From a bacterium (lineage in GTDB: Bacteria > Zhuqueibacterota > Zhuqueibacteria > Residuimicrobiales > Krinioviventaceae), in contig CAXXFV010000023.1 in NCBI GenBank assembly GCA_963674595.2, positions 224,001-288,000 of the forward strand: a stretch of 64,000 nucleotides of DNA. Reading direction: 5' to 3'. A model generated the notes under the pieces. The model saw nothing but the letters and a program-made list of their open reading frames with translations. It had not been told where the DNA came from and ran no database searches. Position numbers and translations under genes: made by a program. This document shows positions 1 through 64,000 of this stretch, one piece after another; the stretch's first letter is position 1, and the number at the start of each line of letters is the position of its first letter.

Positions 1-482
1 GCGGCTGTTAAAGATTCACCCTGTAATCCCATGAGTAAAAAGGTCTTTTTTTGCAGGATCAGGCCACCCAGCCCTAAAATAACTGCGAGAAAGATAGAAA
101 AGAGGATTCCCTGTCCAACGACCTGACTGGCTTTTTTAATCATTTTTGCACCGACAAAACGGGCCACCATGGCATTAACGCCGGTGCTGACAAGTGTTGA
201 AGCGGCTTCCAAAGCCCACAGAATAAAAGATGCTGCACTGACGCCGGCCAAAGCCTTTGAGCCCAGTTTCCCGACCCACCATGCATCAACAATGTTGAAC
301 AACATGATAAAAAACATGGAAGCCGTGGCAGGACCGGCCAGTTTTAATATTGCCTTTGTAACCGGCATGGTCGTAAGATCTGGTGATTGTTCTTCGGCAG
401 GTAATAAACTGCATCCTTCAGCAGAATTCCGCCAATCCAGCGGCGGAGGGTAATGTTCCGGGGACTTGGTATGGTCTGACAT
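1..482 (-). CDS. MATE family efflux transporter, N-terminal part (runs off the window start)
   Basis: Not in the ORF track. Manual translation from the ATG at 482 gives MSDHTKSP...MPVTKAILKLAGPATASMFFIMLFNIVDAWWVGKLGSKALAGVSAAS..., a typical MATE N-terminus (D-x3-VG-x-LG-x2-ALA). Confidence 0.85.
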   Translation of the reverse strand, partial: MSDHTKSPEHYPPPLDWRNSAEGCSLLPAEEQSPDLTTMPVTKAILKLAGPATASMFFIMLFNIVDAWWVGKLGSKALAGVSAASFILWALEAASTLVSTGVNAMVARFVGAKMIKKASQVVGQGILFSIFLAVILGLGGLILQKKTFLLMGLQGESLTA

Positions 483-708
483 TTTTGAATATCCGGTAAT
501 TTGTTAGGAAATAATATAAATAATAAAAATTGAAATACCAATACAGTTGTTTGTTTATTGATTTAATTTTTTATATTTAATCATAAATAATTCGACGTTC
601 AAGTTTCAGGTTTTAATGATTGTCCGGATTTTTATGACTTTTATACGAAAATATTTAAATTAGTTACAGACAAGCCAAGTTATTGAACTTTTAATTAAAG
701 GTACTAAC

Positions 709-2643
709 ATGCGTAAATTTGCCGGAATTCTCCTTTTCACCACTCTTGTATTTTCACCATGTTTCGCCATTGAACTGACATCACCAAATGGTCACATTCA
801 GTTAATGTTTGAAATATCGGATATTGATGGTACAACAAAATGTCCGAATTACAGCATTTTTGTTAACAAGAACGAACTGGTTGCCCCATCAGGACTTGGA
901 TTTGAACTTGCTGATGGCACGGATTTGACTCAAGATTTTGAGCTGGTGTCGGTAAATACATCGACGCATGATGAAACCTGGCGGCCCGTATATGGTGAGC
1001 GGGAGTTGATTCGGAACCATTATAATCAGATGACGGTTAAAATTGCTCGAAACACAGAACCGCAAACAATTATGGATTTGACTTTTCGCTGTTTTAATTC
1101 AGGTACCGCCTTTTGTTATACAATTCATAATGTCGGAACATCCAACGATGTGAATATAAAAGAGGAACGAACAGAGTTTCGGTTCCTGAAAGATCATACT
1201 GCCTGGACTACTGATGAAGCTCAAGATCCCTATCGTAAAACAACCATCAGCCGTGTCGGAAAGAACGCTGAACGGCCATTGACGATTCAAGCGGATTCAA
1301 CGGGTTATGCGGCTATTGCAGAAGCAAAGCTGGTGGATTATGCCCGAATGAAGCTGGCTGTTTCAGACAACGATTCATTATGTCTCTTGTCCACACTCGG
1401 CAGTCATGTCAATGCCGCGTTGCCGCTGACAACACCGTGGCGGGTGATTATGGTTGCCGACAGTCCCGGCCAATTGCTGGAACAAAACGATATAATTTTA
1501 AATTTGAATGATCCGTGCGCTATTGAAGATGTATCATGGATCAAACCGGGTAAAGTGATCCGGGAAACAACGCTGACAACAGACGGCGGCCTGGCTTGTG
1601 TGGATTTTGCTGTAAAACATAATTTGCAGTATGTAGAGTTTGACGCCGGGTGGTATGGTTTTGAACACGTTGACTCATCTGACGCGACCACAATTACAGT
1701 TGATGCAAAAAGGTCTGCCGGTCCGCTGGATTTACATCATATCATTCATTACGCTGCAAGTAAAAATATCGGAATTATTTTATATGTAAACCGGCGGGCA
1801 TTGGAAAGACAGCTTGATGAAATTCTCCCTTTATATCAAAAATGGGGTGTCAGTGGTGTAAAATATGGATTCGTACAGGTTGGTTCTCAAGAGTGGACGT
1901 CCTGGCTGCACATGGCCATACGCAAGGCGGCGGCGCATCGTCTGATGGTAGATGTTCATGATGAATACAGGCCGACAGGTTATTCCCGTACTTTTCCGAA
2001 TTTTATGACTCAGGAGGGAATACGTGGTGATGAGGAAAAACAAACCAATGATCTGGGGTTGACCACTCTCTTTACACGTCTGCTGGCCGGGGCAGGCGAT
2101 AATACAATTTGCTATTATAACAGTCGTGTGGACACCTATGCTACACATGCTTATCAGTTGGCCAAGACCGTGTGTTTCTACAGTCCCTGGCAATTTTTAT
2201 ACTGGTACGACCGGCCCCCATCATCCCGGGATAATAAAAGTGAGGCTCTCCCAAGCAATGTTATCGGGGATGAACCGGAACTTGAATTTTTTGATGCCGT
2301 GCCGACTGTTTGGGATGAAACCAGGGTGTTGGCTGCCGAGATAGGAAAATACGCTGTTATTGCCCGCCGTTCAGATAAGGAATGGTTTGTTGGCGCTATG
2401 AGCAGCGGACCCGAACGAATATTTACCTGCAATCTGGATTTTTTGAATAATGATGAGACATACCTTGCATCTATTTATAGCGACGACATGAATGCGGCAA
2501 CCCGAACTCATGTCAAAATAGAACGATTTTTGGTGAATCACAAAACAATGCTGAAAATGAATGTTTTGGAAAATGGTGGGTGTGCTGTTTACATTACACC
2601 TGCAAAGCCGGGCCTTGAAGGCGATTATCCGCTGTATGAATAA
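709..2643 (+). CDS. Glycoside hydrolase family 97 protein (secreted)
   Basis: Signal peptide; LTSPNG N-terminal domain; TPWRVIMV, SWIKPGK, DAGWYG, RTFPN, EGIRGDE, PTVWDETRVL motifs. Confidence 0.9.
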   Translation: MRKFAGILLFTTLVFSPCFAIELTSPNGHIQLMFEISDIDGTTKCPNYSIFVNKNELVAPSGLGFELADGTDLTQDFELVSVNTSTHDETWRPVYGERELIRNHYNQMTVKIARNTEPQTIMDLTFRCFNSGTAFCYTIHNVGTSNDVNIKEERTEFRFLKDHTAWTTDEAQDPYRKTTISRVGKNAERPLTIQADSTGYAAIAEAKLVDYARMKLAVSDNDSLCLLSTLGSHVNAALPLTTPWRVIMVADSPGQLLEQNDIILNLNDPCAIEDVSWIKPGKVIRETTLTTDGGLACVDFAVKHNLQYVEFDAGWYGFEHVDSSDATTITVDAKRSAGPLDLHHIIHYAASKNIGIILYVNRRALERQLDEILPLYQKWGVSGVKYGFVQVGSQEWTSWLHMAIRKAAAHRLMVDVHDEYRPTGYSRTFPNFMTQEGIRGDEEKQTNDLGLTTLFTRLLAGAGDNTICYYNSRVDTYATHAYQLAKTVCFYSPWQFLYWYDRPPSSRDNKSEALPSNVIGDEPELEFFDAVPTVWDETRVLAAEIGKYAVIARRSDKEWFVGAMSSGPERIFTCNLDFLNNDETYLASIYSDDMNAATRTHVKIERFLVNHKTMLKMNVLENGGCAVYITPAKPGLEGDYPLYE

Positions 2644-2661
2644 ATTTTGTTTTCAATTATT

Positions 2662-2693
2662 TTCGCTCCCAAGCTTTTTAGCCTGGGAGCGAA
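2662..2693. terminator. Hairpin between convergent GH97 and GH106 genes (bidirectional terminator or REP-like)
   Basis: TTCGCTCCCA-N12-TGGGAGCGAA, a perfect 10-bp stem. Confidence 0.65.
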
Positions 2694-2706
2694 GCATTTG
2701 AATCTG

Positions 2707-5700
2707 CTACTCACTGAGCAGTGTAACCGGTCCCAAAAGTCCTGAGGGTATAAGGGGAGAGTCTTTTTTATAATATTTGTGGGTCGTGAATGTAAAACGT
2801 CCGCTGGTCCGTGGCGTGCCTTGCAGCAGCCAATCCGGCCATTTTCGGTCTTTAACGCCGTCATCGGGGAATTGTTCGTCACCAATAAGCCGGTTTGGCC
2901 AAAGATTTACGATCTCTATTTCCAGAACATTGTCCTTGTCCTTTATCACATCTGTAATATCCACCTGCCAAGGTGCTGTCCATAAAACACCCAGATCATG
3001 TCCATTCAAGATTATCTTTGCCAAATGTTTTACCTCGCCCACATCCAGAAACAATCCTTTATTTTGGTCAGGAGAATAGCTGTCAGGTAAATTAAATGTT
3101 TTGTTATAAACAGCTTTTCCGGAATAGTATTTTATACCCTGTTCCGGTCTTTGGGTCCAGTCTGCAAGCTGTTCAAATATAACATGTTCCGGGCCGCCCC
3201 ACTTGGGATCAAAAGAAACGTTCCAGGGACCTGTTAATTCAGCAATTTTTGTTTTTTGAGTAAAATTGGACTTTTTATCTGTTTCTGCTGTAACAGTTTT
3301 AATATTTTTATCAAAGACGATAAAAAAGCTCTGATAAGCATCAAATTCTAATGGAATGACGATGCGTTTTTCTTGTTGTTTGTATTCCGTCAAGGTCCGG
3401 ATTTCGCCGTTCAGAGGGTTCCATAATTCAGGCGTACCGTGATCAATTCTAAAAGTGCAACCGGCATTTACAGAATTTTCCGACTTGTTCGCCACAAAAT
3501 AAATGTCCATATTTTTGGTTTTTCGGTGTGCATAACGAATGGGGGCGGTTGATTCAAAATCCGGTTCCACAGCAAGCTGTTTTAAAATGGCTGACGTTGT
3601 GTTATAGGGCGGGAACAATGACCCTGGTTCCGGTTCGGAATATTCGCCTCCCCAATAAATGGTGCCTTTACCGTATTGTCGTTCCGATTTAGATTGCGGG
3701 ATGTCAAATGAATTCCATAGTTGTGTTGCTTTTGTTTGTACTATTTTATCGCATTCGGGATAGTTTACCAGGCTTGGGGATTTTTTAGGCGGATTACCGA
3801 CAATTCTGGCGCCTTGTTTCACCAGTGCATCCAGCTTGTCAACCAGTTCCGGTGTCATGGTTTCAACATGTGGTAATACTAAAAGTTGATAACTCGCACC
3901 ACCCGGGAAAACGATTTTGTTTTCTTTAACCGAGGCTTTTTCCATCAGCATTAACGGTGAACAACCGTCAAAATTATAACCTTTACGATCGGGTATGGTG
4001 TCGTTTTCAGTAATGGCTGATTTGGGCGGCAGAAAAACCTGGGGAGCGCCTTCGGGTGTTAAATACAAAACATCCGCAACCGTGTTTCCCTGCTGAAGCA
4101 TGTGAGAACAGCGGGAGATATATGTGTGGTATTCGGAAACCATTGGCCACCAGGTTTGCCCACGGTCCCAGTGCACACCATAAGGTCCCATGGTCATACC
4201 GGGACGCAGATTGTCGCCAAGGGGTTTGTGAGCAAAAGTGTGATACATAAACCGATTTATACCGACGGCAAACGCCCAGTCACCCTGATTTTTCATAGAG
4301 CCGGGATACTGTTTCCATGCTTCGTGATGGTCGGCGGTAAACGCTTCTGCCGCACACACCGGATTGCCGTTGATATGGGCAATCGATGAAGCTTCAAAAC
4401 AACTGAATGACGAATTGAATCCAAAGTTTTTGCTCCAGAATTCACACATGGGCACATCGGCCAGGGCACCGAGATCAAGGTCTGCGCAGGGATTCATATC
4501 ATAGGGCTCGATGGAAAGTCCGAATCCATATTGACGCCCAAGTTTTTTAATATGGCCGGCATGATTTTTCAGCACCAGTTCCTGGGCTGTCAACCGGATG
4601 TCCCAGAGAAACCGTTCACTTTTTTCCAGATCATCCACGATCATTCCGGTATAGGTCGGCAGGAACGGTAACGGATCATAACCGCGACGGTTTTGAAATT
4701 TTTGACGAAAATCCTCTGTCCAGTTTTGTGCTCCCATTTCCCAACTGTCCATGTGCAGCATGGTCCAGCCGCCGCCATTGGTACTGTCGCGGGAACCCAC
4801 TTTATTTATCAGCTTACCCACAAAATTATCAAAATGATCGTCAAAATCCTGAGCGCTAAATTTATTACATTCAAAACCGAGTCCCGGTTGCGGTGCCGGA
4901 CGCGTTACAGCGCCATTGTTGCGTGTTCCAAACCGCATTATAGTCCAGTTTCCGGCCGGAACGTCCCATTCAATGGACCCATCTGCTTTCAGGCTGTCCG
5001 TCAGATTAATGATGTCATTTGTTGAGATTACGGCTCCGGATTCCGGCTCTATATAATCAGCCGGCATAGCTAAAAACGGTTTGACTCCCGGTTGTGACGT
5101 ATAAGGTGCGCGATAATAAAGTGATTTTTCATCACTATCGTTTATTCTTTCATTTCCTTTGCGAGTCGGAAATGCCAGAACAAACTTGTCTTCGTAATAA
5201 GCCAGCCATTTCTCCTTTAATTCCTCGGTCAATGCCCCTTCTCCAAAAAATGGACGACGTGGCTGTGGAACAGGCAGCTTTTGGTGTATTTTTCCCGGTC
5301 CCTGAACAGTTACCAAACCTGCAACCAGATGCAGCATGGACTGTTCCGGTTTTACCCAGGGACCGCCGCTACCGCTCCAGCCCGGTCCAACGCCGAGTGT
5401 GATCTCTATACCCAGTCGTTCTGCTTCTCTTACGGCATGTACAAAAAGGTCCTGCCATTCTTCACTGAGGAAATCCACAGGCCCACGTGGAACGCCTACA
5501 TTTACTTCCAGAAATACCAAATGACCAAGGCCTGCTTTTTTCATGGATTCCAAATCCGCTGTCATACCTTCTTTGGAAAGGTTCCCATCCATAAAATACC
5601 AGTATACACCGGGCCTGGCAGAGTTTGGCGGATTTAAAAAATCAGCCTTTAATTGTTGTTTAAAATTTTTATTGCTATTAAAACAACCTGTTAATAATGT

Positions 5701-5787
5701 TGTGATAACGAGTAATAAAATTTTTCCTATTTTTAATATGTTTGGGTATTTAGGAAAAAGTAAAGGATGATTTTTAAAATTTTGCAT
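2707..5787 (-). CDS. GH106-type alpha-L-rhamnosidase with C-terminal sugar-binding domain (lipoprotein)
   Basis: LLTGC lipobox; F-x-NPP-x-SARPGVYWYFMDGN, GPGWSGSGGPW, HMDSWE, AAEAFT, PMCEFW, C-terminal NLWPNRLIGD...SGLLGPV. Confidence 0.85.
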   Translation of the reverse strand: MQNFKNHPLLFPKYPNILKIGKILLLVITTLLTGCFNSNKNFKQQLKADFLNPPNSARPGVYWYFMDGNLSKEGMTADLESMKKAGLGHLVFLEVNVGVPRGPVDFLSEEWQDLFVHAVREAERLGIEITLGVGPGWSGSGGPWVKPEQSMLHLVAGLVTVQGPGKIHQKLPVPQPRRPFFGEGALTEELKEKWLAYYEDKFVLAFPTRKGNERINDSDEKSLYYRAPYTSQPGVKPFLAMPADYIEPESGAVISTNDIINLTDSLKADGSIEWDVPAGNWTIMRFGTRNNGAVTRPAPQPGLGFECNKFSAQDFDDHFDNFVGKLINKVGSRDSTNGGGWTMLHMDSWEMGAQNWTEDFRQKFQNRRGYDPLPFLPTYTGMIVDDLEKSERFLWDIRLTAQELVLKNHAGHIKKLGRQYGFGLSIEPYDMNPCADLDLGALADVPMCEFWSKNFGFNSSFSCFEASSIAHINGNPVCAAEAFTADHHEAWKQYPGSMKNQGDWAFAVGINRFMYHTFAHKPLGDNLRPGMTMGPYGVHWDRGQTWWPMVSEYHTYISRCSHMLQQGNTVADVLYLTPEGAPQVFLPPKSAITENDTIPDRKGYNFDGCSPLMLMEKASVKENKIVFPGGASYQLLVLPHVETMTPELVDKLDALVKQGARIVGNPPKKSPSLVNYPECDKIVQTKATQLWNSFDIPQSKSERQYGKGTIYWGGEYSEPEPGSLFPPYNTTSAILKQLAVEPDFESTAPIRYAHRKTKNMDIYFVANKSENSVNAGCTFRIDHGTPELWNPLNGEIRTLTEYKQQEKRIVIPLEFDAYQSFFIVFDKNIKTVTAETDKKSNFTQKTKIAELTGPWNVSFDPKWGGPEHVIFEQLADWTQRPEQGIKYYSGKAVYNKTFNLPDSYSPDQNKGLFLDVGEVKHLAKIILNGHDLGVLWTAPWQVDITDVIKDKDNVLEIEIVNLWPNRLIGDEQFPDDGVKDRKWPDWLLQGTPRTSGRFTFTTHKYYKKDSPLIPSGLLGPVTLLSE

Positions 5788-5820
5788 TTGTTACTCCTGT
5801 TCCAAATAAATTAACAGAAA

Positions 5821-7395
5821 TTAATCCAAAAAATCTGCAAGGTCCAGCATGGCCTGAGCGTCACGAGTTGCACAGTTAATCCAGCCTGCTTTTTGTAGTC
5901 GTTCATTATACTCCCAATAGGTGGGATAGCGGCCCGTTTCTTTGTCCTGTGCTACTGTCATAGTATTTGCCAGTTCACAAGCTTTGGCTAAATACAGAAT
6001 ATCTCCTGATGCCTCGTAAGCCTTTTGAAAAACGGCAATCAATTTGGCGGCACTGGCGTCAATGGGCACATAATAGTGATATTGTTCCAATACACAGGGT
6101 GTAATCCATTGTTCTGTAGGCCATTTTTCCTGCGGCATGGGTCGTTCCCACACAACAAACTGGTCCTCGGCAAAACGAACTATTTCCTGTGCCAGGTCAA
6201 GATATTTCGGATATTGGTCCATGTGTTCAAATAAATGGATTGCAAATGAACAAGCCAGGTGTTTGCTCAGGTTTTTGTATCCTTGACTGGGTTCCACATC
6301 CTCAAATTGTCCTTCCCAGTTCCAGGTTTTAACCGGATTTTCCAAAATCCATTGAAAGGCCCGTTCCTGGCTCGCTTGATAAGTTGTAATACCATATTTT
6401 TTATATAAATGTTCATAAAGTGTTATCATATCCATCGGCATGGTGTAATTTTCATTGACAGCCGTCCCGTCGGACCGTAATTTTAAGCGCCAGGTCCCTT
6501 CCGGGAGTTGGAGTTTCAAATAGGTGTCGGCAATATGTTTGGCCGCCTCAAAATAGATTTTATTTTGGGTTCTGTCATATAGGTCCAGATAAATCACGGC
6601 GACTCTGGCCGGATAAATAAGCATAAACTGGTCTTTATATTGATCGGCCGTTCTTTCCGTTCCGACATAAGTCGGCGGGAAATATTCCAGAGGAGCGCCG
6701 GCCGGTTCACTAACACTGATGAGATAGTGAGCAGCTTGTTCGGCAATCTGTAACGCCCTTTCCGCATTTTCAGGAGAATATTTGGAATATAACACCATAC
6801 TTTTAATGACCGCCCCGATAATTTTTGTAGGATAACAATACAGATCATAGGATGTGTCCGGTTTGCCTGTGGTCAGCCAGTTTTGATAATGGTCTAAATC
6901 AAATAGATATTTTAAAGCACCTATGGCGCTCTCCTTATAAGGCAATACCGGTTCATGGTAACCACTTTTGAATACGGCTGCCCGGTAAAATTTCCGTGTG
7001 CCGGCCGGACCGATAATTTTCGATCCTGAAAGCGCTTCTACCTCTAAAGAAACAAATCCAACCGGTAACTGCTGCCAGATGGGTGACAGGTCTGATCGGG
7101 GATTTTTTGCCGTAAACTGATATTTTTGACTATCTGATGCAATGGCGGTAAACCGATAGGAATCTGCCCCGTCGATAACCGCAAAGTCAAAGGACGGTAC
7201 ATGGATAAACCTTTTGGCGTGGATATTCCAGAACGGCTGGTTTGGACCGCTGGGCCGAACCGGTATCATGGATTCTTTTTCAGCCATTTTTATCAATGTG
7301 TTTTTGTCCGGGAAATTTATTTCATTACCACAGGAAAGGACCATCAGGCCAACCAAAGCCAGAGAAAAAATATGCCGATAACGAACTGATTTCAT
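5821..7395 (-). CDS. Uncharacterised lipoprotein, probable (alpha/alpha)6-barrel glycan-active enzyme
   Basis: VLSC lipobox; repeated helix-hairpin pattern (YFEAAKHIADTY, YLAKACELANTM); WEGQFEDV and LEQYHYYVPID motifs; co-oriented 33 bp upstream of GH106. Confidence 0.6.
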   Translation of the reverse strand: MKSVRYRHIFSLALVGLMVLSCGNEINFPDKNTLIKMAEKESMIPVRPSGPNQPFWNIHAKRFIHVPSFDFAVIDGADSYRFTAIASDSQKYQFTAKNPRSDLSPIWQQLPVGFVSLEVEALSGSKIIGPAGTRKFYRAAVFKSGYHEPVLPYKESAIGALKYLFDLDHYQNWLTTGKPDTSYDLYCYPTKIIGAVIKSMVLYSKYSPENAERALQIAEQAAHYLISVSEPAGAPLEYFPPTYVGTERTADQYKDQFMLIYPARVAVIYLDLYDRTQNKIYFEAAKHIADTYLKLQLPEGTWRLKLRSDGTAVNENYTMPMDMITLYEHLYKKYGITTYQASQERAFQWILENPVKTWNWEGQFEDVEPSQGYKNLSKHLACSFAIHLFEHMDQYPKYLDLAQEIVRFAEDQFVVWERPMPQEKWPTEQWITPCVLEQYHYYVPIDASAAKLIAVFQKAYEASGDILYLAKACELANTMTVAQDKETGRYPTYWEYNERLQKAGWINCATRDAQAMLDLADFLD

Positions 7396-7590
7396 TTATT
7401 ATCCTCATATAGATTTATATAATATACGGGAACTGTAATTATTCAGATAAAAGGGGAACAGATTGTAAAGGCCTGGTTCAAGCCATCGCTAATATAATAC
7501 AAGCATGTTGTAAAGTCAATATATGGCGGAAATATTTTGGATTTAAAAGATAGGTTTGTTGGAGGGACATAGAATATTTATTTATTTTGT

Positions 7591-7618
7591 GAGGAGACGC
7601 GATTTATTGCGTCTCCTC
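7591..7618. terminator. GC-rich hairpin downstream of 7643-8206 (terminator or REP-like palindrome)
   Basis: GAGGAGACGC-GATTTATT-GCGTCTCCTC, a perfect 10-bp stem. Confidence 0.65.
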
Positions 7619-7642
7619 TGTAATATTTTGTTTTGAATTAGA

Positions 7643-8206
7643 TCAGGATACGGTTTGTTGTTCCGTAGCATGGCTGTATTTATCTGTAGCAGCGATGACT
7701 ATTTTATCTCCGGCTGTGTTTTCATTGGCCACTGTTGCCGTATATACCCAGTCGATTTTATTACGATCCTGAATTGCTTGCCCCTGTTCCACCATGGTCC
7801 CGTCATCGTTATAAATGCTGATATCGACGTTGACGACACTAAAGTTATCAGTACAGCGAATACGTATTATGTCTCCAACACTACCGGAATAACCGCTGAC
7901 GTCAATTTCATCGATATCCGGAGCCAGCATAAAATCAGCTACACTCACATTAAATGATGTTTTTAATCCTTTGCCCCTGGCCTCGTATTCAAATTTTGAA
8001 AGCTCGTCAAGTATCTGGTTTTTTCCGTAAACTATGGCCTGTTGAACCGGCAATTGATTTGCCTTTTTACTATTTGATTGTTCGGTTTTGCTTTCTTCAG
8101 GAGAAATCGGCATTATTGTATAACCGTCTCTTTGCCTGATAACAATTTGTTCTCCAAACATGCCGGTTGCGCCATGTAAAATAATGTTTTTAGCGATCTT
8201 TGCCAT
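7643..8206 (-). CDS. Conserved hypothetical protein (N-terminal G-x-x-G-x-x-G-x-x-x-V motif, C-terminal Ig-like beta domain)
   Basis: 187-aa ORF with strong RBS AAGGAGGTGA; resembles a Bacteroidota/Chloroflexota family of unknown function as I recall it (FNV-x-VADF...P-x-I-x-x-ID-x-SGY-x-G-x-x-GD). Confidence 0.75.
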   Translation of the reverse strand: MAKIAKNIILHGATGMFGEQIVIRQRDGYTIMPISPEESKTEQSNSKKANQLPVQQAIVYGKNQILDELSKFEYEARGKGLKTSFNVSVADFMLAPDIDEIDVSGYSGSVGDIIRIRCTDNFSVVNVDISIYNDDGTMVEQGQAIQDRNKIDWVYTATVANENTAGDKIVIAATDKYSHATEQQTVS

Positions 8207-8208
8207 GC

Positions 8209-8271
8209 TTATTCACCTCCTTTTAATGATTGCTGCCGAGGTGAAACCGGAATAAAAATGTAATGAATCAT
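8209..8271 (-). CDS. Putative 20-aa leader peptide / uORF (MIHYIFIPVSPRQQSLKGGE)
   Basis: ATG preceded by GCAGGAGGTAATT; its last codons overlap the RBS of the downstream gene and its stop lies 2 nt before the next ATG. Confidence 0.45.
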   Translation of the reverse strand: MIHYIFIPVSPRQQSLKGGE

Positions 8272-8759
8272 AATTACCTCCTGCTTTTACCGGAGGTGCC
8301 CCGTGAATTCACTATCCCCACATATAGTCCATTTCATGCCATTTTTCCATCATGGGCGAATTCCCTCAAAGACACCATAGTTAACTGTTAATGTCTAATA
8401 AAATAACTGTTTGCTATAATATTTTCAGATTTTATCTGTCAGACCAACTCATCTAAATATGAAATATTAACAGTGCCGACTGGACCCACAAGCTATTTTA
8501 ATATAAATTCAAACCGTGTTGTAATTTCCCATGTTAAAATATAATGCAACATAGCTAATAATGCAACTGTTTTTTGTGAATTTAGCGAAAATTGTATGCT
8601 TTAGTTGTTTTGGCATTCATGCTGTTATCGTCAATAGCCAGATTACCGTTATGGACAGTGAAATAATACAGGAAAAATTTTATATAGGTAGAGGTGTTTA
8701 ATTCAATCCGTATCTTTGTCTTTAATTCACTCGGCTAAAAGTTTTCAGAATATAATTTT

Positions 8760-10205
8760 TTATATTAAATATTTTGCACCGATTGTATCATTGTTTTTTT
8801 CTATCCAAGCCTTTAAAAGCTGTCGGTGTTTTATCAGAATGTCTTTATAGTTTTCATCACCTGCCAGATTTTTCATCTCTCCCGGGTCATTTTTAAAATC
8901 TACAAGCTGTTCACGATTTTTGCCCGAATCATAGATGCAGTATTTATATCGCTCCGTTCGGACCATTCTACCGTTTTGGCTTTCAACAACAACATGGTCC
9001 CGCCATTCAGGTGTATTTTTACCTTCTGCTATCTGCCTAACACTAAGCCCGGACAGGTTTTCCGGCATTTTTATACCGGCATAATCACAACAGGTCGGCA
9101 GCAAGTCAAGGCCGTTTGATATTAAATGTGTATTGTTGACAACACCTTCCGGTATAACGCCTTTGTAGCTCATCATAAATGGTATACGTGTCGCTTCCTC
9201 ATAGAGTACGGATTTATGTTCCATTTTATGGGCCGAATCCATATCACCGTGATCACTGGTGAATATAACCAGTGTATCCTTTTCAAGTCCGGCATGTTTC
9301 AGTGCGTTTAATAGTATCCCTATCTTTTCGTCCACAATTTCAGTTAAACGGCAATATGCCCAGCGATGCAAACGCCATTGCTGTTCCGACCAGTTTTTTC
9401 GAATGAACGCCCTGAAAGGCCTTGCTTCCGTATAGTTGCGCGTAATACATTCCGGTTCGTTTTCCGGTATTTCGTGGTTACTGCCAAGCTCCGGACAATT
9501 ATCATTCACAAAGGTATTTAAATCTTTACTCTGGCGCGCCTGATCAAGGATCATCTCGCAGGTTTTGGAATCTGTGTTCTGATACGGATTTTTACCCTGT
9601 GTTCGCAGAAAGTCATTAATTGCCATATAACAAATATCATGTGGATTTATAAAAGAAGCGAATAAAAAGAACGGTTTGTCATGCTTTTGTTTAATAAAGG
9701 CCGCGCATGTATCAGCAAGCGTCTGACGTGGACCACTTGTTAAATTTTGATAGCCGAGATCGCTCAACTCTTTCATCCCTTCCGGCAGGTGGACTTTGCC
9801 CCCGTAAGCGACATTATAGCCGGCATTATTCAAAAGGTTTCCAAGTGATTGCCGGATCATTTCATCGGTGACATGAGCATTGGGAGAATCTTCATTTCGG
9901 CCCATCCCGATTGCACTCGGCATCAGTCCGGTTTGCAGACTGAATCTACTGGGAACACAGACCGGATTACAGGCATAAGCCCTGTTAAATCGTATACCGG
10001 ATGCGGCCAGTTGGTCCAAAGCAGGTGTTTTAAGCCATTTATTACCGGCACAGCTCAACATGTGTGCGGATTGCTGATCGGTCATAATGTATAGAATATT
10101 GGGCTTTTTGTTTTTTGGGGGATTATTATTCGTACAGGCTATGCCGCCTAATGTCATATACTCTGCTGCAGCAACTGTGTTTTTTATAAAATCTCGTCTG
10201 TTCAT
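8760..10205 (-). CDS. Formylglycine-dependent sulfatase (S1), Tat-exported
   Basis: MNRRDFIK Tat motif; PNILYIMTDQ; CVPSR (CxPxR); GKVHL; FTSDHGD. Confidence 0.93.
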   Translation of the reverse strand: MNRRDFIKNTVAAAEYMTLGGIACTNNNPPKNKKPNILYIMTDQQSAHMLSCAGNKWLKTPALDQLAASGIRFNRAYACNPVCVPSRFSLQTGLMPSAIGMGRNEDSPNAHVTDEMIRQSLGNLLNNAGYNVAYGGKVHLPEGMKELSDLGYQNLTSGPRQTLADTCAAFIKQKHDKPFFLFASFINPHDICYMAINDFLRTQGKNPYQNTDSKTCEMILDQARQSKDLNTFVNDNCPELGSNHEIPENEPECITRNYTEARPFRAFIRKNWSEQQWRLHRWAYCRLTEIVDEKIGILLNALKHAGLEKDTLVIFTSDHGDMDSAHKMEHKSVLYEEATRIPFMMSYKGVIPEGVVNNTHLISNGLDLLPTCCDYAGIKMPENLSGLSVRQIAEGKNTPEWRDHVVVESQNGRMVRTERYKYCIYDSGKNREQLVDFKNDPGEMKNLAGDENYKDILIKHRQLLKAWIEKNNDTIGAKYLI

Positions 10206-10247
10206 GGTTTTGTTTTTGCTCCGATTAATTGGATAAAATGTAAATGT

Positions 10248-11348
10248 TTATAGCGTGTTTTTTCGTTTTAAGGCTATAAACACGCCGGATACGAGAGTTA
10301 GAAAAAAAAGTATTACAATTATCATCATCATGTTGCGATATAATGTGGATTCTTTAATAGACTCTTCTATGTCTTTGACGGATGTAATCAGTTCCGTGTT
10401 TTGGGATTGATATGTGGAATCCTTTTTAATGCCGGACAAGGACTGATACAAGTTCGGACTGGAAATTTTTTTTATAGCCGACCAGTTTTGGTTGAACAAC
10501 AAATCCAGTCCCGTATTATATTCTTTTATTTCACATGTACAGGGTCCTGCCAGGATGGAATGCGCTTCATTTATGTTCCGTTTTGTGATGCCGTCGCCAA
10601 CTAATGTATACAACAAACGACCTTGACCGAAAATTATAAATACCATGGGATAGTCGGTAAAGTCTATCAAATCGTTTTCGCTGTATAATAACATGGCTTC
10701 AAGTAATGATTCGTTGGCTTGTTTTTGGTCCAATAAAATGAGAGAATAATCTGTTTTTAGCGTGTCAGTTTTAGTACGTTGAGTCGGATTTTCATTGATT
10801 GAATTGTTTAAATATCCCAGTTCTTTTTCCAATATTTGTTGGGCCTTGTTATCTTTTTCAAAATTTCCACTTTTGAGCATCAGCCATACTGCTGTTTTCC
10901 CGTAGGACAATTCATTGGAAATTTTTGTGCAAAGAGGAGAAGAAACAATTTCCTTTACATGAGACTCGTTGAATGGTTTTTGCCAGATACTCGCTGTCGA
11001 TTGATGTGTGCCGGGATAACAAACCGTAATAACAGGTAATGTTGATTTGTCGATCGATTCTGCTAATACATTATCCTTCAAAGAGATTTTATCAAAATTC
11101 ACAGTCGTTAGTGAATAATTTGCATAGCCTCCGTATTGGACTGAATTTTTGTTCAGAGTATCAACAAGCTGTTTTTCTGTTTCTGTCAGTTGTCCCTGGT
11201 AAAAAACATAAACATGATATAAATCAGGCTGCCAGTTTTCAAGAGCATATCGATACACCGGGGTGTCACAAGCGTGTGTCTGATTGAACAAAAAAGACAG
11301 AGCAATGATTAAGTAAAGTGGGAAATTTTTCAAATTACTTGTTTTCAT
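10248..11348 (-). CDS. Conserved exported membrane-anchored protein with CDTPVYRYALENW and GPCTCEIK motifs
   Basis: Signal peptide ending THA-C; Cys motifs; C-terminal transmembrane helix with basic tail; 6 bp downstream of the propeller/MTase gene. Confidence 0.7.
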   Translation of the reverse strand: MKTSNLKNFPLYLIIALSFLFNQTHACDTPVYRYALENWQPDLYHVYVFYQGQLTETEKQLVDTLNKNSVQYGGYANYSLTTVNFDKISLKDNVLAESIDKSTLPVITVCYPGTHQSTASIWQKPFNESHVKEIVSSPLCTKISNELSYGKTAVWLMLKSGNFEKDNKAQQILEKELGYLNNSINENPTQRTKTDTLKTDYSLILLDQKQANESLLEAMLLYSENDLIDFTDYPMVFIIFGQGRLLYTLVGDGITKRNINEAHSILAGPCTCEIKEYNTGLDLLFNQNWSAIKKISSPNLYQSLSGIKKDSTYQSQNTELITSVKDIEESIKESTLYRNMMMIIVILFFLTLVSGVFIALKRKNTL

Positions 11349-11354
11349 TCGGTT

Positions 11355-14300
11355 TTATATTCCGGTTGTTGTTTTACCGGCTGGCTTTAAAGCAATTGTT
11401 GCTTTTATCAAATAACTGCAGTTGCAGCGATCCGTTGCATCGGGCATTAACACAATACCGCCGACAGGAAGCATATTTATCCAGCAGCCGGGTCGAATGC
11501 CTCCGACGTTTTGCGTTCCTTTATCCGGTTCCTGCCAGTCCAAATATCCGATTGTACTCGAACGGTATAGCAACATGTTTTTACATCCGCTTATAATGCC
11601 GCAAGCGTATGATCTTTTAAATTTTGTATCAAGGCGTTTCCCTGTTTTTATAAGATAAGTATAGGGTTCCAAAAAGATCGTGGAATCATTTAAAATAGGC
11701 CGTGAGCTGAAAGGATAATTCAATCCGGCCTCGAGCTTAGAGTCGGCTTGCCACAGCTTTTTCCCGGAGGAAGCTTGAAATGCGGTCATAGGGCCGCGTT
11801 TTTCCGAAGGGGATTGAAAGCGGGTAAATTGGTATCCCATAATGAGAATATCATGCTGAGTTGAGAGTGCCAGCAATGTACCATAAATGTTGTCGGATTT
11901 TTCATAAATCAGTTTTCCTGTCTCCGCATCCACTGCGAGCAATGTTCCCATTGGATGGGATATTTGATCAGAATTCGTTGTTGTTTTAAGATGCGGGTTC
12001 CTGATTTTATCAATTTGAGCAATCGGACGGTCAATCAGGTAAACACGGTCGTTACCGATGGCAATAGCGTTATGACGAAAAGAGTGTTTGGCCGGAAGCA
12101 TCCATTTAAGTTTGCCGGTGTGAGCATCCATTGCAAAAAAGGCAATGGATTCGCTAAACAACTGGTTCATATCCGATTCACGATAACCCCATTTTTGGAT
12201 ATGGCTTTGGTTTATAATAGAACCAAATAATATACCGTTTTCAACAGCAATATAACCCCAGTACGCCTCTGTTTTTCCATCCGGTGCGTCCGGGACACGA
12301 AACCTGTCAACCAGTATTCCGGTTTCCGTATCCAGCACAAGACACTCCCTGCCTGTAATATTGGCGATAGACGGTCCGGGGCGAACATATAACCTGTTTC
12401 CTTCTAAACACCAGTTTCCCTGTGTAATGGCTGTTCCGGTTAAATGTTCCTGATCATAGGGTTTCATCAGGTTTTCAATATAATATTCCCAGAGAATCGT
12501 TCCATTATAAGCGTCTACCGCACGAATCGTATGAGTCCCCTGAATAAATAGCCGGCCGTCGCTGTATAGAGGCGCCACACCCCGACCGTGTCTTGAGGGC
12601 ATTTCCATTTGATCGTCGTAAAACCAAAGCATTTCCAACGGTCCTTTGACAATTTCGTCGGTCGAGGTTATCGTATTTGCCGCATCACAATATTGATGTG
12701 TCCAATCACCCGAGCCTGCCAATGCAGGACGCACCTTTATTTCCATTTCATCAAATTTTCCGAGACATGATATTCCTCCGGACGGACGCTGCAAACGTTC
12801 CAGTTCTTTCGAATTAATGTATTCTGTTCCGTTTGTCAACGCTTTTCCTGAGACAATCAAATTGGCAAAATAATCCGGATAATTGGTGTTTTCCAAATCA
12901 CAATGATGGACCATAGCCTGTGTTCCCAGCAATCCGGTTTCATCTAAAAGTTTTCGTGTTTTTTCCACATTTTTGAGATCAGAATCTATGGCATAAATAA
13001 ACATATTGGTCCTTTTAGCCAGCTCATAGGTCAGCCGTCCGTCACCACAGCCAAAGTCCAGGCAATAACCTGACGATATATTTGTTTTTTCTATTATATC
13101 CTGGGCCGCCTGAGCATAACGATCGTTGTCTCTAAAGGGTGCACTTGATTTGGTAAGCACATTTACGGTTTTATTTTTATCCGAATCAAAGCAATATATG
13201 GAACCTTTGTCTGTGCTCACATACAAACGGTTATGGGCCACAGCCAAACCGTAGGGGATGCCGTCAACTTTATCCGACCATACCGCTTGTTTGGTCTCCG
13301 CATCCCAAATGCTGATTCTGTTATTGACAGAACCACCGATAATTTTATTACCTGCCGCAATAAGGGTAACAAATTCCGGCTGATGCGTGTCCACAGACCA
13401 TACCGGAGAAGACAATACTTTTTCTTCCGTTTGCTCACCTTTTCGATCTGTAAATAACTCTGTTTTAAACATGTCGTTCCGGCTAACAGCCTTTAGGCTA
13501 TGGTCGATTGAATCGACATAATAGAGATAATCAGGAGTTATGGCAATGGCTTGCGAATTTATTTCATTTTGAGAGTAAAGCAGGCCGGACATTGTATTAA
13601 ATATGGCCTGACGGTTGCCGATTATTTCCTGAAAGTCCCTTGTATTTCCGCTTGTAACAAAAAGCAGCGAATCACTGGCAAAAACGCGGGAACCTCCGTA
13701 TTTTCTGTATTTTTGCAAATGAAAATATTCTAAAGAACCGTCATCCAGATTGAGTGCCGCAGGGACCGCTCTTCCGGTCGGTATAAATAAATGATCTTTA
13801 TTTGCCGTGAGATAGCCCTGAGCAGAAATACCGCTTTTGGCACGGGCCGTACTGTGGGGCTGGTCCCATTCCAGACCACCGGAATCTTTGTTTGTCCATA
13901 ATTCTTTTCCGGTCTTTGGGTCCAAAGCATAAATAAATATGCCTTCCGACGGCCAGATCCCGGCGGCAAAATATAATATATCGTTTTGAATGACAACACC
14001 ACCTCGGGCCGGCCACCGCGAGATCATACGGTTGTTTCCAAGAATCATCCGATCATCTTTACCACCCTGTTTTTTCCATATCAGGTGACCATTGTCGGCA
14101 GACAGGCAATACAGATAACCATCATCACTGATGACATATACGTTTCCTTTCCAAAGAGCAGGAGAAAATCGGACCGGGGCGTTTGTGTAAAACGACCATT
14201 GTTCTTTCCCGGTTCGGGCATCAAGCGCATAGACTTTACAGTCGGTGGAACCGGCAAAAAATAATTTCTCGCCTGATATGACGGGTTGGTAGGCAAAGTC

Positions 14301-14531
14301 GAAAGGCATTCGTGTATGCACACCTTGCCACGCTGGTGTGGGGGGCGGCTGTTTTAATACCCAGTTTAAAGAAAGGTCGTTATCCAGATGATTAGGAGAA
14401 TAAGCGCATCGTCCCGCATCATAACGATATTGCGGCCAGTCGCCATTTTTTTCATTATGTTGTCCGCATTGCAGGAAATATCCGGAAACAGTTATTATGG
14501 TCCAGTAAATTATTTTTTTAAATGTTATCAT
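11355..14531 (-). CDS. PQQ-like (BamB-type) beta-propeller protein with internal class I SAM-methyltransferase-like domain
   Basis: DWPQYRYD start; multiple YALDA-x-TG-x-x-x-W repeats; central CLDFGCGDG...IYAID...NLIVS; second propeller beginning DWTHQY; C-terminal RPGCW...CNCSY. Confidence 0.85.
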   Translation of the reverse strand: MITFKKIIYWTIITVSGYFLQCGQHNEKNGDWPQYRYDAGRCAYSPNHLDNDLSLNWVLKQPPPTPAWQGVHTRMPFDFAYQPVISGEKLFFAGSTDCKVYALDARTGKEQWSFYTNAPVRFSPALWKGNVYVISDDGYLYCLSADNGHLIWKKQGGKDDRMILGNNRMISRWPARGGVVIQNDILYFAAGIWPSEGIFIYALDPKTGKELWTNKDSGGLEWDQPHSTARAKSGISAQGYLTANKDHLFIPTGRAVPAALNLDDGSLEYFHLQKYRKYGGSRVFASDSLLFVTSGNTRDFQEIIGNRQAIFNTMSGLLYSQNEINSQAIAITPDYLYYVDSIDHSLKAVSRNDMFKTELFTDRKGEQTEEKVLSSPVWSVDTHQPEFVTLIAAGNKIIGGSVNNRISIWDAETKQAVWSDKVDGIPYGLAVAHNRLYVSTDKGSIYCFDSDKNKTVNVLTKSSAPFRDNDRYAQAAQDIIEKTNISSGYCLDFGCGDGRLTYELAKRTNMFIYAIDSDLKNVEKTRKLLDETGLLGTQAMVHHCDLENTNYPDYFANLIVSGKALTNGTEYINSKELERLQRPSGGISCLGKFDEMEIKVRPALAGSGDWTHQYCDAANTITSTDEIVKGPLEMLWFYDDQMEMPSRHGRGVAPLYSDGRLFIQGTHTIRAVDAYNGTILWEYYIENLMKPYDQEHLTGTAITQGNWCLEGNRLYVRPGPSIANITGRECLVLDTETGILVDRFRVPDAPDGKTEAYWGYIAVENGILFGSIINQSHIQKWGYRESDMNQLFSESIAFFAMDAHTGKLKWMLPAKHSFRHNAIAIGNDRVYLIDRPIAQIDKIRNPHLKTTTNSDQISHPMGTLLAVDAETGKLIYEKSDNIYGTLLALSTQHDILIMGYQFTRFQSPSEKRGPMTAFQASSGKKLWQADSKLEAGLNYPFSSRPILNDSTIFLEPYTYLIKTGKRLDTKFKRSYACGIISGCKNMLLYRSSTIGYLDWQEPDKGTQNVGGIRPGCWINMLPVGGIVLMPDATDRCNCSYLIKATIALKPAGKTTTGI

Positions 14532-14654
14532 AATCTGACCTTGTTCTTAATAACGCTTTTTATGTTTGCCTGTCACTCTATGATAATATAAATAATCCCA
14601 ATAACAAAACCATTTTTGAAATTATAATTATTGAAAATTTTTAATTTTTGTATT

Positions 14655-16322
14655 TTAATCCAATTTCAATATCGGTAATCTCACGCAAGATGGATAATCT
14701 TTTCCAATATACAAACGTTGATTACTGATTCTGCCCTCTTTTGCGGAAAATAGGGGTTCGCCGGTATTTAAATTCCGGTTAAAACGGGGGAACCAGGAAG
14801 AGGTGATCACAACCCGAAGCTTGTGGTCTTTGTTAATTTGATAACCGGTAGCCCAGACAGAAACATCAATTTTTTGTACACGTGGAGAACAAGCCGCATC
14901 ATTGAACAGTCTGGTTCCGCCTTCCTGAATGTTGAGAATATTTCCGTCCGGATATACATCCTGCAGACAGACGATACAATCTGTACTTGGTGCGTCTGTA
15001 CTGATATATAAAGTAGAACTGATGGGTCCTAAAAGAACCATATTGCTGTCCAATGATGATGTTTCAAAAGCAATTTGATCGGTTCTGGACAGATTGTCAT
15101 TCTGCCAACTCGTTCCCACGTCACCTCCGATTATCGTACCGCCGAGTGAAGGATAGGGATCAAGGGGATTATACTGCCATTCTATATTGCCGGTCAAACT
15201 ATCGGGTAATAGTTCCAAACTTTTTTCATCAAAATAAAAGTTGGTAAACCTGGCATTTCGAGGCGGCCATTCGTCCGCAGCATACCATTCATTTCGCTGC
15301 ATAATAAAAAGTAAATAGGGTTTGTCTTTAAAAGGGGCCTGAATGACTTGTACTGTATCGTCTTTCATGTGTTTATCAATAAATCGATGCAGAATCGGAT
15401 TTATGTTTTTACCCAAATCACCTTGTTCTCCGAAATCTATTTTTGTGGCTGGTTTTCCGTGCATCCACGGACCTATTATCAGGTAGCTGTCCTGATGGCG
15501 GTTGATGCCTAATTCCTGAAAATCTTTAATCTGTGTTTCTAAAAAAATATCATACCATCCGGCAACAGAAAAGACAGGAATATGAACCGGTGTTCGATGA
15601 TTCATGGCTCCCCAATAGGCATCCGGATATGGGTGGGCTAGCCAGTCATCCACAAATTGATTGGATTTGGATGTCGAATCGTCTGCTGCTGACAGGGGCA
15701 AAATTGTGTAACTGGCCTCCATCTTTTCGCCGGGGATGGGATGAATTGTTTTAGAGTTTACAATTAAACCCCACCTGAATGCTAATCCCAGAGAAAACAA
15801 TCCACCCGGATACAGGGCATCGTACATGTTTGCAGTGGTAACGAGCGGCGTTATCACTGCAAACTGATCTGAAATAGCCCATTGCGTATAACCCACATAA
15901 CTCCCGCCCCAGCCACAGATTTTGCCGTTGTACCATGGCTGTTGTTTAATCCATTGAATCGTTGCCAGCCCGTCCCGGCGGTCGTTTTGAAATGCATAAA
16001 ACGTTCCATCAGATGCAAATTTTCCCCGTGTATCCTGACAGACAACGGCATATCCCTTGTTTGCAAACATTTCAGCATCTTTTTTTAAGCCGTCTTTGTT
16101 ATAGGGAGACCTTCCGAGGATGCAAGGATATTTCCCTTCTTCTTCCGGTAAATAAATGTCTGTTGCAAGTTTAATTGAATCTTCCACAACTACAAATGTG
16201 GTTGTTTTTACGAATGCATGGGTGACTGGCGCTGTTATTATCACTAAGGAAAACATGCAGAGAATACTAAATATGGTCTTTGCTTTTAACATTGTCCGCT
16301 CCTTTTGTTTTGTTTCAGTCAC
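14655..16322 (-). CDS. CocE/NonD family serine hydrolase (S15-like); true start probably the second Met (MLKAK)
   Basis: LATDIYLP, RSPYNK, QDTRGKFASDG, WGGSYVG nucleophile, GWYDIF, GPWMHG, C-terminal SSWFPRFNRNLNTG. Confidence 0.92.
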   Translation of the reverse strand: MTETKQKERTMLKAKTIFSILCMFSLVIITAPVTHAFVKTTTFVVVEDSIKLATDIYLPEEEGKYPCILGRSPYNKDGLKKDAEMFANKGYAVVCQDTRGKFASDGTFYAFQNDRRDGLATIQWIKQQPWYNGKICGWGGSYVGYTQWAISDQFAVITPLVTTANMYDALYPGGLFSLGLAFRWGLIVNSKTIHPIPGEKMEASYTILPLSAADDSTSKSNQFVDDWLAHPYPDAYWGAMNHRTPVHIPVFSVAGWYDIFLETQIKDFQELGINRHQDSYLIIGPWMHGKPATKIDFGEQGDLGKNINPILHRFIDKHMKDDTVQVIQAPFKDKPYLLFIMQRNEWYAADEWPPRNARFTNFYFDEKSLELLPDSLTGNIEWQYNPLDPYPSLGGTIIGGDVGTSWQNDNLSRTDQIAFETSSLDSNMVLLGPISSTLYISTDAPSTDCIVCLQDVYPDGNILNIQEGGTRLFNDAACSPRVQKIDVSVWATGYQINKDHKLRVVITSSWFPRFNRNLNTGEPLFSAKEGRISNQRLYIGKDYPSCVRLPILKLD

Positions 16323-16395
16323 TGTGATGTCTATTTATCTGGAAAAATCACGAGATGTTTTTTAATAGACTCGCAAATGTTTGATAAATAGAAAA

Positions 16396-17739
16396 CTATT
16401 TTACTAGTAAACATTTAACAACCTGTGTATAGTTTGCTGATTGAAATTTTATGAAATAGCTGCCGGATGGTAACGAATTCGCATTCCAAATAAATTTATG
16501 AACGCCGGGTTTTAATTCACCATGATGGATTGTTTTAACATTTTCACCTTTTGTATTATAAATGTTTATTAAAACATCTGATAATTCCGGGATGTTTACC
16601 TTGATTATGGTATTTTGATTAAATGGATTGGGATAATTTGGGTAAAGCATAAATGTGGTTGGATGTGTGGTGTCGTTGGAGGGTCCAACATGATCGGCCG
16701 TTGTTATATTTAGTAAAAATGAATCTGATATGTCGGCCCCATAATTATCGGTTGCTGTTATTTTTATTTCCAATGAATCAATCTGTGGAGGGACGCCGGA
16801 AAATGTAATATCCTCGTTATTAAAAGTAATCCAGTTTGGCAGCGGTTCTCCTGTTGTTAAACACGCTGAAAAAGATAACGTGTCGTCATCCAGAAATGTT
16901 AAATCATTTATCCTCTGGTTAAAAAACTCATTTTCGTAAACAAGCTGATCAGGGATCTTTTTAAAAACAATCGGTTGAAAATTCGTCATCGCCGCCAACT
17001 CTTTATTCCAGGCAGATGTATCAGCCAAAACAAAATCATTCATTGTTTGTTTTATCAAATCAGCATCGTCAGGCCCGATGTTTTGTGGTATATAAAGATT
17101 TGTAATATTTTTATTGAAAATTGTTGTATAAATTGTCATTGCTGAGATATATGATCCTAAAAAACTGGGATGATAATTGTCTCCTCCGTAAAATTCAGAA
17201 ATATCAATGGATTTCATCAACTCCTGCCACACCAGACCACAGGGTGCAATGTTTGAATTAATGAGATTACCGGCATTTAAATAATTGATTTTAACACGTA
17301 ATTGCATATTTTCATAATCGCCCCAATTGTATCCCTGGGTCATATATAGAACGACTTTTGTATTTGGATTATTGGTTTTAATTTGTTCATTCAAAATGTA
17401 GGCATAGGGTAAAAAAGCCGTTACTGCAATATCATAGGCCATGCTCCCCCAGTTTCCACTCTCTTGTAAAACCACATAATCCCATTTTTGGGATTGAATT
17501 AAAGAGTTTGTTGTATATCTGTATGTATGGTCTGCCAGCCTGGATCCTCCCACAGCGGATTGGACTGTATTGACTGTATCACCATTTAAATCAGCAATAT
17601 TTTTAAATATTATCGGCAGATCATTGGCATAGGTATGACTGTTTCCAACAAAAAGAATTTGCAGAGGTTCCGACTGTGAATGCAATTCAGAAAAAATTAC
17701 AAACAGAACAATGGTTACACGAAATAATACGTTAAACAT
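16396..17739 (-). CDS. SGNH/GDSL-type hydrolase with Ig/cadherin-like domain and C-terminal secretion sorting domain
   Basis: FVGNSHT (block I), VVLQE, GDNYHPS (DxxH); LPNWITF...FSGVP Ig domain; NYPNPFN...LPSGSYF C-terminal domain. Confidence 0.85.
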   Translation of the reverse strand: MFNVLFRVTIVLFVIFSELHSQSEPLQILFVGNSHTYANDLPIIFKNIADLNGDTVNTVQSAVGGSRLADHTYRYTTNSLIQSQKWDYVVLQESGNWGSMAYDIAVTAFLPYAYILNEQIKTNNPNTKVVLYMTQGYNWGDYENMQLRVKINYLNAGNLINSNIAPCGLVWQELMKSIDISEFYGGDNYHPSFLGSYISAMTIYTTIFNKNITNLYIPQNIGPDDADLIKQTMNDFVLADTSAWNKELAAMTNFQPIVFKKIPDQLVYENEFFNQRINDLTFLDDDTLSFSACLTTGEPLPNWITFNNEDITFSGVPPQIDSLEIKITATDNYGADISDSFLLNITTADHVGPSNDTTHPTTFMLYPNYPNPFNQNTIIKVNIPELSDVLINIYNTKGENVKTIHHGELKPGVHKFIWNANSLPSGSYFIKFQSANYTQVVKCLLVK

Positions 17740-17882
17740 GATTTATTGTTTTTCGTAATAATTCAATCAATTCAAGTTAGTAAAAACTGTTCTTTTGTTA
17801 TTTGCCATAACCGGAGTAGAGTGGACTGGCCTGTTGTTACAAGTGCGGTGATCGGTTTTTATAATAATCAATAAAATTGGCA

Positions 17883-17926
17883 GGACGTTAAGGCCGTTAT
17901 CGGGTTGAAAAACGGCCTTGGCGTCC
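17883..17926 (-). terminator. Hairpin downstream of the second sulfatase
   Basis: GGACGTTAAGGCCGTT...AACGGCCTTGGCGTCC imperfect stem about 30 bp after the stop codon. Confidence 0.55.
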
Positions 17927-17957
17927 ATTCGCATTATATATTCTTCAAATAAAATTT

Positions 17958-19427
17958 CTATTCTGATTCACGAATTCGTTGTTCGGTAAAGTATTTGTTA
18001 TAATTATATATCGATGTCGGCGCCCAGGGTGCGTTGATTTTGGGGAGATGTTTTTTTAAGCGCATTTTTGCTTCAGTATAGTCTTTCGAATCAGCCAAAT
18101 TATACCATTCATCATGGTCGTTACGATGGTCGTAAAGTTCTTCAGAACCGTCTTCATAATGAATATAACGGAAATGTTCATCACGAATACTGTGATTATT
18201 GCGACCATAGGTTGTTATTGCTGCGTTTTCCCAGGGAGCTGAGGAATTTTCGAGCAGTGGTTTCAGGCTGTGGCCCTGATTTTGTGGATTTGCTTTAAAA
18301 TTGCATAGATCCAATAATGTCGGGTAAAGATCGATACTCCCGACCGGTTTTTGGCAAACCTGTTTTTTGTTAAAATCCGGAGTCGAGATAATCAGCGCTG
18401 TTCGTGTGGCTTCTTCCCAAAGGGAATGTTTACCGAATCGGTTTTTTTCACCAATATGATATCCATGGTCCGACCACAGGACAATAATCGTGTTGTCGGC
18501 ATATTTACTGTTTTCCAGTGCTGTCAGCACCTCGCCTACATAATGGTCTACAAAGGAAATGCAAGCCAGATAAGCTTGAACAATATTTTTCCATTCACCC
18601 GTTTTAATGGCCCATTCTGTTGTCGGCATCATTGGCAGCTCTGCTACCTTTTTTCCTATTTCCGGTATATCATCGTAATCGTTTGGCAAATAGGGCGGCA
18701 TCTGCAATTGGTCTGCCGGGTGCATATCAAACCATTTTTGGGGTACATGCCAGGGCACATGAGGTCTTAAAAAACCGACACCCAGAAAGAAAGGTTTGTC
18801 ATGATCTTCAGCCAGTCTTTCTTTGGCCCATTGAGCGGAATGATAGTCCGGCATGTCTTCATCTTTTTCAGGAAATGCGCCCCAATCCGTGCTGGTGCCG
18901 CCGTAATCAGGACCGCTTTTTCCTTCCCATTTCATCCGTTTTTCAGGTACAGGACCAAAACCGGGAACGCGTCCACCGGAAACATCAAAGACACCTTTCG
19001 GTGCATGTCTGTGAAACAGTTTACCGATTCCCATGGTTTTATATCCGTTTTGTTTAAAATATTCCGGCAAAAAAGTACAGGTTTGGGTGGCCGTATTGGA
19101 TTTTCGAATATCTTCATCCTCAATCTGACCGTAAATTCCTGTGGTAGAGGGATACAGCCCGCTCATAAGGCTGGCACGGGACGGACCGCAAAGCGGCGCC
19201 TGGCAATGAGCATTTGTAAAAACTGTTCCCCGGGCAGCCAGTTTATCAATGTTTGGCGTTTTTGTATTGGGGTGACCGGCCATACAACCGATCCAGTCAT
19301 TTAAATCATCGACAGCAATGAATAAAACGTTGGGCTGTTTTTTTGCGGTAAATTGTTTGCAGGAGGGTAAAAGCATTGCTCCGGCTGTTCCGGTAACGGC
19401 ATATTCCAGGAATTTTCTTCTCTTCAT
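17958..19427 (-). CDS. Sulfatase (S1, iduronate-2-sulfatase/choline-sulfatase-like), Tat lipoprotein
   Basis: MKRRKFLE Tat motif, LPSC lipobox; PNVLFIAVDDLND; CGPSR; GKLFH; RPHVPW; WSDHGYHIGEK. Confidence 0.93.
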   Translation of the reverse strand: MKRRKFLEYAVTGTAGAMLLPSCKQFTAKKQPNVLFIAVDDLNDWIGCMAGHPNTKTPNIDKLAARGTVFTNAHCQAPLCGPSRASLMSGLYPSTTGIYGQIEDEDIRKSNTATQTCTFLPEYFKQNGYKTMGIGKLFHRHAPKGVFDVSGGRVPGFGPVPEKRMKWEGKSGPDYGGTSTDWGAFPEKDEDMPDYHSAQWAKERLAEDHDKPFFLGVGFLRPHVPWHVPQKWFDMHPADQLQMPPYLPNDYDDIPEIGKKVAELPMMPTTEWAIKTGEWKNIVQAYLACISFVDHYVGEVLTALENSKYADNTIIVLWSDHGYHIGEKNRFGKHSLWEEATRTALIISTPDFNKKQVCQKPVGSIDLYPTLLDLCNFKANPQNQGHSLKPLLENSSAPWENAAITTYGRNNHSIRDEHFRYIHYEDGSEELYDHRNDHDEWYNLADSKDYTEAKMRLKKHLPKINAPWAPTSIYNYNKYFTEQRIRESE

Positions 19428-19465
19428 GTGTCAGTAACTCCTAACTAATTTTATTTTAAAAAATA

Positions 19466-19876
19466 TCAAGATTTTCCAAGTTTGATCGTACAACTATTAT
19501 TTCCAATTTTTGTGCTTTTATAAAAGATATCAAGACTATAGTTAAATGTTTTTCCCTCTTTGTCGCAGCTTGCTTTAATAAAAGTGTCCAGGTGGGCCCA
19601 GTCATGGGAAGTCCCAGCCGTGTTTTCCATCCCTTTAATCAGGACCAATTCAGGACCGGAAATTTCTTCACCTGTTTCAAAGTTTTTTAGTTTTACGGTA
19701 CATTTATAAGTGCCCAGCAATTCAGGGTCTGTGTGTGGTTCAATCGTAATTGTTGATGAATAGTGAGGCGCATTTTTTATATTTAAAGGTTCCTGAGATT
19801 TTGTAAGATCGGTCGTATATAGTACCAGAATTGATACTAAAAGAACAGCTAATAATATACTTTTCTTCATGATCAA
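19466..19876 (-). CDS. Small secreted hypothetical protein
   Basis: 136-aa ORF, N-terminal signal-like hydrophobic stretch, GAGAGG RBS, beta-rich pattern. Confidence 0.6.
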   Translation of the reverse strand: MIMKKSILLAVLLVSILVLYTTDLTKSQEPLNIKNAPHYSSTITIEPHTDPELLGTYKCTVKLKNFETGEEISGPELVLIKGMENTAGTSHDWAHLDTFIKASCDKEGKTFNYSLDIFYKSTKIGNNSCTIKLGKS

Positions 19877-19958
19877 CCTCTCTTATTTTAGATTATTTAT
19901 AAACAGGACAAAGATGATAATGTTTTGGTACGATTCCTCCTGCGATTATAATCCACAT

Positions 19959-21046
19959 TTACCTGTAAGCCGCCTTGTTAATATCGTTTAACGAATTAAT
20001 GGGCCTTGGCGGATTCAGGTATCCTCCTATATATTTATAAATTTTCACCCGAATTTGTTTTGCCGTCTTTGTATCCATTCTGTCAAAAGAATGTCCACCC
20101 GGTATGTCCTGATATATTTCATATTCAAACTGCTTTCCTTCAGCCTTTAATGACTTTACCAGGTGTTCAACTTCCAGAACATTTACATCTTCGTCATTGG
20201 TATTTGTATGAATTAATAAAGGCGTATTAAGTTTGTGTGCGTTCCATGCCGGTGATCTTTTTCGATATTCTTGAACATTTTTATGGGCTGTTTTTCCGAT
20301 ATGATAGTCGGCTGAATAAAGGTCACGGTATTCATCATCATAATATCCCATACGGGAAATAAGATCACTCACCGGCACGCCGGCAAAGGCTACTTTATAA
20401 TCCTGCGGATGTTCAAAGATATTAAATAACGTAATGAGCCCTCCGTGACTCCATCCGATGATGCCGACACGATCTTTATCAACAAATTCATAATTTTCGA
20501 TCATATAATCCCGGCTTGATTTTACGTCCTCAACCTCTAATCCGCCGTAATCAATTTTTTTATAATGAGATTTGCCATAGCCGGTGCTGCCCCTGTATTC
20601 TGCAGCCACAACAATATATTGTTGGGCCATCAGCTCTTTAATAATATGTGTATAATAGGTTGAAAAAATTACCATGAACGCCGCCGTGCGGAAAGACGAT
20701 AAGCGGATATTTTTTGTTGAAATCAATGTCTTTGGGAAGAAATATATAGGACCAGAATTTTGTCGGATTTCCGGCTCCCCAAGGCTGTCGGATTTTTTTC
20801 TTCCTTTAAAGGGGGACCGGTCATATAGACTTTGTCTATAAAGGCCACACTGCCCACTCGTTGAAACCATATAATATCATCAATCGACTTTTCCAGTTCA
20901 TCCAAACGGTGTTTAAGGTTTTTATTGTCTTTTTGCAGGGAATTGACTTTATCCGCAATATCTTGCTGTGAATTTTGACTAAAGCCCGCTGATACTAAAA
21001 ATAAGAGTAATAACGATAGCGTTTCGATGAGCATAGATTTTTTCAT
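19959..21046 (-). CDS. S9 (prolyl oligopeptidase-like) peptidase, split by two +1 homopolymer indels
   Basis: Removing one base from the run at 20777-20780 and one from 20663-20668 gives a continuous ...PTALGAGNPTKFWSYIFLPKDIDFNKKYPLIVFPHGGVHGNFSTYY...YRGSTGYG...GWSHGG...DEDV...GGHSF protein. Confidence 0.85.
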
Positions 21047-21363
21047 TATCGTTCACTTTCAAATTAAAAATTTTAACATGATGTGTTATTCATAATCTAT
21101 TTTTGCAATTCAGTTGTGCATACATTCAATCAACCCTATTCAAAGTATAAATACATTATCTTATTTAATCAAGCCCTGTTTTTTGTTTTATGTTATTTGG
21201 TAATGGGTAGAGTGGAGGGGGTAAAATTTTTAAAAAATATTTAATTGCCTACGAATTTCACCTGTACTGTTAGAACGACCTGATATTAGAAGAGAAAGGA
21301 CGTTAGAAAAATGGGTCAAATCTGATTTTCGTATATCCTGGCAGCATTGTTTCTTTTAGAACA

Positions 21364-22493
21364 TCAAAAGCTTTGAGAAATCCCCAGGGTTATAAATTGA
21401 CTTTTGTAGTCATAATAGGGATCGTTTGAGGAATTGGCAATATTTACCCAGGAAAGTGTGATTGAGATTGGCTGAAGTTTGTTGGCAATTCTAAAATTCT
21501 TTTTCAGGTTAATTCCATAAGAAAATTTATCATCTTCTCTTAAACGATTGTCAGGAAACGGAAGTCCTTCTAAATCCAGCGCAATTCTTTTATCATATTC
21601 TCTTTTTTGGAATTCGCTGTAAACCGACAACTGAACTATGCCGGGGAAATATTTTGTTAATTTCCCTGAAAATTCATAACTGTTATAGCCATAAACATCG
21701 TTAAAAATTTCATCGTCCGAATAGTAAACACCATCATAGGTGCCTAGATATCGAACAGAACTTGACAGGTTTTTTCTTGAAAGAAATTTTACATTTATAC
21801 CGGTGGTTGGTGTGATAGCCTGAGCGGCTTTGAGCATACTGACAATTTGCTGGCTCTTTGCCGGTTCCCAGTGTGACAATTTCCGGTAGTTCTTCTATTG
21901 TACTTGTGGTGTCGGAATTAAGATAGTTTTTTGACAGCAGATTAACTTCAGCAATGAGAGTTGTTCCGCTGTCAAAAAACTTGCTGAGACGGGTATAAAG
22001 ATTAATTTGGTGATGTGAAAATGCGTCTAAATAACTATAGTTGTTTAACAAAGCACTGAAGCCAATGTAAGCAAAGGTTTGTTCATTTATAATAAATTAT
22101 TGTTTATATAAAAATTGGTTTCTGTTAATTCAAACCATTGATAGTCCGGTGTGTGAAACCTTTTTCCAATATCAAAACCCACTTTTAAATGATGGTTAGA
22201 CTTGCTCCAATATTTATAAAATATTAATCCGCTTTCAACATTCTGGTAGTACGATTGTTGTATTTTTGAAAAATTCCCAAATCACCATTAACATAGAGGC
22301 GAACGCCATGTTTTTGATAAATCCAGTCGTTGTTAATATTGGCTTCAAGCCCGGTATAATAGTCCGGTAGAGAACGATAATTTGAAAAAGAGTTGTCCGT
22401 ATATCCACTTTGAGTTTGAACCGAGACACCAAGCTGTGCTTGGGATGTTGATAATAAAACCAGTATGAGTAAGGATAATATTTTTATTTTCAT
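21364..22493 (-). CDS. Outer-membrane beta-barrel protein, split by about three single-base indels
   Basis: Signal peptide; GYTDNSF motif; alternating aromatic beta-strands; terminal Phe (LGISQSF). Frame switches near 22248, 22095 and 21858. Confidence 0.7.
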
Positions 22494-22556
22494 TTTACAC
22501 CACCAAAAATTAAAAAATGGTGATGATTATTTAAAATCATCACCATTCAGTTCTTT

Positions 22557-23214
22557 TTATTTATTCGTACCGTTTCCTGAGCTGCCGTTACCGCCATTGC
22601 CACCGTTACCGCCGTTTCCACCATTTCCATTGCCTGGGTTATTGCCGTTACCGGATGTAGAACCGCCTGATTTACCAAAACCTTTTCCCATCTTGGCGCC
22701 TCGTCCGAGACAATCTTGTGGTCTTACCCAGTCTGCGTCTTTACCATTTGGGATACCGTCGCCGTCATCATCCAGCATTCGGTCGTTTATTCCGTCGCCG
22801 TCTTCATCAACAAATCCGGCAAAACGTCTTCCTTTACCAAAACCTTTGCCTGCTACTGCTCCGGTTCCATCCTGAGGTTTTACATAGTCCGGGTCCTGGC
22901 CGTTCGGGATACCGTCACCATCATCGTCCGGGGCATTGTCGTTAATGCCGTCACCATTTTCATCAACAAAAGCGAGCCCTTTGCCTTTTCCGGCGCCTGT
23001 TTTAACATAATCCGGGTCCTGGCCATTTGGAATGCCGTCACCGTCATCGTCTTTTGCATTATCGTTATAACCGTCACCGTTTACGTCTACAAATTTTTTG
23101 CCGTGTTCTACGGGTTTTTGGTTTTGTTGTTTGGGCAAATGTTTGTGGAATGGTTATGAAAAAGACAAAAAGTGTCATTATTGCTAAAAGTGTTGTCAAG
23201 CGTTTCATTTTCAT
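22557..23214 (-). CDS. Secreted Asp/Gly-rich Ca-binding repeat protein (DxDGDG, TSP3/EF-hand-like) with Gly-Asn tail; one frameshift after the signal peptide
   Basis: AGGAG RBS and ATG at 23214 give the signal peptide MKMKRLTTLLAIMTLFVFFITIPQTFA; an extra base near 23131; three FVD-x-[ND]GDG-x-ND...DDDGDGIPNG-x-D-x-D[YW] repeats; GNG-rich C-terminus. Confidence 0.8.
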
Positions 23215-23260
23215 ACTCCTTTTAATTTGGTTGTTATGTTTTTATTTCACTTCTACCTAA

Positions 23261-23276
23261 AGCAACAGGTGTGCCA
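23261..23276 (-). promoter_or_regulatory. Sigma-54 (-24/-12) promoter
   Basis: Minus strand reads TGGCAC-ACCTG-TTGCT (GG-N10-GC), about 47 bp upstream of the ATG at 23214. Confidence 0.8.
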
Positions 23277-23372
23277 AAAATATTTTCGCATGATTTTTTG
23301 TGCAAAAGATTATTAAAAATAATATTTTATGTTGATTTTATCTGGATTGTTAAAATTGGCAGGTTCATTAAA

Positions 23373-23415
23373 AATTCGACCAATTCGTCGAAAGAATCGG
23401 CGATTTGGTCGAATT
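23373..23415. promoter_or_regulatory. Inverted repeat, candidate enhancer (UAS) for a sigma-54 activator
   Basis: AATTCGACCAA-N21-TTGGTCGAATT with additional internal symmetry, 100-140 bp upstream of the -24 box and separated from it by an AT-rich tract. Confidence 0.55.
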
Positions 23416-23464
23416 GTGTGGTTTTTACCGACTAGAATTTCAAGATAATTGTGGAGGAAAATTT

Positions 23465-25952
23465 TTAAAAAACCCCTAAAAGGAGGGATTTTAAAATCCC
23501 TCTTCCATTTCTTCCTCCGTTTCCATTTCCGTTTGATTCACCGTTTTCTTCGCGGTTTCGTTCACGGCGGTAATTGTTGAAATTATATGTTAATGTCATC
23601 GTTACCATCGGAGATTTGCGTTCATGTTCACTGGAACTGTAAAATCCAGGACCTTCATAAATATGTTCATGTTTTGAACTGCTGAAAATGTCACGAATTT
23701 GCAATGTTGCAGAAAGTTTGTTTTTTATAAATTCCTGCTTTACACCGGCATTTGCCATAAAGAAACCCTCTCGGCGTCCCTGAGAAGAGACTGTCGGGCT
23801 GTTATACATACCGTTAATTTGGATTCGGGTTGATGTTCCCAGTTTAAATGTATTGTTCAACCGGGCACTCCAGTTATTACTTTTTCTTGAAAAATCGCTG
23901 TCATATAAAACACCTTCCACACGATAGCGGTAAACGTCTCCCATAAGGTTCAGGTTCCACCATTTTATTAAATCGTGGTTTACCATCATTTCTACACCCA
24001 ATGTATAATCTTTACCGACATTTTCAATGCTGTGAAGAAAAATATTGGTTTCATAAATGGAACGTACCCGTTCCACTTTATTGTTTGTGATCCGATAATA
24101 GGACTCGATAGAAAAGATACTCTTATTGATCTGTTTTTGATAACCCCATTCAAAAGAGTCGATATATTCCGGTTTTAATCCGGGATTTCCCTGTCTTACA
24201 TTATAAGCGTCGGTCCAGGTCAGGAACGGCTCCAGGTAATAACCACGCGGTCTTTCGATTCTGCGTTGTATAGCTGACCATTGTTTGGTTGCCTTTAGAA
24301 AACTCGTAGGAAAAATGGACAGTTGGGAAAAGGTCCCATCTGTCTATTTTAAATTCCTGTGCTTCACCGACAAGTTCAATGGTCCGGTAGGTGTATTCAC
24401 CACGCAAACCACCCTGGAAACCCAGAGGACCGGTTTCTCCGGAATAGATGGTATAGATAGAATGAATTTTTCTGTTGTATTGAATGGAATGACTGAATTG
24501 TGGTTGTAAAACATATATGCCGGTTACCGGTTCATAATCAGACATGGTTGTTCCGTCTTCAGATTCGCTTATACGGCTTTGGAATCCGGCTTCAAATTTG
24601 TCATTTTCCCGGAGCGGCAACGTATAATCCATTTTAACACGAATATTGTCGCCAGGACCATTTTCTGTGGAAAGCTGACCGCTGGTAATAGTATTGCCCT
24701 GTAACAATTGGTTGGTCGCTTCTTCGTCACCTTCCCGATGACTGGATTGGATTGCTGCGGAAATTTCGTGCCCTTTTTTGGCAAACTTGTGTTGGTAATC
24801 CATATTCAGGGAATAATAATCACCGTCACGTTTCCAAATACTTGAACTTGTATATAGATTGTGCAGGAATCCCGGTATTGTCCATTCGTCGTAATCCTGT
24901 GATCTGTTGTTGTTCATTGAACGGTAACCATATCTAAAACCGAAACGAATCAGGTCGTTTTTACTCGGATACAGGTCCAATCCGCCTCTAATTCCATAGG
25001 ATTCCATTTTGCGTTTAGAGTCGCCGCTTGAGTAAATATAGGATGTCGTATCATCAGAAAATGTTCTGTTTTCACTTTTTGATGTGCCGGGAAAATTTCT
25101 GGAATTATAATTGGCGCTGACATAGGCTGTAAATTTTTCCTGTCTGAAATTTATTAAAAAATCTCCGCCGTATTTTTCATCCAATCCGGCATTAAGATTT
25201 ACCATGCCGCTTTGTCCGTTTAGGCTTTTCTTTTTGGTTATAATATTAATGATGCCCGAGGTCCCATCCGGGTCGTATTTTGCCGAGGGATTTGTGATGA
25301 TTTCTATATTTTCAATACTGCTGGCCGGTATCTGCTGCAAGGCTTCATTCGCATCCAAAACAGAAGGTCTGTTGTCGATAAGTACCATAAAACTGCTGCT
25401 GCCCCGAAGGGAAACGTTTCCATCAATGTCAACGCGCACAGAAGGTACATTCTCCAGCACTTCTACAGCCGAACCGGACAGTGAGGTAAACTGTTTGCTG
25501 ACATTAATGACTTTTTTATCAATTTTATATTCAATCGGCGCTTCCTCCGCTTCAACCTGAACACCTTCCAGCATTAAAATGGCCTGTTCAAGTTCTATCT
25601 TTCCCAGGTCTATTTGTTCCTGACCGGGTTTTACGCGAATATCTTCACGGTTGTATTGGTGATAGCCCATAAATTTTACCTGAAGTGTATAAACACCGGG
25701 TTTTACTCCTTTTAATACAAACAGGCCTTCCTTGTCTGAAGTGGTACCTGAAAACTGTTTTTGTGTTTTTTGTTGTATAAGAATTATGTTGGCATATTCT
25801 ATTGTAGCATCGATTGCGGGATCCACAACCTTTCCTGTTATGGTTGCACCACCCATATTTCTCTGATAATTACCTCGCTGTGGTTGTGCCGGTTGTATTG
25901 CATAGCATGTCACCGCTACCATGAGAATAATACTGCTGATTATTTTTTTCAT
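23465..25952 (-). CDS. TonB-dependent receptor (carboxypeptidase-regulatory N-domain, plug, OMP_b-brl_3-type barrel), split by a frameshift
   Basis: IEYKIDKKVINV, LENVPSVRVDIDGNVSLRG, IEIITNPSAKYDPDG plug motifs; an extra base near 24266 interrupts SYTRRIERP. A probable second indel near 23515 would restore an ...EEMEEGF* end at 23491. Start taken at MKKIISS. Confidence 0.85.
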
Positions 25953-25995
25953 TCTGGTTCTCCGTATATCTGAATTTTGCATAATATACATGTTG

Positions 25996-26028
25996 ATTCT
26001 GTAGAAATTTTATGTGAATTTTGTAGAG
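25996..26028. promoter_or_regulatory. Three tandem 11-bp-period repeats (ATT[CT]TGTAGA-like), candidate OmpR-family operator
   Basis: attctgtagaa/attttatgtga/attttgtagag upstream of the TonB receptor; the same motif occurs upstream of the response regulator. Confidence 0.55.
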
Positions 26029-26181
26029 AGATTGTATTTTTTTGTTTGGAAAGAATACAAGCATTCACCTGCAAAAATAGATTTGTTAAGCAAAAGAAAA
26101 GCTATTATAAGCCAAACAAAATCAATGTTTATTTGTTTTGGGACTTTCCGGGTTATACAGGATAGATTTGTTGGGAAGAAA

Positions 26182-27462
26182 TCATGACTCTTTAAGGTTT
26201 ATCAATTGAAAAATATGTTGTTGATTTTCATATTGATAATTAATATCAATGTCGTTCAAATCACATATTTTTTTTACAAGAGCAAGTCCTAATCCCAGGG
26301 AAGCTTTTTTACTGTCTTGCCGGTAAAATCGTTGAAAAATATGTTCAGGCGTTTTTTTCAGCGGTTCACCATAATTGGATATCAATAGCAATTGATTATT
26401 GGTTTCAATGGTTATTGGTTTTTCTGCTGTACCATAACTTATGGCGTTTCGTAACATGTTTTTCAATATAATATCAAATAAAAATGGATCCATCCAGATA
26501 ATATGGCCGGCATCCAGTTTTGTATTTATCGTTATAGATTTGAGACCTGCAAGTTCCCGGATAGATTCTATATGTTTTTCAATAACAGGTTTTGTTTGAA
26601 TGATGGCGGTATTATTGTATTCCTTGTTTTCAATTTTGGTTAACAGGTTTAGGGTTTTTCCAAGTTTGGATAAATGATTGATTTCATCATAAATAATTTT
26701 AATGGTTTCCGCCTGATTTTTCATAACGTTATCGTCAGCAATCAGGTTTTCTATTTTATTTCGAACTATGGTCAGCGGGGTTTGCATTTCGTGGGCCATG
26801 TTTTCCGTATATTCTTTTAAATTTTGGTAATCATTTTCGATACGGTCAATCATTTGATGATAAAGGTCCTGCATTTTTTTAAATTCTGATGTTGATGTGT
26901 TTATTTTAGAGATTGAGGACCTTTGGCCAACATGATATATACTCATTTGGTGCAGGATTCTGTTAAAAGGCCTGAAAAATAAACCGGATGATAAAAAATT
27001 AAAAAGTACGATGCCGATAGAAAGCAGGATAAAGGCAGGTATGAGAGCGCCAAAAATATTATTTTTTAATTTCAAATAGTCATCAATGTCAAGCATGATG
27101 GAAACTTTGTAATAACCCGGTTTTGCTTTTATTTTAGTTGTTTTGATACGATTTGTTTTAAAAACATCCAGGTCTTCGTTGTATATCAATGTATCCTGAT
27201 AGGATGGTTTTATGCTTTTAGCCAATGTGGAATCTAGCTCTGTAATTGAAATGAAATGCGGTACTGATTTTATATCTCGGCCGTGATTTATTTTATATTC
27301 AATTTTTTTTTCATGAAACCAATAGCGGTGGTTGAGCTCTCCGTTTATAAATTTATTGGCCTCGTTTGTCAGTAACATAGCGCTGCTGAAAAAGGCAACA
27401 AAGGTAAACAATAGATAGATAAGAGTAGATTTGGTTAATAGTTTTAATGATTTTTTTTTCAT
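26182..27462 (-). CDS. Membrane sensor histidine kinase (two TM helices, HisKA, HATPase)
   Basis: ENMAHEMQTPL H-box, NMLRNAISY N-box, IFQRFYR, GLGLALVKKI. Confidence 0.93.
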   Translation of the reverse strand: MKKKSLKLLTKSTLIYLLFTFVAFFSSAMLLTNEANKFINGELNHRYWFHEKKIEYKINHGRDIKSVPHFISITELDSTLAKSIKPSYQDTLIYNEDLDVFKTNRIKTTKIKAKPGYYKVSIMLDIDDYLKLKNNIFGALIPAFILLSIGIVLFNFLSSGLFFRPFNRILHQMSIYHVGQRSSISKINTSTSEFKKMQDLYHQMIDRIENDYQNLKEYTENMAHEMQTPLTIVRNKIENLIADDNVMKNQAETIKIIYDEINHLSKLGKTLNLLTKIENKEYNNTAIIQTKPVIEKHIESIRELAGLKSITINTKLDAGHIIWMDPFLFDIILKNMLRNAISYGTAEKPITIETNNQLLLISNYGEPLKKTPEHIFQRFYRQDSKKASLGLGLALVKKICDLNDIDINYQYENQQHIFQLINLKES

Positions 27463-27464
27463 AA

Positions 27465-28142
27465 TTAATGGTCCGAAAATTTATATCCCATACCATACAT
27501 GGCCCGAATATAGTTTTTCCCTCCGGCCTGCAGGATTTTTTTTCTCAGATTTTTTATGTGGTTATATAAAAAGTCATAACTATCTGCTTCATCAATGTGG
27601 TCGCCCCAAAGGTGTTCGGCAATACTTTCTTTCGTCAGCACCCGGTTGGGATTATACATAAAATAAACCAGCAGATCATATTCTTTTTTTGTGAGGTTTA
27701 ATTCTATTTCGTTTATATAAGCTATAGAGGCTAGTGTATCCACTTTTAAATTATCTATTTTTAAGAATTGACTGCGGTTAAATTTATTTCTGCGTAATAT
27801 AGAGCGAATGCGGGCATGAAGTTCGGTTTTGTGGAAGGGTTTTGTTATATAATCATCAGCCCCCAGATCAAGCCCAAGTACTTTATCTTCCAGGGCATTT
27901 TTAGCGGTGACGATTAAAATGCCCGAATCAAGTTCTTGTTTTTTAATTTCACGAACCAGGTCAAGCCCGTTACCGTCCGGCAAACCAATGTCAACAATGA
28001 TAAGATCATATTGATAATCATTTACTTTTCTACTGGCTTCATCCAACGTTGCCGCAAGTTCGACAATGAATCCGTTTTCTTTTAAAAATTGCTGCATGTC
28101 GGCAGCCAGTGTAATATTGTCTTCTAAAATCAAGATTTTCAT
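27465..28142 (-). CDS. OmpR/PhoB family response regulator
   Basis: MKILILEDN, IVDIGLPDGNG, LGADDYITKPF, winged helix LTKKEYDLL...YGMGY; start at MKILIL. Confidence 0.95.
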   Translation of the reverse strand: MKILILEDNITLAADMQQFLKENGFIVELAATLDEASRKVNDYQYDLIIVDIGLPDGNGLDLVREIKKQELDSGILIVTAKNALEDKVLGLDLGADDYITKPFHKTELHARIRSILRRNKFNRSQFLKIDNLKVDTLASIAYINEIELNLTKKEYDLLVYFMYNPNRVLTKESIAEHLWGDHIDEADSYDFLYNHIKNLRKKILQAGGKNYIRAMYGMGYKFSDH

Positions 28143-28172
28143 GGTGCCTCTTTTTTTATAAAATACAAAATA

Positions 28173-28194
28173 ATTTTGTAGAAATTCTATATTT
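28173..28194. promoter_or_regulatory. Tandem repeat matching the operator upstream of the TonB receptor
   Basis: attttgtagaa-attctatattt, about 30 bp upstream of the regulator ATG. Confidence 0.5.
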
Positions 28195-28212
28195 TTATGC
28201 CTCCTTTTAAAC

Positions 28213-28247
28213 AAAAAAGCCTCCTGTAAATATTTTAACAGGAGGCT
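28213..28247 (-). terminator. Intrinsic terminator after deaD
   Basis: AGCCTCCTGT/ACAGGAGGCT 10-bp stem followed by a U-tract on the minus strand. Confidence 0.85.
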
Positions 28248-28252
28248 GTATA

Positions 28253-30004
28253 TTAGCTGATATTTTTGTTTTTACGTCTTTTGGCTTTTTGTTTTGGGGG
28301 AGAGGTCCTCGTTTTGAGTTTCTTTTTCCCAAAGTGTTGTTTAGGCAGTTCTGTTGATTTGGAAATTTTTAATTGTTGGCCGGCAACCCATACCTTTTTT
28401 AATATTTTAAAAATATCTTTGGGCATATTTTCCGGCAGATCAACTGTGCTGTAATCATCCATAATATTTATTTGACCGATGAATTCACTGTCCAGCCCAA
28501 CCTCGTTAGCAATTGCACCAACAATATTGCCGGGTTTAACACCGTGAGCATGTCCGACTTCAATCCGGAAACGTTCCATGCCCGCTTCGGGCTCGATAGA
28601 TCTTTTTAGCCGTTTTATGCTTGTTTTACTTTTTTTACGAATCGGCTCTTCATCTTCCGGTTCCGGTCTGTATTTTTTTTCTTTCAACAATAGCGGTGTG
28701 TCTCCCTGGACCATTTGTGCCAGTGCGGCTGCAATGATTATCGGATCTGCATTGTGTTCTTGTTGAAACTGATCAACAATTTTGTGAAAAATACCCAGGT
28801 CTTCCGATTCCAAAGTATCTGCTATTCGTTGTTTAAATCTAATTATTCGTTGGTCATTGATCATTTCCGCAGAGGGCATCTGCATAAGTTCAATTTTTTG
28901 ATTTGTGGCTCGCTCAATAGAAGACAGCATGCGTTTTTCTCGTGGAGCAACAAACAAAATAGCTTCTCCGGTTCGTCCGGCCCGACCGGTTCGTCCGATT
29001 CGGTGAATGTATGCCTCCGTATCATAGGGAATGTCATAATTAATAACATGACTGATTCGGTCAACATCAAGACCCCGTGCGGCAACATCGGTAGCCACTA
29101 AAATGTTTAGCGTCCCGTTTTTTAAATGTTCTATTGTGCGTTCTCGCTGAGACTGGGCAATATCGCCGTTAATCGGCGCAGCCGCATATCCCCTGGCCAG
29201 TAATTTTTCGGCAAGCTCAACCGTTGCATTACGGGTACGTACGAAAATGATAATGCCGTCAAAAGTTTCAGCTTCCAGAATACGTGTTAATGCGTCGAGT
29301 TTATGCAGTCCGCTAACCATCCAATAACGTTGTCGGGTTGTTTCAACCGTTGTTGTATGAGTTTTAATGGTTATTTCCTGCGGGTCTTTTAAATATTTTT
29401 GAGCAATGCTGCGAATTTGTTTGGGCATTGTTGCAGAAAAAAGTGTTACCTGGCGTTTTTCCGGTGTTTGTTCCAATATCCATTCAACATCATCTATAAA
29501 ACCCATACGCAGCATTTCATCTGCTTCATCCAAAACGACGCAATCTATAGAATCGAGGTTTAATGTTTTTCGACGCATGTGGTCCATAACACGGCCTGGT
29601 GTGCCGACAACAACATGTACGCCTCTTTTTAACCGTTTAAACTGTATGCCAAAATCCTGGCCTCCGTAAATTGGCAGAATGTGAAAATTTTTTATAAAGT
29701 GCGCATATTTTTGGAATGCTTCTGCAACCTGGATAGCCAGTTCTCGAGTCGGTGTTAAAACCAATACCTGTGGTGCGGTCTTTTTTAAATTTATATTTGA
29801 AAGCAACGGCAAAGCAAATGCGGCTGTTTTCCCTGTTCCTGTTTGGGCTTGCCCAACAACATCCTGTCCATTCAGAATATGTGGTATAACTTGTGCCTGG
29901 ATAGGGGTTGGTGTTTCATATCCAACATTTTTTAAAGCTTTTAATAACGGTTTAATAAGTAAAAAGTCATCAAAGGTCATGTTGGATATATTTTCATCGG
30001 GCAT
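28253..30004 (-). CDS. deaD: DEAD-box RNA helicase DeaD/CsdA
   Basis: Q motif (PTPIQ), AQTGTGKT, PTRELA, TPGR, DEAD, SAT, ARGLD, HRIGRTGRAG, C-terminal DbpA-type RNA-binding domain. Confidence 0.95.
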   Translation of the reverse strand: MPDENISNMTFDDFLLIKPLLKALKNVGYETPTPIQAQVIPHILNGQDVVGQAQTGTGKTAAFALPLLSNINLKKTAPQVLVLTPTRELAIQVAEAFQKYAHFIKNFHILPIYGGQDFGIQFKRLKRGVHVVVGTPGRVMDHMRRKTLNLDSIDCVVLDEADEMLRMGFIDDVEWILEQTPEKRQVTLFSATMPKQIRSIAQKYLKDPQEITIKTHTTTVETTRQRYWMVSGLHKLDALTRILEAETFDGIIIFVRTRNATVELAEKLLARGYAAAPINGDIAQSQRERTIEHLKNGTLNILVATDVAARGLDVDRISHVINYDIPYDTEAYIHRIGRTGRAGRTGEAILFVAPREKRMLSSIERATNQKIELMQMPSAEMINDQRIIRFKQRIADTLESEDLGIFHKIVDQFQQEHNADPIIIAAALAQMVQGDTPLLLKEKKYRPEPEDEEPIRKKSKTSIKRLKRSIEPEAGMERFRIEVGHAHGVKPGNIVGAIANEVGLDSEFIGQINIMDDYSTVDLPENMPKDIFKILKKVWVAGQQLKISKSTELPKQHFGKKKLKTRTSPPKQKAKRRKNKNIS

Positions 30005-30323
30005 TATATTCTCCTAAATTGTTACATAATAACTCTGGCAATATTTGAGAAATGGTTCTGCTAAATACAAACGTTGTAATGGGAAATTTTTCAAGCAGGA
30101 ATATCTACAAATTATTTTTTTGTTGGAATGCTAGAGTCGTGTGATGTGCTACGTGAATTGAAAACAAAAAAATAAGCTGCCTTCTGTTCGAAAGCAGCTT
30201 TCCTTTCATATAATATGAAATGTACAGCTTTTCTTTTTAAAAAACAATGCTTTTGTTTTGTATTTAATGTGTAAATATTATTATATTGCATAAAGGATTT
30301 ATTTCGATTTTGTTGTAAAGAGG

Positions 30324-31559
30324 ATGATTATGAAAAAGACAGCAATACTGATTTTTATTTCCCTGATAAATATTTACAATATAACAGCCAAAGCTCAAAC
30401 ATCTCCCTTTATAAGTATTCAGGAGTTTGGTGTTGTTCCGCAAAATTCCGCTAAAGAGAACACGTTAAATCTTCAAAAGGCAATTGATTGGGCATCAAAA
30501 CAGGGAGCTGCTCTGTTTGTTGAACCAACCGAGGATCCGTACCCTGTTGAAGGTGGAATTGTTTTAAAGAAAAATGTTTCTCTTGTTGGTGTTCACGGCC
30601 CTGTCGGCCGCGGAACACGGCACCCTGAAAAAGTTCAGCCTGTAGGCAGCGTGTTTCAAATAAAAGATGAAAGAAATGTGTTTATAACTGTTGAAGCGGC
30701 CACCCAAATTCGGGGAATTCAATTTTGGTATCCGAATCAGACATTAACAGACCCTCAAAAAATTATCCCCTATCCGCCTACTATTCAGGCTTCCCCAAGT
30801 GTTTCTGCACAGGGAGTGACGCTGTCTTGCCTGACTTTTTACGGTGAATATATTGCAATGGATTTTAATACGTCTCCCGATAATATTTGTGAACAAGTTT
30901 TATTTGAACATTGTTACGGCTATCCGTTAAGCGGTGAATTTATTAAAATTGATTACTGTTATGATATCCCGCGTATTTTGCATTGCCACGTAAATCCGGC
31001 TATTCGGCGTTTTATAGATGGACAGTACACTATACAGGTTATCAATGCTGTTGTTGATAAAAAAACATATACATATCAAATTAACCATACCGATAATGCT
31101 CAACTAATAGACGTTTTTACGTTTGGTGTTTTTGGTGGTATTTACCTTGGGCCTGAGACCTATGGACAGTTAACGAACTTTAATTTTGATTGTGTTACAG
31201 TGGGGATTAATAAATTTGGTGATAATTCTTTTAACCGTAATTGGCAGATCAGCCAGGGATCTATAATTGCGAATACGGGTGATGACATTACAGAAATCCA
31301 TCCGATAATTATTCAAGGCAAAGGGCACACTTCAATTACTAATGTTGAGGCCTTTTCCGGAGCAAATGGCGCCTTGACAACATTGGATCAATCGAATGAT
31401 TTTTTATATGTAAAAGGAACGGACACATTAACAATAAGCCTGTTTGGCTGCAGAATGCGTAATTACAAGGCAAATAATCCAATTACTTTTGAAAATCCGA
31501 AAGCAATCATTCAGGCTTTTGGATGTATTGATAAATATGAAAAACCTTTCAATTATTAA
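30324..31559 (+). CDS. Secreted right-handed beta-helix (pectin-lyase-fold) protein
   Basis: Signal peptide; SIQEFGV...NT-x-NLQKAID (pectate_lyase_3-like start); repeated beta-helix pattern. Confidence 0.7.
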   Translation: MIMKKTAILIFISLINIYNITAKAQTSPFISIQEFGVVPQNSAKENTLNLQKAIDWASKQGAALFVEPTEDPYPVEGGIVLKKNVSLVGVHGPVGRGTRHPEKVQPVGSVFQIKDERNVFITVEAATQIRGIQFWYPNQTLTDPQKIIPYPPTIQASPSVSAQGVTLSCLTFYGEYIAMDFNTSPDNICEQVLFEHCYGYPLSGEFIKIDYCYDIPRILHCHVNPAIRRFIDGQYTIQVINAVVDKKTYTYQINHTDNAQLIDVFTFGVFGGIYLGPETYGQLTNFNFDCVTVGINKFGDNSFNRNWQISQGSIIANTGDDITEIHPIIIQGKGHTSITNVEAFSGANGALTTLDQSNDFLYVKGTDTLTISLFGCRMRNYKANNPITFENPKAIIQAFGCIDKYEKPFNY

Positions 31560-31738
31560 TACCATTTTTGATATATCTCATAAAATATGCTTTTCATACT
31601 TGAAGTTTGTTAAATATTAAATTACCTTATTAAAATGGTTCTTTCATTGTAGTCATAATTTTTATATCTTGAAATTCCTGCAAATATTTTTGTGTTTGTT
31701 GAGAGTCACTATATTACTATTTTTCAAGGATTCGTTTA

Positions 31739-34700
31739 ATGAGGCTAAAGTATAAAGCTGGGTTACTTTTTTCTGTTCTGTTTTGTTTCCTCTTTTATTC
31801 TCAAGGTTTATCACTTCCCTATGAAATTACCTTTATGAGGTACACAATGGATAACGGTCTTTCCAATAACTCTGTCCATTGTGTTCTTGAAGATAAAGAC
31901 GGGTTTATGTGGTTTGGAACAGAAGAGGGGCTTAACCGATTTGACGGATATTTTTTTAAAACTATTAATGCAGATAAAAATGAAATACTACATTTAAGCG
32001 ATAAGCGTATACGTTGCTTGATGCAGGATCACACCGGAATTATATGGATCGGTACCGCAGAAGGGGGCATCAACCGGTTTGAACCAGACGAGTACAAGAT
32101 AAAGTACTATGTGCATAATCCTCAGGATTCTCTATCATTAAGTAGTAATTTTGTTATATCATTATTTGAAGATTCACAAGGACGTATATGGGCAGGAACT
32201 GAAAGAGGCTTGAACCTTTATGACCCTGGAAATGATTGTTTTAGGCGTGTTGGAGATGAGAGTACAAAACCCTTAAAACAATCTGTACATAAAATAGTCG
32301 AAAATATCGATGGGACCTTTTGGCTGGGTATCTCTAATAGTTTATGTTTATTCGATCCGGTGAAAATGACCACAAAGAGGGTTTTGTATGATAAAGTCCA
32401 TAACAATTCATTAACCGGATCAGTTCAAGAAATCTATAAAGATGAAAACGGAATTTTATGGTTGGGAACTGGAAATAGTGGTTTTGTTAAATTTGATCCT
32501 AAAACCAATAAATATTGGTTTTTTAAAAATGATCCTTCTGAAAAAAATTCCATAAGTAATAATAGGATCACCAGTATTTTGCCGGATGATGACCATAACT
32601 TTTGGATTGGCACAAGAGACGGACTAAACTATTTTAATTCAAAAACAGAGCAATTTGAACATTATTCTGCGAATGTATATGATGATCGTTTGTATATTGA
32701 TTATCGAATTGTTTCTATTATGAAAGATAGTAATGACGGAATTTGGTTTTGTACCGGTAATGGTATAAACTATTTAAATAAATCGTTATCAGAATTTAAA
32801 GTATATTTGAAAGAATTGAATGAACCTAATTCTCTTAGTGATTCACGGGTCTTTTCATTTTTTAAAGATACAGATGGTATCCTGTGGGTGGGAACAGCAA
32901 ATGGAGGTCTGAACCGAATTGACCGGAAAAAGAATAAATTTTCATTTTTTGTAAATGATCCATATAATGAAAATTCAATTTGTGGGAATAATGTTCGCTC
33001 AATTGTCAAAGATAAAAATGGTTACTTGTGGTTGGCTACAAATGGTTGGGGAATTGATCGGTTTAATCCCAAAACAAAAACATTTTCTCACCATCAAGAG
33101 TCGGACGACCCTGCCGCTATTCAGTCTAATTACGTTAAAGTTATTTTTAAAGACTCAACAGATCAACTCTGGTTTGGTACCGGAAGAAGTTTGGAAAAAT
33201 ATAATCCGGAGACAGATTCATTTATACATTATTTAACAGAATATCACGGAAATACAATTTTTGGTATAACATCTGATGGAGATGGTCAATTACTAGTCGT
33301 TTATTACGGTATGGGAATTATCAAGTTTAATCCGGAAACCGGCTCACATGTCATATTTTTGTCAAATACTGAAGAGCCAAACGCTCTGCCAACTAATGAT
33401 GTCCTTTCTATTCTCAGAGACAAAAACAATGATTTATGGATTGGTACTCATCACGAAGGTGTAAGTTACTATAATCATGAAACAAAAATTTGTTCCACCT
33501 TTACAACTCGCGATGGTTTGTCTGGAAATTCTGTGTTTGGCATTCTTGAGGATGATGAAGGATTTTTATGGTTTAGTACAGATAACGGCATTTCACGTTT
33601 TGATCCGATTCATAAGAGATTTCGTAAATTTAAAAAGTATCGCAGTTTTCAGGGTAATGAATATAATGTCGGAGCTTGTTTTAAAGCTTATGACGGAGAA
33701 ATGTTTTTTGGCGGTACCTTTGGTTTTACATCATTTTATCCTCACAATATTTCAAATGAAATTAAAATTCCCAGGGTTGTTATAAATCAATTCAAAGTAT
33801 TAAACCAAATTGTTGAAGAAGGCGAACTGATTAATGAACGAATATTATTAACAAAACCAATTTATAAAACAAAATCTATTCAGCTATCATATAAAGAAAA
33901 AGCATTTACAATATTTTTTGCTGTACTTGATTATGCCATTCCCAATGAAAATAATTTCGCCTATTATTTAGAAGGCTTTGATAAAGAGTGGCATGACGTT
34001 GGTAATCGAAATTTTGCAACTTATACAAACGTTCCGCCAGGGCATTATACGTTTAAAGTTAAAGGGGCAAATAGTAAAGGTGAATGGAACGAAACCGGTG
34101 TTGAATTGAAAATAAGCATTTCTCCACCATTTTGGGAAACATGGTTGTTTCGAATTTTTTTAATCGTAACAATTATAAATATTTTTATTATTGTTTTAAG
34201 GTATCGGGTTAAAACAATAACTTTGCGTAATACGCAGCTACAGGAAATGAATGAAGAATTAAATAAACAAATATTTGAACGAAAACAAGCTCAACAGGCA
34301 TTAAAGCAAATAAATGTAGAGCTAGAGTCGACTGTGGCAGAACGGACCAAAGAACTGAAAGATATAAATAGACAACTGGTGCAGGAAATTTCCGAGCGAA
34401 AGCAAACTTTTTATGCTCTTCAGGCAAGTGAGGACAAGTATAGGACCTTGGCTGAAACAACTTCTGACATTATTTTTGTTTATGATCAAAACAATAGATT
34501 GACCTATATTAATAAAGCCGGTTCCGTTCTCTGTTGTCAAAAAAATAAAAAGTTGAATGAAATTGATTTCAGTGATTTTATTCATGACAAGTATAAAAAA
34601 CGAGTCTTAAATCGTCTCGACAGGGTAAGAAAGGGCGAAAAAACAATTGATATTTTTCAGACTGAATTTTTTGATGAAAAATATTTAGGTATACCTGTTG

Positions 34701-35410
34701 AAGTAAATGCTGCTTCTTTGCCGGGAAAGGACGGAACGATTGATGGTGTTTTAATAATCGCCCGAAATGTTCAGGATCGGAAAAAAGCTGAAGAACGGAT
34801 AAAAACATCATTGAAAGAAAAAGAAATTTTGTTAAAAGAAGTCCACCACCGTGTTAAAAATAATTTGCAAATCATCAGCAGTTTGCTGTATTTACAATCA
34901 AAACATATATCTGATCCAAAAGATTTTTATATATTTTTAGAAAGTCAAAATAGAATAAAATCGATGGCTCTGATTCATGAAAAGTTGTACCAAAGTCAGA
35001 ATTTTGCCAAAATTGACTTTACCGCCTATGTCAAAAGCCTTTTAAAAGAGTTGGTAAATTCATTCAAAACCGATTTAAATAGAATAAAAATAAACACACA
35101 TATTGATAATATATTTCTTTCTATTGATAAGGCTATACCATGCGGGCTGGTTATCAATGAGTTGGTTTCAAATGCATTAAAGTACGCCTTTCCCAATGAA
35201 AAAGGCGGAGAATTAAATATTTCTTTTATTAAAGAAAAGAAAAAATATTTTCTAACGGTTAATGATAATGGAATTGGCATGCCGGAAAATTTTAGTGTTG
35301 ATAAATCAAAATCACTGGGCCTTTCTTTGGTAAACGGCCTTGTTGATCAACTCGAAGGGAAACTCGAATGGCATGTTGATAAAGGTACAGAATTTAACAT
35401 TTCATTTTAA
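31739..35410 (+). CDS. Sensor histidine kinase: periplasmic Reg_prop beta-propellers, Y_Y_Y domain, TM, PAS, HisKA_2/HATPase
   Basis: Repeated D-x-x-G-x-[LI]W-x-GT-x-x-GL motifs; YTNVPPGHYTFKVKG; ISPPFWETW; EVHHRVKNNLQIISSLL; NELVSNALKYAF; SLGLSLV. Confidence 0.93.
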   Translation: MRLKYKAGLLFSVLFCFLFYSQGLSLPYEITFMRYTMDNGLSNNSVHCVLEDKDGFMWFGTEEGLNRFDGYFFKTINADKNEILHLSDKRIRCLMQDHTGIIWIGTAEGGINRFEPDEYKIKYYVHNPQDSLSLSSNFVISLFEDSQGRIWAGTERGLNLYDPGNDCFRRVGDESTKPLKQSVHKIVENIDGTFWLGISNSLCLFDPVKMTTKRVLYDKVHNNSLTGSVQEIYKDENGILWLGTGNSGFVKFDPKTNKYWFFKNDPSEKNSISNNRITSILPDDDHNFWIGTRDGLNYFNSKTEQFEHYSANVYDDRLYIDYRIVSIMKDSNDGIWFCTGNGINYLNKSLSEFKVYLKELNEPNSLSDSRVFSFFKDTDGILWVGTANGGLNRIDRKKNKFSFFVNDPYNENSICGNNVRSIVKDKNGYLWLATNGWGIDRFNPKTKTFSHHQESDDPAAIQSNYVKVIFKDSTDQLWFGTGRSLEKYNPETDSFIHYLTEYHGNTIFGITSDGDGQLLVVYYGMGIIKFNPETGSHVIFLSNTEEPNALPTNDVLSILRDKNNDLWIGTHHEGVSYYNHETKICSTFTTRDGLSGNSVFGILEDDEGFLWFSTDNGISRFDPIHKRFRKFKKYRSFQGNEYNVGACFKAYDGEMFFGGTFGFTSFYPHNISNEIKIPRVVINQFKVLNQIVEEGELINERILLTKPIYKTKSIQLSYKEKAFTIFFAVLDYAIPNENNFAYYLEGFDKEWHDVGNRNFATYTNVPPGHYTFKVKGANSKGEWNETGVELKISISPPFWETWLFRIFLIVTIINIFIIVLRYRVKTITLRNTQLQEMNEELNKQIFERKQAQQALKQINVELESTVAERTKELKDINRQLVQEISERKQTFYALQASEDKYRTLAETTSDIIFVYDQNNRLTYINKAGSVLCCQKNKKLNEIDFSDFIHDKYKKRVLNRLDRVRKGEKTIDIFQTEFFDEKYLGIPVEVNAASLPGKDGTIDGVLIIARNVQDRKKAEERIKTSLKEKEILLKEVHHRVKNNLQIISSLLYLQSKHISDPKDFYIFLESQNRIKSMALIHEKLYQSQNFAKIDFTAYVKSLLKELVNSFKTDLNRIKINTHIDNIFLSIDKAIPCGLVINELVSNALKYAFPNEKGGELNISFIKEKKKYFLTVNDNGIGMPENFSVDKSKSLGLSLVNGLVDQLEGKLEWHVDKGTEFNISF

Positions 35411-35453
35411 GACAGGAATTTTTTTTAATAAAGGGGAGTGATTTATAAAAATT

Positions 35454-35534
35454 ATCCTGACCAGTTCCAAACATGTTGAGGAGGCCAAGTGAGCATCAAT
35501 ATTGTATTGAATTGTTTGGAACTGTAGTCAGGAT
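35454..35534. other. Long-loop inverted repeat between convergent kinase and MCP genes (terminator or small structured RNA)
   Basis: ATCCTGAC-CAGTTCCAAACA ... TGTTTGGAACTG-TA-GTCAGGAT (20 bp paired, 39-nt loop), flanked by A and T tracts. Confidence 0.6.
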
Positions 35535-35540
35535 TTTTTT

Positions 35541-38012
35541 CTAATTAAAGTTTACGATATGTTCTGCAAAGTTTGGTTTTGTTGCTGAATTGTTTTTACT
35601 CAGTTTAAATGAAGCAACCATACTTAACATTTCCTGGGCCTGGCTTGTTAATTCTTGCGATGCACTTGCTGATTCTTCGGAATTTGCCGCATTTTGCTGC
35701 GTAACCTGGTTCATCTGATCAACGGCTGTATTTATTTGCTCTATACCTTCCGATTGTTGTTCCGATGCCGCAGCAATTTCAGACATCATTTCACCGACTT
35801 TTAAAACCTGCTCAGTTAAACTTTGTAACTTTTCTACTGTTTCCTGGTTATACGTAAATCCATCGTCTGCATTTTTTACAGACTCTTCAATAAGTGACGA
35901 TGTATTTTTTGCTGCCTCGGCGCTGCGCATTGCCAGATTTCTAACCTCTTCAGCTACTACGGCAAAACCTTTTCCTGCTTCTCCTGCCCTGGCGGCTTCA
36001 ACAGCGGCATTTAATGCAAGCAGGTTGGTTTGAAATGCAATTTCATCTATAGTACGTACGATTTTGGCTGTTTCATCAGAAGAATTTTTAATCCGGTTAA
36101 TCGCTTCTGAAAGTTTGGTAATACTTGATGTACTTTCTTCCGCCTTTTCTTTTGTTTGCTCAGAGAGTGTTTTGCCTTTTCTCGCAGTAGAGGTATTTTG
36201 TTTTGTCATTGCTGCCATTTCCTGCAAGTTGCTGGAAATTTCCTCCAGAGAACTGGCTTGTTCGGAAGCGCCCTGTGCTACTTTTTGGCTGCCTGTTCCA
36301 ATTTGGTCCGAAGCTGTAGCTACCTGCTCGGATGACAACATAACCTGCTGCATGCCGGAATCGATGTTATCAATAGCTTTGTTTAAAGATGTTTTAATAA
36401 TTGCGTAATCGCCTTTATAGTCTGTTATTATTCTGGCTGTCAGGTCGCGTTCAGCAATTTTTCCCAAAATTGCGGATGCTTCATTTATCGGCTCAACAAC
36501 GTCGTCCAATACTTTATTGATACCGCTGATTATAGTTGCATATTCTCCCTGATGTTTTGATACATCCATCCGTGCCTTTAAATCTCCATTTACAGCTTTT
36601 TGGGCCAATGTTGCAATATCGTTTGTTAAAGCATTAATACTTGTTTTCATCATTGTCATGGAATTGGTCAGTTTATTTTCGCTAGCATCCGTCATTTCCC
36701 GGAATGCATTGGCCAGATCTCCAATTTCATCTTTTTGATAAATATCGATTTGTTCTGCCGTAATCTGCGTTTTTTCCATATCAAGGTTAAGATCACCAAT
36801 AGAGACGGCCTCGGCAACTTTTGCTTTGTTTTGTAATGAATGGCTTATTTGTAATGCAAATTCCGTAACTTTTTTAATCGGATTTGCAATGCTTTTCCCC
36901 ATCCATACAGCAAAAAAGATAACTAACACTAATATAATCAGGCTGGAAAAAAATATCGTTTGAGTTAGGTTTTTTATCGGTGCTTCAACTTCATCCGAAC
37001 CTATTTCAGCAATAATATTCCATTTTACATTACTCGGTAATTCGATGGGCCCGTAATCGGAAAGAACTTTATCACCTTTATAATTTTTAATAATACTGTG
37101 GCCATCAATACCTTTTAAAGCGTTATCAATAGCTTCATTGTCTATACCATTTTTTTCAACAGAACCTTTTAATGACGCTTCAACTGAATGTGTTGTCGGG
37201 GCTAAATATGAATCAGACCGCATACGTTTATCCTGTCCAACCAGATAGGTTTCGCCGGTCTCTCCCATGCCCTGACGTCTAAGCATAATCTTTGAAATCT
37301 TTTCAGTGGGAATTTGAATAGCAAGCATGGCTGCCGGATTACCGTTATCATCCCTGATTGGCGTACCAATAAAACTTGCCGGTTTATTTCCTGATGGTTC
37401 ATATAAATCATAATCGACAAAACATGTTTGGCGTTGTTCGATTACTTTACTATACAATTTTCCTAAATTACTTTCTTTTAAATATCCTGACGACAAATTG
37501 GCACCAAGATCTTTTTCTTTAGCCTGGCTGTAAAGAACATGTCCATGGGCCCAACATATAACAAAAACATCATAGTATCCATATTTTAAAACCATATCTC
37601 CCAAACGTTTGCCATAAACACTATTGCAAATTTCTGCATGTTCAGGCGTTGATATATCTAATGGATCATGAGGTTGTGTATGCATTTCATCATGATATAT
37701 CTTCATGTTTTTATACATTTCGAGCGCATCGGTACTTTTGGCAAATACTTCAACATTTATTATCATTTGATCGAATAATTCATTAATTTCTTGCTTTTTA
37801 ATTTCTTTTTGTGAATCGAGCTGATTAAAAGCTTCTTCCATCAATGATTTGTCCGCCCTGTCAATGCTTAATACCGTTATTATGAGAATCGGCACAAGAC
37901 TTACTAATAAATATGTGGAGATTAATTTTGGCGCAAGTTTCATGTTTTTGAACTTTTGTACAGAAATAGACATAGCAGACTCCTCTAAAAGTCCATTTAA
38001 TATAATATTCAT
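35541..38012 (-). CDS. Methyl-accepting chemotaxis protein (Cache-type sensor, HAMP domains)
   Basis: Two TM segments; GYYDVF...[12 protein letters not shown] Cache-like region; [40 protein letters not shown] signalling tip. True start probably MSISV. Confidence 0.95.
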
Positions 38013-38053
38013 TCTAACTATCTATATATTTATAATGCAGGCAGTTACATTAT

Positions 38054-38069
38054 AGCAGATCGTATGCCA
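38054..38069 (-). promoter_or_regulatory. Sigma-54 (-24/-12) promoter upstream of the MCP
   Basis: Minus strand reads TGGCAT-ACGAT-CTGCT (GG-N10-GC). Confidence 0.65.
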
Positions 38070-38195
38070 GTTGTATGTAAGACGGCAACTGTTTAATTTA
38101 TATATGGTTGGATGGTGTGAAGAGTTTGGCTTTAAAAAAAATGTCTTGATAAATATACAAAAGCGTATACTAAATTGTATGGATAGGAGATTGAA

Positions 38196-38221
38196 AACCG
38201 GCAGCTATTATGCTGCCGGTT
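38196..38221 (-). terminator. Intrinsic terminator after 38229-39248
   Basis: AACCGGCAGC/GCTGCCGGTT stem ending in a short U-run on the minus strand. Confidence 0.75.
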
Positions 38222-38228
38222 GGGGTGT

Positions 38229-39248
38229 CTATTTTAATTTGTAGCCTTGAGGGACTGTAAAAAGTTCGTCTTTGGGGGTGTCGTATGATATGTTTTTGGT
38301 CTCGGTAACAACTTGAAAAACCTCAGTCTTCAGTTTTGGTTCATTAGCTTTTTCTTTTTTGGCCATTTTTTTCAGCTTTTTGCCAAACATGCCGCCAAAG
38401 GAACCTTTAAGATCAGTTACATCTACAGATTCTTCCTCATCATTTTCTTCATCCGGGGTTGTTTGCTGTTTAACATGGTTTGTGGTGGTGAGTACCATTT
38501 CCGATTTAATCGGGTATCCCTGAACTTTATCAAGCTCTTTTTTCATTTCTGACATCTGGTCTTTATAAGCATTTAAAAACTGTGAAAATCCTTTTTGCGG
38601 GATATTTTCAAAACCCAGTTTTTCAGATAATTTCTGGTTAAAGTTTTGTGTTTGCTCCATAGCAGAATTGGCATCTGTTGTATTCCAGGTGTCATTTACA
38701 AAAAGCAATGTATCTGAAATACCGGTTGCTTTATGTTTACCAACAGTTGTTACACTAATAATATAATGTTCACAGTTAAAATTGTTAATTTTTTCTTTTT
38801 CACCTGTTTTGTCCAGTTTCACAACAGGTTCCTGCCATTCATATTCGCTGTCAGCTTCTTCGTCCTCTTGTTCCATTTCCGGTTGGGCCGGCATATCCAG
38901 TGGATTTGTACCCTGCTCGATCATGGCTTTTATTTCTGCAAAAGTTTGTTCGCTATATTTTTTATTCTGGTCGTCAAAATGCCAAAACAGTTCTTTGTCC
39001 AGGCGAGTGATTTCAATATCAGTTCCTTTTTTGTTCATGTGTTTCATGATGGAACCTGTGAATTTAAACTGGGTTTCGGTTCTTTGGGCATCCCCTTTTA
39101 ATATCGTTTTGATGTTGCTCTCGAAAGCACCTTTACCACTAATACCATTGCTGGATGTATAGGTTTCAATAGTAACTTGAGAAAAAACAAGTTGGGCTGT
39201 CAGGACAATTATTGTGGCAAGTAAATATACCACATTTGGCTTTTTCAT
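38229..39248 (-). CDS. Secreted DUF4412/GLPGLI-like protein
   Basis: Signal peptide; ITRLDKELFW; KTGEKEKINNFNCEHY; GYPIK; C-terminal LFTVPQGYK. Confidence 0.7.
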   Translation of the reverse strand: MKKPNVVYLLATIIVLTAQLVFSQVTIETYTSSNGISGKGAFESNIKTILKGDAQRTETQFKFTGSIMKHMNKKGTDIEITRLDKELFWHFDDQNKKYSEQTFAEIKAMIEQGTNPLDMPAQPEMEQEDEEADSEYEWQEPVVKLDKTGEKEKINNFNCEHYIISVTTVGKHKATGISDTLLFVNDTWNTTDANSAMEQTQNFNQKLSEKLGFENIPQKGFSQFLNAYKDQMSEMKKELDKVQGYPIKSEMVLTTTNHVKQQTTPDEENDEEESVDVTDLKGSFGGMFGKKLKKMAKKEKANEPKLKTEVFQVVTETKNISYDTPKDELFTVPQGYKLK

Positions 39249-39374
39249 AGGACCTCCAATTGAAATTATAACAAATATTGGTTAATGTTGCATTCTGCTA
39301 AAACCTTTGGTTTTGCAAATGTCATATATAATTATTATATTTTATAAAAATTCGTCTGAAAATATATTCAATTT

Positions 39375-40250
39375 ATGAAAAAAACAAGTCAAATTATTCT
39401 TGATCCATATAAACACCAAAATGGTGTTAATTTATTTCTTGATTATTATGCGATTAGAACACAATCACCGGGACTCGAATTTTTACAGTCAATTTTACGT
39501 CATTTTTCAAAATTGCCTTATGAAAATGTGAGCAAAATTATAAAATTAAACAGGGATTTTCTAAGTCCTGAACACATACGATTACCGGAAGAAGTTTTTG
39601 ATGATCATGCCCGTTTTCATTTAGGCGGCACCTGTTTTTCATTAACATTTTTTTTACAGAGTATTCTTTTACAACATGGTTTTCAGGGATATCCGGTTAT
39701 TGCTCATATGCGCAATCGACCGAATGTACATTGTGCATTTGTTGTGTTGTTGGACCGTAAGCAATATTTGGTTGATCCCGGGTATCTGCTGAACCAGCCT
39801 ATGGAAATTCAGCCGGACTCTAACCGGTTTTATCGAACAGCCCATACCGGTGTAGAGCTGGCCTTTAATCCCGACGATGAGTTTTATCATTTGTATACTT
39901 TTGATAAACAGGATAAAAAATGGCGCTATTGTTTTCAAAACAAACCATTGTCAGAACAGGAATTTTTAGACCACTGGTTGAATTCCTTTTATCAGGGAAC
40001 CATGCACGGTATTTGTATGACCCAGCTTCGGGAAGATGGTATGCTCTATCTTCATAACAATTATTTACGTATAACAACTATAGAAGGCCAACAAAAACAA
40101 AGAATAAAACAGGATTATTATAATGTTGTGCAGAATGTCTTTGGCATTGATTCTTCGCTTGTGGAAGAAGCTATGGCTGCCATTTCTGAAAATATGGCCT
40201 TTGAAAGAGAGTTTGGATTAAGAGCTAAAGAGAAAAATGAAGCCGAATGA
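39375..40250 (+). CDS. Arylamine N-acetyltransferase family protein
   Basis: PYEN motif; Cys-His-Asp triad in GGTCF, VHCA and LVDPG. Confidence 0.85.
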   Translation: MKKTSQIILDPYKHQNGVNLFLDYYAIRTQSPGLEFLQSILRHFSKLPYENVSKIIKLNRDFLSPEHIRLPEEVFDDHARFHLGGTCFSLTFFLQSILLQHGFQGYPVIAHMRNRPNVHCAFVVLLDRKQYLVDPGYLLNQPMEIQPDSNRFYRTAHTGVELAFNPDDEFYHLYTFDKQDKKWRYCFQNKPLSEQEFLDHWLNSFYQGTMHGICMTQLREDGMLYLHNNYLRITTIEGQQKQRIKQDYYNVVQNVFGIDSSLVEEAMAAISENMAFEREFGLRAKEKNEAE

Positions 40251-40809
40251 ACCTATAGCCGTAAAACTTGTTTGCGGGATTTTGTACAGTGACGAAGAGT
40301 TGCTGGACCAGGCGTCCCAATTACTCGTTGAAAAGTATGGACCGGTCGATTATAAAAGTCCGCGTTATGATTTTGAAATGACCGACTATTATGTCCCTGA
40401 AATGGGAACGCCCATTTATCGTGTGTTTTATTCCTTTACTCATTTAGTTAATCCCGGAAGGCTGGCGCAAATCAAAATTGAATGTAATGATATTGAAGAC
40501 AAGCTGGCTGTTGAAGGAAAACGAAAAGTGAATCTCGACCCCGGTTATATGGACTATGATAAATTTGTACTGGCGTCTGCCAAATATAATGCGCATAAAA
40601 TTTATCTGGACCTGGGTATTTATGCAGACCTGACCTACAGTTTTAAAAAAGGGCATTATATCCCTTCACAATGGTGTTTTCCGGATTTTCGCAGTCAGGT
40701 GTATGAACCGGCTTTTTTACACATTCGGGCCCGTTATAAAGGTCAGGTGCGGAAGATATTTAAGACCGCCAGGACTGAAAATAGTGAAAATTCGGAAGAA
40801 CCGGCTTGA
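40237..40809 (+). CDS. DUF4416 family protein
   Basis: TDYY-x-x-EMG, RKVNLDPGY, LASAKYNAHKIYL-x-x-GIYADLT, W-x-FPDF. Confidence 0.8.
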   Translation: MKPNEPIAVKLVCGILYSDEELLDQASQLLVEKYGPVDYKSPRYDFEMTDYYVPEMGTPIYRVFYSFTHLVNPGRLAQIKIECNDIEDKLAVEGKRKVNLDPGYMDYDKFVLASAKYNAHKIYLDLGIYADLTYSFKKGHYIPSQWCFPDFRSQVYEPAFLHIRARYKGQVRKIFKTARTENSENSEEPA

Positions 40810-42642
40810 CTAGTCGTTAAAATTCCAGGTAAAACCCCAGCGAAACTGGTTTTGCGGCATTGAATAGGGGTAAACCAGTTGATATTCCTGTCCTAAAAAA
40901 TTATCCAAAGCTACAAAAATTACGGCATCACGAAATGTAAACATGCCGTGTAAATAGGGGACCACAATCGGATCAAGCTTTTCAGCATAATAACTGAAAT
41001 TGCTGAACTGTGAAAAGGTGTAATATTGTTCTCCGGTTAATGTCAATCCTATTCTGAGCCTGGTATAAAGATCACCTTTGAATAACGGATAGGCCCATTG
41101 CGCAAATGCCTTGGCATAATATTTTGGTGTACTGAGCTGATAAATGTCGTTTTGTTTTAAATCAGAAACAATGAATTTGCTTTTTAGCTGCAGGGACGTG
41201 TTTTTTATCACGGATTGTTTCAGATTTAAATCCACTACAAAATTTTGTTTATCGGGCAGGTTTTGAAAAACAGGTAAATCATCGATTTGGAATAAAACCG
41301 CGCCTATGGGATTTTTTGATTTTTGAAAAGACACGGATGAAAAGAGCTCGGTCTTACAGGTTTTATATTCTAATGCTAATCCGGCTTGTTGAATTTGGGT
41401 TCGCTGTAAATTTGTATTTCCTGTAACAAACGGATCGTTGATGTACTTTGCTTCAAAGGATGGTTCCAGACAGGATTGATGTGCCCACGCTATAAATTTT
41501 GTATTCGGCGTCATCAAATATGTCAAGCCGATTTCCGGTTCAATAGTGGCATCAAAATTTTTTGCTTTTTTACTGTTTAATAACAGATACCATTCAATAT
41601 TTTTTGAATAGTTACCCTGAATATTGGTCCAGAATTCCAGTTTATCCTGATCAGCGTTTTGCCAAAATTCGCTTTCCAGTTTATCCCGTGTTGATTGTAC
41701 GCCTGCTTTTATCTGAAACGGATTTTTGATAATAACATATTGGGCCAGAATGCGGGTTCTTTTTGCAGTATGAACGGATTCAAAATCTCTGTGCATATAA
41801 CCGAAAAATTCTCTTTTCAGATTAGTGTACTGAAGAAAAACAGAAAATCTGTCATGATACTGAATGTGTAATCCCTGGTCTTTACGTTGGTCTTTATGGT
41901 GTATCAGGGGATAACGAAAACCGGTTGGTGCAAAATAAAGCGGCATATCCAGATCAAACTTTTGGGACAGCAATATATATTTCACTGTCCATCGAGTGAA
42001 CAGTTTTTTTTGTATCTGAAGGTTTGTTTTTAAAGCGCGATAATTGCTGTAAAGTTGTGTGCTGTGATAATTTTTTAAAACAGAGCCGGCATTGATGGCC
42101 AAAGTCGGAGATGCCTGCATCCCGGCTCGTACATCTATGTCGTCATATCCGCTGGTTCCATTACGGTAAGTGATCCTGGACCGGATTGGATTTGCGGCGA
42201 TATTTATCGGATTGATTTTCAATGATTGTCCCAGTTGTTCATTACCGAATCGTCGCTGCTGGTTCGTCAATATGATATCAGCTTTATCAATACTTTCAAC
42301 CGGTATCATGTTGAGGTTTACCTTTTCAGTAATGGGGTCATTCAGCAAAAGGCCGTCATAATCGATTTTTGATTGCTGTTCTGAACCGCAAAAGATAAAA
42401 CCAGGTGCCATGCGTCCGGTACTACCTTGGTTAAAATAATAAGTCGCCGGCATCCAGTTATAAATATCGGCAAAGGATGTATAATTCCATCCGATGATGG
42501 CTGTCGAATCTATTGTCAAGGCATTTATAGATTCGGGGGGTGCTGAAACAGAGTCCGTCTTTACAGTGTTTTCAACCTGCGTTTGTGCTGAAAGATGTGA
42601 AATATATAATAAAAGAGTTATGAACAGATATGTTTTTTTCAA
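40810..42642 (-). CDS. Outer-membrane receptor (TonB-dependent plug-like domain plus barrel; putative porin/BtuB-like), TTG start
   Basis: Signal peptide; plug-like YDGLLLNDP...NLNMIPVESIDK; beta-strand pattern; C-terminal FRWGFTWNFND. Confidence 0.7.
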   Translation of the reverse strand: MKKTYLFITLLLYISHLSAQTQVENTVKTDSVSAPPESINALTIDSTAIIGWNYTSFADIYNWMPATYYFNQGSTGRMAPGFIFCGSEQQSKIDYDGLLLNDPITEKVNLNMIPVESIDKADIILTNQQRRFGNEQLGQSLKINPINIAANPIRSRITYRNGTSGYDDIDVRAGMQASPTLAINAGSVLKNYHSTQLYSNYRALKTNLQIQKKLFTRWTVKYILLSQKFDLDMPLYFAPTGFRYPLIHHKDQRKDQGLHIQYHDRFSVFLQYTNLKREFFGYMHRDFESVHTAKRTRILAQYVIIKNPFQIKAGVQSTRDKLESEFWQNADQDKLEFWTNIQGNYSKNIEWYLLLNSKKAKNFDATIEPEIGLTYLMTPNTKFIAWAHQSCLEPSFEAKYINDPFVTGNTNLQRTQIQQAGLALEYKTCKTELFSSVSFQKSKNPIGAVLFQIDDLPVFQNLPDKQNFVVDLNLKQSVIKNTSLQLKSKFIVSDLKQNDIYQLSTPKYYAKAFAQWAYPLFKGDLYTRLRIGLTLTGEQYYTFSQFSNFSYYAEKLDPIVVPYLHGMFTFRDAVIFVALDNFLGQEYQLVYPYSMPQNQFRWGFTWNFND

Positions 42643-42649
42643 ATGTAAC

Positions 42650-43201
42650 TCACTTTTTGTTGTTTTGTAAGCAAAAGGGCTGTATTCTTTTTAAAATAAC
42701 CGGAACAATGAAAATAAATGTCACAGTATTGATCGTCAAATGTATTAAGTAAAAAGACATTCCATAAAGAAAAGACACCACCATCTTTTGAAAATTAGCA
42801 CCCACCATAAACAGGGTGAAACTCAACGTTGTCATAACATCAAAAAACAGTGTCAAAAGAAAACCGATTGCTCCGAGCAATAACATTTTTTTAATTGTGA
42901 AACTTATTTGTGGATTTTTTTTGAAATAATAACCACCACACCACCCAACAACCGCCATGGAAATAATTTGTGCAATCAGTAAATTCGGCATTGCCATGCC
43001 AAGGGGATTAAAAACAGAAAATAGAAATTCTGACGTTGCACCAATTGCCGCACCATAAACCGGACCAACAATGCAGCCGCTGATAAAAACAGTTGCTGTG
43101 TAAAATTCAACGTTGGGTACACCGGCAAACAGATAACCAATAACCACAGCCATTGCCGTTAACAGAGATGATAAAATAATTTTAGAGTTTAATTTGCGCA
43201 T
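42650..43201 (-). CDS. ECF transporter S-component (CbrT-like)
   Basis: 183 aa, about six TM helices; PNVE motif, GPVYGAAIGA, FNPLG; no T or A components in the window. Confidence 0.75.
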   Translation of the reverse strand: MRKLNSKIILSSLLTAMAVVIGYLFAGVPNVEFYTATVFISGCIVGPVYGAAIGATSEFLFSVFNPLGMAMPNLLIAQIISMAVVGWCGGYYFKKNPQISFTIKKMLLLGAIGFLLTLFFDVMTTLSFTLFMVGANFQKMVVSFLYGMSFYLIHLTINTVTFIFIVPVILKRIQPFCLQNNKK

Positions 43202-43298
43202 CGTGTTTCCGTTTAGAATGAAAGAATCAATTTAGAAAACAGTCATTCGATAATCAAGTGCTTTTTCTGCCCTGTATTTCATCCTGTTAAAAAATATG

Positions 43299-43345
43299 TT
43301 GCATAAAATAGAAAAATATGTTAAAATAGGTGTACATAATAACAC
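43299..43345 (+). promoter_or_regulatory. Sigma-70 promoter with a palindromic operator over the +1 region
   Basis: TTGCAT-N17-TAAAAT (43299-43327) followed by GTGTACATAATAACAC (43330-43345). Confidence 0.5.
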
Positions 43346-43360
43346 TATAAGGCAAAGAGC

Positions 43361-43615
43361 ATGACATTTGAAGAGATAAATGAATATATTGAAGTTATTT
43401 CACATTTTACAAATCAGCGAATGCATCCGCTACGGTTTAAATGGAGAGACAGGACCTATTCCGTGTCGCATGTAAATGGTGTGTGGAGTGATGTAAAAGG
43501 TCAGTCTCGTGAATATCATTACCATGTTTCAACACGGAATTCCGGGTCTTTTGAGCTGATTTATAAAAATAACACATTTACATGGACGCTGGGCCGTGTT
43601 TGTTTGGATGACTGA
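43361..43615 (+). CDS. Small DUF6504-like protein
   Basis: P-x-RF-x-W-x-x-RTY-x-V...W...HYHV...FEL-x-Y...W-x-L pattern. Confidence 0.65.
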   Translation: MTFEEINEYIEVISHFTNQRMHPLRFKWRDRTYSVSHVNGVWSDVKGQSREYHYHVSTRNSGSFELIYKNNTFTWTLGRVCLDD

Positions 43616-43633
43616 AAATACGGTTCCTTTTTT

Positions 43634-44650
43634 TTACATGCCGATGCCGTGTATAACAGCCCCGCATGAAGGGCATGTTCCATTGTTAATATTGTTGTTT
43701 AGTATCTGAAATCCATATCGTTCAATAAGCTTTGTGCCGCATTTGTAACAAAAACTGTGTTCACCAATATCTCCGGCAATGTTTCCGGTATAAACATAAT
43801 ACAACCCGCATTCCTGCCCGATTTCCCTGCCTCTTTGAATTATACTCGGCAATGTTGGCGGGACCATTTGATATTTATAGTTCGGATAAAACCGGCTGAT
43901 ATGCCAGGGTGTTTCCGGTCCGAGTTCGTTTTTAATAAAAAGTGCGATTTCTTTTAAATTTTTTTCATTATCAACATGTTGGGGCACAACGAGTGTTGTA
44001 ATTTCCAGCCAGATGTTTAGTTTTTTCATCTGTTTCAGCGTGTTAAGTACATGTTTTAAATTGCCACCGACAGTGTTTTTGTAAAAATCTTCGTCCCAAC
44101 CTTTAAGGTCAATGTTGGCGGCTTTTAAAAACGGTGCTGCCTCTTGCAACGGCTTTTGGTTAATATATCCATTGCTGACAAAAATGGTATCTATCTCGTA
44201 TTTTGCAGCAAGCTTGGCAATGTCCAACGCATATTCATAATAAACAGTCGGTTCTGTGTATGTGCAGGAAATGGTCTTGCATTGAGCTTGCAGGGCAAGT
44301 GCAACGATATTTTCAGCGCTTAATGTGTCGCCTAGAATATGACGATTGCCTGTTTTGGGCATTTGTGAAATTTCGTGATTCTGACAAAATTGGCACGAAA
44401 AATTACAGCCTGCTGTGGCAACAGAAAAAGATTTTGAACCCGGATGGACATGAAACAGTGGTTTTTTTTCTATGGGATCAATATGCGTGGCAATGGCTTT
44501 TTCATAAACAAGACTGTACAGCGTTCCTTTTCTGTTTTCCCGAACACCGCAAATGCCCCGTTCACCCGGATTGATTTTACATTGATGCGGACAAAGCAGG
44601 CACATAACTTTGTCGTCTGCAAGCTTTTGGTAATACAGAGCTTCCTTCAT
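43634..44650 (-). CDS. amrS: AmmeMemoRadiSam system radical SAM enzyme
   Basis: CLLCPHQC...CGVREN, DPIEKKPLFH, CNFSCQFCQN (CxxxCxxC), TYTEP, PWHISRFYP, YVYTGN, C-terminal Zn ribbon. Confidence 0.92.
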   Translation of the reverse strand: MKEALYYQKLADDKVMCLLCPHQCKINPGERGICGVRENRKGTLYSLVYEKAIATHIDPIEKKPLFHVHPGSKSFSVATAGCNFSCQFCQNHEISQMPKTGNRHILGDTLSAENIVALALQAQCKTISCTYTEPTVYYEYALDIAKLAAKYEIDTIFVSNGYINQKPLQEAAPFLKAANIDLKGWDEDFYKNTVGGNLKHVLNTLKQMKKLNIWLEITTLVVPQHVDNEKNLKEIALFIKNELGPETPWHISRFYPNYKYQMVPPTLPSIIQRGREIGQECGLYYVYTGNIAGDIGEHSFCYKCGTKLIERYGFQILNNNINNGTCPSCGAVIHGIGM

Positions 44651-44659
44651 AATAAGCTC

Positions 44660-45208
44660 CTATTTTTGTTCCCGTTCTTTTTTACTGAAAATACAGCCAC
44701 AATAGTCTTGACGATAAAGATTATATTGTTTTGAAAGTTCAATGCTCCGTTTGAACCCGTCTTTCTTTTTAAAATTGGATTCGAGATATTTTGTTCCCGT
44801 TTTTTCTGCTATCTCAAAACCGATTTTATTAATAAGCTCGGCATCTTTATGAGGACTAACAGTGAGCACAGTGCCGAAATAGTCGTATCCGTTTTCTTTG
44901 GCGGCAAGGGCTGTTTTTTGCAGGCGCATATAAAAGCAAACATGGCAGCGGGCGCCTTTTTCCGGCTCATGTTCCAGACCTTTAACTGCTTCAAACCAGT
45001 TTTTGGAATCATAGGGGGCCGGAAGTACTGAAACACCGATAAGCGGTGCCAGCCGGATCATCTCTTCAACACGCAGCTCATATTCGGATTGCGGGTGTAT
45101 ATTGGGATTATAAAAAAACACACCCACATCAAAATCCTGCTGTAATCGTTCCGCACCGACGGTTGCATCCGGGGCGCAACATACCTGGAGTAGTATTTTG
45201 GGTTTCAT
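44660..45208 (-). CDS. queH: Epoxyqueuosine reductase QueH
   Basis: CCAPD, YNPNIHP-x-x-EY, EPEKGARC-x-x-C, SPHK, LYRQDYCGC-x-FS. Confidence 0.92.
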   Translation of the reverse strand: MKPKILLQVCCAPDATVGAERLQQDFDVGVFFYNPNIHPQSEYELRVEEMIRLAPLIGVSVLPAPYDSKNWFEAVKGLEHEPEKGARCHVCFYMRLQKTALAAKENGYDYFGTVLTVSPHKDAELINKIGFEIAEKTGTKYLESNFKKKDGFKRSIELSKQYNLYRQDYCGCIFSKKEREQK

Positions 45209-46458
45209 CGTGTTTTTAAACCTCCAAGCCGGTCCATGATATATTTCCCTGTTTCAAAGATGGGTTCTGTTTTATTAATTTCGAGTTTTTCTCCAATTAT
45301 AATTTTAACAGGATGTATTTGAAAGAACGAACCCCATCTGGGCAGCACCTCAAAAGAACCCTGAATTCTGACCGGATAAACAGGAACGTCCAGGCTTTTT
45401 AAAAATTTAACAACACCAAGTTTTGGGGGTAAAAAATGACTGTCCCAGGTCCGTTCGCCCTCAATAAAAATACCAACCGGTTCTTCATATTCCAAAACCC
45501 GCAACGCACTGCGTATGCATTGAGGGTCTGTTTCATGTCTTTTTACCGGAATGGCCCTGAACACATTGAGCACATATCGGAACAGTTTGTTTTTAAATTC
45601 ACTGTTTTTGGTGAAAAATGAAATTCTTCGTTTAAGAACAGCCTGAACTAGAAACGGGTCTAATAGCCCTTCGTGGTTGAGAATGATAACAAAAGGGCCC
45701 TTCTTTGGCAGATGTGACTTGCCGGATATTGAAATTCGAAATGCAAGCTTGAACAGCCATTTTGCCACAAATTTCAGGAAAAAGTAAAATAATTTGTCTC
45801 GTTTTCGTTCCTCAACATGGTGTGTTGGTGAAAAGCGTTTTAGGGCAGCTGGTCCTGGTTTTGGTTGTTTGAATGTGATTTTGGGTTGATATTCAACAAT
45901 GGTCCGGCCTGTTTTGTTACGCCAAAAATCATCAAGGATATTTCGTGTCGTTAGTTCCAATTGGTAGGGACTTTCTTTTTGAAAATCCAGGCGAAAATAG
46001 GGTTGGTTTTTTATTTTTAACAAAAAATGGCTGGAATCTGTTGTAATGCAGGTTATATCTGCAAGATCGAATTCGAAACAGGGTTTTTCCGAAGCAAAGG
46101 AAATTTTGTCTGTTGTGATTAAAAGGTTCCCTTCCTGTACAAAAATCGGTAAATCAATGTTGTTATAAATGCCTATCTGGTGCTGCCAGGATGATATATT
46201 TTGGGCTTTGTATAATTTAGCCGGACCGCTTTTAAACAGAACCTTATCATCTCCATTCGAACGTGCGTTGTCCTTTTGAAGATGTTCTTTAATATCAGCA
46301 AACCATTCGTCGCACAACCGGATTTGATCGTTGATCTGAATCAAGCTGCCTTTTCGTTTAAATTTGGCGTGACAGGAACTGCATTCCGTTTTTCCATCTG
46401 AGATAATTGAATTTTTTGAAAAACATATAGGGCAGATAAATAAAAGATGTTCTATCAT
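45205..46458 (-). CDS. Lysophospholipid acyltransferase (PlsC-like) with an N-terminal Zn-ribbon extension
   Basis: CPIC...CSSC N-terminus; NHEGLLD (HX4D), FFTK, FIEGERTWD. Confidence 0.85.
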   Translation of the reverse strand: MIEHLLFICPICFSKNSIISDGKTECSSCHAKFKRKGSLIQINDQIRLCDEWFADIKEHLQKDNARSNGDDKVLFKSGPAKLYKAQNISSWQHQIGIYNNIDLPIFVQEGNLLITTDKISFASEKPCFEFDLADITCITTDSSHFLLKIKNQPYFRLDFQKESPYQLELTTRNILDDFWRNKTGRTIVEYQPKITFKQPKPGPAALKRFSPTHHVEERKRDKLFYFFLKFVAKWLFKLAFRISISGKSHLPKKGPFVIILNHEGLLDPFLVQAVLKRRISFFTKNSEFKNKLFRYVLNVFRAIPVKRHETDPQCIRSALRVLEYEEPVGIFIEGERTWDSHFLPPKLGVVKFLKSLDVPVYPVRIQGSFEVLPRWGSFFQIHPVKIIIGEKLEINKTEPIFETGKYIMDRLGGLKTR

Positions 46459-46483
46459 GGGATCCGTTCATGTTTTAATTAGT

Positions 46484-47710
46484 TTATTTTTGCTTTATAA
46501 CCTGATTAAAAACCCTAATAAAATTTTTACCCCATATTTTTTCAATATCCTTGTCCGAATAACCTCTTTTAACAAGTTCTATAGTAATATTTGGTAATTC
46601 AGAAACATCATTACATCCATCAACACCGCCGCCGCCGTCAAAATCAGTGCCGATGCCGACATAGTCAATGCCGACAAGTTTCACCACATGGTCTATATGG
46701 TCAACAATATCTTTAACCGATGCCCTGGGAGAAGGATATTTGTTCATAATTTCCTGCTTTTCCAGTTCGTATTGTTTTTTTTGTGCGTCCTGTAACTTAT
46801 CAAACGGACCAAATTTTTCATCAAGCTTTTTAAGCGCCGAGTCACCTTGGGCTGTGATATCCGGTGTTTTTAAATATATATCAAGAATACACATTTGCAA
46901 AACACCGTTGTTTTTCGCCAGAGCGCGGATCATGTCGTCTGTCATATTTCGGGGATGGTCGCATAGGCTTCGTACGCAGGAGTGGCTGGCAATGACAGGC
47001 GCTTTACTTGTACTCAAAACATCATAAAATGCCTTGTCTGATATATGTGAAACATCGATAATCATTCCCAGATTGTTCATTTCATGGACAACCTGTTTGC
47101 CGAATTCACTGAGACCATTGTGTTCGGGTCCATTTCCATCTGTCGATGAGTCGCAAATATCGTTGTTTTTCGAGTGGCTTAATGTAATGTATCGAACGTC
47201 TTTATCATAGAACTTTTTTATGTTTTTAATATTTTTAGCAATGGCAAAACCGTTTTCAATGCCGATAAGTGCCGAAAGATACCCCTGTTCATTATTTTTA
47301 TAAATTTCATCCGGAGAGGTTGCCATACGGATGATGTCATTGTTTTGTTGACACATCTTGTGAATAGCATTAATAAGGTTATCTGCTTTGTTCTCTGCTA
47401 TTTCGTATTGTTCCGGGTCACGGTCTCTTTGGCCGACAAAAGCCGCAAAAAACAGAGCGTCCAAACCGCCCTGTTTCATTCTTGGTAAATCAATTTTGGA
47501 ATCATCTTTTATTGTCGGTGTGTGATGTTTGGAAATATCCCAATCCGGTTTTATCATATTTAATGGCGTATCACAATGGGTATCGATCGTCAATATTTTA
47601 TTATGAAGGTTTTTTGCATAATCGGCATTTTTTATATCTGGTGTACTTTTACAATTTATAAAAAGTGTGATAGATATTCCGCAAAGGAAAAGTCGGGCAG
47701 CTTTTTTCAT
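46484..47710 (-). CDS. Membrane dipeptidase (peptidase M19), lipoprotein
   Basis: IDTHCD, GIENG, YITLSH, DVSH, ASHS, GIGTDFDGGG, KIWGKNFIRV. Confidence 0.93.
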   Translation of the reverse strand: MKKAARLFLCGISITLFINCKSTPDIKNADYAKNLHNKILTIDTHCDTPLNMIKPDWDISKHHTPTIKDDSKIDLPRMKQGGLDALFFAAFVGQRDRDPEQYEIAENKADNLINAIHKMCQQNNDIIRMATSPDEIYKNNEQGYLSALIGIENGFAIAKNIKNIKKFYDKDVRYITLSHSKNNDICDSSTDGNGPEHNGLSEFGKQVVHEMNNLGMIIDVSHISDKAFYDVLSTSKAPVIASHSCVRSLCDHPRNMTDDMIRALAKNNGVLQMCILDIYLKTPDITAQGDSALKKLDEKFGPFDKLQDAQKKQYELEKQEIMNKYPSPRASVKDIVDHIDHVVKLVGIDYVGIGTDFDGGGGVDGCNDVSELPNITIELVKRGYSDKDIEKIWGKNFIRVFNQVIKQK

Positions 47711-47819
47711 TCCGGTTCCTTGTTCAAGTCGTTAAAAGTGATTTTGTTTAAAATTCTTGGCATTGGTTAGTAATTTATCCAATATATAACATAACAGGCT
47801 GGTTTTCGTTTGATATGTT

Positions 47820-49056
47820 TTACATATCCTTTGTTATAATTTCTTTTGTTCCGTCAAAATGCAGTATATACATATTATCGTTTTCGATTAATAACATTTG
47901 GGGATCGGAATTGTCTTTTAAAATATCGTTTTCGGGTATATAAGGCACACTAACACCGATTAAAATCACTTTATTATCATACAATGGCGTTATTTTTTTT
48001 ATATGTTGATGCCCCATAATGATGGTGTCACTGTTGTAATAATCAAGTATTTCAGTCAACCGGTTTGAGAAATTTTTCTTTTCCCATTTTATGTATTTTA
48101 AGGAGAAATATTCGTCACACCAATAGGGCCCCCAAAAACCTTTTAATCGCCTGAAAATTTCTCGTTCATCTTTATCGGCGGCATAATAGTGTTTCAGTTT
48201 TAATAATTTTCGTGTATAGTTATTAATGTCGTTAATTTCCAGTTGTTCTTTTTTCAAATAAGTTGAAATACATGCATGTGAAAAAAGGACATTGTTGATT
48301 TTTATGACCCCATTTTTAGTGCCGAGCCATTTTCCAAATTCCGTGTCCTGGCCAAACAATTTTGTATAATCAAAGCTGGCGATGGAATATCCGCTATTGT
48401 CCAGGTCCAATTTTTCCATTATCAATTCATATTTTTTGTGAATGCGGTGGAGTCTTCCCTTTAATATTCCTATTTCATGATTACCCAATAAATAATGGAC
48501 TTTGCCTCCGGCTGTTTCCGCCTGTTTTTTCAAGTTTTTTGATGAACCAGAGGCACTGGGTGACATTGGGTCCCTTATCGAGCACATCTCCCACAATGAC
48601 AAGATGTCCGGTTTCCCAATTCCAGTTTAAACTGTCATCTATTATGTGATTGTTCTGCAAACGGGCCACAAAATAATTAAAACAGCCGTGAATATCTGAA
48701 ACAGCACAAATCCTGTCGGCCACAAAGATCGATGTGTCCGGCTTGTGTTCCTGATATGGATTGAACTCTATATTTAATTCATTTTTGATTTTGTTTAATA
48801 CTAGAGTTGTGTCCTTTAAATTTAATTTTGATTCACTAATATTAAAATCTTTGTTCTGAGGTATGAATTGAATATCTAATATTTTTAGAGTTGTATCATT
48901 TGTCCAAAAAATATAAGGCCCGTCATTTAAATCCATTTTATCATAGGAAATTTGATTGGAACGGTTGAAGAAATAAAACAATCCTAATGATATAAGGACG
49001 ATAACAAAACTAATAATTCCAAAGATCAGAAAAAATTTTTTAATAATTTTTTTCAA
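47820..49056 (-). CDS. Calcineurin-like metallophosphoesterase (Shewanella-like phosphatase type), one homopolymer frameshift
   Basis: VSDIHG and VGDVLDKG in the upstream frame; LGNHE, FSHA and MGHQ in the downstream frame; removing one base from the run at 48525-48530 joins them as KKLEKQAETAGG. Confidence 0.85.
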
Positions 49057-49258
49057 TGGTTCCTTTTTTGCTGTATTTCGTTGGTTTTATTATGGAATAC
49101 GCGGCGTATCGAATCCAGAGTCAATTTATTGGCAAGGATCCCAAGGCCCGGGACACTTTTTACTTTATATAAACCGACAGCGTAACAAGTTCATTTGTCC
49201 CATAATGGGCCGCCTGCATAATTTGCTTCAAGAATTATTTAAAAAATGAATAAATGTT

Positions 49259-50200
49259 TTAACGATCCTTTAACAACAAGTCGATTTTTTCCATATCTTC
49301 TTTTTCAATTGACCAGCCGGTGCCATGTATGTTTTGCTCAACCTGACTTTTTTTACGGGCACCAACAATTGCACAGGTCACAGCCGGATTTTCAAGCGTC
49401 CAGGCAATTGCCAGTTGTCCCACAGTTTTATTATATTTTTGTGCTATTCCCCGTAACTTTTCAATAACCTCTAAATTTCGTGAGAGTTTTGGCTCTTTAA
49501 AATCACCGTTTTTATGACGCCAATCATCTGCGGCCAGTTTTGTTATGTCAAAGGAACCGGATAAAAGCCCGGAATACATGGGACTATAAATAACGACACC
49601 AATATTATTCTTTTTGCAAAAGGGGAGTATTTCTTTTTCCGTATTTCGAACAAACATGCTGTATGGCGGCTGCAGTGAGTCAATGTTTTCAATTTCCAGA
49701 CATTTTTTCATCAGGTCAACATCAAAATTCGAAACGCCCAGCCGGCGCACTTTGCCTTCTTTTTTTAATTTGGCCATTTCATTCCATGACTCTTCTATGG
49801 GTGTATTTATGTCCGGCCAATGGATTTGATAAAGATCAATTGTTTCAATATCAAGCCGTTTTAGGCTGGCTTCAACTTCACGTCTTATACTTGCTGGTTT
49901 TAAACTACGGATCACATTTTCGTGTTCGTCCCAGACCATGCCGCACTTTGTAGCGATGTAAATATCGTCTCTTTTTCCTTTAATGGCTTTACCGACAATT
50001 TTTTCCGAATTGCCAAGACCGTATGCCGGGGCCGTATCGATCCAGTTTATGCCAAGGTCAATGGCCCTGTGAATGGTTTCTATAGAATCTTTTTCGTCGG
50101 ATTGTCCCCAGCCCCATTCCCAGGCCCCGCCAATGGCCCAGGCGCCGAGTCCTATTTCTGTAAGTTCGGGGCCATTTTTCCCCAAGATATTTTTTTTCAT
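49259..50200 (-). CDS. Aldo/keto reductase
   Basis: GLGAWAIGG, IDTAPAYG, IATKCG, IDLYQIHWP, GVSNF, YSPM-x-SGLL. Confidence 0.95.
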   Translation of the reverse strand: MKKNILGKNGPELTEIGLGAWAIGGAWEWGWGQSDEKDSIETIHRAIDLGINWIDTAPAYGLGNSEKIVGKAIKGKRDDIYIATKCGMVWDEHENVIRSLKPASIRREVEASLKRLDIETIDLYQIHWPDINTPIEESWNEMAKLKKEGKVRRLGVSNFDVDLMKKCLEIENIDSLQPPYSMFVRNTEKEILPFCKKNNIGVVIYSPMYSGLLSGSFDITKLAADDWRHKNGDFKEPKLSRNLEVIEKLRGIAQKYNKTVGQLAIAWTLENPAVTCAIVGARKKSQVEQNIHGTGWSIEKEDMEKIDLLLKDR

Positions 50201-50221
50201 TTTAACCTCAATTATTTTTAT

Positions 50222-50857
50222 TTAATTTACAGCAGGTGCTAAAAAGAGTATAACCGGTAAAAGCAATAAAATAATGATAAGCATATTTAAAAAAACGACA
50301 CCAATACCTTTTATTAAGCTGAATTTGTTGACTTCGATGACGCCGTTAATCAAAATGTATAATGACAAAAATCCAATGATAAAATCAACAAAACTTAATA
50401 TGATAAAAACCATATTAAGGACAGGTTGTGCCTGTATCCATTCGATGTTGCTTGTAAAGATATCCTGTCGGAATAAAATATACTTAACGCCCCATAAAGG
50501 CAGTGTGTAAACAATCGGCGCCCAGGACCAGGCAACTGTTACTTTAAGATCGTTTCTGGACGCTATCCCGCCGAGTTTGCGGCTTAAAAAATATAACAGA
50601 TAGCTTTCTATAAACACTGATAAAAACCCGCCTATTGGGCCGGCTATCAGCGTCATGAGTATGAGTACATTAAATGGATACATGTCACCAAATCCCTGTC
50701 CGGCGAGATTGGCGAGCGCTTGCCCAATGCCGCCTAACATAACAAGCAGGTAATAGTGGTGATGTGGATTTGTTTCAATGATATATCGTATCGTCTGTCT
50801 GGGATTTAACCAAATTGTAGACCATGGATTGAGTTCATCGTTCATATTTTTATTCAT
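50222..50857 (-). CDS. Yip1 family membrane protein
   Basis: PWSTIWLNPRQTIRYI N-terminal motif, five TM helices, AWSWAP. Confidence 0.8.
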   Translation of the reverse strand: MNKNMNDELNPWSTIWLNPRQTIRYIIETNPHHHYYLLVMLGGIGQALANLAGQGFGDMYPFNVLILMTLIAGPIGGFLSVFIESYLLYFLSRKLGGIASRNDLKVTVAWSWAPIVYTLPLWGVKYILFRQDIFTSNIEWIQAQPVLNMVFIILSFVDFIIGFLSLYILINGVIEVNKFSLIKGIGVVFLNMLIIILLLLPVILFLAPAVN

Positions 50858-52592
50858 CCTTTAAACTTGGAATGCGAAAAGCAGCCAGAATATCGTTTTG
50901 ACTGATAATTCCCACGAGTAATGAGCGGTCTCTTTTATCAACAACCGGCAGGTAAGTGATGTCACTGCGTTTTTGAAAAATTATCAAAACTTCTCCAAGG
51001 GTTTGTTCCGGATGAACAGCCAGCGGTTCCGGTTTTAATAAATCACGTGCAACAACAATGCTGGAAAGAGATTCATCGACTAAAACATCCCGTATATCAC
51101 TGTAATCCAGTATGCCCAAAAAGTGGTTTTCATCATCAACTATGGGAAATCGATCGTATTTACTGTGTGAAATTAATTTTAATATATTATTAAAGTGTGT
51201 TTTTTCATTTATAGTGTCGACATTCTTTCTCATAACGTGCTGAATAAGAATGTCGGACGGACTTTTGAATTTATGACCTACTGGAATACCCAGTGAACGT
51301 CTGAAATGCTCAAGAACATGATGTAAACCCTCATAAGTCCCTTCCGGTGCACGTTTAACAAGCAATGTTAAAACAGGGACCTCGCCGGAATGCACCAAAG
51401 CATGTCGTACTGAAATAGGACCGATAAGTTCGAAAATTACGACCGATCCTAAAATAAGTGATTGTACTATCATACCGCCTTCCGGCCAAATTTGGGCCAG
51501 CGTTTGCGATAGCCCTATTGCTACTCCTGCCTGGGCCATAAGCGCATAACCCAGCCATTTTCTTTCCACAAGGCCAAATCCACCCAGTTTTGTTCCAATC
51601 CAACTGCCAAAGATTTTACCGGCAATTCGGAAAATAATGTATATCATGCCTAAAAATCCGATATGCGCTAATGCGTCAATATGTAAACTGGCACCGGCAA
51701 TGACAAAAAATAGCACATAAAGTGGATAGTCGATGCTTCTGAGTGCTTCGAATAACATTTTAGATTTTGGTGAAGAGTTGATAATAACAACACCGGCGAT
51801 AAAGCAGTCTAAAAACAGATCAATATGTAATAGCCGGGAGATACCGACGTTGGCAATTACGGCACCAAGTAACAAAAGCTGCATTTCAACCCTTTTTTCC
51901 ATTTTTTGGGCCCAGATACTGATAATAAAACCTGTCAATATTCCAAGTCCAACAGGCGCCAGTAACTTCCAGATGAGTGTGAGATAAGATCCCTGGGCCT
52001 GGAAAAGATAGCGGGTAATAATGTTAAAAGTAATGATAGAAATTAAATTGTTCAAGCCGATGAGGGCCAATACCAGGTCTGTTACCGGGCCGTCTGACTC
52101 ATATTCCCGAATAACAAGCAGTGACGCTGCCGGAGCTGTGGCAATGGAAATAACACCCATGAAAACGGACAAGTATATGGATGTTGTCAACACACTCATG
52201 GAAGAGTGTATCGTGGTTTTTATAAAAAATAAATTTGTTAAAAACAGTGACAAGCCCACTAGAACAAATGTAATAAGGGTCTCTGAAACTGAAAGCACGG
52301 CAAGCCTTTTACCCCAGCGGAGTAACGAGTCTGTTTTAAATTGACTGCCGATTACAAGCATGATCATTGCCAGTGCAATATCGGAGAGTACGATAATATC
52401 ATGAATCGATTCGGCTTTAATTAAGGCCGGGTATCCCAATAATTTTGCTAAAGACGGACCTGTCAGCAAACCGACAATAAGATAGGCCGTTACTTTGGGG
52501 ATATGAATTTTACTTAGTAACCTTGAAAAAATCAGAGCAGCCATAAACGCTGTTCCAATTCCCAGTAAAACATGTCCGTAATGTGTTGTCAA
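50850..52592 (-). CDS. Cation:proton antiporter (CPA2-like) with C-terminal CBS pair, TTG start
   Basis: IPKVTAYLIVGLL-x-GP, ATAPAA, FFVIAGASL, AQAGVAIGL; CBS motifs FPIVD and LPVVD...VGIISQND. Confidence 0.88.
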   Translation of the reverse strand: MTTHYGHVLLGIGTAFMAALIFSRLLSKIHIPKVTAYLIVGLLTGPSLAKLLGYPALIKAESIHDIIVLSDIALAMIMLVIGSQFKTDSLLRWGKRLAVLSVSETLITFVLVGLSLFLTNLFFIKTTIHSSMSVLTTSIYLSVFMGVISIATAPAASLLVIREYESDGPVTDLVLALIGLNNLISIITFNIITRYLFQAQGSYLTLIWKLLAPVGLGILTGFIISIWAQKMEKRVEMQLLLLGAVIANVGISRLLHIDLFLDCFIAGVVIINSSPKSKMLFEALRSIDYPLYVLFFVIAGASLHIDALAHIGFLGMIYIIFRIAGKIFGSWIGTKLGGFGLVERKWLGYALMAQAGVAIGLSQTLAQIWPEGGMIVQSLILGSVVIFELIGPISVRHALVHSGEVPVLTLLVKRAPEGTYEGLHHVLEHFRRSLGIPVGHKFKSPSDILIQHVMRKNVDTINEKTHFNNILKLISHSKYDRFPIVDDENHFLGILDYSDIRDVLVDESLSSIVVARDLLKPEPLAVHPEQTLGEVLIIFQKRSDITYLPVVDKRDRSLLVGIISQNDILAAFRIPSLKDE

Positions 52593-52788
52593 GCGACATC
52601 CTTTCTTGATATTATAATTATAAAATATACCAGATTATATATAATATCAATATTAATATCAAGTTTATTCCTTTTGCCGTTATAAAAGAGATTTGCTATA
52701 AAAACGTATGATAATTAAATTTTTCTTGGATTCTTGCTTTTGATTTTGTTCATTTGAAAAATACAAATTTTTTTAATAAAAAAGAAGG

Positions 52789-54057
52789 ATGTTGATTACT
52801 GTGGAAAAAAATAGACGAGAACCATCAGGCATTTACCGTTGGACTGTTTTGTTTTTTATCAGTTTGGCAATGTTCGGTAATTATTATATTTATGACAGTA
52901 TAAGTCCTCTTGCTGATCTTTTGAAAAATCAGTTGGGATTTTCTGACAGTAATATAGGTTTATTAAATGCGATTTATAGTATTCCCAATGTCATTATGGT
53001 GTTGATCGGCGGAATTCTTATTGATCGTATCGGTACAAAACGCGCTTCGTTTTTGTTTGCCGCTTTTTGCATGATCGGCGCCATTATAACTTCATTACAG
53101 GGAAATGTGGCTTTAATGGCCACCGGACGACTTGTCTTTGGTTTAGGTGCAGAGTCATTGATTGTTGCTATTACAACGGTCATTGCAAAATGGTTCAAGG
53201 GAAAAGAGTTGTCCTTTGCTTTTGGTTTGAATTTAACCATTGCCCGTTTGGGAACATTTGCCGCACTTAATTCACCGACTTGGGCAAAATCTTTATATGT
53301 GAATTGGCAATATCCGTTATTGATTTCTGTTGCTGCCGGTGTAATTTCGGTATTAGCTGTTATTGTCTATTTTTCCATGGAACGTTATGCTGATAAACAT
53401 TTTACAATCAGCGAATCTGATAAAGTTGATAAAGTATCCTGGGGTGAAATTTTTAGAATGAGTCCATCGTTTTGGTATATTACTCTTTTATGTGTTACGT
53501 TTTATTCGGCTGTTTTTCCTTTTCAAACATTTGCCGTCAAGTTTTTTATGGAACATCATGGAATAAGCCGGTCTATGGCAGGATTTACTTCCAGTTTTAT
53601 CACCTTTGCATCCATGATCGGTACACCGCTTTTTGGTTTAATGATTGACCGCATTGGTAAAAGGGCTTCTGTTATGATGCTGGGCTCATTGCTGCTTGTT
53701 CCCGTATATTTATTGTTGGTCTATACGCCGCTTCACCCGCTTGTGCCAATGGTTATGATGGGTATTGCTTTTTCACTTGTTCCTGCATCCATGTGGCCTT
53801 CTGTTGCCTTAATTGTGGAACAAAATAAGCTGGGAACAGCCTATGGTTTAATGACAATGATTCAAAATATAGGACTGGCCGGTTTTAATCTTGTTATTGG
53901 TTTTGCAAATGATCAAACCGGCGGCTATTCTGCCGGAATGTGGATTTTTTCAATATTGGGATTTGCCGGAATGTACTTTGCGTTTATGTTAAAACGTGCT
54001 GATCAAAAATCCGGAAACGGAAGACTCGAAAATAGTACTGTGAAATCGCCTGTTTAA
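52789..54057 (+). CDS. MFS transporter (MFSD1-like)
   Basis: 12 TM helices; GILIDRIG and GLMIDRIGKR motif A; GRLVFGLGAES; FGNYYIYD. Confidence 0.9.
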   Translation: MLITVEKNRREPSGIYRWTVLFFISLAMFGNYYIYDSISPLADLLKNQLGFSDSNIGLLNAIYSIPNVIMVLIGGILIDRIGTKRASFLFAAFCMIGAIITSLQGNVALMATGRLVFGLGAESLIVAITTVIAKWFKGKELSFAFGLNLTIARLGTFAALNSPTWAKSLYVNWQYPLLISVAAGVISVLAVIVYFSMERYADKHFTISESDKVDKVSWGEIFRMSPSFWYITLLCVTFYSAVFPFQTFAVKFFMEHHGISRSMAGFTSSFITFASMIGTPLFGLMIDRIGKRASVMMLGSLLLVPVYLLLVYTPLHPLVPMVMMGIAFSLVPASMWPSVALIVEQNKLGTAYGLMTMIQNIGLAGFNLVIGFANDQTGGYSAGMWIFSILGFAGMYFAFMLKRADQKSGNGRLENSTVKSPV

Positions 54058-54091
54058 TACTGTGAGATAATTAATCGATTATGGAGAAGTT

Positions 54092-54976
54092 ATGAAAAAA
54101 TTTTATTTGTTTATTTTTTGTCTAAGTATTTCATTAATTCAATGTGCTCCACCCCAAAATACTGTTTCAATTATGACATTTAATCTGAGATATGGGACGG
54201 CTGATGATGGTGACAACTCGTGGGAGTTTCGAAAAGACATGCTGATTGAATGTATACAACAATATAACCCGGATATTCTGGGCGTCCAGGAAGCATTACC
54301 CATGCAGATAGAAAAAATATCATCCGCGTTTAAAGATTATAAAGTTTTTGGAGTCGGCAGATATTACAACGTAGAAATTGATGAAAGGCCCCAGGAAAGT
54401 ATGAATGGTGAGTCTTGCAACATTTTTTATAATGCTAAAAAGTTTGAACTTTTGGACCATGGAACCTTTTGGCATAGCGATACTCCGGATGTCCCTGCAA
54501 GCATGACATGGGGAAATAATCTTCCCCGCATTACCACATGGGGCATTCTTAAAGACTTGCAAACAGATAAGCAGTTTGTTGTGTTTAATAACCATTACGA
54601 CGGCCGTGAACCCTGTGCTTCCAATACAACAAAATTAAATTTGAAAAAATGGAAAGAAATTGCCGGAGAAAAACCAAGCATTTTTATGGGAGATTTTAAT
54701 CTCGAACCGTCCTCTGTCGGGCACCAGATGTTTTGCGAGCCTGATCAGAACGATTTATTAAAAGGCAATTTTGTGGATGTTTGGCAAGCATTAAATAAAG
54801 ATGAAGAGAATGCCGGCACTTCTAATGATTTTAACGGCCGGAAAGATAAAGCCCGAATTGACTGGTTTTTGACAACAAAAAACATTAAAGCTGAAAAGAT
54901 TGAAATCGTTTATTTTAATAAAAACGGCCGTTATCCGAGCGACCATTATCCTGTTTACACTGAATTGTCATTTTAA
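54092..54976 (+). CDS. Endonuclease/exonuclease/phosphatase family lipoprotein
   Basis: MTFNLRY, GVQEA, MGDFN, RIDW, PSDHYPV. Confidence 0.9.
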   Translation: MKKFYLFIFCLSISLIQCAPPQNTVSIMTFNLRYGTADDGDNSWEFRKDMLIECIQQYNPDILGVQEALPMQIEKISSAFKDYKVFGVGRYYNVEIDERPQESMNGESCNIFYNAKKFELLDHGTFWHSDTPDVPASMTWGNNLPRITTWGILKDLQTDKQFVVFNNHYDGREPCASNTTKLNLKKWKEIAGEKPSIFMGDFNLEPSSVGHQMFCEPDQNDLLKGNFVDVWQALNKDEENAGTSNDFNGRKDKARIDWFLTTKNIKAEKIEIVYFNKNGRYPSDHYPVYTELSF

Positions 54977-55103
54977 TCGTCCTCAATAAATATTAGGATT
55001 ATTTTGCCGTTAATGTTGTTACGTTAATAGGTTCACATATTTTTTGGTATAAACTGAAAAGGGGGAATTGTTTGAACATATTAACTATAACGGGAGGTCA
55101 GTT

Positions 55104-55517
55104 ATGGCAAAAGTATATTTAACCAGGCGGGTCCATTTTTCCGCATCTCACAGGTTACATACTGACCAGCTTTCCGCTGAAGAAAATTGGCAGCTTTATG
55201 GTCGGTGCAATAACCCCTTGGGACACGGGCATAATTATGAACTTGAAATTACAATTTGCGGTGAACCGGACCCCATAACAGGAATGATAATAGATTTAAA
55301 AGAATTAAAAAATATTGTTGAACAGGAAATTATAGAGCGTGTAGACCATAAACATCTTAATTTTGATGTGGATTTTCTTCAGGGAATCGTTCCGACAGCA
55401 GAAAATATTATTGTAGAATTTTGGAAGATACTTGAAGATAAATTCCCGAATGGAGAGCTCTATGAAATAAAACTTTATGAAACACCAAGAAATATTGCAA
55501 TTTACAGAGGTGAATAA
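55104..55517 (+). CDS. 6-pyruvoyl-tetrahydropterin synthase (eukaryote-like PTPS-II signature)
   Basis: [18 protein letters not shown] (C-x5-HGH), DHKHLN, PTAENI, LYETP; GGAGG RBS before the ATG at 55104. Confidence 0.88.
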
Positions 55518-55518
55518 T

Positions 55519-56079
55519 ATGTCAAGTGAATTTCAAAAATTGATTCATAGGCAGTTGGAATTGATAGGTGAGGATACAACAAGAGAAGGCCTTTTGCGTA
55601 CCCCCGAACGAGTTGAAAGTGCCTACGAATTTTTAACCACCGGTTACACAGCAGACATTAACGAGATCATTAATAATGCAATTTTTCATGAAGATTGCCG
55701 TGATATGGTTCTGGTCCGTAATATAGAATTTTACAGTTTGTGTGAGCACCACATGCTTCCATTTTATGGTAAATGTCATGTGGCTTATTTGCCCAAAGGT
55801 AAAATTATCGGGCTGAGTAAAATCCCTCGAATTGTTGATGTTTTTGCCCGCAGGTTACAGGTTCAGGAACGTATGACAAACCAAATTGCCAGAAAACTTG
55901 AGGAAATATTAGCTCCGGATGGTATTGCCGTTATTGTGGAAGGAAAACATCTTTGCATGATGATGCGGGGCGTAGAAAAGCAAAACAGTTTTATTACGAC
56001 CAGCGCCATGTTTGGGGCATTCAAGCAGGAGCGTGCGACCCGTATGGAATTACTGAATTTGTTGAACACCAGGGGTTGA
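55519..56079 (+). CDS. folE: GTP cyclohydrolase I
   Basis: [45 protein letters not shown]. Confidence 0.96.
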
Positions 56080-56081
56080 TA

Positions 56082-56801
56082 ATGGTTGATAACTCGTTAA
56101 AAGATAAAATAGTTTGGATAACAGGCGGTGGCAGGGGTATTGGCCAGGCTGCGGCAGAAGCTTTTGCAAAAATGGGGAGCAAGGTTGTCGTTTCCGCCCG
56201 AACAGAAGAGCAGGTCATGCAAACCGTCCGTGAAATTCAAAATTCCGGGGGAACTGCGCGTGCCGGTGTTTGCGATGTTACCAAAGCTGACCAGGTCCAA
56301 AATACTGTTAATATGATAAAAGATAATTGGGGAACTGTTGATATTCTGGTAAACAATGCCGGTATTGGCATTTTTAAAAAAATTTTAAATACAACGTTGG
56401 ATGATTGGCAGACCATGCTGGATGTTAATTTAACATCTGCTTTTTTATGCACCCAGGCTGTGCTGCCGGACATGATTGAAAATAAAAATGGCATGATCTT
56501 GAATATTGTTTCTGTTGCCGGAAAACAGCCCTATTATAATTGCGGCGGATATTGTGCTTCAAAATATGGTATGCTTGGTTTTACGGATGTTTTAAGAATG
56601 GAAACCCGGAAACACGGTATAAAGGTTGTTGCCGTATTACCCGGCGCAACAGATACGGATATATGGGGGGACGCAAATGTTGATCGCACATTAATGATGA
56701 CGCCCCAACAGGTTGCGAACTCTATTGTATCGGCTTGTACGACCGCCCCGGACGCAATGGTTGAAGAGATTGTTTTAAGACCTGTCGGTGGTGATTTGTA
56801 A
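56082..56801 (+). CDS. Short-chain dehydrogenase/reductase, probable Chlorobium-type sepiapterin reductase
   Basis: TGGGRGIG, NNAG, YCASK; PGATDTDIWG and C-terminal VEEIVLRPVGGDL resemble the C. tepidum sepiapterin reductase as I recall it; starts 2 nt after the folE stop. Confidence 0.75.
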   Translation: MVDNSLKDKIVWITGGGRGIGQAAAEAFAKMGSKVVVSARTEEQVMQTVREIQNSGGTARAGVCDVTKADQVQNTVNMIKDNWGTVDILVNNAGIGIFKKILNTTLDDWQTMLDVNLTSAFLCTQAVLPDMIENKNGMILNIVSVAGKQPYYNCGGYCASKYGMLGFTDVLRMETRKHGIKVVAVLPGATDTDIWGDANVDRTLMMTPQQVANSIVSACTTAPDAMVEEIVLRPVGGDL

Positions 56802-56837
56802 TTTGTATTTTTATTTTCCAAAATGGGAGAGGTTAAC

Positions 56838-57527
56838 ATGCTAAAATTAACTTATTTTTCTCATGATGCTTTTTTATTACAAAATGCCGATACAAAGTTG
56901 ATTTTTGATCCGTTCCTGACCGGTAATCCCAATGCTGTTATAACTCCGGAAGAAATTAAAACAGATTATGTTTTGCTGACACACGGTCATGGAGATCATT
57001 TGGGCGATGGAATAGCCATTGCCAGTGACAATGATGCTATGATTATCGCTCCATACGAACTGGCCATTTATTGTGGTAAACAGGGGTGCAAAGTCCATCC
57101 CATGCACATCGGCGGAAGTTACCAGTTTCCCTTTGGACGTGTGAAATTGACCATTGCACATCATGGCTCCGGGGCCGATCTTGGCGATGGTGCCTTGTCT
57201 TATATGGGAAATCCATGTGGTTTTCTTGTTACTATTGGCGATAAAACAATTTATCACGCCGGTGATACCGGCCTGTTTATGGATATGAAACTCATTGGCG
57301 CCATGAATGAAATTGATATTGCCCTGTTACCCATTGGTGACAATTTTACAATGGGGATTGATGATGCCGTTAAAGCCGTAGAATTTTTACAGCCGGAATT
57401 AACAATCCCCATGCATTATCAGACTTTTGATGTTATCAATACAGACCCTGATTTGTTTGTTGAAAAAGTTCAGAATATGGGGCTGAACGCAATGGTCCTG
57501 GACTATGGGCAGACCATAGAGTTTTAG
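56838..57527 (+). CDS. Metal-dependent hydrolase, metallo-beta-lactamase fold (UPF0173-like)
   Basis: DPFLTGNP, THGHGDH, YHAGDTGLF-x-DM, LPIGDNFTMG, IPMHY-x-TF. Confidence 0.9.
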   Translation: MLKLTYFSHDAFLLQNADTKLIFDPFLTGNPNAVITPEEIKTDYVLLTHGHGDHLGDGIAIASDNDAMIIAPYELAIYCGKQGCKVHPMHIGGSYQFPFGRVKLTIAHHGSGADLGDGALSYMGNPCGFLVTIGDKTIYHAGDTGLFMDMKLIGAMNEIDIALLPIGDNFTMGIDDAVKAVEFLQPELTIPMHYQTFDVINTDPDLFVEKVQNMGLNAMVLDYGQTIEF

Positions 57528-57618
57528 CTTGACTGACTTGGTTTTTATTAATATATTTTATTTCTTGACAAATATATAGTTAAATCAATTAAGAAATACT
57601 TTACAGTTTTTGAAAGAC

Positions 57619-57663
57619 AAAGGGTAGTTGGAAAGTTATTCTTTATACCGGCTACCTTTTTTT
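57619..57663 (+). terminator. Intrinsic terminator-like hairpin between the hydrolase and the S55 gene
   Basis: AAAGGGTAGTTGG...CCGGCTACCTTT followed by a T-run. Confidence 0.6.
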
Positions 57664-57721
57664 AATCAGGGCTTTTAAGGTGAATTTGATATGAGGTGTT
57701 GTTCTGAGAAAAGTTGAAACG

Positions 57722-59611
57722 TTGCTTTTGGGCTTTGTGGTAATGGTTTGGTGTTTTTTTGCACCTTTATTCGCTTCCGAGTGGAATGCTGAAATTATGC
57801 CCCTCAAGGATGTTCAACCCGGCATGTCGGGCATCGGAAAAACGGTTTTTTATGGGGAAGAAATCGAAGATTTTGGTGTTCAGGTGGTTGATATTATCAA
57901 AGATTTTTACCCCAAAACAGACATTATCCTGGTTCGGTTGACCGGTGCAAAAGCGGAAAAAACAGGTGTTGTCAGCGGAATGAGCGGAAGTCCGGTTTAT
58001 ATCGACGGGAAACTGGTAGGTGCGCTTTCATTAAGGTTTGGCCAATTTATGAAGGAGCCGATAGGCGGGGTTATGCCGATTGAGCACATGTTTAAACTCG
58101 TTTCGAGTGAAAATGTCCGGCAAATTGAAACCGGTCTGTCCGGTGGAAATATCATGTCCTATTTACAATCTGCCTTGATTAAACCGGAGGAAAATTTTTG
58201 GGTAAAACAATTTAAAACGGTCCCTGAAACGAATAGTACATTTCCATCTCTGAAAAATATTCATGCGCCGCTGGTTTTTTCCGGTTTTAATGAAGAAATT
58301 ATTTCCCCCTACCAGGACGTGTTTGAAACGATGGGTTTTAAAGTTATGGCCGGAGGCGGGCAGTCAAGTCAAACAGATGTTCCAAAGGACTTTCAACCCG
58401 GTTCTGCTGTTTCACAAGTGTTTATCAGTGGGGATTATACCATCGAAGCAACAGGAACTGTAACGGCCGTCAATGACCATCGTATCCTTGCCTTTGGACA
58501 CCAGATTTTTAATTTAGGTCCGGTTAATTTCCCCATGTCTCATGCTAAAATTCTTGTTACATTACCGAGTTTAATGGGATCCAGCAAAATGGCGGTTGCA
58601 ACAGATATTGTTGGAACATTTCGTCAGGACAGACTTGCCGGTGTGCTGGGAGACCTCTCCGTATTACCTGAAATGGTCCCGGTTTCTCTTGATATTAATT
58701 CACCAATAGATGGTAAAAACAACTATTCTTTCAAAATGGCTTCCGACCGGTCCCTGAATAACCTGATGCCCTTTTTCCTGCGAATTGCTTTAATCCAGGG
58801 ATTGACAACGGCCCGTTTGTCAAGCAGTAATAATTCATTGTATTTGAACGGAACTATACATTTTTCTGATGGTCGCAAATTAAATTTTAAAGATTTTTTT
58901 TCATCCTATCAAAATTTGGGATTTTTTGCTCCGGGTAATGATGTCACAGCCGTTGGTGATCTGGTTGCCGGTCTTATGGGTGTTCTTATGGTAAACAATT
59001 TTAAAGCACCAGAGGTAACTAAAGTTGATCTGTCTGTGCAAAATGTTCCCGGAGAACATGTTGCCGGTATCAGCAGCATTCAATTGGACAAAGTTGAAGT
59101 TTCCCCCGGAGATTCACTGACTTTGACAATTCGTTTAAAAGATAGTTTTGAAAATAGAAAAAATATTGTCGAAAAAATAAAATTACCTCAAAAAATTTCT
59201 GCAAAAAAGTTAACGCTTATCGTTTCTTGTTCGGAAACGTTGACGCAATATGAAGTACAGGCAAGCCGGTATCGATTTGTTCCGAAAAATTTCAGGCATT
59301 TACTGGAAATATTGTCCAGACGCCGTCAATCCAACAACATTTATATTCAGCTTCGCGCCCGAGAAACAGGCCTTGCCATTAATGATGATGAACTTGTCGG
59401 GCTTCCACCGTCCATTATGAATGTTATGAATTCCGAATCCATTCAGGGTGAAGAAAATGTTATGAATGACAGAGTATTGTATGAGACAAATATCAGTACA
59501 GAATATATGCTGAGGGGCGCAAAAAAAATGAGCGTAAACATTAAACAACCGGCAAAGGCTGTTGTGCCGTCCTTTGATGAAGAAACTCCGAAAGAAACTT
59601 TTTTCTGGTAA
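57722..59611 (+). CDS. SpoIVB-like peptidase S55 domain protein (exported); start may be slightly upstream
   Basis: Signal peptide; PGMSGIGKTVF, GVVSGMSGSPVYIDGKLVGA, ILAFGHQ, QDRLAG. Confidence 0.85.
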   Translation: MLLGFVVMVWCFFAPLFASEWNAEIMPLKDVQPGMSGIGKTVFYGEEIEDFGVQVVDIIKDFYPKTDIILVRLTGAKAEKTGVVSGMSGSPVYIDGKLVGALSLRFGQFMKEPIGGVMPIEHMFKLVSSENVRQIETGLSGGNIMSYLQSALIKPEENFWVKQFKTVPETNSTFPSLKNIHAPLVFSGFNEEIISPYQDVFETMGFKVMAGGGQSSQTDVPKDFQPGSAVSQVFISGDYTIEATGTVTAVNDHRILAFGHQIFNLGPVNFPMSHAKILVTLPSLMGSSKMAVATDIVGTFRQDRLAGVLGDLSVLPEMVPVSLDINSPIDGKNNYSFKMASDRSLNNLMPFFLRIALIQGLTTARLSSSNNSLYLNGTIHFSDGRKLNFKDFFSSYQNLGFFAPGNDVTAVGDLVAGLMGVLMVNNFKAPEVTKVDLSVQNVPGEHVAGISSIQLDKVEVSPGDSLTLTIRLKDSFENRKNIVEKIKLPQKISAKKLTLIVSCSETLTQYEVQASRYRFVPKNFRHLLEILSRRRQSNNIYIQLRARETGLAINDDELVGLPPSIMNVMNSESIQGEENVMNDRVLYETNISTEYMLRGAKKMSVNIKQPAKAVVPSFDEETPKETFFW

Positions 59612-59632
59612 TCAGGTAGATAAAAAGGTTTA

Positions 59633-61753
59633 ATGAATATGAAAACAGATTTTAAATATTTTTTGACTGGTTTGTTGATTTTGGTTCTGGCTCAATTCGT
59701 TATGGCGGCCAAACCCCGTGTCTACAGTTATAATTCTCAAAGCGATTTCGAAAGAGGTACCTATAAAGGAATTTCCATTCTCCATCCCGGCAAGATTACG
59801 ATTTCTCCGGCCATGCAAATGATCGCTGAAACCGGTGACCCATACATCTGGGATATGGCCTGCGATTCCAAAGGGAATGTATATGCCGCTACAGGAAATG
59901 ATGGAAAACTCTATCGCTATACCGCGAATGGAGACAGTTCTCTCTTTTTTGATGCTCCTGAACTGGAAATTTATGCTGTTTGTTTAGACAAAAATGATCG
60001 TGTTTTTGCAGGCACTTCTCCGAATGGTAAGGTTTATTCCATTGACAAAGCAGGTAACAGTAAAGTCATTTTTGATCCCGATGAAATATATATTTGGGAT
60101 TTATTAATTGATAATAATAATCAGCTTTACGTCGCCACCGGGCAAGCCGGTAATATTTATAAAATAGATGAATCCGGAAAAGCGCAAACTGTACTAAAAA
60201 GCGGTCAAAGTCATATTCGTTGCCTGGCAGTTGATGAAAAGAATATATTATATGCCGGTACGGCAGGAAATGGCTTTGTTTATAAAATAGATAGTTTAAA
60301 CGATCCTTATGTTTTGTTTGATACGCAAATGCAGGAAGTACATAGTCTGGTTGTTTCTGAAAAGGAAAATTATCTGTATGCTGCTGCTTTTGGTGAACCA
60401 AGTCAATTAATGCCGGACATTTTAAAACCTCAAAAAAGTAAAAGTTCCAAAGATAACGGTACTGATAAAGGTGATAAAGACGTTGCTTTAGCACCGCAGG
60501 CTATTATTTTGGACGATTTTGCCCGAAGTGTCAAAGTCCCGACCGCTTTGTTTCGGATTGATAAAGATGGTTATGCGCGTGATTTATGGCTGGGTCAGGA
60601 CGAACGTATTCAAAAATTATTTATAACACCAGATGGATTGTTATTGTGTTTGAGTGAAAAGGGACGATTGCACCAGGTTTCTTCAAAAGGGCAGAGTTCG
60701 GTTTTGTTAAAAATTAAAGAAGCAGAATTAACGGCTGTATGCAGTTCTTCAAAAGACCGTTTATTTATAGGAACATCAAATATGGGGTGTATTTACTGTA
60801 TTGGTCCGAATCCTTCTGAAAATGCCGAATTTGAATCGGAAACCCTGGATACCGGGGTTATTTCTCAGTGGGGCGTGTTAACATGTGAAGGTATATTTAA
60901 TAAAAATAATTGCCGGTTTTTTACACGATCCGGTAATACCGAACAGGCCAATGAAACCTGGAGCGATTGGAAAACGGTGCGTATGGAAAATGGTGATATG
61001 CGAATTGACTCACCTTTAGCACGGTTTGTACAATGGAAATGTGAGCTGCTGAAATCCGGAGGTGCGGCACCGGTTTTGGATAAAGTGTCTATTTCCTATC
61101 TTCAGAAAAATTTACCGCCGGAAGTAACAGACGTGGTTGTTCATAAACCCGGCGATTATTATGAAATGGATGATTCCAACAACAAAGGAAAGGGAGTGGT
61201 TTACCCCAAACCGTTACCCTCAAGCCAAAACAAAAGAGGCTTTCAAAGTGTTGATTGGTTTTTTCAGGACCCCAATTTTGACGGTCTTTTGTTTGATGTT
61301 TATTATCAAAGACTGGGCGATCCTTCATGGATTGCTTTTGTGAAAAAATTTGAATCCAATTTTTATTCATGGGATACACAGCAGTTGGCTGATGGTCAAT
61401 ATTTGATCAAAGTTGTTGCCACGGATTCCCCGAACAATCCGGCAGGTTCTGAATTATCCGGTGAACATACAAGCCAGGAGTTTGTCATTGATAATACCGG
61501 TCCGCAGGTTAAATTTATTGAACAGAATGACAATAAAGCAACTTTTCAGATAACCGATTCATGGAGTATGATTAGGGAAATTTATATCAGTATCAATGCA
61601 CAGGACTGGCAGCTTGTCTATCCTGTAGACGGGATTAGTGATTCGAAAAATGAAAAAATTGAGATAAATATTGATAACGATGTAAAAAATATAGCTGTTA
61701 AAGTCATGGATGCTGTTGATAATACAACAGTCGTTCATAAGGTATTTAAATAA
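59633..61753 (+). CDS. Exported beta-propeller protein with C-terminal FN3/Ig-like domains
   Basis: Repeated [VL]YA[AG]TG-x-x-G-x-[LIV]Y blades; TRSGNT...WSDW...SP-x-ARFVQWK; DGQYLIKVVATD...IDNT-x-P. Confidence 0.8.
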   Translation: MNMKTDFKYFLTGLLILVLAQFVMAAKPRVYSYNSQSDFERGTYKGISILHPGKITISPAMQMIAETGDPYIWDMACDSKGNVYAATGNDGKLYRYTANGDSSLFFDAPELEIYAVCLDKNDRVFAGTSPNGKVYSIDKAGNSKVIFDPDEIYIWDLLIDNNNQLYVATGQAGNIYKIDESGKAQTVLKSGQSHIRCLAVDEKNILYAGTAGNGFVYKIDSLNDPYVLFDTQMQEVHSLVVSEKENYLYAAAFGEPSQLMPDILKPQKSKSSKDNGTDKGDKDVALAPQAIILDDFARSVKVPTALFRIDKDGYARDLWLGQDERIQKLFITPDGLLLCLSEKGRLHQVSSKGQSSVLLKIKEAELTAVCSSSKDRLFIGTSNMGCIYCIGPNPSENAEFESETLDTGVISQWGVLTCEGIFNKNNCRFFTRSGNTEQANETWSDWKTVRMENGDMRIDSPLARFVQWKCELLKSGGAAPVLDKVSISYLQKNLPPEVTDVVVHKPGDYYEMDDSNNKGKGVVYPKPLPSSQNKRGFQSVDWFFQDPNFDGLLFDVYYQRLGDPSWIAFVKKFESNFYSWDTQQLADGQYLIKVVATDSPNNPAGSELSGEHTSQEFVIDNTGPQVKFIEQNDNKATFQITDSWSMIREIYISINAQDWQLVYPVDGISDSKNEKIEINIDNDVKNIAVKVMDAVDNTTVVHKVFK

Positions 61754-61774
61754 TAAACGGGAACAAGTAAATAA

Positions 61775-62761
61775 ATGACAGGAAAATACAACTGGACAGA
61801 GTTTAACCGTTTTATTGAGGATAAAAAAGAAATCCTCATTACCACCCACGTCCATCCGGATGGTGATGCGATTGGTTCTGAAATTGCTCTCGCCATCTAT
61901 CTCGAACAACTCGGTAAAAAAGTTGTCATATTGAACAGTGATCCCATGCCCGGGTATTTCAAGTTTTTAGATCCCAAAAACCAGGTAATAACTTTTAAGG
62001 GTGATGAACATCATGATCTGATAAAACAGTGTGATGCGGCTGTATCTGTAGATATATCTGAATGGCGGCGTTTGGGCAAAGTCGGTGAAATAATTCAGCA
62101 GATCAACCTTGCCATGGCCTGTATTGATCATCATATTGCTTCGGAAAAATTTGTCGATGTATTTATTTCCGATTCCCATGCATCTTCTACGGGTGAACTT
62201 ATTTATGACCTTGTGTTACAAAATAATGGTGAATTTACACCACAACTTTTAAATGCCCTTTATACATGTATTTTAACAGATACAGGATCGTTTCGCTTTT
62301 CAAATACAACCCCGCATACCCATAAAATCATTTCTGATCTTATTGCGCGAAATGTTGATTTTATAGGAGTTTATAAACATGTTTACGAGAGTTACTCTTT
62401 TGGACGGACAAAGCTGATTGGTTCTGTGTTGTCTAATTTACAGCAGGATTGTAACGGGCGTTTGGTATGGTTTGTGCTTAGTAATAAAATGATTGCCGAT
62501 GCCGGTATAGAGTTTTGGGAAACAGAAAGTTTTTCCGAACTGACGCGGAATATTAAAGATGTTGAGGTTTCTCTCATGTTTACCGAGGTGGACCGTGGGA
62601 CCAAAGTCAGTCTCCGTTCCAAAGGTCAAGTCGAGGTGAATACATTGGCAAAATCATTTGGCGGTGGTGGACACAAATTTGCTTCCGGTGCAACAATCCC
62701 CAAACCGTTAGACAACGTTGTTGAGGATGTTGTTATGGCGGCAAAAAAGCTTTTTCAATAA
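61775..62761 (+). CDS. nrnA: Bifunctional oligoribonuclease/PAP phosphatase (DHH/DHHA1)
   Basis: THVHPDGDAIGS, IDHH, TDTGSFRF, SLRSKG, GGGGH-x-x-ASG. Confidence 0.93.
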   Translation: MTGKYNWTEFNRFIEDKKEILITTHVHPDGDAIGSEIALAIYLEQLGKKVVILNSDPMPGYFKFLDPKNQVITFKGDEHHDLIKQCDAAVSVDISEWRRLGKVGEIIQQINLAMACIDHHIASEKFVDVFISDSHASSTGELIYDLVLQNNGEFTPQLLNALYTCILTDTGSFRFSNTTPHTHKIISDLIARNVDFIGVYKHVYESYSFGRTKLIGSVLSNLQQDCNGRLVWFVLSNKMIADAGIEFWETESFSELTRNIKDVEVSLMFTEVDRGTKVSLRSKGQVEVNTLAKSFGGGGHKFASGATIPKPLDNVVEDVVMAAKKLFQ

Positions 62762-62818
62762 AATCATAAATGATTCTTCTATTGAATATTATTAACAGGA
62801 TCAATTGTTATATTTAAT

Positions 62819-64000
62819 ATGAATATATTGGGCACAAAAAAAGACGACTCTATTTTTCAATTGAGTTCACGAATCCTTTCGCAAACCGATTCGGTGCAGG
62901 CATTCCTTTTGGTTAGAAGGCTGCTGGTCGATTTGGTCCCTTGTGATGCTGTTTTATTACTAGTCGGTGACCAAAGTGCAGGAAATCTTCAGGCCCTTGA
63001 AAAATATAATCAGGACAGCTCCTTACCCTATCTTCCGGAAATATCTTATAAAGACCCGGTTGTTGATTTTATTTTCAGAGAAAAAAAGATATTTACCCGG
63101 GAAATGGCCGAGGACCCGCTCGTCACTTCAATGAAGGCAGAAGTATTTGTACCGCTGCATTCTTCGGATGATGAATATGGATTCATATATATTGCCCGCA
63201 CCTATTTAGAGCGTTTTTCACATGATGAGCTTTTGCTTCTTGAAAATATTGCAGCCGGCTTGTCCATTGTTTTTGAACGGCAAAAATATCAATTTTCTTT
63301 CAAACAATTGCAGGGTGTTGTGGATAAATGGCAGCAAAAATATTATGCTCTGCTTGAGGGATTCAAATTTCCGGCTTTGATTGTTGATTTGGAAAACGAC
63401 AGTGTTAAGGATATTAATGACAGCGCCATTGCTCTTTTTAATGTTGAGCAGGATAAACTTTTTACCATACCGTTTTCCAAAATATGTAAATTTCCTGACT
63501 TGAAAAATGGCAAAAAAGCTGAATTCAAGTCTCCTGTTGAACTTTATACGACCGGTCAGGTGAAAAACGTTCAGGCTGTTTTTTCCCGTATCGGCGGACA
63601 GGAATCCAGTGAATATTTTGTCAACTTTTTACTGCCCCAGGAAGGCTCAGATGCCGAGTTTTCAAATTGGTTAAATGATTTTCAGTCATTATGTAAAGAT
63701 ATAACATATTCTCCGAATTTTGGTAATGTCCTTAAAAAGCCATTAAAATCCATGCTTTCATATTGGGGAGCTAAATATTTAACGTTTCAGCAGTTTGATG
63801 TAAATGATCACCCTAAACCGGTTTTAGGCTTGCAGCAGGATGGTTCGGAAAATACAGGATTGAATGATTTTCTTTATTTTTCCCTGAACAGCGGCCCGTT
63901 CCAGCAGTTTCCCGATCAAGCCAAATCAATCTTTATTGATGATGTATCAAAACAAAAAGAACAACATGAATGGCAGGTTGTTGCCGAACGGTGTGGAATT
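62819..64000 (+). CDS. GAF/PAS-domain signalling protein, N-terminal part (runs off the window end)
   Basis: Not in the ORF track. Manual translation of the first ~230 codons from the ATG at 62819: MNILGTKKDD...VFVPLH...GFIYIA...FSHDELLLLENIA (GAF), then YYALLEGFKFPALIVD...IND-x-A-x-x-LF (PAS-like). Confidence 0.75.
   Translation, partial: MNILGTKKDDSIFQLSSRILSQTDSVQAFLLVRRLLVDLVPCDAVLLLVGDQSAGNLQALEKYNQDSSLPYLPEISYKDPVVDFIFREKKIFTREMAEDPLVTSMKAEVFVPLHSSDDEYGFIYIARTYLERFSHDELLLLENIAAGLSIVFERQKYQFSFKQLQGVVDKWQQKYYALLEGFKFPALIVDLENDSVKDINDSAIALFNVEQDKLFTIPFSKICKFPDLKNGKKAEFKSPVELYTTGQVKNVQAVFSRIGGQESSEYFVNFLLPQEGSDAEFSNWLNDFQSLCKDITYSPNFGNVLKKPLKSMLSYWGAKYLTFQQFDVNDHPKPVLGLQQDGSENTGLNDFLYFSLNSGPFQQFPDQAKSIFIDDVSKQKEQHEWQVVAERCGI

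Follow-up and report, generated by a model that had tools for sequence, protein, structure and literature searches.

The window, that is, the whole stretch of 64,000 nucleotides of bacterial DNA that was analysed, contains a compact group of three genes encoding a PTPS, the GTP cyclohydrolase I FolE and a classical SDR, preceded by a short intergenic leader and followed by a hydrolase gene. The features of the locus are as follows:

54977..55103, + strand: leader, 127-nt intergenic region 5' of the PTPS gene (sequence read)
55104..55517, + strand: PTPS, 6-pyruvoyl-tetrahydropterin synthase, PTPS-II type by sequence, 137 aa (PF01242)
55519..56079, + strand: folE, GTP cyclohydrolase I, 186 aa (TIGR00063, PF01227)
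56082..56801, + strand: SDR, classical SDR, 239 aa, Chlorobium-type sepiapterin reductase family by sequence (PF00106)
56823..57527, + strand: UPF0173 metallo-beta-lactamase-fold hydrolase (NF001911)

The PTPS gene runs from an ATG at 55104 to a TAA at 55515-55517 and is separated by 1 nt from folE (ATG 55519, TGA 56077-56079), which in turn is separated by 2 nt from the SDR gene (ATG 56082, TAA 56799-56801). The initial annotation had described three tightly coupled genes with gaps of 1-2 nt, and the ORFs and junction sequences bear this out. Each of the three starts is preceded by an RBS-like motif, with a Shine-Dalgarno-like GGGAGG at 55093-55098, six bases 5' of the PTPS ATG. The spacing of the genes points to co-transcription, and the promoter of the unit is probably located in the 127-nt leader. 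A promoter-like match at 54965-54994 was rejected, as it is no better than what shuffled sequences yield. Promoter and terminator scans both gave numbers not above those of the shuffles (for promoters, 23 sites against a shuffle mean of 18.0) and were therefore left out as evidence. An Rfam search of 52400-58000 at E <= 1 gave no riboswitch upstream, such as a THF riboswitch, barring one chance snoRNA match.

The UPF0173 hydrolase (NF001911, 288.7 bits; TM_1162, 3x2z, E 4.9e-71) likely starts at 56838, after GGGAGAGG, and is possibly co-transcribed with the three genes. It follows the SDR gene or folE in 12 of the 20 long loci of the phylum and is kept in two loci of a distant family (L168, L172); among 80 loci from many phyla, it is found only in the KSB1-like ones. 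An MFS transporter gene (52789-54057) is present in 6/20 long loci. Peptidase, propeller and DHH genes located farther downstream are kept in 14-15 of the same 20 loci, indicating that the linkage of the MFS and hydrolase genes reflects the general synteny of the lineage, and both were rejected as obligate parts of a pathway. An aldo-keto reductase gene (49259-50200) belongs to a wider syntenic block in 2/20 loci.

PTPS matches PF01242 with 123.4 bits, and its best solved relatives in the PDB are the PTPS enzymes of rat (1b66, E 3.1e-45) and human (3i2b, E 3.1e-43), whereas the QueD structures (E. coli-type QueD chains) are found at E 1.1e-8 to 2.2e-8. Residues 4-137 align end to end with residues 7-140 of 1b66, with 68 of the 134 aligned positions identical, as counted from the alignment midline. 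In the rat enzyme, we take His23, His48 and His50 to be the zinc ligands, Cys42, Asp88 and His89 to form the catalytic triad, and Glu133 to be a further site; all seven positions are kept in the alignment (the 1b66 chain index plus 4 gives this numbering). Residues H16, C35, H41, H43, D81, H82 and E126, together with the Cx5HGH motif, are invariant in 9/9 sequences of the lineage. This motif reads CNNPLGHGH (C35-NNPLG-H41-G-H43), and Cx5HGH is given as the signature of PTPS-II, with CxxxHGH for QueD and ExxHGH for PTPS-III (PMC5041015, PMC5445326). The QueD model TIGR03367 gives 67.3 bits, below its cut-off of 89.25, and PTPS scores under both NCBIfam cut-offs. In a scan of the phylum, the matches were bimodal, with PTPS-II at E <= 1.8e-53 in 47 genomes and QueD-like matches at about 1e-5 to 4e-12; a single ORF with three repeats was intermediate (E 1.1e-23, in G010). 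By its sequence, PTPS is of the PTPS-II type and closer to characterised PTPS than to QueD, in agreement with what had been proposed from the motif.

FolE is well above the cut-offs of its models (TIGR00063, 251 bits against 181.6; NF006825, 262.9 against 174) and matches PF01227 with 252.2 bits. It is the single PF01227 match of the genome, and as the only copy it must feed folate synthesis too. The genes for FolB (108 bits) and HPPK (134.7 bits) are adjacent to each other on another contig (C16), away from the operon. TGT and QueH (44660-45208) are both encoded, indicating that the genome modifies tRNA with queuosine. QueC was not found in the genome, where the lone weak PF06508 match is MnmA, and the radical-SAM gene adjoining QueH was ruled out as QueE, being an AmmeMemoRadiSam enzyme. 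The search for a separate queD, which the initial annotation had suggested, revealed no second PF01242 gene. The presence of FolB and HPPK and the lack of QueC and of a second PTPS or QueD make a folate-bypass role and a queuosine role unlikely.

The SDR matches PF00106 with 213.6 bits, and its best NCBIfam model is a generic SDR model (224.6 bits, below the cut-off of 234). The cofactor motif TGGGRGIG (TGxxxGxG) is present, and N116, S144, Y157 and K161 are invariant in an alignment of 21 rows and in all 46 PTPS-linked rows. The protein aligns over its full length with the sepiapterin reductase of Chlorobium tepidum (2bd0): PGATDTDIWG stands opposite PGAVYTPMWG, and the C-terminus VEEIVLRPVGGDL stands opposite VEEIILRPTSGDI, an RPxxGD tail. 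All motifs quoted in the initial annotation, namely CNNPLGHGH, PGATDTDIWG and this C-terminus, are thus present. Of the 30 best loci from a sample of 401 Bacteroidota-phylum genomes, none carries the C-terminal peptide of 2bd0 itself. Counted from the printed alignment, F98 and W195 correspond to Phe-99 and Trp-196 of 2bd0, which are described in a review as indispensable to substrate binding by the C. tepidum enzyme (PMC7520308). Tryptophan occupies the Trp-196 column in 39/46 PTPS-linked rows versus 0/14 SDR paralogues from the genome studied here, and phenylalanine occupies the Phe-99 column in 21/46 versus 0/14.

When the PDB was searched with the single SDR sequence, 2bd0 came fifth (124.9 bits); ahead of it stood a two-domain hydroxyacyl-CoA dehydrogenase, a FabG and two uncharacterised SDRs, at 132-135 bits. 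With a family profile of 21 members, which includes one row without known gene context (P0104), 2bd0 ranked first of 538 matches with 242.8 bits, 33 bits above the next single-domain SDR (3rkr, 209.6 bits). In a tree from a quick search, with own-genome paralogues as the only outgroups and the C. tepidum sequence not among the taxa, a moderately supported branch (SH-aLRT 85) set apart 44 PTPS-linked SDRs, and 13 of the 14 paralogues lay across from them (SH-aLRT 94). On these sequence comparisons, the SDR falls into a family of reductases linked to PTPS/folE that spans phyla, and it is a relative of the Chlorobium-type sepiapterin reductase; the alignment, the profile rank, the tree and the Phe/Trp equivalents support the earlier claim of this kinship. 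The SDR is predicted to be a 6-pyruvoyl-tetrahydropterin/sepiapterin reductase. The sepiapterin reductase of C. tepidum makes L-threo-tetrahydrobiopterin, and the retained counterparts of Phe-99 and Trp-196 suggest that the same isomer may be formed here.

The order PTPS-folE-SDR was observed in 26/29 loci of relatives, in 18/20 longer loci of the phylum and in 29/30 loci of the Bacteroidota-phylum sample. As the gene order is kept across the loci of relatives and Bacteroidota, the arrangement is not due to chance. Among 80 loci from many phyla, folE adjoins PTPS in 55 and an SDR of the Trp type is nearby in 32. The arrangement is present in at least six phyla, and the operon order recurs in Ignavibacteria, Rhodothermota, Verrucomicrobiota, Gemmatimonadota and Bacillaceae. 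In one genus, PTPS and folE occur without an SDR orthologue in 2/2 genomes, where the best matches reach about 112 bits over residues 5-193. Within the phylum, 47/167 genomes carry a PTPS-II gene, one of them a closed single-contig genome, and 26 of 46 relatives with PTPS-II also carry a separate QueD-like gene, indicating that the two are not interchangeable there. At least 583 stretches of species-representative genomes matched as PTPS-II-like genes. The rarity of the tetrahydrobiopterin (BH4) pathway in bacteria, as implied in the initial annotation, is contradicted by this number and by the occurrence of the arrangement in at least six phyla.

A survey of recurrent neighbours in the 80 loci from other phyla revealed nothing common beyond folE and SDR; this survey is incomplete, since the crude ORF caller chose antisense ORFs in high-GC loci. 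Lineage-specific neighbours were seen as well, namely FolE2 in Opitutaceae, a GT2 glycosyltransferase in Acidobacteria and AhpC pairs in Ignavibacteria.

The three genes are best read, with a probability of roughly 80%, as a translationally coupled unit that turns GTP into a tetrahydrobiopterin-type pterin. FolE would convert GTP to 7,8-dihydroneopterin triphosphate, from which PTPS-II, with its zinc and Cys-Asp-His triad, would eliminate the triphosphate to give 6-pyruvoyl-tetrahydropterin. The Chlorobium-type SDR would then reduce the side-chain carbonyls, probably with NADPH as the cofactor, resulting in tetrahydrobiopterin, maybe as the L-threo isomer. Part of the FolE output would also enter the separate FolB/FolK folate branch. 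A tetrahydrobiopterin-type product had been proposed before, and it is supported here as the most likely predicted product.

Other readings of the same genes were weighed as well. PTPS might in reality be the queuosine enzyme QueD (6-carboxy-tetrahydropterin synthase), so that folE and queD would form a preQ0 operon with the SDR as an unrelated neighbour. PTPS is the sole COG0720/PF01242 gene of a genome with queuosine tRNA modification, FolE-QueD clusters are described as common in bacteria (PMC5041015), and there is the sub-threshold match to TIGR03367; however, the motif is Cx5HGH instead of CxxxHGH, solved QueD proteins lie at 1e-8 against 3e-45 for rat PTPS, and the linkage to the SDR is kept across phyla. 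The lack of QueC, the identification of the radical-SAM gene next to QueH as something other than QueE, and the separate QueD-like gene in 26/46 PTPS-II relatives also argue against this reading, which is very unlikely. Also very unlikely is a folate operon in which PTPS acts like PTPS-III, forming 6-hydroxymethyl-dihydropterin and bypassing FolB. PTPS-III is reported to stand in for FolB in various bacteria (PMC5041015), and the genome's single folE lies in one operon with PTPS, but FolB and HPPK are both encoded, a folate route has no role for the SDR, and in place of ExxHGH there is a proline three positions before HGH (CNNPLGHGH).

There is also a small chance that the SDR is a generic ketoreductase that happens to lie next to PTPS and folE, with the route ending at 6-pyruvoyl-tetrahydropterin unless a different reductase, for instance the aldo-keto reductase of the wider syntenic block, completes it. 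This would fit the ranking of FabG and uncharacterised SDRs above 2bd0 in the single-sequence search, the purely generic models offered by NCBIfam, and the loss of the SDR in one genus with PTPS-folE. Against it, the linkage to PTPS/folE is kept in at least six phyla, the family profile places the C. tepidum enzyme first, the Trp-196 equivalent separates linked SDRs from own paralogues, and the C-terminal tail is common to the SDR and 2bd0. A tetrahydrobiopterin-type pathway remains the preferred reading.

With this pathway, the question arises which enzyme uses the pterin. In the 97.6%-complete genome, none of the models for BH4 users (PF00351, PF01329, PF02898 and PF04116) gave a match, and no PCD, NOS or AGMO-type genes were found; the genome-wide check for phhA and nos that had been suggested was therefore negative (PF00351 and PF02898). 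A Pfam scan of the window (39 further ORFs and the flanking genes) gave no hydroxylase, NOS or glycosyltransferase, and the initial annotation was right that the window holds no consumer. PF00351 occurs in 2/167 genomes of the phylum and in 0/47 of those with PTPS-II. The usual reason for BH4 synthesis is thus missing in this lineage.

Elsewhere, of 57 further genomes with the operon that were examined, 17 have a gene for phenylalanine hydroxylase (PAH). In two genomes of the Bacteroidota sample, PAH, AhpC, AhpC, PTPS, folE and SDR lie on one strand, and in two more, judged by coordinates, PAH precedes the SDR gene by about 2 kb. A strict rule in which the Phe-99-type SDR occurs only without PAH was rejected: PAH is present in 4/34 genomes with a Phe-type SDR and in 13/23 with a non-Phe-type SDR, counts that include many incomplete MAGs and genomes related to one another. 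At least two of the four Phe-type genomes with PAH have it in the same cluster.

It is conceivable, although we hold this only tentatively, that the lineage keeps a complete BH4-type pathway without an aromatic amino acid hydroxylase and that the pterin serves something not yet described. If this is true, the product would be the unusual L-threo isomer, given the Phe-99 and Trp-196 equivalents. Candidate roles are service to a new pterin-dependent enzyme, a redox or antioxidant function, or, as in Chlorobium, use in glycosylated or exported form. An antioxidant function comes to mind because Ignavibacteria and some Bacteroidota have paired peroxiredoxin genes next to the operon.

Close homologues of the SDR are named only 'SDR family oxidoreductase' in public sources, as the initial annotation had guessed, and PTPS scores under the NCBIfam cut-offs; the pathway is therefore likely invisible in metabolic reconstructions, both for the uncultured lineage studied here and for several others. 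Linkage to PTPS/folE, taken together with the residue at the Trp-196 position and an RPxxGD tail, could provide a naming rule for bacterial sepiapterin reductases. The synthesis of BH4-type pterins in bacteria appears far wider than the handful of studied cases, and it occurs in two settings: operons with a PAH gene, sometimes in the same cluster, and operons that, like this one, lack a known user. The latter setting echoes the old question of the purpose of biopterin in Chlorobium and cyanobacteria, for which many more genomes are now available for comparative profiling. Among the literature matches listed, no paper was found that links tetrahydrobiopterin to KSB1, Calditrichota or Ignavibacteria.

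Compared with known systems, PTPS shares the Cx5HGH motif, the zinc ligands and the Cys-Asp-His-Glu positions with the animal enzymes (rat 1b66, human 3i2b). Unlike these, it is bacterial, is part of an operon and is found in a genome without a BH4-dependent enzyme, and its activity is predicted. The mammalian sepiapterin reductases (mouse 1SEP, human 4Z3K) belong to the same SDR superfamily and catalyse the reaction predicted for the SDR; they are absent from the best 60 of 231 PDB matches of the single sequence and from the best 60 of 538 matches of the profile, and by sequence the SDR is of the bacterial Chlorobium type, unlike the animal-type enzyme. With the C. tepidum enzyme (2bd0), it has in common the length, PGAxxTxxWG, the Trp-196 and Phe-99 equivalents and the tail VEEI(V/I)LRPxxGD(L/I), whereas 2bd0 scores only modestly with the single sequence, ranking fifth with 124.9 bits. 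A pteridine glycosyltransferase is known from C. tepidum (PMC5683033).

A further parallel comes from the bacterial PTPS-II/FolE/SR clusters that Zallot et al. predicted by comparative genomics in 2016 (PMC5041015), together with the cyanobacterial BH4-glycoside pathway: the same three functions are grouped physically there too. Zallot et al. used the grouping of the PTPS-II gene with those of FolE and SR to tie PTPS-II to BH4 synthesis. About 50 BH4-making bacteria are predicted in that source (SEED 'PTPS paralogs' subsystem), compared with the at least 583 PTPS-II-like stretches, and 47/167 genomes of one phylum, found here. This type of operon has been described before and is widespread, occurring commonly across many phyla of bacteria, and the operon described here is no rarity but adds a member to it.

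The three genes of the operon lie head to tail on the forward strand:

55104-55517, forward strand: homologue of 6-pyruvoyl-tetrahydropterin synthase (PTPS), 137 aa; Pfam family match, NCBIfam models below cut-off
55519-56079, forward strand: GTP cyclohydrolase I (folE), 186 aa; Pfam and NCBIfam family match
56082-56801, forward strand: short-chain dehydrogenase (SDR), 239 aa; Pfam family match, generic SDR models in NCBIfam

Read directly, the junctions are TAA-t-ATG (PTPS/folE, gap of 1 nt) and TGA-ta-ATG (folE/SDR, gap of 2 nt). A purine-rich, RBS-like stretch precedes each of the three starts, including GGGAGG six bases 5' of the PTPS ATG. The PTPS gene is separated from its upstream neighbour by a 127-nt spacer, and no riboswitch was found upstream of or around the operon. 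The coordinates, gaps and motifs quoted in the initial annotation were all correct. Sequence, key residues and comparative context give good support to a predicted role in tetrahydrobiopterin (BH4)-type pterin synthesis that involves a Chlorobium-type reductase.

The solved structures nearest to the PTPS are the rat (E 3.1e-45) and human (E 3.1e-43) enzymes, which align end to end, whereas QueD structures, of the queuosine type, reach E about 1e-8 at most. Counted from the printed alignment midline, 68 of 134 positions are identical to the rat enzyme, and all of its zinc-ligand and Cys-Asp-His-Glu catalytic positions are kept. An offset of four from the chain index reproduces the native rat numbers of all seven. 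The same seven positions are invariant in an alignment of nine sequences of the lineage. The signature is C-x5-HGH, which in two papers marks PTPS-II, against C-x3-HGH in QueD and E-x2-HGH in the folate enzyme PTPS-III (PMC5041015, PMC5445326), and a proline occupies the position of the PTPS-III glutamate. The protein is thus predicted to be an animal-type PTPS-II and not QueD, as had been proposed.

Genome content was also considered (6.6 Mb, 37 contigs, rated 97.6% complete). The operon contains the genome's only PF01242 gene and its only folE, and the suggested search for a separate queD returned none. A PTPS homologue could instead bypass FolB in folate synthesis, but FolB and HPPK are encoded side by side elsewhere in the genome, and therefore no bypass is needed. 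A role as QueD in queuosine synthesis does not fit either: QueC is absent, its sole weak match being MnmA, and the radical-SAM gene adjoining QueH encodes an AmmeMemoRadiSam enzyme rather than QueE. In addition, a separate QueD-like gene is found in 26 of 46 relatives bearing PTPS-II. The presence of TGT and QueH, with QueC and QueD absent, suggests that a queuosine precursor is salvaged without de novo synthesis. The QueH locus, whose transporter component is a weak folT-family match, is as follows:

42650-45208, reverse strand: QueH (epoxyqueuosine reductase; PF02677, 229.7 bits), AmmeMemoRadiSam radical-SAM gene and ECF-transporter S component

For the SDR, single-sequence evidence is ambiguous. 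In a PDB search, the Chlorobium tepidum sepiapterin reductase (2bd0) ranks fifth over its full length (124.9 bits), behind generic SDRs at 132-135 bits, and NCBIfam returns generic SDR models alone, all below cut-off. A profile of 21 family members (gene context unknown for one row) ranks 2bd0 first of 538 matches (242.8 bits), ahead of a two-domain protein that sums to 236.4 and of the best other single-domain SDR at 209.6 bits. Phe-99 and Trp-196 of the C. tepidum enzyme, reported to be essential to binding the substrate (PMC7520308), correspond to F98 and W195, counted along the printed alignment. In a 60-row alignment, Trp is found in the Trp-196 column of 39 of 46 PTPS-linked SDRs versus 0 of 14 SDR paralogues of the same genome, and Phe in the Phe-99 column of 21 of 46 versus 0 of 14. 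The C-terminal tail [VI]EE..(L/M)RPxxGD is common to SDRs adjacent to PTPS-II and folE in KSB1-like genomes, Ignavibacteria, Rhodothermota and Verrucomicrobiota, and 2bd0 carries the same RPxxGD tail. A quick maximum-likelihood tree, with own-genome paralogues as the only outgroups and without the C. tepidum sequence, separates 44 PTPS-linked SDRs (branch support SH-aLRT 85) from 13 of the 14 paralogues (SH-aLRT 94). The C. tepidum sequence was not among the 30 best SDR loci from a 401-genome sample of its phylum, Bacteroidota. Profile, residue columns, tail and linkage to PTPS and folE together support the proposed kinship with the Chlorobium-type reductase.

The genes around the operon appear to belong to the lineage rather than to the pathway. 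Between an MFS transporter gene and the PTPS lies a gene that looks like a local insertion:

54092-54976, forward strand: secreted endonuclease/exonuclease/phosphatase-family gene

It occupies this position only in this genome, with a 33% identical paralogue on contig C9; relatives have the MFS and PTPS genes directly adjacent. A UPF0173 metallo-beta-lactamase-fold hydrolase, a family for which only promiscuous hydrolase activities are reported (PMC7846560), starts 21-36 nt after the SDR. Among 20 extended loci of the phylum (L153-L172), the MFS gene is kept in 6 and the hydrolase in 12. Unrelated downstream peptidase, propeller and DHH genes are kept in 14-15, and the MFS and UPF0173 linkage therefore reflects synteny of the lineage and not a pathway module. 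The link to the hydrolase nevertheless persists in two genomes from a distant family in which the block is otherwise lost. The co-directional block at 56823-62761 (forward strand) includes a SpoIVB-like S55 peptidase (629 aa), a beta-propeller protein (706 aa) and a DHH/DHHA1 phosphoesterase. DNA nearly identical to 54000-58000 (at least half of sampled words) occurs in nine public runs from five studies, whose organism labels are coded names rather than 'metagenome'; marine, seawater and sediment metagenomes contain small shares.

Elsewhere, operons of this type are tied to tetrahydropterin cofactor supply by clustering or co-occurrence with aromatic amino acid hydroxylase (PF00351). Two Bacteroidota-sample genomes encode, on one strand, this hydroxylase, two AhpC-type peroxiredoxins, PTPS, folE and SDR; in two more, the hydroxylase lies about 2 kb upstream of the SDR by coordinates. 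Outside the phylum, PF00351 is present in 17 of 57 operon-bearing genomes, absences in MAGs being uncertain. One or two AhpC/TSA genes directly precede the PTPS at seven loci from Ignavibacteria and some Bacteroidota-sample genomes (L041, L043, L044, L046, L077, L173, L175). In many of these AhpC-associated operons the SDR is followed by another SDR of a different kind, with Phe, Ser, Gly or Ile, not Trp, in the Trp-196 column. An association of Phe-99-type SDRs with hydroxylase-free genomes (hydroxylase in 4 of 34, versus 13 of 23 for non-Phe types) is a mere trend and was not relied on.

Within the phylum, PF00351 is confined to 2 of 167 genomes, neither of them among the 47 with PTPS-II; one of those 47 is a single contig rated 100% complete. 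Genome-wide searches of the window's genome found no pterin-4a-carbinolamine dehydratase, NO synthase or member of the fatty-acid-hydroxylase family, which includes alkylglycerol monooxygenase. For the families searched, the observation that no BH4 user is encoded nearby thus holds genome-wide, and the question of purpose extends to the whole lineage. This lineage-wide lack of a known user of the predicted product is the more interesting point that remains.

The pathway had been described as documented in few bacteria; the rarity that this implies was not borne out. Across the 167 species genomes of the phylum, this one included, matches to the PTPS are nearly bimodal: 47 genomes match at E <= 1.8e-53, and almost all others have QueD-like matches only or none. 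The exception, G010, has a 421-aa frame (C195:538-1722) with three PTPS-like repeats in tandem (E 1.1e-23, 2.0e-16 and 3.5e-14). Among the matches listed, the closest named homologues carry the label candidate division KSB1 or Calditrichaeota. The order PTPS-folE-SDR is found in 26 of 29 short and 18 of 20 extended loci; of the three short exceptions, one runs off the end of its contig and two come from one genus without the SDR, where no orthologue was found anywhere (best matches about 112 bits; a closed genome from the same family as the window gives 302 bits). Beyond the phylum, at least 583 PTPS-II-like stretches were found when one genome per species was scanned. In the best 80 loci, labelled Ignavibacteria, Rhodothermales/Salinibacter, Opitutaceae and other Verrucomicrobia, Gemmatimonadota and Bacillaceae, folE adjoins the PTPS in 55, and 32 have a Trp-type SDR no more than 2.5 kb away on that strand. 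In the Bacteroidota sample, PTPS and folE are directly upstream of the SDR in 29 of the best 30 SDR loci. Given this recurrence, the arrangement is common.

Variants were also observed. FolE2 (PF02649, zinc-independent GTP cyclohydrolase IB) replaces FolE after PTPS-II in L075, L079, L083, L091, L093 and L103, labelled Opitutaceae, Opitutae, Opitutus and Rhodohalobacter. Four loci labelled Candidatus Acidoferrum, Betaproteobacteria bacterium and Acidobacteriaceae (L064, L071, L072, L099) have folE after a tandem PTPS-II-like pair, and in each of the four a family-2 glycosyltransferase gene immediately precedes the pair; these are candidate pterin glycoside clusters differing in type from the Chlorobium GT-1 enzyme.

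In PMC5041015, clustering had already been used to assign PTPS-II to BH4 synthesis, and about 50 BH4-making bacteria were predicted from sepiapterin reductase co-occurrence; PMC5445326 notes FolE in the PTPS-II neighbourhood. Compared with these systems, the operon is neither rare nor new in kind; it adds an as yet unannotated member from a poorly known lineage.
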